DNA of 64,000 nt from Schmidtea polychroa (lineage: Eukaryota), in contig CM097885.1 of NCBI GenBank assembly GCA_044892525.1, forward strand, positions 36,148,001 through 36,212,000. The letters run 5' to 3'. The translations under genes were made by a program, and so were the position numbers. Numbering within the stretch: the first letter of the stretch is position 1; each line of letters opens with the position of its first letter. Below are positions 1 to 64,000 of the stretch, one piece after another. Under the pieces are notes generated by a model. The model worked only from the letters and a program-made list of their open reading frames with translations, made no database searches and was not told the DNA's origin.

Positions 1-1230
1 ATTGCACACATGGTGCTCTCATTGCTGACTATCCTTGAAACAGCCAACAATAGCTTGCAGGGTCAAGCAATAGACCTTTCTTCAGCATGTGATGTTATGG
101 ATGCCGTCATAGAGCGCATTCGCAGCCTACGCAATGAAGAGGAATTCCAAGTTCTTTTTGGGAAATTCGAAGGTCAAATGGATATGGAACAGACACCAAA
201 AAGAAGAAGAACTCAGATGAACACAAAATTAGACAACTTCATTGTTTCGGATCTGTGGGACAGCCAGAACACCAGACCTTGCCTATCAGATGCGCATATC
301 GCCAGATGTATTACGAAGTCGTTGATAGGACTCTGCAGGAACTAACAAAACGCTTCGGTGTCACCAACAGAAGCCTTTATAAGTCTCTTGCATGTTTGAA
401 GACTGATTACGCAAACTTTTTGAATATTGAGGATCTAAAGACTTTAGCGACACTGTGTGGCGTGGACCTAAGCGAAACCCAACATGAATTTGAAACTGCA
501 AAGGTTTTCCTATTGAAGAGAGCCAGTACTGTGACAAACGTTCATCAGTTAGTGCAAGAATTGTACTCATACCGAGATGCTTTTCCATCTGTCTATCGTC
601 TTGCAGCTTCTGCACTGACAATCGGTGCTTCAGCTGCCACATGTGAGGCGACTTTCAGTACTTTATCTCGTGTCTTAACTCCCTTTCGTACGTCGATGAG
701 CCATTCTCGTAAAGCCAACCTTGTATTGCTCTCATTTGAAAGTGACATCAGTAATAACATCAAATCTGATGAGTTTCTTCGGCGGTTTCATGAAATGAAA
801 AATCGTTGACTGCAGCTATTTTGAGTCATGTCAATATCTCACACACGTAATTTCTTTTTTCTGGATCTAGTTCCTATGTAATTTCTATTGCACTCACCTT
901 TAGTTTTCAAATCTGTGTGACTGTGTGTTCCGTCTTTGTATGTCCAATTGTCCGTCGTGCAAATACATGCAGCTATTTGTTTTTTGTGTTTGTTCCTAAA
1001 AAATGTGCGAAAATCATTTCCTATATACTAGTATATGCAATTATGTAGCAAAATAATGCTCAGACAAAATGTCGATTTTGCTTTCCTTTTTTTAAATTGA
1101 ACATTTCGGAGTGCAAAGTGTGAGTAGTGACTAGTCTGTTTTCATAAAATACTTAGTTTACACGAGAATTACTGGCCCCTTTAATGAGAGTCTGGGCCCC
1201 CCCGTCAAAAGGTGTCACGGTACGGGGCTG
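1..1230 (+). mobile_element. Right part of a hAT DNA transposon
   Basis: GC content is higher than the flank. The transposase remnant is followed by a GC-rich terminus ...GTCACGGTACGGGGCTG ending at 1230 (CAG-type TIR). The left end lies outside the window. Confidence 0.7.
10..824 (+). pseudogene. hAT transposase C-terminal part (ZMYM1-like, hAT dimerization domain), frameshifted
   Basis: Overlapping ORFs 10-345 and 255-809 join through a frameshift. The motif FPSVYRLAASALTIGASAATCEATFSTLSRV is a hAT dimerization signature. The TGA at 807-809 interrupts an NR(R)LQLF* ending. Confidence 0.85.
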
Positions 1231-1803
1231 CGTGCAAAAATGAACGTTTTGTGCATGTTGTATAATATAAAACTAAAAGAAATTATTATTATTATTTCAT
1301 TTTTTTGTAAATTGTTATTGTTTACCTTTAAATAACGAAATAAAATTAAAATATACAATTACAAAATACCACCGCCCTTATAAACTGGATAAACTTATTG
1401 TGAAAAGTTTTATTGCAGTGTTGCATTGGTAAACTAACTTAGTTTAACTAAGGTAATATAAACATTATTTTAAATTTGATAATAATATAAATGTTGCTTT
1501 AAAATTTAAATTAAACTTGAATACAGTGACAAAAAGAAAATTTTACTGTTATAGTAAGCAAACATGCCTATCCTTATTTGCAGTATTGCAGTATCATCAA
1601 TGTTGTCATAACTAAAAAATTATTTATAAGTGTTAAACAAGTCAATGATAATATAAGCCAATATGATACGGACTAATTTTATAATCTAAATATTTTCATT
1701 TTATTCAATATATACCTTGGTGCTAAAGGTTTATATTATCATTTACTTGTTTAACATCTAATTAATGCTGCTACTAAGAGATCAGCACTTTATATTATTA
1801 ATG

Positions 1804-1848
<45 letters not shown>

Positions 1849-2391
1849 CACTAACGAAATATGATTGCTAGCTGTAACCACGTACTGTTTGACTTTCAGT
1901 TTACTTTAATTTTTATTTAATGCAAGTTTTCAGCATTTTCCTCCTTTTTCATGCTTTATAATTTTAATTATCTCTAAATTTCCAAGTTCTTTAGTTTTAA
2001 TTATTTTGAAAACTATTTAAAAAATTATGATTAAAAATCAAAAAAAATTAAAAGTATAAAACTCAATTGCAAAAATCAACGAATCAAAATACGCAATGAA
2101 AATCTGAAATTACTATTGGTCAATGAAAACTAATAAAATAGATTTTATTTTAATGAAAAACAAATTTTATCTTCTTACAATTTTGAGTTATTATCATAAT
2201 GAGTTAAATTGATAAATTTTTTTAATATAATAGTAAATAATAAATTTCCAAAAAACATTTATTAAATAATGATAAATAAAAACCAACATTAAATTTTATA
2301 AAACAAATAAATAAACAATAATAATTTTTAATTTCACAGAAATTTTATATCAAATCGAAAATAAGTTTATCTATCAATGATGTTTTGAATA

Positions 2392-2531
2392 TTAAATAGT
2401 TTCATAGCTGCTGTTTCTTTTGTTTCGACACCGAAGTATGAGAAAAATGATGACAACGATCACAAGAAAAATAGCCAGCGCAACTCCAACAATAATTGGA
2501 ATTATATAACTTTTGTTATTACAATCAATTT
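2392..2531 (-). CDS. Lamp: LAMP distal terminal exon (TM plus SYETI tail)
   Basis: Acceptor tttattaag| is phase 1 and matches the donor G|gtagg at 7165. It translates as EIDCNNKSYIIPIIVGVALAIFLVIVVIIFLILRCRNKRNSSYETI*. Confidence 0.92.
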
Positions 2532-5500
2532 CTTAATAAAAATCAATTAAAAATAAACAAAAAACAACACAAAAAAATATACAAAAATGTAACAATTTAT
2601 AAAGGAAAAAGTTTAAAAAAACCAAGTTAATTTTTACAGTACATACTAAATCATTTATTGGATCATAATGTAATTTGATTTGAATTTTTTCTTATAAATT
2701 GAATAAATAGCCAGGAAAATTAAAAGAATGAGCATTATTCCTGTTAAAGTTATTGCAATGATTTGAGTAGTTCTCAAATATTTGGAGTTAAGTTCACAAT
2801 CATTCACAACTAAAAAAAGGAGACAAGTTGAAATAATGTTTGATGGATAATAAATAAATAAAAGTAAAATTTTCTCTCTTTTACAATTGAGTTATTTTCA
2901 GCTTCAATTTTCTTTATTTTATTGAGCTAGAATCTTTTTTTTTAATAGAAATAATATGGCGCACTAGCTTAATTCGCATAATTCGATAAACCTGTCATCT
3001 CAGAGAGAAAATAATTATAAATAAAAGAAAATAATAACATAGAAAAATTAAGAAATATTATTGGTTGATTTACATGTAAAGGAGTTATGATCAAATCATC
3101 AAACCTAGTAGAAACCTTAAAGAAAATAATTATATAAAAATTATGGAAAATTTTCCATAAAAATTGCAATAGGATTGGTAAATTAAATGAAAATTAAAAA
3201 TATAATAATAAATTAAATGCTATAAATAAAAGGCTTTAAAAAACAAGTAAAAAAACGCGTGACAATAGCAAATACGACAGCGATGAAATACTCATTTGGT
3301 GTAATTGCAATTAAATAAAAATAATTCATAAATAAATAAATGTTTTGAGTTGGGACCAAAATAAAATTTAAAATATTTTAGTACAGGATATTTACGTTGT
3401 TTTAATCATTCTAAATTTATAGAAGCTCTGATCAAGGGCGTCGACAGTAAAGTGAAAATCGGTCCAAGCTATTCAATTTTTACTTCTGTATTTAAAAAAT
3501 ATTTTTTTCTTTTGTGAAATACACTAGATCAGTGGTTCTCAATTAATATAAAAGCGCGGAACACCATTCACATGATTTTTTACAACAAATACTTAAAAAT
3601 TTACAAACGAAAATATTATTTGATTTTTGAAAAATAAAACGACCTTTGAACCGTCCTCTATTTATAAATGGTCTTGAAGATATCAAATATAACGCTCATT
3701 ACCAAAAAACAAATTTATTTAACAAAGAAATACTTACACTAAATAATCAAACATTCGCAGTACAATTAACACGCAAACATATACAACAAATGAGTGACCA
3801 ATCACAAATTACTATAAATCTGTCGTAAACATAAACAATGCCTTCTTATAAACAAAGTAAATACCACGCAAAACAATAACAAGCAATAAAACACTTTTAT
3901 ATTGTATGTTTTTATATCTGTGTAACGGCTTTCTTATTGAATCACCTTATAAAAAAATTAATTGAGGTTTTTGATGATATGTATCTTATGTGCAAATTTA
4001 AAGATAAAATGTCATTTTTTTCGCAGAATACTGGAAGCGTAATCGCGGAACACTGGAAGCGTAATCGCGGAACACGGGTTGAGAACCACTGCACTAGATA
4101 AACACTAAAAATGTTTTAACACAAATTTTTTTATAAATTGCCAAACAGAAAATAAAGAACATATTTAATAATGTTTACATTTAAAAGATACAGAGAAAAG
4201 TTGTATTTATATCATTTATATTATAAATAGTAATAATATTAATGTTAGGGTTGGAAATTATATGTAAGAATTTTTAAAAATAAATTGAAGGGATAAAAAT
4301 AATAAAAAATAATTTTTTTTCGGGGGAGGTAAAGATATGTGGGGAAAAAATGATAAACACGAATATAATAATTTCAAATTCGTGGAGGTCCATAGGAAAT
4401 ATTATTTGAAAAATACAAACTAATTAATTAATTAATTGATATATAAACTAATCAATTAGTATACTACATCCCCCGGAGATAATCCCCGGCCTTTTTTTAT
4501 TCTTTTACTTTCGAATTTTCAAGGTCTAGTAAGTAAAATTAATGAAGTTAGCTTCTATACAATAAGCAGAAAACGTTTAGAAAATCATCATAGTGTTCGA
4601 AAAAATATAGCTTTTAAAAACAGCGCGCTAGCATCGAAGTAAACAATAAACAATGTCAAAGAGAAGATATTCAGAGACATCCGATTCGTTTCACTGAGGC
4701 GGTTTCTCAAAAAGTAACCTACCTTAACATTCCAACTAAAATTTGAACATTGTTACTGCTATTAAAGATTGAGCAAAATTTGGTGTACTAACTTATATAA
4801 CACTGCATTGTCGAAAACGGTGAAACATTAATGATAATACTAAGAAGGCAAAATATAACTTTAAAGAAAGGAAAAGAATAAATAAAACAATCGTAAAATA
4901 TCTCAATTATCAAAATGTATAATCCACGATGGAACAGGGCATTAGTTTTAGTGTGATAAAAGCAACAAGAAGATTATTTCTGAATTTCCAAGATTTTCAA
5001 TGCCAAACATGGACAAAATTTTGGTCAGATTCATTATAAAGTCAACATTGTTTCAAAAAAATAATTTTTACCATTGCCACAACAAAGGGTAATTACGAAA
5101 GAATTAGAGAACTTTAAGAAAGATGGAGTCATAGTGTCCTTGAATGTAATATTATATAGGAACATTGGAAGAACATAACAAAAAATTTCATTGGTTAAAT
5201 TTAGAATAAATTCTGAGAAATTTATATAAAAAATATAAATTTACTGTAACAGTAATTTATATTTCTCTTAAACTACTCTACTTGTTTTATCGGTTGGAAA
5301 TTATAATAAAGGGTTTCAAACTTAATTTAATACGTTTCAAATATAATTTAATCCATTTAAAATTTATTAAATACTTATTAAGTCTTACGGAAATACAAGA
5401 GGTTACATTTTGAAAAGTTAATAATAATAAAATATAACAATGGAAAAATCCCAAGGTAGTTTTCGATGAGTTAGAATTAAATGTAAAAACGGTAATATAA

Positions 5501-8500
5501 GAAGATTATTTAAGAAGACGGAAAGAATTGAAGTCAAAAATACGAGACAACCAAGAGCACCACTAATAACGGAAGAGACAAAAGTTATATAAGTTATATA
5601 TTGTATTACAATTTAAAACAATATAGTGATAATTTAAGCCTTTCGCTGCGAATAATGTATTTAATGAAAAAATTTTCGACTATGATAGTCCTTGTCAATC
5701 TCTTGGAATTTAGCAACCTTCTTCCCGAACATACATTTCGATCTTTCTTTTATTTCCTTTTCTTACTTCTCATTGGTTAAAAATACTACTTTCCTTTTTC
5801 TGAATTTTTTTAAATATTTTTTTTTAAATTAAAATTAAAATTAAATATCCCTTTAAAATTTAAAATTTAAAATTCAAAATGAAACACCAACCAAAATTTT
5901 TAAAGTTTCTCTTATTAGCCCCTAGAAACCCACTTTAATAAAATATTTTAAAATATTTATAAAACAAAGCTTCCAATAACTATTTATATACGCGATTTAA
6001 ATATTTTAATAAATGTGTCAATTTTGACTTTTAATTCCTATCTTTTGAAAGCATATTTCTTAAATTTCTATATTATTTTAATTATTACTTTTTTATAATT
6101 TTTTCATATTTTTTATATACTATCAGTTATTCTCAAGGTCAATGACAACAGATCAAATTGATGATTTCACTGATTCCTTCTTTAGTGTTGATTGTTGGCT
6201 GTCTATTTATAATGAGAATTGCTTATTTGAATCTGACATTTATTTTGGATGTTTCCATTGGCTACGATTTAGATTGAATCGATTTCAATGTAAAAGTGTT
6301 AAAGTAGGTTTCTAGGGGTTAATTATAGAAGCTATAAAAATTTAAAATTTCGGTTCGTGTTTCATTTTGAATTTTAAATTTTAAAGGATATTTAATTTTA
6401 AATAACATTTTTTAAAAAATTCAGAAAAAGAAATGTAGATCATTATATTATATTTTTAACCAATGATAAGTAAGAAAAAGGAAATAAAAGGAAGATCGAG
6501 TTGTATGTTCGGGAAGAAGATTGCTAAATTCCAGGAGATTGACAAGGACTATCATAGTCGAAAATTTTTTCATTAAATACATTCGCAGCAAAAGGCTTAA
6601 ATTATCACTTTATTGTTTTAAATTGTAATACAATATATAACTTATATAACTTTATTATTTTAAATAATAAATGCTGCTACCAAGAAATCATCACTTTGTA
6701 TTACAATTTAATTATTATATTTTTACGAGTACAAGTCGTACGCTAAATTTATAGACAAAAGGTTTTGGAAAAATACTATTTCTGAAAATATAGGTCATTT
6801 TTAATTAGTATTAGTTTTTTTAGATTATTACAATTAGCAAGAAACTCTTTATTAACTCTTAATTAGCTAACATCTTTATAGTTCTGAGGAACATTGACAA
6901 TTTCTGAATCGCATTTTTTTGTTTGCAGCGTATAAACGTCACAAGATAATTTATTTCAAAAAAATTGGAAAAAAAGTTCGACTTATACTCGTAAAAATAC
7001 GGCACCATTTCCTTGATTCCGATGATGATCTAAATTTTAATCATAGTTTTTGAAATCTTTTTCTAAATTTTTTCCTAATAAATTTTGATGGGCTATTATT
7101 ATCTATATATATTATTGGAAATAATATTATAAATGTAAAAATAAATTAGTATAATACGACCTACCATTATTAGAGAAAGTCGTTGATTTGCTTTCTCTGA
7201 ATGCTTCATATTTAAAATTATTCAGAGTAACTTTTGCAGATCCAAATTTATACGTAAGAATTGAGCAAGTATATCCATTTTTGTTTTGCGTTTTACAATT
7301 ATCATCAATAGAGTTGGTAGCAATGCTTATTTTTCCTGAAATATGATTGAAATAAATTGGGCGAAGTGATTTAAATTTACAAAGTGGTAATTTGTATGCC
7401 AATATTTCTTAAATAGCTTGACAAAAGAAAGACAAAATACATTTATCATTTTCAAAATAACGGAATCCGGGTAACGTTATACACACACAAATACCTGTTT
7501 GCATCGAATAAAAGCATTTACTATAAAAACTGAGAAAGTTGTAAAAAAATTAATTTAACACACAAACATATATAATAGACACAACATATAATAAAATATG
7601 CATATACAATTTTGATATGTAAAATATTGCATGAAATAAAAGCATTTTAAAACTTCATTATTCAGAAAATTTTAAAAAAAATGTAGGATAAAATTTTGAA
7701 GCCAAATTTGGAGGAATTCATTTTAAGTCTTACAGAAAAAGACGAAATAACTTCGAAAGATTTATTATTATAATTATTATAAATTTAATATTTGTTAAAG
7801 AATTTCAGATCCTTCTGTTTAAATGCTGTCTTTTGCAAAGATGAAGACAATGTAAGATTTATTCTTGAAATTATAAATAATTTTAAGATTTTATATTATT
7901 TAAAATATTTCTTTTCAAACTCTACCTTTTTGCGAAAATGAAGAAATGACAACCATTTCAAATATTCAACCAGTTCATTCTACTTCCTTCGATTTCAGGG
8001 GAAAATCGTAAATTTTAATAACTTAATTTAAAAAAATAATATTCTGATAAAATTTAGAACATGACAAAATCCGAAGATTACTAGACTTTGGAAGATTACT
8101 CGGAATCACAAAAAACAATCATTTTCAGATACGAAAGAATTTTTAGAAATTTCAAAAGAAAACTAGGTCTTAAATGTCTTAAATATATATATTTGGTGTT
8201 TTACTTTCTTTCTCAAAATTGGCGAATCATCTGTAATTGCTATACACATCAACCTGTATTATTGATGTTTTCATTCCATGCTAACAGGTATAAATATCCC
8301 GGAGTCACCAAAAATTTTAAAAAAACGCATATATTTCATGCAAATTTAAAGGGTTAAAGATTATAACAGGTTAATAAAATATCAAAAATCAGGTTATTTT
8401 TTGAATTAAACAGCGGCGTAAAATTTGGGTAACATCGATCCTTTCAAAGGCCCATTCCAAATTTGTCTCTAATATCGCTGGAAAAAAACTATAAAATATA

Positions 8501-10180
8501 TTTTATTATAAATATAAAATGCAATATTTTCTTGATTTAAAAAATACTTTTAAACATTCTTTATATTTGTTTAAACTTGCTAGAATCATTTTGTAACATA
8601 TATTTCATTTATTCAAAAATATTCAAAAAAATATTTCACGCTATTCACTATTGTCAAAATTGCATGTGAGCCAAAATATTCTCTTGTTTCATAAAAAAAT
8701 TAAAAAGTATATGAAAGAGGTGTATTAAACCTGATTGAGATTGGGACCAACTTTTATTTTTGAACTACAAGGTCAAAAAAAAGTTGATATTAATTTATTT
8801 TAATATTACTATTTTAACACTCTTAATATGAAATTAGAAGAACTAATTGCAATGAATGAAGAATCAATCGTTCACAGGTATAAGTTTGTTTATTTAAGGG
8901 GAAATGTCCATACTCAAAACAACGAAAGCTATAACAATAAGCTTAAATATAGAATTAAAAAAGTTATGAGTGTTAAGGAAACTACAAAAGAAGCTTTATT
9001 GGAAGAATTTATTTGCACTGTTTATTGTTTTTTTTTGAAATTTTGGATAATATTTAAGTTTTTTGATTCCATATAAAAAGACTAAATGAATAAGTTTTAT
9101 TTCAATCAATCAAATCCAATAAAATTACTGATTCAGTAATATTTAAACATATTTTTGAGACATTTTAAATTCAGCAAAAATTTTAAAGTTACACCAAATG
9201 ATATTCCCAACTATTATTTTTATAAATATTATTTTTTGAAATTTTTAACACTTAAAAATTTTTATTTTTATTTTTAAAAATTTTAAATTCTCCTTTCAGT
9301 TTTTCTGAAATTCTTAATCCTCACATTCTTGACACAAAAATATTCTACTTCACGTAAAAAGAACGAATATGGTACACAATATAATTAGAAAATGAATAAA
9401 TGATGTAGTTATTACCTGGGTGTAAGCAGTCAGGAAATGATGAATTAGAGATGGTGTAGTTTAAACTCAAAGTACTAAGAGTTGAATAAGTTTGGTCTGA
9501 TGTGAAATTCATTCTGAAAGAAATTCCAGATATCCATTTGATATCAAGCACATTCTCAATACTGTTGCAATATCCAGAGAAATTATCATTTGTAATATCC
9601 GCAAAAGTTTTTGTTGAATTCTAAAAGATATTTCAAAATATCATTCGACTAATAGACTAAAAATCGAAATCCAACCTTGTTTTTAGAATTTTCATAAGTA
9701 ATTTCAATAGTTAAGTTGGTTCGAAGGACAAGGCATACATTGGCAGTCCTGCTATCAACGATATAGAATAAATTTTTATCAGAATCAAAAGTTGTAGTTT
9801 TCACAGTTGGACTGGTAGATGGGGAGTAAGAAGTCGGTGTTGAATGTCTGGTAGTAGGCGATTCTGAACTTTTATCCGAATTTTTAGAAGTTTGATAAGG
9901 AGATGTTGGGGTTGATGTAGTTGACAATGAAGATGTGAAATCCGTATAATGAGTACTTGAATGAATATTAGATGTTGTTTTTGAATTATGCGTAGAAGAT
10001 TTATACGTAGTTGATTTATTTTGAAATGAAGTTGTGAAATCCGTATTATGAGTACTTTTAGAGGTTGGATGAATATAAGATGTTGTTTTAGAATTATACG
10101 TAGAAGTTTCAGGAATATAAGTAGTTGATTTATTTTGAAAATCCTTGTAAATTAAATATCAATTAAAAATTTTTAAAACA

Positions 10181-10250
<70 letters not shown>

Positions 10251-13200
10251 TATTACAAAAATATTGGTGGAAAACAATGATAATTATTCTCGATCCCTTA
10301 ATAAAAATATTTTTAAATAAAATTCTCCGCATTGGAACTAACTATTAAAAGAAAATATTGTATTAATTATAATAAATTAATATTTAACAAGAGTAATTCG
10401 TACCGCATTATATGGAAACTGCGTTAAGTGAAACTCAAAAGTATACTTTACAAATCTTGTAAATACAAATGCGTTAAATAAAAACTGCATTCTTAAAACA
10501 CTCTATTGCATGGATATTCAACTAAATATTATGAAGGGCCAAATTTATCTTATAACGGCAATCGAGGGCCGTATCAATTAAAAAGTAGTTAGTTTTGTAG
10601 CGGATTACAAAGTAACAAAAATAAACTGGTTTTAGTAATTGTTATTCTATTACCAAGTATTATAATGTTTACCATTTATTTTTATATTATTATATATTTT
10701 CCTGGCGCATTTTAAATTAATAACTTTATTGCCATTTTTTCTTTTAATTTTTCTGGTGTTAGACGCATTTTCCAAGAAATTTAAATGATCACATCCGCTT
10801 AAACACATATTAATTTTATTAAATATTAAGTAAACCCCGTTTCCTATTCAAACTTACAAACAAATTTTCAATACCTGTGCGTTTTTAGGCAGATATCACC
10901 AAATATTTTTATAAATGTGTAATATTCCAAGATCTTGAAAGGGCCTTTTTCAAATTTCGGCGGGCCTGATCAGGCCCGCGGGCCGCCAGTTGAATATCCC
11001 TGCTCTATTGTATGTTAAATACAGCCAAGACATAATATTATTTTCACGAAAAAATGTTATTATTTTTTGAAAACATGAAAAAAAAAGATTAATGAAAGTA
11101 TTTTTGCTTCGTGTTATCAGTAAACTGCATTACAAAAGAACTGTGTTACAGGGAAATTGACCACATAACAAAATTAACCACTGAAAACAAATGGAGCGTA
11201 CAACAAATAAATTAATTAGAAAGTACTAACAGAATTTTTGTTGACTAAAATAAAGAATAAATCAAAATAAATATGAAAACTATTATTTCAGTGAATAGGG
11301 AGGATGAAATTAAGATCCTTTCTTGCATGTCAAAACCATGGGCGAGGAAATGATTGGCAATTGAGCTGACATTGTTGAAAATATACTTATATAAAAGCAA
11401 TTATTATATAGTTAAACGAGTAAAACCATATTTAGATTAGAAAACCATTTCAATGGCAAGAATTATTTTATTAATGAATTATATAGCTGTTATTCCTTCG
11501 TCGGTATGTACAGCCAGAGCCAGAGCTAGGGAAAATGGCGCCCGGGCGAGATTGAAATTTGGCGCGTCTGGTGCCAAAAAAATCCACCACTCCCATTAAT
11601 TATGTACTTACAGGAATGAAATTGGTCTTGAAGAGTAAAATTAAGATGCAAAGCTATACAATGCTTAACCAAACTTATATTATAACGAAAACCAATTAAT
11701 TATAAATATTTATTATACATGTATATATACATTAATATAGAAAATTTATTTACTCCGTATCTATTAAACCTAAGTTCGGAGTTTTGATCATTAAGTTCCT
11801 ATTAAGATTACTATTATAATATATTTGAAAAGATCAAGTGATCAACTTTAACATTTAACATTGAATTCTAAATAAAAGAAATTTCACAATTTTGGCGCCC
11901 TTCGACTCGGCGCGCGGGGCTGTCGCCCAATTCGCCACCCCCTAGCTACGGCTCTGTGTACAGCACAAAAATGTTATCAATTGTAATTTATTGATAATCC
12001 TGTGCTTAAGAGTGATATTGCATGTTGCATATTTGGTATGAAATAAATCTATATATTGGGGTTTGTTATTTTGATACTTAAGTACATGAATGGAATCGGT
12101 TTGAATGGAAATCAATAAGAATCTCAGCTTGTTATTTTAAAAATAAAAATATAAATGCTCTATTTAATAATTTTTAAACTCGACCATTTGAAAAGGTTCT
12201 TTAACTTCATTTGTATCAGGGTTCCAAAATGATCATGCATGATCCTACACGTGTAAGACAAATAAGACATATGAAACCCTGAATTTTCAATGAAAATCTC
12301 TCTAAAACTAAATGATAAAATATTAAAACCTTGGACAAAAACGGCTTTAGCTTGTGAAAGATAAATGCATGAAAGTATTTTAATTTGACTGTACTATACA
12401 ATAGGTCATTGATATTGAACCATCATTATGAACAATATGTTGGGTTATTGCGTTGGTGATAATTTTAAATGTTACTCTGACTCCAAGCGTGTCTTGAACC
12501 GATTCACAAATAACACTTGACAACAGAAACCTTTATTTATAATCACAAATAATCTTTCTCTTTACACTGGCAATAAATTCAACACTCTGCTTGCTGACTA
12601 TACAATGCTTATTACAAAACTCGGTGAGGAATAGCACTTGTGTATAACACCGGGTTTTAAAGATCACAAATTACTGATTGGTTTCTAAACTGGGATTTTG
12701 AGCTGGTTGTTTTCTTTGACTTTCTTCACAACTTTATTCAAATAATCAAATAATTTCTTTTCGTTTTATTTTTCAACTAATTCTTTTCTTCAACTCTTCT
12801 CCAATAATTATTCTCCACAATTTTTTCCTTTACAATTATTTTGACAATCGTTTGTCCAACAACGTTTCCTCCAACGTCTAATTTTCTCCAATAATTTTAT
12901 TTCTCAAATCGTCTCTCAAATCGTCTCTCAAATCGTCTCTCAAATCGTCTTCCAAATTGTTTTCAATTTCGCGTCACTTTTTCTCTAATTTTCTTCTCAT
13001 TCCATGTCCACCAGTTTTCCTTTATATAGTTATTTTGTTTGTGGCACTGGCGACAGATTCTGTTTACCATTTCTCTTTTCCATTACGTCAGACTTATCTC
13101 TGACAGATATCATATATATTTCCATTTTCCTTTTTTTGTTAAGCCGCCTTCTGCCGACAATTTCGCTATCTTTGACAAGCTGTCAAGATACGGCTTTTTC

Positions 13201-16200
13201 CCTTATTTTGTTTTTCTGGAAATTGAAATTCCACCTTCATTTGTACTTCTTAATTAACAATGACCTAATTTCTTGTTTGTTTCCTTTTATTTGATTTATC
13301 TTTCTCATTTTTAATTTTTTTTTACTTTTGTTTTCTTTTCTGAGTTCATGACGATCTTCCCCCAGGTAATTTTATTTATTTATTTATAAATTGTTTATTT
13401 AGGTATCCTCAACAAATATATTGTATAATATTTAGATACAATTATAAATAAAATTGATATAATTTTGGATTTTTATAAAAAAAATAATATTAATTACTTG
13501 TGGGCATTCCTGATTTTCATTTCCAAAAGAGTTATTAACAACATTATACACCTTCACTTTCACCTTGTAAATGTTCAACAGTATGTCATTGGATATGTTA
13601 AATTGCATCTTAGAATTGCATTGATAAAAGCTGTTGGAATTTGATAAAGTGAAATTGGTGTATGAAATGTTTGTGAAAATGCCTAAATGATTGTAGTCAA
13701 TGAAAATTTTAATTATTACAATATAGAAAATATAATTTTGTTTATATTTGTTACATGTAGTGAAATATAAAATTTACAACTTCAATTAGTTATTTTATCT
13801 ATACATTTGATATGGATAACAACATTGGTGTCAGAAACATGACTGATGAGAACATCCATATAAAAGTTCCTCAATTTTTCAACAATCGCAAACTATGGTT
13901 TGACCAAGCGACATTCGAAACCAACAATATCAGAAGTGAGAAAACAAGATATTTCCAAATGCTCACAAGCTTACCGCTTTTTATACTGGATGGACAATTG
14001 GAATCATCTATCCCACACCTGGAGTTTTATTATACAATTCTACTTGAATCTGCGATTAAACATTCGATAAAATCAGTATTTGAAGCAGCTTCGCAGCTAT
14101 TTCAAAATCTAATTTTAGGAGACCTAAAACTAACTCAATGATTTCGGTAAATGAAGCCAAACTTCGCAATATTGGAGTCCGACACGGATTTCAAAACGAG
14201 CAATAATCTGAGACATAAATCTTATACTTATACACATCCAGCATCTGTTAATAACAACCAATGGTGACATTGACGATTTAGTAAACACAGTCGATATCCA
14301 CACATCTTTACAAGGTAGTCAAAATTTCAAAATTTCAGAAGCCCAGATTTTAGATGATAAGAGGAAGTTTCTTCAATCAAAATTAAATGCATTAAAGAAG
14401 TTATATACAGACTCAAATAGTGGTTATGTTTGTAATTTTTTAAAAAAGCAATGGAACTACACGTCCTTGAGGGGATAACAGACTCCTTAATTCTGTCACA
14501 AAGGTAAATAAATATTCGTTTCTGAGAATCTACAACATTCTTGATCAGATAAGTAACAGCAGAATCTTCTCGACAATAGATCTAGAAAGGCTTACCATCA
14601 AATCCCGATTTGCAAAAACTATTGCTTGTTTGTATGATCATTTTATTAAAGATACTGCGTGAAAAGTGTTTATTTCTTGAAACCTTTAACCATGAAACAT
14701 TAAAAATCAGCACACATGTAAGTTTGTGTGTTTATTAGGGTTATGACTTTTTATCAGCCCCATGCTGCTGTACTGTAGTTTGATGAACATTTACGTAAAA
14801 AGCACGAAATGAACTATTATTTGCATATCTTTTCAAAAATGTTCACCCCGCCATTGAAAAATCGATTTTGACATAAGTACTACTATGTATTCAAATGTAT
14901 TTACAATGTCATAGTCATGTAATACAATAAATTTTTAATCTAACAATGACTCAGACCGTTGACCTTGCTCTTGCTTGTTGCACAGAAGGAATCGAAGGTG
15001 CAATTTGTCTTTATTTTTGCATGATGAATAAATTTCATCCATTACTTTGATTGCGCGCTCTGCGCATTGATTACTTCTGGGTATCTGTAGTATGGATGGC
15101 TCTCAATTCCAGTGATTTTTCAAAGAGCTTAAAGCCTTTTTGTATGGATTTAGTATTTAAGCCAAGTTATTAAAGTCGTTTTCGTTGTACAGTTGGTCTG
15201 TAAACCAATGGTCTGCCCAGCCATACGATATAAATCGACATACTCTCTGCAGAATTGTCCTTGTTGAAGGAATTAAAATGAAGGCCAGGATCGCTAGTAT
15301 AGCTCTGGAGTTCCACCTCGCATTGCTGATGTTGGGTATTTTCTGAAACTTGACCAATGAAAAATGTCCCTTTTCCTCAAAAAATCGGAACACTCAAGTG
15401 AGATGAAACAAAAATTTTATATCATCTCTCCAGCCTGATGTTTCGAGAATTAATTCTGTTCCCGTTATCAAACTGTGTTTTCAGTTGTTCGTACTCATTC
15501 AACAGTTGAGATATAAATGGATATTCGATGTTTGGCGATTGTGTTTTACTTCCAAGTTCTTCATCCATCACTAAACGGATGATTCTATCTAATACATGGT
15601 GTTGACGACTGATAAACTGAGGTTTGTTGATGCGTTTCTCTGTGAACATTCGTTGCAATATTATAACACCATTCTTTTTTCCAGTGTTAACGCTGGTGGT
15701 ATCTGAAACAATCATCTGTATTGAATTCCATAGGTGAAATTCATCGAGGACTGTAGAAATTCCTTCAGCAATAGTTAAAGCCATGCCATCTACCAAGCCA
15801 AGAACATTCAATTTGATTTCTCTTCTTTCATTTTTAAGGACAACCACTTGATAATCCATTCTGTCGATTTGCTTGCCATCAAAGTGTAAGGACCAACTTT
15901 CCATATGCAACTTTTCAATCATTTCTTCCTTCAGCTTAATTGCCTCTTTGATTGTTGACTTGTAAATAGCTGATTGACATGGAGTTGGGATGTCAATGCC
16001 TTCACGAGCCAATTGCTTGCATATGTTAGCAGCTTTGTTTGTTGATACTTTTGAGGTGGTCACCATCTTGTTTGAAATTTTGCTTTTTTGATGTTTTATG
16101 CTTGGTATAGGAGTTGTCTCATCTTCTTTTTCATTGTTTTCATATTCACTGTCGTCAGCCTCAGAATCAGAATCACTAAAACCAGGATAGTAAGATGATG

Positions 16201-19200
16201 AGTTGGATGACTCATTAGAAAGTTTTTGTCTTTTAGAGGGATGGATCGTTTCTTTACTGGCCGCTTGACCTGTAGAGTATCCCACTGTTCCTTTGCTTTC
16301 CACTTGGAGATGGTACAATCGCGTGTCCTCGGAAGATAACCATGTTCCATCCACTTTAGTAATATCAAAAATTTCACCAAGGGGTTTGTAGCTTCCCCGC
16401 TTGACACATTCATCATAATATTTCAGTATTTTATCAAGCTTTGCTCGTATAACCTGATCAGACACGTGAGGAAAATTCAGTTTATTCTTCCACAATTTGG
16501 TGACTTCTTTGGAAATTTCCGCTATTCGCTCCTTTCTTTCTTTGATTTTTGGTCCAAAGAAATTGTAGCGTCCCAAAATTTGCTTTTGGAGAGGCATTCT
16601 GCACTTTCTTCCAGTGAATATTCTTCCAAAGGGACCGTTCTTCTTCTTTTATGAGTCTTTAAATTTTACCAGATTATTGGTCCAGACATCCTTATTCTTC
16701 TGAATGCTACTATTGCTAGGCTTGTACGACGACATGTGTTGCTTCTGTAATAACTATAAAATTAGATGAGCAGCTATATATTGATTCTATATATTGAGCT
16801 ATAAAGTGTTCTAGAATGTTCTAAAGTCTTCTAAAATATTCTGTTATTTTCCAAAATGTTCTAAAGTTCTAAACACTTCTAATCTATACAAGTTTTAAAT
16901 GATTTACAGGAAAGTCACACGTATTAGCAGTAACAAGATTAAATAAATGACAAAACGTAATTTGAATTGCGGGGTGACCTTTTTTACAACCGAGATGACT
17001 TGAACATGTTTTTTTTAATAAAAGTTCATCGATTTATGACACAGGAAATTAATTTTTTTTAAAAAGTCAAAAAGTCATAACCCTAGTGTTTATGATATAA
17101 AGTTATTGATTTTTTTGAAAATGCTTTTTTGAGATGCTTTTATTCCATGCAAGCAGGAGTATCATGTGTATCTGCTAATAAATTTATAATACACAGGCAA
17201 GTTTGTATGTTTCTTATACACCAAAGCTCAATTGATAAGCGTTTTAATAACATTAAACAAGATCCAGTCAATCAAGGGCCATCTTGAAAAATTCGCTGTG
17301 TGTGAGTTACTAAATATAAAAAAATTCACAGAATAGCAAACGAGAGTGGTGCATTGTATTTATTACAAAAATAACGGGAGTGGGGTGTCCGACAAAATTA
17401 TACAAAGTGTCAGAACTAAAAATAATCAATTTATTACTTATACAAAAAAAATCACAAAATTGAATTAAATAACATTAAAAAACCTTTAAAAACAAAAACA
17501 AACCTTAATGCAAACAAGAAACAAAAGTAACTTATATATTTATTTTCCGAGCTTTTTCTTTGGCAAACTGATCAATAATATCCCTCGTATTTGAGTTATC
17601 AAATAAATCTCTCAATTGATAAAATACTTAAATCATTGAATTTTCTCTGTCCCAAAGAAGATAATTTTTTATTCTTTTTATTGCTGAAAATGATCTTTCG
17701 CCACTGCAGTTTGTAGATTAATTTTCAATACAAATTACGTTTAGATAAAAAATACACCCGGGGGCGAGTATACATAGGTGGTCAGCTCACATTTAAGTCG
17801 TCTATCGAAGTTTATAGCATCATAACTTATTGTAATCTCGTTTGTCATTCTAGCACATTTGAATATAAAAATCATATTTTAAGAAATTGTTTTAATTTAA
17901 AAATACGTGAAAACTAATAAAATGAAAAATGAATTTTTATAAAACTAATAACTAAATCACTAATAACTAATAATAAAAAAACACATACACCGCAAATAAA
18001 AATGGCCTCTCCAAAAGTCTTGCGCCCTTTGGGACGTGCTTTAATATGGTATAGAAATTTGAAAAAGTAAATTAAATTATTTTAATGACTATTTTAATAA
18101 GCAGCATCACTGCGGTACGTATCTTTCTCTGGTTAGTTTTTAAATATTTGGTTAATCTGCATGCGTTTCTAAGCAAATGGGCACATTGTTTAAAAGGCGC
18201 TTAATTGATTTATCTGCACTTTATACCTTAGTCATGATAAAATCTGGAACATCTAGAACATCTAGAACATTTGCACTTTGCTCTGTGTAAGTTTTCGCAT
18301 TTCACTAGACCAATTGGTAAATGGTGGGGATTATGAGTTGATCTAGTGCAGATACATCCATTTTTTTAAAGATTGATATAGAAAATTGTAAATTATTTAA
18401 AAAATTTTAAAAAATTTGCAATTTACTATTTATTTGTTTTTTTTAATTAGAAGAATCATTTAAAAATATATATTAAGAAGCCTTATAGTTACGGTGACCG
18501 TACGTCCTTTTTTTAAGAGGTCAGTAGTTTATTTAACTTCTATTTTCGTAATAAATGTTATAAACCTAGGAACTTTATAATGTATTTTTTTTATTTTCTT
18601 CAATATGTCCTTTATTTTTCCAAAAAATATGGTCACCGTAATTATAGTAACTATGTAAGAGTAAATGATACAATAAATACAACGAAGTTGTGATTTTTCA
18701 AAAGTCTTTCAGTTGTTACGGTAATGGGAAAATTACTGGATTGATTTAGTCAAAAATGTGATTTAAATGTAATAAGAATAAAAGTTTTAAATTTAATAAA
18801 TTTTTTTTAATATAATAAATTCAAAAAAATTAGATTTTTGATATAATTTCTCAATTTAATTTCTAAATTTAATTTCACTCCTAATGACTGAATATTGAGA
18901 AAGAAACAACAATATAACTTTTTTTTTCAATTTCACCACTGATTTTTTTCCATTGTATTTATTAAAAAACTTGAAGACTATAAATCAGTAAATATATCGA
19001 TGTTTTTGTTATATTTACTGATTTATAGTCTTAAAGTTTTTAATATAACTTTTCTTTAAATATATTAATAATAAAGAGTTTTTGCCCTGAAAGACATATA
19101 AGAACTTATTTTTATGTAATGTCTTATTTTTATGTACAAAAATCTACTTTTATTCAAATACAGCTATGTCGTCGTCTTCTGGAAAATCGTCATAACTTTC

Positions 19201-21755
19201 CAAACCCCGAATTCCGGTCTGAATATCTTGGGATTCCATTTTCAAATCACATTAAGACATATTTTCGTGGATGTTCTATTGGAATAATTAAGTTGAATGA
19301 ACGTTTTTAACTTTCGGTTGAGACTGCAATGTTTGATTTTCGAAAAAAACAAGAAAGCTGGAGCATTTCCACGAAGCAATTTTATAAAATTACTCTTTCT
19401 TCATATATTTCATCCATTTTAATTTATACCTTCGATTCCAATATTCAACAAGAAAATTATGTCAATATAATAAGTGCGCATTATTACATCTAAATTAAAT
19501 TATCCTGTGTATATGTTAACGACTTATCTTAGCGCAACAAAGGAAATGCAATAACTAAAGAGGAACTTTCCACAAGTATTATCTTCAAAATAAACCAGAG
19601 GCTAGATAAATAAGAAATTCATATTTCTTGCCTTTAACGTCATGGACATGCATCAAGGAATGAATGTTTTTCTATGAAAAATGGAAGATTTAAAAAATGG
19701 TCAAATTAAGTATATAGTAACGTCAGTTTCACCCCAATTCTCATAATTTATGTTCATATGACATCTCATGTGATTGAACCGAATCAACTTTGGCCAGTGT
19801 TCAATATGTACATTTGTTACGTAATTACAATAATCAAATATAGGCAGTGACCGATTTCAGATACACCGTGAAAAATATGCAGAGAGATAATGTGCATTTA
19901 AAACAATAATATTTATCATATAAACAATAAAATGGATTATGCAAGAGTTTGAAGAACAAACTAACAGTTATGAACATATATTATTAAACTGATTATATGA
20001 AATCCTAGAGGCTATGTAAAATGATTTAGTAACCATAAAAATAAAACGAGTTTTCTATGTAGATTAAAGTTAGGTTGAAGGACTTTACGTAAATAAGGCG
20101 TTAAACTTAAATTTTGACTGCAATTAAATGTAAATGTAAATCGTAAATGTAAATGTAAATGTAAATGTAAATCGTAACCCAAATTAAAAACACCAAAATT
20201 GTACTAAAGTACACAAAAAATCAAATTTTGTAAAGCGAATTAAAATTTTCAAAGCTTTCTACCAAAGACTATTTAAATATAGATTGAAAAAAATTTCCTA
20301 GAATCTTTTTGAAATCCTAAAATAAGAATTTTATATAGAATAGTCATGATTTTCATGATTATTGATTTTTAAAATTTTTATTTTATTGATTTTAAAGTGC
20401 ATTTATTGATTATTAAGTGCAAAATTTTCAAAATAGAAGTTCAGGTATTGACTTAAATGTGTAATTATTGATTAAAAAGTACAAATATTGATATAAAAAT
20501 GAATTTTTACATTTTTTTTATTTCACTGTAGCGCTGGAGTTTGAGATTTTCAAAATATTATTTAGACTAAAATATAGAGGATGACGTCACCTATATCTTT
20601 CCTGACCACAACATTTTCGTATCTCTTCAAAATTTTTTGGAGCAAAAATTTAAATATTCCAAAGAGAAGAACTTGACTAGAAAAAGAACCTTGTAATTTA
20701 CAAGGTCACCTGATGAACCTTGCTGCAGATCCACGATTATAAATCATTCTTCTAAAACCTTCACATCAACCTCAACTTGTTCAAATCTATTATGTACTTT
20801 TTAGTTGACAATCCGTATAAGTACTAGTTGTAATTTTGTGTTCATTAACCCTTTCAACTCTGTAGGGACACATTGTCCCAGAGAAGTTCTGAATATGCTA
20901 CAAATGTATTAAATGCTTACAACTGTATTGAGACTTGGGATTTCAATACTGCGGAACAATTTTTTTCTTCTACTGCGTAATTTTATCGTCATATTTAGTT
21001 CGCAATAAATCTTATGTGGAATAAAATTTTCATAAATTAAAAAACAATCATATTAAAAGGGTTCGCCCAAGTGAGAACAACTAAGAAATATTCTTATACA
21101 GATATTTGCTGTTCAAAATTAACAAATAACTGTAATATTTAGTTAAATGTTTTGATAATTTATCATTTAAAAGTACGAAATGACAACAGTCGGCCAATTA
21201 TTGTATGACCCGAAAGATTAATCATTGGAAATTGATATACCCATTAAACCATTGGTAAGCAAAAGTCAACATTAATTGACAATCCCTACCTGCAGGTTGC
21301 ACCGAGTCAGGAAAATTTACATTCGGCAGTTGATATGTGAATTGAATGGATGTCAATATGACCGATTGATTCGTATTTTTGAAATTGAATGACAAAGTTT
21401 CAGTGGGAGGGATAGAAATAGTGAACTGAGCTTTAGTTACATTGTCACATAATCCAGATTGATCCGGTTGAGATTGAGACATATTTAAATTTATATAGTT
21501 GTACTAAATTCACTTTTAATATTTCATTTAATGTCAAATGACCATTACTCCATGCCCGGTTGGATAAAACACATGAATATCTGAACTAATATCTAACAAT
21601 GCACATTTGATTTTATTTGATTCGATGTAAAAGTGTTTAACATCTGGATCTGAATAAATTATACAAAAGAAATCTGAAAATAAATCAAACATTAATTCTA
21701 AAGATATAAGTAAGAATTATTTACCAATTATAATAATGATGAAAAATAATCTCAT
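2392..21755 (-). CDS. Lamp: Lysosome-associated membrane glycoprotein (LAMP family) with two luminal LAMP domains; isoform using the distal terminal exon (about 512 aa)
   Basis: Phase-consistent GT-AG exons: 21725-21755, 21549-21673, 21290-21503, 13498-13682, 9676-10143, 9416-9620, 7165-7335, 2392-2531. They encode a signal peptide (MRLFFIIIIIDFFCIIYS), LAMP domain 1 (KCALL...GLC...FYQC...ECPQD), an S/T-rich hinge, and LAMP domain 2 (VCLVL...GYC...GYTC...FKYEAF...DC). These are followed by the TM segment YIIPIIVGVALAIFLVIVVIIFLIL and the tail RCRNKRNSSYETI*. Many N-x-S/T sites are present. Confidence 0.93.
2655..2809 (-). CDS. Lamp: LAMP alternative proximal terminal exon (TM plus NYIMIQ tail)
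   Basis: A T-rich ...ttttag| acceptor in the same phase 1. It translates as VVNDCELNSKYLRTTQIIAITLTGIMLILLIFLAIYSIYKKKFKSNYIMIQ*, which keeps the D-C cysteine, a hydrophobic helix, a basic cluster and a YxxI motif. Confidence 0.78.
3530..4091. mobile_element. Non-autonomous hAT (Charlie-like) MITE
   Basis: TIR CAGTGGTTCTCAA / TTGAGAACCACTG with a perfect 8-bp TSD CACTAGAT (3522-3529 and 4092-4099). Confidence 0.92.
4650..5180 (+). pseudogene. Highly decayed Gypsy-like gag/pol relic
   Basis: Purine-rich, coding-like fragments (for example ...ELKKDGVI-like) with many stops. Weak signal. Confidence 0.3.
5582..6705. mobile_element. Truncated Penelope-like element with inverted terminal (pLTR) structure
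   Basis: Arms at about 5582-5940 and 6300-6654 are inverted copies. The interior (about 5940-6270) is the reverse complement of the 3' end of the Penelope element near 59620-59980, sharing GATCTGTTGTCATTGACCTTGAGAATAACTGATA. Confidence 0.8.
6715..7002. mobile_element. Tc1/pogo-type MITE
   Basis: Imperfect TIRs TATTTTTACGAGTACAAGTCG / CGACTTATACTCGTAAAAATACGG. A related left end, CCGTATTTTTATGAGTATAAGTTG, occurs near 26137. Confidence 0.6.
8828..9020 (+). pseudogene. Merlin/ISXO2 (IS1595-like) transposase C-terminal fragment
   Basis: VHRYKFV...GNVHTQNNESYNNKLKYRIK resembles the VNH..FV...HTQxIE motif. Confidence 0.65.
9935..10140 (-). repeat. Two-copy coding tandem repeat in the LAMP hinge
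   Basis: FQNKSTTYIPETSTYNSKTTSYIHPTSKSTHNTDFTTS followed by FQNKSTTYKSSTHNSKTTSNIHSSTHYTDFTSS. Confidence 0.85.
10509..11002. mobile_element. Non-autonomous hAT MITE
   Basis: TIR CA(T/G)GGATATTCAACT, 8-bp TSD CTCTATTG, and a subterminal GGCCCGCGGGCC motif. Confidence 0.9.
11515..11956. mobile_element. Non-autonomous hAT MITE
   Basis: TIR CAGAGCCnnAGCTAGGG / CCCTAGCTACGGCTCTG, 8-bp TSD TGTACAGC, and subterminal GGCGCC motifs. Confidence 0.9.
12438..13414 (-). mobile_element. Solo LTR (Ty3/Gypsy-type)
   Basis: TGTTG...CAACA termini with a 4-bp TSD AATA. A homologous copy lies at 56762-57530. Confidence 0.85.
13812..14620 (+). pseudogene. Decayed Gypsy retrotransposon (gag and RT fragments)
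   Basis: Gag-like IKVPQFF..RKLWF.Q..FE...I.SEKTRY, and an RT motif IFSTIDL..AYHQIP with a frameshift near 14590. Confidence 0.75.
14736..17085 (-). mobile_element. Full-length hATm-like DNA transposon (2350 bp)
   Basis: Perfect 17-bp TIR TAGGGTTATGACTTTTT and perfect 8-bp TSD GTGTTTAT, with a transposase inside. Confidence 0.93.
14935..16689 (-). pseudogene. hATm-type transposase with frameshifts and stops
   Basis: ORFs 15422-16597 and 15157-15393 plus a downstream fragment. Motifs seen: SLHFDGK, VSDTTSVNTG, HHVLD, NARWNSRAI and SNQCAERAIKVM. Confidence 0.85.
17530..17720 (-). pseudogene. Decayed hAT transposase dimerization-domain fragment
   Basis: The reverse strand reads NCSGERSFSAIKRIKNYL and DIIDQFAKEKARKI. 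Confidence 0.7.
18490..18640. mobile_element. Short hAT (Blackjack-like) MITE
   Basis: TIR TACGGTGACC / GGTCACCGTA with a 7/8-matching TSD (CTTATAGT / ATTATAGT). Confidence 0.75.
18965..19040. repeat. Hairpin repeat, family 2 (probable Penelope-terminus remnant)
   Basis: Inverted arms AAGACTATAAATCAGTAAATATA / TATATTTACTGATTTATAGTCTT. The same motif occurs near 62200 and at 63229-63361. Confidence 0.65.
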
Positions 21756-24083
21756 TTTTACTGAAGTTAATAATTCTTTCAATTAAAATTTAAATATAAA
21801 GAATATTTGAAAGTCTTATGTTTATAGGTAGATATATTACACCGCAGTTAAACAACTGTCAGTATAAATAATTATAAATTTAATATAAATTTTCTTTAAA
21901 AGTACTATAAACTTAATTATTAAAAAAAAATTTAAGAATAGTAATATTATTTGAAATTTCATAAAATATCGAATTTTAATTAAAAAAACTTTAATAACAA
22001 ACAGGAAAATCATTTTCATTTTGTTTACTAGTGTTTTGAGCTAAACGTATTATACTAATTTTTTCGTAAATTAATCTTTTTAGGTAATTAATAGTCATTT
22101 AAAAAGTGCATGTAAAATTAAATATTTATATTTATAGTATTAGTCTCTAACCAAATCCAAAATGTCAAAGAGACAAAGCTATTTAAGTATTCATCACGAT
22201 GAAAGTACGAAAGAAAAGAATATATAAGAAAGGAGTTAGAAACCTAACTTCAAAAAATTATAAAAAATATATAATTGTAATATGGAAAATAATAATAATT
22301 ATTTCTGGAAATTATGAGTAGAATATTGTAAGAAATAAAATCAATACTTGTGGTAAAAGAAAAATTTAATAGTGCAATAAAAAGAAATTAAATTAATATT
22401 TTTATAACAGCTATTAATTATTTTTTGTAGATAGTAGAAATTGTATAAATAGAGAGCCAGTTTTTGGTTAATTCACTAAAAATTAGCGTCAATACGATTT
22501 CTTAATGATGCACTAAAAGGAACAACAGCTAGTTCGCCACGATTTTTTGAATACATTACTTGACATTGATGACATAACAAATAGAAAAACATAACACTCA
22601 CTTTTAGAGAGAATACCCAAACCAAAGATGCCCTTAGAAATACAAAATAATTCTTAGGCAGCTGGTGCTGACGTATGAACATACCATATTATGTAATTAC
22701 GGGTTTCGTATAACATATATAATTATATAACAATTACATAATGTGCATAATTCATACAATACATATTATTATGTAATCAGACATACTTTTGCACAATAAC
22801 AAGATTTATTGCACAATGAAAGTTAACAAGAGCTGCATTACGATAATCGATGAAAATGAGTGGACATTTGACTTTATATATGAGGTGAGAGTTTGGAAAT
22901 GTCAGTGGTCGAGTGAGATTTGATGAGGGGTATCAGAGTTAAGGAATCCGAGTTGGCAGTTCCAAAATACGCCCGAAAACCTCTTTTTCAAATAAACTAT
23001 AAAACATCCAGAAAAAATTCAATTATAAGTCAATTAATAAAAATACTAAAATTCAAAATAAATTGTCCACATCTGTGTGCACACACATAGATATATGCAA
23101 CTCAAAACAACGCGCACATACGCGATAATTAACCTCAGGATTGACCAGATATGGATGATATTATAATGAAAAACCTCTATTTTGCTATAATTCATCGAAC
23201 AAAAGTAATTGAAGTAAATTCAATTTATTTATTACTGATAGAAGAGGATGAAAAAGATCATTATACTGCAGTAACTAACTTGCAAATTTTTATTCTAGTG
23301 AAGCTTTATTTTTAAATTTTTATTCTAGTGTAATATTCGTATTTGTTATATGTATATCTTTTTTAATTGAAATTTTTTAATTAATTAAATAAAGAATTTT
23401 AATGAACAAATTATAAATTAAAGAAATCCGTAAACGAGGTCTACATATTTATTTTGTTTATCAAAATTGGTTTTTTCAGTAGAAAGTCTAACATAAAACA
23501 AAAATTTTATTAATATTTAATAATATTAATAATTTAATATTGTAAAATTATTAAAATAATTATTACTATTTATTTATTTTATTATGTTAAAAGCTTTTAT
23601 TTCTATATTGCTTTTAATGTCAAATGAACTTCCATCAATATTCTTTTAATTAAGAGATGTAATATTTTTTTATGAAAATGTTAAATAATAGCTCATTGCA
23701 AAATAAACTTTCTTCATTTATATATTTTATTCAGGATCTTTCATATCAAAATTTTATATAATTATTATAATTTTGCTTAAATATAAAAATTATTATTTCT
23801 TAAATAAAAGTAATAGTTTTCATATAACATCTGTCATTTGTTTAAATAATTATTTTATTGTGCCCATTTTTCATTAATTGTTATACTTTTTTTATAAAAA
23901 TTTATCCCACTGTCTAAAAGAAAGGAGTGAATTGGCAACTACAAACCGGGTTAATTATAATTATTTTTTTGGAATTTACAAGACAACTTTTTTCGGAATT
24001 TCAAAGTTGCTAATAATACCTGAGATGAGATATTATTGTTTATTTATTATTGTTTTTGATGGTAATTATGAATTAGAGTTTAA

Positions 24084-24393
24084 CCACTTGCGCTATATTG
24101 ACGTGCCAGGCACGTCTTGATGATTTTTTTCAGAACTGCAAGTGACGTGTATACCACGTCGATAGTATTTGTCGTAAAAACAAAAACAAAAGTAGACTAT
24201 TGATTAATAAAATTTATTGTTGTTGTTAATAATTATTTATATTCGTGTAAATCTTTTATGTAAGACCCTACCCTCGCGCTAAGCACTGGTCAAACCTCTG
24301 AGCTCGCTGACGCGGTGAGGCGTCGATGCCTTACGATACTTTATATAGTAGAGCGCGGCACAGCTACCGAAAATTAAATCATAGCGCAAGTGG
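24084..24393. mobile_element. piggyBac-type MITE
   Basis: Perfect 13-bp TIR CCACTTGCGCTAT flanked by TTAA on both sides. Confidence 0.9.
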
Positions 24394-25199
24394 TTAAAGC
24401 CCAAATACCTAGTCATTTATATATAAAAAATATATCACAACAGCAATCTTGTTCTCATTACGAGACCTGCCTTCCTTGAACCAAAGTAATTAATAATCTT
24501 GTTTTAATAGACTTTATATAAATAAAGATTATTAAAACAAATTTCGCACTAAATTATCGAAAATTTTAACGGAATTTGATAGAAATCACGTAAAAGTTAA
24601 ATATTTTTGTAATGAAAGTTTAGATAATTCATTTATTTTCTAATGGAAAATGTTATAAGATAAAAATTGAGAGCGCTTTTAAACAAATTTGATAATGAAG
24701 AGGATTGATAATTTTTTCTATACATTTTTCAGTATTATTGAAATTTAATTTAATAATATATTTAGATTACAATATTTAAATTAACTATATAAATTCTATT
24801 ATTCAGAATTAATATTAAAATTTATTAATTACAAAATAAAATTAATTTTCCCAAACCTAATCCATCCATTATTAACCAATAGGAATTTATATATCAACTC
24901 ATCGCCAATAATATTTTTTTCTAAAAAAATATAAATGATTACAATAAAAAAATTTATTTAATGAATTTATAATATTAAGATTAATAAAATCCGGTAAGTA
25001 TTATAAATTTTTATGTGAATACAAATTAATAAATATAACTATATAAATAATAATATTTTAAATTTTATTTCTTTCACTTATATGTTTTAATTTTATTACT
25101 AAGAATTTAATTCAAAGAGATTACATTAAATTAAAAGAAATTCTTTACTAAATCATATTTTCTTTGTAATTTACACAGTAAAAAATTAATGAAGCATAC

Positions 25200-25322
<123 letters not shown>

Positions 25323-26529
25323 TTATAATTAAAATTAATTTAAATATTTACCAAAATTTTCAAGTATCTAATTACAAATTAACGGTTTTTCATTCCAGCT
25401 AGAATTATTCATATGCAGTTTCGTTGAATTGAAATTAATTAATTCAGTGAGAAATATTTTGATGACAAAAATCTAAAATATCACCAACAATTTAATTCAT
25501 TAAAATTATAAATTTTTAAATTAAAACATGTGGACAAAAGTTAAACTTTTAAGCAAATAAATATATAAATAAATACTAATATCGAATCGGTTAGTACTCA
25601 CAAGTTTTATAAAATGAAAATGGATAAAATGAAAATTTATTAATTAATTTGCTGCGATAAATGTTTTACGTTTTGAAATGTGTTAATTTTCTGATTTTCT
25701 CTATATTTACTTCTGTTCAATATTTTACTTTTTATATTATCGAAATCCAATGACACGGAGTTTGATAATGGACCCGATGTACGAGTCAATGCACCAAGCA
25801 TCTGGTTTTTATTCGACACTTTTAGGCAGTACGATTTAAACACTAAATGGATGATTTCAACATTGGATAATTCATGCTATTGTTGTTGTCTTTTCGATTA
25901 ATATTTTAAGAATAGCGAAAGACAAATAAAAAATATGCGAATCACTGATACATGATATTAATTAAAAATTAAATTAATAATTATAAATAAAATAAAGTTT
26001 GGATGTAATATGTAGGTTCATAAAGCTAAATAACTAAAGCAATTATTAAAAATAAAATTTGGTAAAACAAGATTATGATAAACTCTCGGTGAGTGTCACA
26101 AATGGTGATTATAGTTTTTAAACCCATAAAATGATACCGTATTTTTATGAGTATAAGTTGAACTTTTTTCACATTTTCTTTTGAAATAACTTAATCTGTG
26201 ACTGCAAATAAAATTATGTGATTTAGACATTAACAAGGTTTTAATGTTATCTAATAATAGTGATTTTAAATACATTTTATTTTAACTAATATTTAGTTAT
26301 TTAATTAGCTTAATATTTAAATCGCCTGAATAATTTTAATGATTGTAATTTTATCTTTATCCGTTTTATAAATAAATATTTAAAAATCAACATCTTAAAG
26401 ATATGAAAATGAATTTTAAAGAATGTTGAAATTATACTTATTCTGATCTTAAAAGAATTATTAAGAAAAATTAAAAGAATATTTTTTTAAATGTGCGAAA
26501 TTATTTCAAGTTTTATGAAATTAGTGTCA

Positions 26530-26647
<118 letters not shown>

Positions 26648-27071
26648 TATAAAGTAATGTTTTTAAACGATTTTAATTTTAATTTTTTTCTATTAATTTA
26701 TTTCCCCAAATACCCCAGTGGTTGAATCAGAGGATTCGCGTCAACTTGCTATATTTGATTATATAATTATCCAATTGTAATAAAATATTAATGTAATAAT
26801 ACATAAGTTAGTTTCTTCTTTTACAAACACCAAGTAATATTTGACAAAATTAAAATAAAAAATCCTGCTTGATATTATATTACGATATAAATGTTTTGGA
26901 TAATAGGCAGAAATATTTACTAGATTTTACGGATAAATTTTTTTAATTTGGCAATAATAATTAATGATAGTTGCTTTCCAGAAAAAAATTGAAGTAAATA
27001 CCAATAAATCATGGTAAAACGCGACATAAATTTATAAAAATTATTAAAAGAGAAAGCAATGAATTTTTTCA

Positions 27072-27228
<157 letters not shown>

Positions 27229-28183
27229 TTTAATAAATAAAAATGAAATTCAGTTAAGTATGAAATAGATTACTTAAGGTTTCAAAGTATGGATAAAAGC
27301 TTTCTAATATACTGAGCTCAATTATTAGTATAAGCTTTACCCGGTTGAATAGGAATTGTTATATATGAAAAAATATTATTTTGATTATTACTTTTGTTCT
27401 CCTTTAATCTGCCGATGTGATTTTCATATAAAAAAAATTTTAATATCTTTCATTGCAATGATAAAGAATTCACAATTCATATATTTCAATTATAGTTCCT
27501 GCAATTCAAATGATCATTATCATAATCTTTTATCTCATTTAGCTCTCTTTGGCTTGTTTTTTATATAGCAAAGAAATTCTCAATTTAGAAATTTGTAATA
27601 TTTTCATAAGTTGCTATTACTGATTTATAAAATGTCCCAAAAATTTGATTAATTTTTGAGGATATTCTCTTGTGAGTGAAGCAAACTTAATTCACAATTA
27701 TTTCTTACAAAATGCTCTGAAAGCTAAATTTTATTATATTTAATTAATGTAATAATAAATTGATAATATATTATAATATAAATTCCCCTTACTGTATATA
27801 TTCATTTACTAATATTTATGTAGATTTATTTAAGTAAATATTGATTTAAATATTCATTAAAACAAAGAATGTTGTCAAAGCTAATTTAAAAAATATATAT
27901 ATATATATATATTAATATGGTAAATGAGTGAAAAGAATTGTATTTTCTTGACCATTATTATGTTGATATTATTATTTATTATTGTAGTGTCAGTGTACTG
28001 CGTCAGAAAGTTCTAGATATCAAAATAGTCACCAATAAAAATTATTACGTTTGAGACAATTTGAAGTTTATTTGAACAGCGCTTGTTTATATTCCACAGA
28101 ATTCCAAACAATATAATCACCAAATATAAGCACCAAATGTTTTTTTTAATATATTTTAAGAAAACACTGCTCTCAATAAAATT

Positions 28184-28746
28184 TATTGAGAATACCTAAA
28201 TAATAAAATCCAATAATTATTAAATTAATAAAATGATCAGGAATGTACTGGAGGAAGGAATTTAAACTAAAATCAATATTAGTAGGTGTTGTTAGATTTT
28301 AGACTATAAAAGAACTACACAACCTGAATTAAAACAAGATACGTTGTAAAGAAAAGAAGAAAACAGAATTAAAACGAAATCCAAGGTGAATTACGAAGTT
28401 ACAGGAGAAGCGATTTAAAACAAATTAAAGTTATCGAGTAATTCATATTAAAGCTAAGAAAGCAACTAGATCGAATCTACCGATCATCGAAATCAGCAAC
28501 ATTAGTCAAGAGGTTATACGCGAGGTTATATACAAGGTTAAACGCGCTATTCCTCTCGAAGGGTTACAATAAGTACTCAAGTCATTGTGGTAATATTGAA
28601 TTATTTGTGTCGCTGTAAATTGGAAATCAATTGTGTTAATCAATAAAAGTTAATGTTGTCATGATGTTGTCATTGTTGCTAATTAAGGCATGCTTTGAAG
28701 CCAGATCAATAATTGGTATTATTAAATTTCACCGATAACCTCAACA
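28184..28746 (+). mobile_element. Solo LTR related to the 12438-13414 family
   Basis: The start TATTGAGAATACCTAAATAA matches the reverse complement of the 13414 end (TGTTGAGGATACCTAAATAA). It ends ATAACCTCAACA, has a 4-bp TSD AATT, and contains an internal AATAAA. Confidence 0.7.
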
Positions 28747-29285
28747 AATTCAAGAAAATAAGTCAAGTTCACCGAACGTTACCAGAACCAAAGATTTTCT
28801 ATAGTTGGCAAATAATGAAATTTCCTTCAAATATTTAAAAGATTTTGCTAAAAAAAATTTTAAATAAATATTTAGTAAAAGATCTTCAAATAATAATTTA
28901 ATTTATTTCCTACATTTAATCAATTATCTGGCGTTTGCAATCCAAAGATAACATTATTTAATCAATTAATTTAGTAATTAATTATTTAATCTTATCATTA
29001 ACTACTTATTTTAGTCGTCAGTCTTTATCCCACTGTGACATTTTTTTGTTAACATTAAACGTTCCAATGTTTATAAGCGACAATATTTATTGCAAATGTT
29101 ACAGATATTATTAAAAGATTTTAAAGGTCATTCAAAACATATAATAAATACATAAATAAATAAAAATATATAATAAAAAATAAATAAATAAAATTAATTA
29201 ATAAAAATAAATAAATAAAAATAAATAAATAAAATCATGATTCAATATGACTTTAATATTTATAATTATAATAATAATTATAATA

Positions 29286-30635
29286 TAGGGTTTCCAAAAA
29301 AGTTTCATCCTTTTCCAAAAAAGTTTCATCCTTTCCCAAAAAAGTTTCATATTTTTCCACAAAATTTCAACCTCAAATGTAGAAATATTAATATTAATGA
29401 AAAACCAAAGATAAAATCAATGTTATTTTATGAATTCTTTAAATTTCCCGCCATTTTTGAGGATATAATAAAGCATATTTAAGCCCCAATGGCACCAAGA
29501 ACAAGACTCACTGACCATCTCAGAGAACTTATATGCGGCAAATACAATGCCTTAAAACCGATTGTTAAAATTGCCGAAGAGTTGGAATTGAATGTTAAAA
29601 CGGTTACAGCAGTCATTAAAATATATAAAGAAACTGGAAGAATAAAATCCGCAATCAAAAAATGCGGGAGAAAGAAGAAAATAACGCCGGAGCAGGTTGA
29701 TTTTATAAAAAACGAAATCAACGAGGAAGTTTCAATAACTTTAAACACCTTGAAATCCAAAATACTAGAAAAATTCAACGTTTCGTTATCAAAAAGTACA
29801 ATATCCAACGCAATTGAAGCTTTCCATTATAGCTTTAAGAGAGTTACATTGGTTCCTATGGCACGAAATACGACTGAGAATAAAGCAAAACGTTTTCAAT
29901 ACGCGTGTGATTTTACCCAAATATCGCATGAGAGTTTCATATTTTTGGATGAATGTGGAATTAGCTGCAGCTTACGCCGATCTTATGGCAGAAGTTTGAG
30001 GGGAACTTCCCAAGAAAAATTGTCAGAGCTATCAGAAGCCAAAATATTTCAATATCCGCCGCAATCACTCAGAATGGTATTTATTTTTTCGAATACATTT
30101 TTTCAGCTTACAACGGTGAAAAATATGGACTATTTATTGCTAATTTGTGTGAGAAGTTGAGATCTGAAGGAATTACGAACCGGTGTTTTGTGATGGATAA
30201 TGTTCCTTTCCACAAAATGATAGCCATAAGAGAATTGATCAATAGCGAAGGGCATAGTGTATTATTCTTGCCGTCTTATAGCCCGCAACTAAATCCAATT
30301 GAGAATTTATTCTCGAAGTGCAAAGGTCTGATCAAAGATGCAAACTGTGATACCAAAGAACAGCTTTTGGATGCAATTCGATCAGCAAGCAGTTTAATTA
30401 CGGAAGAGGATTGCGAAGGCTACTTTTCTAACATGCTTTCGTTTATTGGGAAAGCTTTTGCTGATGAAGATTTTTAAATAATTACCTTAATCGTGTACTT
30501 CCTTTTTAATTTATTTTAATATTTGTCGATGAAACGTTTTTAAAAAAGGATGAAACTTTTTTGGAAAAGGATGAAACTTTTTTGGAAAAGGATGAAACTT
30601 TTTTGGAAAAGGATGAAACTTTTCTGGAAACCCTG
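29286..30635 (+). mobile_element. Tc1/IS630-like DD34E transposon (1350 bp)
   Basis: TA TSDs and TIR (C/T)AGGGTTTCCA.AAAAGTTTCATCC, built from 21-bp repeats. Confidence 0.92.
29489..30477 (+). pseudogene. DD34E transposase with a single frameshift
   Basis: HTH N-terminus, FLDE, and MDNVPFHK...PSYSPQLNPIE with 34 residues between D and E. A -1 shift near 30010 joins ORF 29489-30160 to the frame of ORF 30145-30477. Confidence 0.88.
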
Positions 30636-30817
30636 TAACAAACTCCGTTTTTATTTGGTTAAAAAGATAATTATCATTATATATTTTTTCATTAATGCTT
30701 ATGTTTTAATGAAATTTAATAAATATGCTCTTAAATAAATGAGAAATTGAGGTTACCATTTCATTTACCAAACAAGTTGTAATTATAAAATGCTTTTAAT
30801 TTTGCAGGTAATTCTCA

Positions 30818-38051
<7,234 letters not shown>

Positions 38052-40715
38052 CGAGAATTCTCTTAACAATTAACTGTATTAACAGAATACAAATAACTAA
38101 CATTCATTTTGTGGAAGAAATATCTTTTTAATATATATAAAATATAACTAGTTTTTTATTTCATTTATCTTAATGTATTTTTAAAGAATTTTTTCGCATG
38201 TCAACTTATGAAATTTATTTAATTTTTATAAAACTTCACTAAAAATAATATTTTAAAAAGCTATTAATATATTTCTGTAAAATAATACTTTCGATATTCT
38301 AATACATTTTATACGTATTTTTTATATTTTGATGTACGATTCAAAGAGAACCTCAGACTTTTTGTTGAAATATTTTGGGAAAACATAATTTATTTTACCA
38401 TTAAACTTTACTAAAAATATCTACTCTCAGAATAGGTGGTCAAATATGTCATTTTGAATTTATTCATTAAATTGATAATCAAGTTTTGCTGACAGATTGT
38501 CAACATTTTTTGATAGAAATGAATAAAAGCCCTTACATTTAATTATGAACATCTACTTTTGATATTCTACATTTAGATCTCGTTTATTCAGAATATACAT
38601 TTAGAATATACCTTTATTAATTTTTTTAAATTATTCAAAATTTTAAAATTATTCAAAAAGAAAAAAAATATTTAAAATTTTTTTTTATAACTTTATTTTC
38701 TTTGTAAATTATCTACAGGCTCTTTATGCATTTTATTCTGGCCGTTATTTTTTTAACTACTAAGAACAAGAAAATAAACTTTATTAGTAAAATTTATTAG
38801 TAAATTTGGTGTAAAAGTTAAAACAGAAAAACACAAGTTTGTAATATTTGATTTGAAGTTTCCGGAACACAGAATTAATGTGCGAAAACAAATATTTCTA
38901 CAATTAAATCCAAATTTTATTTAAAATTGCACAAAGATAACTAAGCAATTGACATTTTTGATAGATGACAAAACATATATTGCTTCAACACCGCAATGTG
39001 AGAAAGCATTTAATGAATTATGAGAAAATTAAAACTAATATATTCGAAATGCCAATAAAGATCAAACTTTCAAACGGTAAAATATTTCAAATGAAATGAC
39101 ACAATAATGAAATAATATTATTTAAAAAAACTAACCGTAAAAACATAATTTTTAAAAGTATATATCTCACTCTTACATTCTCTCAAAATTAAAATTTTAA
39201 TATGCTTGCTTAATCATATGAAATATTTAATACTACGCAAAAATCACCTAGTTAAGAAATTACTTTTAAAAGAATATTTTATTCATTTTTAAAAGAAATT
39301 TTAAAAATATTAATAAAATTGAAAATTTCCAAAATGTTAATTATAGTACTTCTGTGAGTTTTTGTGTGTATTGTGTGTGTATTGTATGTCTGAAACTGTC
39401 TAATATTTCATGTTTATTATTACATTATTATTATTATTATTCGATCCTAAAGAGATAAATACTTGAACTGTTATATCATAAAATAGATTTTTGAATATAC
39501 CAGATTTGGAATTATTTAACAAGAAGCATAATCATAAAATCAATAATATATTATTCTGATTTTAAATTGAACTAAATATTCAAGAGCTCTTCCAGCTATT
39601 TTTATTTTATTCGTGATTGCATATAAACTTTAGAAATTGCGCATTTTTTATTATAAAGATTAAAATTAAACGGTAATTTTATTATAATAAAGAAACTCTC
39701 ATATTTCCTGCAAATTTGAAAGTTGAGAACACGAAAATATTTACCGAAATTGACGGAATGTTGACGTGAAATCAAATCTGTCAAATAATTCACTTTAAGT
39801 GTACATAAAATCAAAATTAATATTCTATTAATAATAATTTTTTTCTTTATTTTTAAAATATTTTTTTCTTCGAGAAATAAATTTAAAAAAATTGCCGAAA
39901 GTTATTAATTAATTTAAAATTAAATAAATTTATTTATTTATTTTCATTTCTTAAAGATTAAAATTAATAATATAGAATTCAATTGCTTATTTAGTTACAA
40001 GGGCTAAAATTAGTGTTTTAAGTAAAAGAGTAACTGAACTAATAAAAATTAATATCAAGAGTGGAATATATAACAAAAGAGAAGTTGCACTGATGGGAAA
40101 GAATTAAACATAAGGGGTTTTGGAAATATTGAAATTAAATATGAAAAATAGATTATGTTGCGGGTAGCTACTCGGATGACCCCTTTTAGTGCAGCTTTCA
40201 GTCTAGAGGATGAATGCCCACATCGATTCCGCTCGTCCTTCGTTTTGTCATCGCCGAGCAGGACCCGCACATAACCTACATTCCAACATAGCACCCGTGA
40301 ATTGCTTCACGTTGGAACTGTGCTATGCCGGCGAGACGCCAAAAGCAGGTGAGCCAGCTCCTTCGGACTACTCCTTACTGAGGCCTCGACTTCCCAACCC
40401 TGACTGCCGATAGAAGGACTTACGTCTAATCATTCCATCACCCCATCGCAAGGTTCCTAGCTGGGGTTGCCAACTGACTAATGCTCCTCATTTTCTACGA
40501 CTCTCAATGTTATTCACCAATTTCAGATCGACTATTTTAAGATAAACAAAAACACATATATAGACGAGAATGGTTTATTGTCAGAATTATTATACAAGTA
40601 CATTGAACACTTAGATACTAAAATTCCTAAGAATAGGGAAAACACAAGGGTAAACAATGATGTCAGAAGATGTCCAGGTCTCTCTAGAAGATGAGGCCAG
40701 TTTACGGAGCAATTC

Positions 40716-41459
40716 TCATTTTTCCCACTCCGAGTCGGCGAGTAACTCGTTTAAATCAAAGAATTCGGCAGCGTTTTCTTCCCATGTTGCCCCGGCGGCG
40801 GAGATGACTCGCCCTGAGATTCCGGTCGTTAGATCGACTACTATTGGATTGCTGTTGCCGTCGACTGGGGTGACGGTTGATGGTAGAATCCGTTTGATGG
40901 AAACCCGCTCTCGTTGCTTTCGTTTTCGTTCGGCGCGCGACAGTTGCCGACGTTTAGGTTTTGAAGCTGTTGGGGTTTGCACTATTGAGGACGATGCGGT
41001 GTTTGGCTGCACTTTATTAGTTCCGGTGAATACAACGTCTGGACCACTGGGAGAGAGCTCGGTCTCCACGCACCCATGGCAGGACTTCCCGAGTGGAGAT
41101 GACGGCCCGCCCGAGATCTCGTGGTGCGCTGGAAAAAGATTACTGGCTTCATTAATTGGGATCTTTGCGATTCTCCTAGTGGTTGCTGCTTGGACGTATA
41201 ACTTGTGCAGCGCCTCCGACTGCTCCTTTATTAGGCTTCTCTGCGCCCGACTTTTGGAAATTAGCGCATCTCGACAGTGCTCGCTGCGGTGCAGCTTCTT
41301 CTGAGCCTCTTTCATCTGGGTAGGACTAAACCATGTCCCCTCTAACTCGTCTATTTTTCTTTTGTACTTTCCGATTTGGGCCTGCAGATCCTTGATGATT
41401 GAATTCTTGTCGGAACAAGAGAAACAAGGTCTGAGAATGGTCTTGGAATTGGGTAACAT
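40716..41459 (-). CDS. Uncharacterized LTR-embedded protein (247 aa) with CxxC, coiled coil, basic NLS-like tract, SIM-like motif and acidic tail
   Basis: Intact GC-rich ORF. The ATG lies 9 nt after a strong acceptor (tttccatcttttcttgcag|), and an AATAAA lies about 140 nt after the stop. Confidence 0.7.
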   Translation of the reverse strand: MLPNSKTILRPCFSCSDKNSIIKDLQAQIGKYKRKIDELEGTWFSPTQMKEAQKKLHRSEHCRDALISKSRAQRSLIKEQSEALHKLYVQAATTRRIAKIPINEASNLFPAHHEISGGPSSPLGKSCHGCVETELSPSGPDVVFTGTNKVQPNTASSSIVQTPTASKPKRRQLSRAERKRKQRERVSIKRILPSTVTPVDGNSNPIVVDLTTGISGRVISAAGATWEENAAEFFDLNELLADSEWEK

Positions 41460-43741
41460 TTTGGGTGACTGCAAGAAAAGATGGAAATGAACAATAAATC
41501 AAATCAATTAGAAGGTCGTCGTCTGGTCACATTTATATTTTACTGATCATAGTTGGTTTCATAGACATGAACGGGTGTATCAGCCAAAGAAATTATACTG
41601 CGCTATGGGTCCTCGTTCCCTTTGGGTCATTAAATATAAGAAAATAAATCAGTCAAGCACGATTTTGCACAAGTAAGGAGAAGTATTACTACTGGTGAGA
41701 GGAATTCTAGGTCGAGGAAACTACGGTTATCTAAATCGCTTGAAGTTAGTAATTAACGTTTGAAGAGAGTTGAATTACATTGCCGACTTTTCCTAACAAA
41801 TAGTTTCGATGAATGTATCCTGTACGTAGGTCGATTAATTTTAGATTAATTATTTAGGGTGAATAGAAATGCATAAATTATTCTTAATTAGTTCATTTAT
41901 GATGAACGGGAAGACATTATAAAAAATTTTTAATTATTTATTTATGATAGGCGACAAATTATTCAACATGAGATAATAACTAAATTAACCCTACTAAGTA
42001 GACAAAATCAGTCTGACAGTTGGCTATTAGTTCCGACCAGTGGGAATCTAATGACTGCGAGTGATTTAATTTGATAAGCCAAAAATTCCAGCTGACACGT
42101 CCGGTCTGGTTTGTTATGAGTACAAGTCGGTGTGAATCTACACACCGTGATTAGCTACTGTAGTGTGTCTGAAAACGGGTGACGCATGCAAGTTTTTATT
42201 TCTCATAGTTAATTCCACTCCTAATCACTAACTGGTGCCCTCAACTGTTTACATGCTGGCATGTTCTCTGGCTACTATCTCGATCAACCCACTGCACAGA
42301 TGCTCACATTTCCCTGCTCATGATGATGTCATACTAATTCTCCAGGAAATGCTGGAAAAATTATGATTCTCGGTATCGCAAGAGTTGGATATAATTTGCC
42401 CCCCAGGGGGAACTTCTCAACTCCTCAAATGCGGTTTATTGATCCGTTCCCGATATTTTGGAGATTTCCTACCCATCCTCGCTGGATTATCAACTCCATG
42501 AAACACGGGTAATTTATATTTACTAGGTAAGGATTATCATGTTAGATTGGTTTGTAGAAAAAAAAAATATATTTTTTTGACTCGATTTGATTTCGTTTTA
42601 CTCTTGAGATTATTTGGCACTAACCGGTTTATGTAATTAGAAAAATTTGTGGAAGTTAATTCCTTTATATAATTCTAAAATCAATTGAAGTAAATCATTT
42701 TATGCAATTCAAAAATAGTTGAAGTAACCCATTTGACGTAATTCAAAACTTTATGCGAGACGACTTGTTCATGGAATTCCAACGCTCATCCGAGACTACT
42801 TATTTTCTGTAATCCACTGCAGCTACATCTTTGAGAGAACACATAGACGAGGAAAATAATAGCACGGAAGGCCATAAAACACAGCAGGTATAAATTTCGA
42901 GTGAAACGTACGAACATCGAAGATATGTCACCTATAGCATTTGAACGACTCTCGATGAGCAACCTACATAGAGCTTTAGAACGATAGAGGAAATTTGGGC
43001 TTAGTAGAAACGATATCTTGAGACGATAGTGTGACACCCTCAATCACTGCGCGAATACATAAAAACTCTCTGATCGTTTCTTCCTACATCTCTATTTTCC
43101 ATCGCTATACGACTTCCAATTTACTGGCAACATTTTCCTATAGAATTTAGTCGCACCTTCAGCGACGGACCCGTGAGGAAGCTCCCACATTACGGCCCGA
43201 ATCAGCTGCGTGATTGAAATACCCTAGGCCCACCGGTGGAGCTCCCGAAGGCACCTCACACCATGACACTAGAGTATCTCAACGCCACGTTTCTCGAAAA
43301 TTTGAATGGCATTAAATAATAACTCATTAAAACAGTTCATAAAAGTCAATAATTCCTAGAAATCAATCATTCATAGCAAATCATTTATTGTTAAATACTA
43401 AATCGTTAAATTACACCAAGTATTCGAAATCAAACGAAAAGAAAACAAGTTCTTTAAATTAAAATTATAATTAAATCATACGCATAACTATTACTTTAAA
43501 ATTCAAATTATGAAATCAAAAGATCTTTACCGAGTGTTTAATAGAGGTATAGGCTGAGTCGAAAAGGGGTACTGTGTCGAAGTAATAAATGTTCGAAATT
43601 ATCTAGATTCAGCTGAAATTTCTTGGATTCCGGAATAGTCCTCGTGAGTTGCTGTGGATTGATTGTTTAATTGCGGTTTCGTCGTAGAATGGATCTATTG
43701 AGGTGGTTAGATTAACTGTGATTATTTTAAACTTTACTTAC

Positions 43742-43830
43742 CTATTGAGGTGGTTAGATTAACTGTAATTATTATGATTTTAATGCCTGCTTATATATTA
43801 ATTTTTTTGTTTGCGCGGACCAATCAGAAT
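43742..43830 (-). promoter_or_regulatory. Putative LTR core promoter and first-exon donor
   Basis: On the minus strand: ATTGG (CCAAT) near 43820, TATATAA near 43790-43797, an Inr-like CAGTT near 43765, then the donor AG|GTAAGT at 43742/43741. A 25-bp direct repeat spans this start region. Confidence 0.5.
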
Positions 43831-44159
43831 TGAGTACCGCTTAATTTTATTAATTTAATTTATTTTCCTTGTTTTAGAGTTATTTCTTCTTATTTTCTTT
43901 ATTAAAATTATGTTTTTATTTATTTTCCTTAATTTCCTTATTATTTATTATATTTTGCGTTATTTTCTGTCATTCTATTGTCCTATTTTAATTTTTCTTA
44001 TTTTTATATTTTTTTTTGTTTTAATTCTTATTTCTAATTATTGTTTTTCTTATGTTCTATTCTATTTTATTCGTCAATCTATTTATTTTATTTCTTATTT
44101 TTACTTTAGTTACATTCGACCTAATTTCCCAGCTACCCTTCGATTCAGCCCAACAATTA

Positions 44160-44735
44160 TAATTGCAAATCTTTACACTGCAAATGAAATTTACCCAGAA
44201 ATTATTTTAGGCATCGATATATTAAACGAAATGAACATCAGACTATTGGAATTACATAAATAGTTTATTAGGATAACGAACTATTACCGGAAATTTAGTA
44301 AAAACTATTCAAGTATGTCCCAACCTTTAGAAAAATAAAAATCATCTAAAGATAAGATTCAATGGTGTGATGAATGTGAAAACGTTTTTGACAAACATAA
44401 ATATCATATGGTCAATGCACCAATACTAACACATCCGAATTTTGGAAAAGAATTAATTCTTGATACAAATGCTAATTTCGACAACAAAGGTGGTATATTA
44501 TCACAAAGAAATAGTTTCAATAACGAAAACGTTATAGCTTATGGTTTTAAAAGTTTAAATACTCATGAGATTGGTTTATTACATAACAAGAAAAGAAATG
44601 TCTGTATTTCACTTCCACACTGATCACAAAGTTTAACATTCATGATGACAACAACGAAACCAATCACAACCCATTTTGAAAATATGATCAACTTTTCGAG
44701 TACTTTGAATATGAAACTAGAATATCGCAAAGATG
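44160..44735 (+). pseudogene. Decayed Gypsy pol (protease end and RNase H)
   Basis: EIILGIDIL, then APILTHPNFGKELILDTNAN...GGILSQ...VIAYG, then KPITTHF...LEYRK. The protease N-part (DGKELNIRGFGNIEIKY) lies left of the 4-kb LTR, near 40090-40150. Confidence 0.8.
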
Positions 44736-45331
44736 AATTACATTCCACTGGTGTTCCGGTCTTTTGCCCTGAGGCCTTATGGACTATATACTCAATACTT
44801 CGGTCCTTGGAAAATTCATAGAAAGTAATTCTTGAAAAATTCTTGGAAATAATTCTCGGACTTGGAAAAATTATAGACCTAGGAATTGGGAACCAACGCA
44901 AATATTCTTTGTATTTTTGCGAAACATGTAAAATAAAAAGTGGTGGGTATTTACAACAAGCGAGATAAATAATCATTATACATTTCCAAATCATTCTTTT
45001 CTTGTAAAAAATAAGTAAATCATTTACAGGGGAGCGTTGTTAGCAAATCAGATAAAATACATTTTTTATCATCATAGTTTTTCAAAGATTTATATGATTC
45101 TTGTAATAACATGTCATGATTTTTAGAATTTAAATTATAAATAATATCCATTCTTTTTACAGAATTTGGTTATAAAACAATCCATATAATCTTGATAAGA
45201 TATTTTCTTGCTTACACATATTTTTATTATTTTATTTCTATTCTCTTCGCTTTTAAAACATTTGAGAGAATATTTTTTTGCTCTAATATTAGCACAATCC
45301 ATTATGTAATTAACGGGTTTTTCATCTTTAA

Positions 45332-45552
45332 CCCATTTCCTGGGTACACTTGTTAAAGGCGCGATTTAATGTTTTTCTATAATGATTATCCTGGAAGTAG
45401 TGACTCATTTCAACAATAGATGGCACTAGTAGTCTACAAAAAAGATATTCTCCATATTTTTTGTTATAAATGTTCTAATTTATCCAATATGTCATAATAA
45501 ATAACGATTAAAAGTAATTTTTACGTGTAGTTTTCTTTTGGGCGTTAATGGG
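45332..45552. mobile_element. Probable piggyBac-type MITE
   Basis: TTAA-CCCATT ... AATGGG-TTAA. Confidence 0.6.
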
Positions 45553-45731
45553 TTAAAAGTAAAAAGATCACCATTTGTATTTATTAATGATTTTAATTTT
45601 TGACTTGATTCAATTTCTTCATAAATATTTATAAATTCTGGAATTCTATCAATTTTTTAAAAATATGGAATCAGTAGTATCTATTGCATGCATTGAAATT
45701 CGATTTTTAAAAAAAGGTAAAAGAACATTGC

Positions 45732-46470
45732 ATTGGGTTGAAACATAAGTAACGGCCGTTTTATTAGTTTAAAAATCTATATTTTAACAAAATAAAAAAC
45801 AATAAATTAGTCAATAATAAATATGCGTTGTTTACGACATCTTCCTATCAATTTTTTATAATACCTTTCCAGTCCCACCAAACGCATAACATTCTTTATT
45901 GTGGATGAAGATATTTTTTCCTCGAAATATCGCTTGTTCACCGGGCTTAACCATCCTTTGTGCTGCTTCATGTTTCATCGCCCGTAACAATTTGTTAAAC
46001 AAGCGGCTTTTGTGGCCATAAGTTGAGTAATACAGGCAAGCAAAATGGCAGAAATCATGTATCGTTGTTTTTTGTTGTTTTCATTCAAAATGTGTGGGAA
46101 TCAAGATCTGAGATTTTGGACTTCTCCATAGACTTAAGATTTCGAACTATAGTCATTGAACTACAACCCCGTTCATTCTGCCAACTCTCTAGTGGTTTGA
46201 CGTGTGTCATCGTGCAGATATTGATTCAAAAGCTCTCCATCAAACTCATTTGATCGTTCAGAACGAGGAGTGTCGTTGAGGTCAAAATATCCATTTTTGA
46301 ATTTAGCAAACCAATTTCTTGCAGTTTGTTCAGGCATTGCACTTTCTCCATACACTTCACAAATCTTTCGGGTAGCTTCTGCGGCTTTGTCGCCTCGATT
46401 AAGTGCAGAAAGGTGTCGAAAATGCTTATTTTTGTCGACTTGACTCTCCATTTTAATGATCTGAAAAATA
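45732..46470 (-). mobile_element. Decayed, internally deleted mariner element
   Basis: ORF 46173-46451 has a mariner HTH (AAEATRKICEVYG...TARNWFAKFKNG.FDLNDTPRS.R). A mariner-like end, ATTGGGTTGAAACATAAG, lies at 45732. Confidence 0.82.
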
Positions 46471-47149
46471 ACAAAAATTATCTAAGACAAGGACCAGCTC
46501 GGGGAACTTTTGAAGGAAGATGGCCGCCAGACATGAAGAGAACTGCTCCTCTATAATTATTCTTCTGAGTGAAATGATCATGATCTCTTACTTTTTTCAT
46601 ACAAATCATTCAAAGATTTATTACACATTTTGCTGTTTTTCTAAATTCTTTTTTACTGGTCATTTTTAATTTATTATCTGTTTGTAATATTTCAAATAAT
46701 TTATGTTCTAAATTATTATTATTTTTAACTAATTTATCCAGATTTCGTCTCTATGAAATATTTCTCATGATTCAATCAAATCGGGGTAATTACTTTAAAA
46801 ATATAAACAAAATGCTGATGGTATTTCTAGAACCATTGGAAATGTATAAGATTTTTTAATGGAGATTAAAAAGTTTTTAAGTTATTCTAGTAATGAAATT
46901 TTGGATTCTTTATATTGGACAAAAAATTCTTCCAAATTATTTTTTATTAAAATATTTTGAAATCCCTCTATTAGATTTTGTTTTAAATTTATAGATTCTA
47001 AATCCCCATATATAACACCAAAGGGTTTTAATAATTTCTCGTAATTTTCTTTAAACACAATTTGGAATCTTTAATTAGTGGCATTTTTAATTAATTCTGG
47101 TTATTTATCTTTGCAAAGTCTTTCATGTTTTTCTCTCATTTAACAGTTG

Positions 47150-47465
47150 AAGTGTATGATAAACAAAAAGAACATTCATGACTATATTTAGATTTTGTCC
47201 AAGTAACTCTATGAAAACAGCAGTGAGTAAATAACGAAATTAAAGATCATAATAACATGACAATTATAAAAGAATCCATAGAACTTTCAACATTGGGGGT
47301 AAAGTATTAGTAAAAATAGATTAATGAAATAAAGATGATAATCGATACAGAGGTCCTATGGAAATAATAAAGAAAATATGTGAAACAGTTATGAAAATCT
47401 AGATATTTCAAGTTCTACAATCATATGGAATATTGAATGGTTATAACCTTTTAAAGGGGTGAGTA
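47150..47465 (+). pseudogene. Gypsy integrase C-terminal relic with polypurine tract
   Basis: FNIGGKVLVK...KDDNRYRGPMEII (GPY/F-like module) followed by AAAGGGGTGAG. Confidence 0.6.
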
Positions 47466-48309
47466 TAAATAATCAAATAATTAACCTTAACTCAGTTATT
47501 TTTTATTTGTATTCCCTGGACTATCAAAACCTCAATAAAAAACCGTAAAATTTACGATAAAATTAATACTAATTGAAAATGAAGAAACGCATAAATAATA
47601 CATTTTTAGGACATTAAATAAACCGTTCTGTGACAAAATATTGAACAAAAAATAATGGCAATTATGAAATCTCTCTTAGGTATAAAATGTATTATTTCCT
47701 TTTTCTACATTTAGGTATTTTTCGAAATTAAATAGGATTTTCCTTTGAAAAATTTCATTATAATTTTAGCTTTAGTAGTGGTTTTATCAAACGGATGTGT
47801 AAAGAGCCATAAACGAATGGAATAAATAATTTAATTAAAATTGACATTTAATGGAACAGCATAAATTTATATACATGTATATATATTTATACATGTATAA
47901 AAAAAGACATCAATATAGAAAAATAAGACTTTTTACTTGAATTCTCACTTAAGTCTCCAATTTCCTTCATCTATATTCTGGGTAAAAATTATAAAAATTT
48001 TTTCATTGATGACTTTAAATTTTTTAATTTAATTTAAAAAATTTTTAAGGTTTAACAAACTCTATTTTAATCTCTATTTCAATACACTTCAATGACATTT
48101 GTGAAACAACAATTTAAAACTTTGTGTTTAAATTTAGTGTTCAACCAAACAAAAGATGTTTTTAATACTTTACTAGATTTTAACAAGAATTTATTAACAT
48201 TTTCATTGGAGTTTCAACTTCATTATAATATAAATTATAACATTTTGTTTTATGCCTATTTTTTGTTGTAATTGTACTTTTATCTTTTTTAATTAATTAT
48301 TACTCTTAA

Positions 48310-48391
<82 letters not shown>

Positions 48392-48443
48392 TATTATTAT
48401 TATTATTATTTATTATTATTATTATTATTATTATCATTATTAA

Positions 48444-48537
<94 letters not shown>

Positions 48538-50083
48538 GTTATTAACACTATTAACGTTTTCATTATTTTAACATAAAAGTCAAAAGGAAATATAGAAAAG
48601 GAAATCGTTTTTTTTTCTTTTAATAAAGAAACTGAAAGAAACTAACTATTAATGAAATTAAATAATTAGTTTATATTTTATATATATAAAAAGAATATTT
48701 TTTAATGATTTCATTTAATCATTTAATTTGACAAACAAATCCAAAAAAAGTGAATAATTAATTGGCTTTTAAATTTGCATTAATTATTTTGATAAATCTA
48801 CTTTCAAAATGAAATTTGTAATATTATATGCAATTATAATTATAAAGAAATATATTTTTAAAGCTTTTTTGAAGGTAAATTTATTTATAGAATTTCAAAA
48901 TAATATCATAAGTTGAATGATGTAAATGCATGTAGTTTTGGGTACCAGAAATAAGTTTCCATTAGGACTTTTCAAATAGTAAATAAAATATATTAAATAA
49001 AAATCATATTTATTAGAAATGTATTATTAGTTAAACAAGAAATTAATCCTTGAAACATGTAAGAGATAACATATTTCTATTTATTTACTTCATCCGTGGC
49101 ATTGTGGCATGAACCAATTTTTTAAATCCTTTTTTAAATGAATGCACTTTTAAAACAAAATTTCATTTCACCCTTTTATTATCAAATTGAAATTAAATTA
49201 TATTTACATCCATTTCTATACACAAGAATTTTGTAGGTTTCTCATACGCATAGTTTGTAGGGTATCAAATAAATTTATAGATTTGCTAAAAGGATTATAA
49301 ATGTGATATATGATGTATATGAAAGTAAAGTACACAAATTTCCAGATAAGAGGATTACTGATGAAACAAAAATTTGATACTAACCAAATTATTAAAAATT
49401 TGTAAATTAATTTCCATAAAAACTTATTGCTATTAATTAAAAAATCTTTAACATAATAAATAATTTTATGTTCGATTGGTCCGAGTGAATTTTAGAAAAT
49501 GAATCAAAAATTAATTAACTGGCATATTTGAAAGTTTTTAAAGATAAAAAGTTCAGTGAAAACAAATATTTCCATTTATCAAATATATAATCAGTGTAAT
49601 ATTTATGACTGTTGTTCGTACATTGCCGTTCCATTGCCGTTCCATTGCTTCACATACGGTTATCAATAGTTTTATGGTTTGTTTTCTGCCAATTTATTAA
49701 TTGGTTTATTTGTAAACATTTTAAGATGATTTAGAAAGTGTGTGAAAATCATTTTCTTATTTTAATTGTAAACAGTTAAAATAAGGAAATTAAATTAAGT
49801 CAAATCGTTTTGCTTGTTCTGAACAAGCAGTTTTGATGGATTGTAAAAATTAAGGAAATCATATTATTATTCTTAAAATAATAATAATAATAATTATTAT
49901 TATTATTTTTACAGATGTTTATAAATAATTTTAATTTATTAAATTTTTAAACTCTAAGCAAATAAGAACTTCTATGAGTAAAAATTAATATTCAATTATA
50001 CTTAGGTATCAAATTTATTCTTTTTAATTTTTTGGTAAAAAGAGAATTTATTTATTAAGCTTAAATTAAAATTTAAAATTTAA

Positions 50084-50203
<120 letters not shown>

Positions 50204-51934
50204 CATTATTTGTTGAATTTGTGAAATTTTCGTTAAATATTTAATCTATTTAAACCTCTTTCCTACGTAAAAATTAACATTACATTTTACCTTGATATTC
50301 ACACATGTTTCGAAATTACACCAACATCAACCTTTTAATACAACATACCATTAATTTTTATCTTATATTTAACATTATTCTATTTATAAAACTTTACAGT
50401 TTAGATCATTTTGGAATATAACAATGGTGACGTGGTCAATATTTCTTGGGTAGATTTAGTTCTCGGTCATATAAACCTTTTATTTACTATAAAACGTTAT
50501 TAATGTCTTAACATTTCATCAAATGTCATGACCATTATAAAGTCTCAAGTTGGTCATTTAAAATCATATTTTCACGGCCCAGAAATTCAAAACACTTAAA
50601 CTGATGTCATTCAAAGGAAGTTTGCAATAAGGTCAAAGATTTTATACAAATTATTGTTTATTATGTAATTTTCTAATGTAATGAAAAATTCATTAACAAA
50701 AGATATTTCCGTATTATTGTCATTTCTTTTTATGGTGGATAGCAATTATTGAAACAAATTCAAGGAAATTAATTGGATATATATTTTCAACAAGAAAAGC
50801 TTTCAGCATTTATTCATCAACAATCACAAAATCATATTTTAATTAAAAAACTAAAAACATGCATAATTTATTTTTGATGTTTTTCAATTCTCTCGATTGT
50901 CATCTCTTTTTTGACTATCCATGAATATTTTGTTTTATCTATGCTAACTTTTTAAAAAAATTTAAGAGACAATATATTAAATAAGAATATTTAAAATAGT
51001 TTTTAAACCTGAAAAAAAATTATTAAGTTCTTAAAAATAATTTCCAAAAAATAATAAAATTGGAAATAGTATTAAATTGAAATTAAAAAAAACACATAAT
51101 AATGTGCTTGTACAATAATTTTTGTAAATAAATAGAAATGTGTTTTTATTTTTTTGCATAATTTTATTTAAATTTAATTTAAGTTAAAAAAAGATTGAAT
51201 ACCAGTGATTTGGACAGTTGGCTGTGGGAAGATTCAAAGAAAACTTGCTTATTTCGACTTATCTTTTATTTTACAATACAATAAATGTTAACTAAATTTT
51301 ACTAAACTCAAATTTTTCATTATAAAAAACGACAGGTAAATAGATAACAATCGCTTTATTTCATCGAAAATCAGTGTCACTTTCTGGTTAATTATTTGTC
51401 TCACTTCAACTTTTTGTGCATCACTGAACATTTAATTACCAATCTAAGATTGATAAATATTATCTGTACTTTTTCATAATCCTATTGTGATTATTATTAT
51501 GATTATTTTTGTCATTATCGCTGTTACAGAATAAAACAAATTAAAATGATTACAAAAATCTTATTGTTACAAATATAATCAAGTCTATAATTTTTTATTC
51601 ATGTCTTCAATTTAATAATTAATTTTTATTATTTTCGATTTGTTTACATATATTAAATTAATTATTTCACATTTGAAAATAATACGTATCATTTTCATTA
51701 ATTAATTTGTTTTTAATTATTAAATGATAAATTATCACTATAGAGAATTACGAAAAATTAATCAAAAATTAAAAATAAAATTAGAAATTAAAATTTCAAA
51801 AGATACAAAATACCAACTTTATGAAGACCTAATTTATTCAATCCCAAACTTTAAGAAGATCCAGTTAATGATCACCTATTATGGTATGTCAATAATTCGA
51901 TAATCACATATAAATTTGGGAACATGCAATAATC

Positions 51935-52293
51935 CAGTGTTGTCCAAATTGTGTGCCTTGTTTTTCCAAACAACTTAATAAACGGAAATTGAATTGTGGA
52001 TATTTTAACAGTTATTTCAAATTTAAATGTTAATCAGTCAATTAAGTGTGAAATTTATTTGTTTACAATCATATTTATATTTCTTACTAGAAATATTGAA
52101 TATCTAAAATACGTAAGCAGCTTAATTATGTTTAATTAGAATCTTAAATATTACATAATAATATTTTTTAGTTTATAAGCTTTTCATTTCTTATTAAAAG
52201 ATTAGTAAAAAAAGTGCAATAAAATATTGCAAATAAAGTAAATTTTTTATTCAGCCAAGTATGCCGTGGCTCAAAAAAGTTTGGACAACACTG
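51935..52293. mobile_element. Non-autonomous hAT MITE
   Basis: Perfect TIR CAGTGTTGTCCAAA and perfect 8-bp TSD CAATAATC. Confidence 0.92.
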
Positions 52294-53697
52294 CAATAAT
52301 CTATAAAAATTGGTACAAAAAAGTTAGATGCATGTTCGAATCTGACTTATTTCCTGCTTTGAGACTTTTAAAATATTAACCCACTATGTGTCAGTGTATT
52401 TTCGAGTGGTAAATTTGTTGTATTGAGGCTTCTAAATTTAAATTAAATGCCATTCAATAATAATTTGGTAGATGAAATCATGCTATTGACTGCATTTTGA
52501 TTGGGTCAAAAATTGTTTATATATATATTTACAAATTGTTTTTCAGTTTTAAAAATCATGACGGCTGTTTCTTTTAAAAATGGTAAAATTTTTATTGTTA
52601 ATTTACACAAAAATTATTCTTTAAATCTGATGGCTAACTTGTCAAATGATGAAATTGATATTTTGAAAAATGAGTTTATAAAAATCAAAATGATTTCTTT
52701 ACCAATATGAGAAATAGAACGCGCAAGACTTGCTCTTGGATTTTGATTATCTATAAATTACTAATAAATGTAATAACCTGTATTTTTATTTATTTTTATT
52801 AGTTTAATAAGTACATAGTTAACAAAGCCATGACTAATAAAGACATTAAAAACTATATATCTTTTGATTATTTCATTTAAGAGATATAACTTTTTAATGA
52901 TAAATACTTGTCTTATAAAGCCCTACAACATACCAAAATTAGGTTTTTTCATGAAAAAATCTTTTAAAATTTGAATTTTAAATCTTTCAGTTTTTAAAAC
53001 TTTTGAAAATCAATTTGAAATTCGAAGACTTTTAAGCTAATTTCCATAACCTTGTAGGGTATCATATATAGTCCAATATGTTTTCCATGGTGAAGCTAAT
53101 CTTTTAAATAATATTTGAGTAAAACTTTAAGTGTAAAGATTTGTTACCTTTTGAAGGTTTTGACTCAGCATGGATGAACCCTCGAAGTTCGAGGTAGCAC
53201 AACAATGTAGAGCACAGACGACACTATATACCCACCAAACATTGTTATCATAAAATAATATAAATCCTTGTAATTAGAAAATATTATAACAGCTCGCTGT
53301 TAAATGGATATCGCCGAATTTTTGAACAATCGAAAATGGCGGGGGATGGGGAGTTGAGCCTGAGTTACATAAGATGTCCCTCCACTATAATGAAACGAGA
53401 TTTGTCATCCAAATATTTAGAGCGATTTCTCTATCCTAATTCAACATAAACAGTAAAATAAGTAAAACAAAAGAAAACGGTTCTCCTGGGAAAATGGATT
53501 GATTAAGGCTGATTGAAATTAAAAGTATAGATTACTATGGCATATTAAATTTAAAAGACAATATTTTCTTATCGTTTATTATTATTACAATAAATACTTT
53601 GCATAGAAAAGTACATTTCTATTAATAATATACAATATCTAACATCTATACTTATAACTTATGAAGTTTAATTCTTTAACATAGATTTCATAAATTT

Positions 53698-63895
<10,198 letters not shown>

Positions 63896-64000
63896 CTGGA
63901 AGAAAATTATAAGTAAAATTATAAATTATAAGAAAATTATTCCATTACATTATTAATATCTTAAAAGAATATTTAAAAATAATACAAAATTGTTTACGTT

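Follow-up and report, generated by a model that had tools for sequence, protein, structure and literature searches.

Long terminal repeats (LTRs) are generally taken as non-coding, and solo LTRs as inert beyond promoter activity. The locus described here raises the question of whether a solo LTR can hold a complete gene and, if so, what the encoded protein does. The window, a stretch of 64,000 nucleotides from Schmidtea polychroa (GCA_044892525.1, contig CM097885.1, positions 36,148,001 to 36,212,000, forward strand), had received a first-pass annotation that proposed in it a 4-kb solo LTR with its own spliced accessory gene. The evidence points to a solo LTR with a selected, likely spliced gene, whose product is read here, tentatively, as regulating the RNA of its own element in the manner of Rev and Rex. 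The features are listed in Table 1.

Table 1. Positions of the LTR features and neighbouring sequences within the window
Feature	Positions	Strand	Support
Solo LTR of Burro-type Gypsy element	40156..44155	- (element sense = minus)	paired LTRs with matching 4-bp TSDs in full elements
Left target-site duplication (TSD) ATTA	40152..40155	+	
Right target-site duplication ATTA	44156..44159	+	
Decayed Gypsy pol relic, target of the LTR insertion	44156..44740	+	RT_RNaseH_2 E=6e-12
CCAAT box, reads ATTGG on element strand	43820..43824	+	61/61 LTRs
TATA box	43791..43797	-	61/61 LTRs
Putative exon 1, TATA+31 to donor (repeat copy 1), 25 nt	43742..43766	-	
Putative mini-intron, 47 nt, GTAAGT..TAG	43695..43741	-	layout common to family 2
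Putative long intron, donor 1 to distal acceptor, 2273 nt, 44 ATGs within	41469..43741	-	conserved signals
AATAAA (pA1), likely R end	43384..43389	-	59/61; equivalent site in 6/7 family-2 LTRs
GC-rich two-hairpin RNA structure, candidate response element or packaging signal	43140..43300	-	z -3.1, covariation, covariance-model matches
247-codon ORF: coiled coil aa 12-91 (predicted parallel), GTW..P and SRxQR core (conserved), basic helix, acidic-hydrophobic tail aa 226-247	40716..41459	-	
AATAAA (pA2), 136 nt past stop, GT-rich tract after	40574..40579	-	61/61
Second conserved donor-like GTAAGT, 156 nt past pA2	40418..40423	-	58/61; GGTAAG in 7/7 family-2 LTRs
Strongly conserved block near LTR 3' end, 91-94% identity, folding not unusual	40256..40455	-	

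The LTR unit and its parent element

The interval is a solo LTR of exactly 4000 bp, which starts with TGTTG, ends with CAACA, is flanked by ATTA on both sides, contains no gag or pol and is found elsewhere as paired units around gag-pol; the first-pass annotation had described the unit in the same terms. The insertion had been placed in an old Gypsy protease, and the flank is indeed a decayed Gypsy pol relic, while the protease itself, which we take to be marked by an ILGxD-like motif, has no Pfam match. The family comprises at least 620 LTR copies, with exact-match counts of 620 LTR cores versus 49 junctions of LTR and primer site. Both termini are present in 61 of 75 loci looked at, and these 61 LTRs, on which the signal counts are based, include 38 solo LTRs with TSD, 13 5' LTRs, 9 3' LTRs and one LTR without TSD.

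In full elements, which measure ~28-30 kb, the two LTRs have matching TSDs, are separated by 20-22 kb and enclose a primer-binding-site-like motif and ORFs for gag, env-like, PR, RT, RH, IN, ankyrin and TRAF/MATH. The solo LTR derives from a Burro-type giant Gypsy element, as had been suggested: the full elements have the size of this type (~30 kb) and LTRs several kb long, their env lies between gag and pol, and both ankyrin and MATH/TRAF are present. RING is also matched among the scanned ORFs of element copies, and BIR or BCL2 had no match in these ORFs, which come from broken copies. In a second family (family 2) the gene also occurs, in LTRs of 4.2 kb that belong to a complete gag-env-pol-TRAF element and have the same layout.

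A gene under purifying selection

The 247-codon ORF is a real gene under purifying selection. Among 43 intact ORFs, dN/dS is 0.118 (771 distant pairs), the likelihood differs from that with omega fixed at 1 by a 2dlnL of about 434, and pN/pS is 0.24 for shared variants against 0.60 for private ones (p=2e-7). Of 41 indel events in the ORF (1.1 per kb), 39 are multiples of three, whereas in the intron, with 26 events per kb, 220 of 1921 are; related copies enter both counts more than once. The window copy differs by one private substitution, at residue 69, in a column otherwise invariant among the 43 sequences. The protein of family 2 has 36-37% amino acid identity and pN far below pS, and conservation of the protein extends to 20-37% identity. 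The ORF is intact in 55/61 LTRs overall, a proportion inflated by the choice of most copies by ORF similarity, and in 16/21 copies picked by DNA.

That the ORF is a random or eroding frame of a non-coding LTR, as the five broken ORFs among the 21 DNA-picked copies and the absence of Pfam, PDB and Foldseek matches might suggest, has a negligible probability: it is ruled out by the dN/dS of 0.12, the frame-preserving indels and the distant conservation, and for each of the remaining five frames 0-3 of the 43 copies stay open. The accessory gene proposed at 41459-40716 and its expected constraint across copies are thus both confirmed; at the DNA level other copies were found, and the ORF across them is neither generally disrupted nor neutrally evolving.

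An antisense ORF of 215 aa was taken as a shadow frame. Broken ORFs are more frequent in copies that lack the donor (3/4 vs 2/17, p=0.03), an excess that was not used because the breaks are unshared and age is confounded. Pairs of 5' and 3' LTRs have too few differences, and one pair is mis-registered.

Promoter, splice and poly(A) signals

The signals around the gene are conserved beyond chance: beside the CCAAT box, the TATA box and the downstream AATAAA, the donor GTAAGT is kept in 52/61 LTRs, and a YAG lies exactly 9 nt before the ATG in 59/61. The distal acceptor is a pyrimidine tract followed by CAG, which ends at 41469 on the minus strand. The TATA box (43797), donor (43741), acceptor (41469), ORF (41459-40716) and AATAAA (40579) are where they had been annotated on the minus strand, except that the CCAAT box lies on the plus strand. 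These signals make expression of the gene through splicing likely. A pattern search for LTR copies without the long intron gave 5 matches, none of them element-like, against 2 in the control. Of the further AATAAA hexamers in the window copy, two recur in just 11/61 and 12/61 LTRs and a third in 52/61. The conserved pA1 and a covarying RNA structure, both inside the long intron, indicate that the gene is probably located in U5; recombination mapping did not locate the R/U5 border.

Four features were absent from the first-pass annotation, namely a putative self-restoring mini-intron, a second poly(A) signal, a structured intronic RNA and a second donor. Together they would indicate regulation at the RNA level.

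Exon-1 repeat and putative mini-intron

A second, much nearer candidate acceptor lies 47 nt from the donor at 43741 and would delimit a mini-intron whose 3' 25 nt (43719-43695) are identical to exon 1. This second repeat copy exactly matches the first exon of the same LTR in 53 of the 61 LTRs scored, although the sequence exists in 22 versions, and it ends with YAG in all 61; the length from GT to AG is 45-52 nt across LTRs. Immediately 5' of copy 2 there is a hypervariable seam, at which the three preceding bases differ in 36, 40 and 22% of 133 within-group pairs, against 0, 8 and 0% before copy 1. A G precedes copy 2 in 7/61 LTRs and copy 1 in 0/61 (p=0.013, kin not being independent). The repeat is also present in 6/6 family-2 LTRs, where it starts at TATA+27-30.

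Such a repeat is the footprint expected if a mini-intron is spliced from the 5' end of the genomic RNA and restored at strand transfer, an origin that the sequence pattern strongly suggests. An ordinary tandem duplication, homogenised by template slippage and free of any splicing, would account for the precise loss of one segment seen in 9 LTRs, since slippage between repeats gives the same product, and partial extra copies also occur. It is unlikely all the same, because the repeat spans about TATA+27-31 to the donor in two families of unrelated sequence, always ends with YAG, and has its variable seam before copy 2 and not before copy 1. The repeat with its putative mini-intron is a new finding of the present analysis.

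Structured RNA inside the putative long intron

The two-hairpin segment folds with a z of -3.1, and none of 200 shuffles folds as well; a scan with 130-nt windows gave only z -1.6. In the family alignment 99.3% of cells are paired and 3/50 pairs are compensatory, and with diverged lineages included the latter rise to 11/32. Counted on pairs with two-sided change, the structure does not exceed shuffles (396/500 reach its value). The covariance model matches lineages of 43-54% identity with E from 2e-7 to 7e-4. Family 2 has an RNA structure of its own (9/38 pairs compensatory), which is not found by the family-1 model, and an Rfam search returned nothing.

Co-evolution of hairpin and protein, raised by distance correlations, was rejected on inspection; the hairpin is not co-inherited with the basic half of the protein through recombination, as one counter-example (L029) illustrates.

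The encoded protein

The protein is predicted to form a dimer through a parallel coiled coil and has, in addition, a basic helix, which is conserved, and an acidic tail. The homodimer model scores 0.54, with 0.00 for the best control, a contact agreement between runs of at least 92% and pLDDT of at least 78; of the solved pairs 21/30 reach the mark for calling a dimer and of the single chains 0/23, with 17/29 and 0/30 in a eukaryote set. The basic helix is placed at aa 167-185, and helix prediction gives 175-190. The basic tract, about 75 disordered residues past the coiled coil, varies little or not at all among the 43 copies and recurs, with at least 9/17 K/R, in 6/10 remote relatives. The tail helix, acidic and hydrophobic, is conserved (pN/pS 0.13) and has a D(L/I)(D/N)E(L/M)LA-type motif common to both families; it cannot be recognised in remote relatives, where the C-terminal ends may have been joined wrongly.

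All the protein motifs named earlier are present in the window copy, with uneven conservation beyond it. The SUMO-interaction-like (SIM-like) motif is VVDL or VIDL in 28/43 family-1 copies and altered in 15/43, is absent from family 2, appears as IYIDL in 2/10 remote relatives and lies in the region of weakest constraint of the protein (pN/pS 0.45). A zinc site as a core feature was dropped because remote relatives lack the cysteine pairs. pN is above pS in no region of the protein.

The searches made place the protein in a new family that matches no known one. Pfam gave weak coiled-coil matches only, apart from a REV match for one of 19 sequences, a relative (E=0.0013, 19.1 bits, cut-off 22), whose score arginine richness alone could produce. 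PDB sequences and Foldseek against PDB and viral structures gave no match, a single-sequence search of 5.8 billion proteins gave 0/670 candidates (lengths 135-433 only), and the ESM Atlas best score of 0.82 is uninformative. A structural check suggested earlier thus yielded a predicted dimer and no known family. Across Pfam, PDB and Foldseek, neither a DNA-binding fold nor homology to Tat/Tax/Tas was found. By-eye inspection of family 1 gave no convincing leucine-rich export signal.

Proposed mechanism and alternative functions

Very probably, transcription starts at TATA+31 and one donor serves two acceptors. Use of the near acceptor would remove the 47-nt mini-intron and give genomic RNA that retains the structured element, while use of the far one would remove 2.3 kb and give a short protein mRNA, which would end at pA2, before the primer-binding site. 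During minus-strand transfer, most likely, the copied spliced 5' end pairs with the unspliced 3' R, so that the intron is restored and its 3' half is overwritten by exon 1. The R end is probably pA1, which would therefore leave the gene in a U5 of ~3.2 kb. Less certainly, the protein, as a dimer, may contact with its basic helix the structured RNA that genomic RNA alone retains, so that genomic RNA passes the two poly(A) sites of the 5' LTR, escapes distal splicing and exits the nucleus. As far as its sequence can be read, the solo LTR holds every cis part for making the protein in trans.

The main alternative is that the protein activates transcription from the LTR promoter in trans, either on DNA or host factors like Tas and Tax or on nascent RNA like Tat; the basic tract would then direct it to the nucleus or contact nucleic acid, and the acidic tail would be its activation domain. 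The conserved tail, with its motif in both families, and the predicted dimer agree with it, the tail suits an activation domain as well as it suits the Rev-like reading, and an early self-contained gene would fit a positive-feedback activator such as Tas of foamy viruses (PMC12789967, available text). This function is nevertheless somewhat doubtful, since a basic tract so far past the coiled coil is not a bZIP layout, no DNA-binding fold was found, the tail is not evident in the remote relatives, and the intronic RNA structure and two 5'-LTR poly(A) sites are left unexplained.

A role as anti-silencing factor or antagonist of a host pathway, such as the SUMO, piRNA or apoptosis machinery, would be in keeping with the RING, TRAF/MATH and ankyrin cargo of Burro elements (PMC6431247), with the rise of Burro RNA upon SMEDWI-2 loss (PMC8532177), both as given in the available text, and with the SIM-like motif of 28/43 copies and two remote relatives. 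The altered or missing motif in the other copies and in family 2, its weak constraint and the lack of any region with pN above pS, as a host-conflict interface might show, make it quite improbable. Packaging signals are usually near the 5' end of genomic RNA, where the hairpin would also sit, and a long coiled coil with a basic tract would suit an RNA chaperone; the protein could then be a structural or packaging helper, and the hairpin an unrelated packaging or dimerisation signal bound by Gag. The chance of this is slight, because in retroviruses it is the regulatory and not the structural genes that have a spliced transcript to themselves, complete with a poly(A) signal (PMC12789967, in part). 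The Rev-like regulator, tentative as it is, is retained as the working interpretation.

Significance and comparison with known systems

In their LTRs, these abundant planarian retroelements maintain a new protein family under selection, and each recombination that deletes the element leaves a complete candidate gene, as the gene is inside the LTR. In the exon-1 repeat, a splice event and a transcription start would have left their trace in DNA, and the repeat provides a searchable signature for other LTR elements. If the mechanism is true, packaging of a spliced genome need not cost a retroelement its intron. A standing problem also becomes directly testable, namely how full-length RNA is made from a 30-kb element with a multi-kb ATG-rich leader and two poly(A) signals. 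More speculatively, and with some doubt, Burro might be a complex retrovirus-like Gypsy, with a genomic RNA spliced at its 5' end whose mini-intron is rebuilt each time it is reverse-transcribed, a choice of acceptor that switches between genomic RNA and a U5-encoded regulator, and an independently arisen Rev-like pair of protein and RNA that hundreds of solo LTRs could supply in trans.

Rev folds as a helical hairpin, unlike the parallel coiled coil predicted here, and no sequence or fold homology to Rev, Rex, Rem or Rec was found in Pfam, PDB or Foldseek save the one sub-threshold REV match. The protein also differs from these regulators by its 247 aa, its long predicted coiled coil, its invertebrate Gypsy host and a genomic RNA that would itself be spliced. 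It resembles them, with their RRE-type elements, as a small regulator with a putative spliced mRNA, a basic helical tract, predicted oligomerisation and a structured RNA in the intron that would be removed from its own mRNA (PMC12789967, in part).

Burro and GYPSM1 elements of dugesiid planarians are about 30 kb long, with multi-kb LTRs, the order gag-env-PR-RT-RH-IN-ankyrin and cargo that includes RING, MATH/TRAF, ankyrin, BIR and BCL2-like motifs (PMC6431247, available text). The present element is like them in size, LTRs, domain order (env between gag and pol included), and RING and MATH/TRAF cargo, with TRAF/MATH here as a separate downstream ORF. The available part of that description covers internal domains and accessory ORFs and mentions neither gene nor intron nor RNA structure within the LTR, whereas here a gene, a putative intron and an RNA structure lie inside the LTR (PMC6431247). 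In a record-level literature search, neither a gene nor a mini-intron was described for Burro LTRs; an annotation of the ORF may exist in Repbase or in figures and supplements of Grohme 2018 and Lee 2026.

In the foamy-virus LTR the major splice donor is in R, upstream of the poly(A) signal, and the donor here likewise precedes the likely R signal, so that U1 binding could suppress 5'-LTR polyadenylation; that suppression is reported, in the available text, without a mini-intron, whereas here the donor would be joined to a near acceptor and regained when the RNA is reverse-transcribed (PMC3694450). The HTLV-1 LTR intron also has donor and acceptor within the LTR, although the available part of its report describes no exon-1 duplication, restoration mechanism or sense LTR gene (bioRxiv 10.1101/2023.01.28.526022). 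Comparable in layout are the LTR-internal coding sequences of MMTV, with sag and rem exon 2 in U3, and of HIV, with nef overlapping U3, which are expressed from spliced RNA, as is likely here (PMC12789967, in part). Those genes are U3 sequences that precede the main start site, whereas the planarian ORF lies downstream of the TATA box, likely in U5, and, unlike them, would have its promoter, both exons and poly(A) signal all in one LTR (PMC12789967).

The ORF as a gene under selection

Judged from the sequence, the LTR-resident gene noticed in the first-pass annotation is real, and the 247-codon ORF is a gene. Its best 150 protein matches have 78-100% identity, and near-full-length ORFs (43 distinct) are found at 44 of 51 loci. 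The reading as a maintained accessory gene is upheld by these copies, whose mean dS is 0.84 and mean dN 0.10, a ratio of 0.118 (771 pairs with dS >0.25). A codon model with one parameter, intended to be omega, fixed at 1 fits 217 log units worse; the copies recombine, which weakens the tree-based selection test and leaves the pairwise test unaffected. The pN/pS of the ORF is 0.24 for shared and 0.60 for private variants, and constraint peaks at residues 31-100 (0.05) and at both ends (0.13). The intron has indels 23-fold more often than the ORF, where 39 of 41 keep the frame. The ORF is intact in 55 of 61 LTRs overall and in 16 of the 21 picked by DNA alone, so selection acts during replication, and selection on solo copies is not implied. 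The window copy carries a single private substitution (residue 69), which may impair its protein.

The LTR, its signals and its copies

The 4000-bp unit, with its TGTTG/CAACA ends and ATTA duplication, lies at the coordinates claimed for it, and all its minus-strand signals are located where the first-pass annotation placed them; the CCAAT box is present at its site but inverted relative to the gene. The proposed insertion into an old Gypsy element is borne out in part, by a right flank that is a decayed Gypsy pol relic. The GC content of the unit, 32-44%, is above that of its surroundings.

Features of the solo LTR and of the window, with the number of LTRs (of 61) that keep each signal
Feature	Window position	LTRs
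Solo LTR	40156..44155 (-)	
CCAAT box		61
TATA box		61
Putative exon 1	43742..43766 (-)	
Donor 1, GTAAGT	43741	52
Putative mini-intron, 47 nt	43695..43741	
AATAAA (first)	43389	59
GC-rich block	43300-43140	
AATAAA (third, in long intron)	41942-41937 (-)	52
Putative long intron, 2273 nt	43741 to 41469	
YAG 9 nt upstream of ATG		59
ORF	40716..41459 (-)	
AATAAA (second)	40579	61
Second donor	40423	58
Two other AATAAA sites		11 and 12
Long nested inverted arms, 87-95% complementary, MITE- or TIR-like	5556-6678	
ORF resembling, by eye, a Tc1/mariner-type transposase relic	29489-30160 (+)	
ORF resembling, by eye, a hAT-type transposase relic	10-809 (+)	
ORF resembling, by eye, another transposase relic	15422-16597 (-)	

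The 40 candidates scored, of 3249, hold at least 54 genome matches to the unit, many covering its whole length at 77-99%, and the nearest sibling of the window copy is about 1% different. The paired copies sought in the genome occur in four regions, 16-22 kb apart with long ORFs between them; in two such elements the TSDs match (ATAC, GTAT) and a primer-site-like motif, which we take to resemble a tRNA-Pro site, follows the 5' copy. The identification as a solo LTR is thereby sustained. Both termini are present at 61 of 75 examined loci, comprising 38 solo LTRs with TSD, 13 5' LTRs, 9 3' LTRs and one LTR without TSD. Exact genome counts are 620 for a 20-nt LTR core and 49 for the LTR-primer-site junction (controls 0). 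At G000:C2:114565963 and 48 other sites, the primer-site-like motif begins 7 nt past the LTR end, which is a long spacer.

Internal ORFs match RING, CCHC, Monjiviricetes fusion protein, aspartyl protease, RT, RNase H, integrase, ankyrin and TRAF/MATH domains, a layout that is that of the Burro elements already known (PMC6431247) and that points to a dugesiid planarian as the probable host. Tandem arrays of three Burro-type LTRs, spaced by about 20-26 kb, are found at G000:C1:72646518, 72672911 and 72699304, on C158 and at C4:46238708-46291092. TRAF-like RING-containing ORFs stand on both sides of one full element (L015:353-961 (-), L018:4611-5228 (+)), as if it had inserted into another TRAF-carrying element. 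An AG lies 1-2 nt upstream of the ATG in internal RING, TRAF and coiled-coil ORFs (L015:6304, L017:2097, L017:3678), which suggests further spliced or trans-spliced mRNAs.

The long intron holds 44 ATGs, so scanning could presumably reach the ORF only once it is spliced out. The GC-rich block has a folding z of -3.1, with 99.3% of cells paired and few compensatory events; with diverged lineages added, 11 of 32 pairs are compensatory, and its covariance model matches lineages at 43-54% protein identity. The structure has no match in Rfam.

Exon-1 repeat and putative mini-intron

A 47-nt GT..AG segment ends in a second copy of the 25 nt that run from TATA+31 to the donor. The repeat is scorable in 64 of 74 LTRs (nine lack the segment and one has a partial copy), or 61 once each insertion is counted by one LTR only (three removed). 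Copies 1 and 2 match exactly in 53 of the 61 and come in 22 versions; the segment is 45-52 nt long and ends in YAG in all 61. Where two LTRs have exon 1 in common (133 pairs), copy 2 is preceded by three bases that differ in 36, 40 and 22% of comparisons, against 0, 8 and 0% for those preceding copy 1 and 0-6% at the intron start. The three scored 5'/3' LTR pairs agree at the seam before copy 2. A G precedes copy 2 in 7/61 and copy 1 in 0/61 (p=0.013, kin not being independent).

Slippage alone may have produced the repeat, but it leaves the repeat borders and the seam position unexplained. In the simplest reading, packaged RNA would begin with exon 1 spliced directly to what follows copy 2; the DNA copy of this spliced 5' end would anneal at copy 2 of the unspliced 3' R, overwriting it. 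End-of-template errors in reverse transcription include a cap-derived G, and strand transfer would leave such errors before the intron is copied back. Cap-proximal donors are preferred in splicing, and such a preference would account for splicing of the 5' copy alone. In four loci (L071, L074, L088, L086) and their kin the mini-intron AG is directly followed by another GTAA, just past copy 2, so excising the mini-intron would recreate a donor-like site in the manner of recursive splicing.

The protein and its relatives

With a mean pLDDT of 57, AlphaFold predicts helices at 15-42 and 46-97, then a disordered stretch, a basic helix at 175-190 and a short helix in the tail. The dimer model of residues 8-116 is an in-register parallel coiled coil with a score of 0.54 (best control 0.00), contact agreement of at least 92% and pLDDT of at least 78; the mark is reached by 21/30 solved pairs and 0/23 single chains (eukaryotes, 17/29 and 0/30). 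Family, structure and fold searches with the protein gave no match. Searched with a profile, 1.84 billion proteins gave 10 relatives (P0001-P0010, E 4e-9 to 3e-4), which share W43, P46, L66, R71, Q73 and R74. All are unnamed database gene models, and 8 of the 10 have unrelated host domains; these are most probably gene predictions that were wrongly joined across LTR copies, real host-LTR chimeric transcripts being possible.

Two of these relatives, used as queries, led to a second LTR family in the same genome (36-37% identity), whose ORF sits in paired 4.2-kb LTRs, 99.9-100% identical within pairs, around gag, env-like, RT, RH, IN, ankyrin and TRAF ORFs. This ORF has pN of 0.08-0.18 versus pS of 0.47-0.88. 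The protein family is old. The second family has the same signal order, with the acceptor directly 5' of the ATG; its downstream poly(A) signal is mostly non-canonical, and the exon-1 repeat is present in 6/6. The family-1 structure model has no match in it; at the equivalent position it has a covarying structure of its own. In family 1 the basic tract hardly varies, and family 2 and 6/10 remote relatives also have it. The SIM-like motif and the cysteines are not universal.

Possible functions and comparison with known systems

One donor with two acceptors would yield genomic RNA from the near acceptor and the mRNA of a regulator from the far one. Genomic RNA would have to leave a strong acceptor unused and read past two poly(A) signals. 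The first-pass annotation proposed a transactivator, which is rather doubtful, or an anti-silencing factor, which is improbable. Somewhat more likely, though still tentative, is a Rev/Rex-like regulator of element RNA: a dimeric basic protein that would be made only from RNA without the structured element suits such feedback. Against this, homology is lacking, an export signal was not identified in the protein, the hairpin and the basic half of the protein are not co-inherited, and the hairpin is possibly a packaging signal.

In the literature consulted, LTR-borne genes are described as U3 features of retroviruses, such as sag, rem and nef (PMC12789967). Among the records that a literature search listed, none describes a gene or a self-restoring intron for Burro LTRs; the primary Burro descriptions may annotate the ORF. 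The donor ahead of the first poly(A) signal resembles that of foamy viruses (PMC3694450), and the second donor, after the second AATAAA, could play a comparable part. The dimeric basic protein fits Rev/Rex-type feedback as outlined in PMC12789967, and it may work like Rev without being a member of the Rev family.
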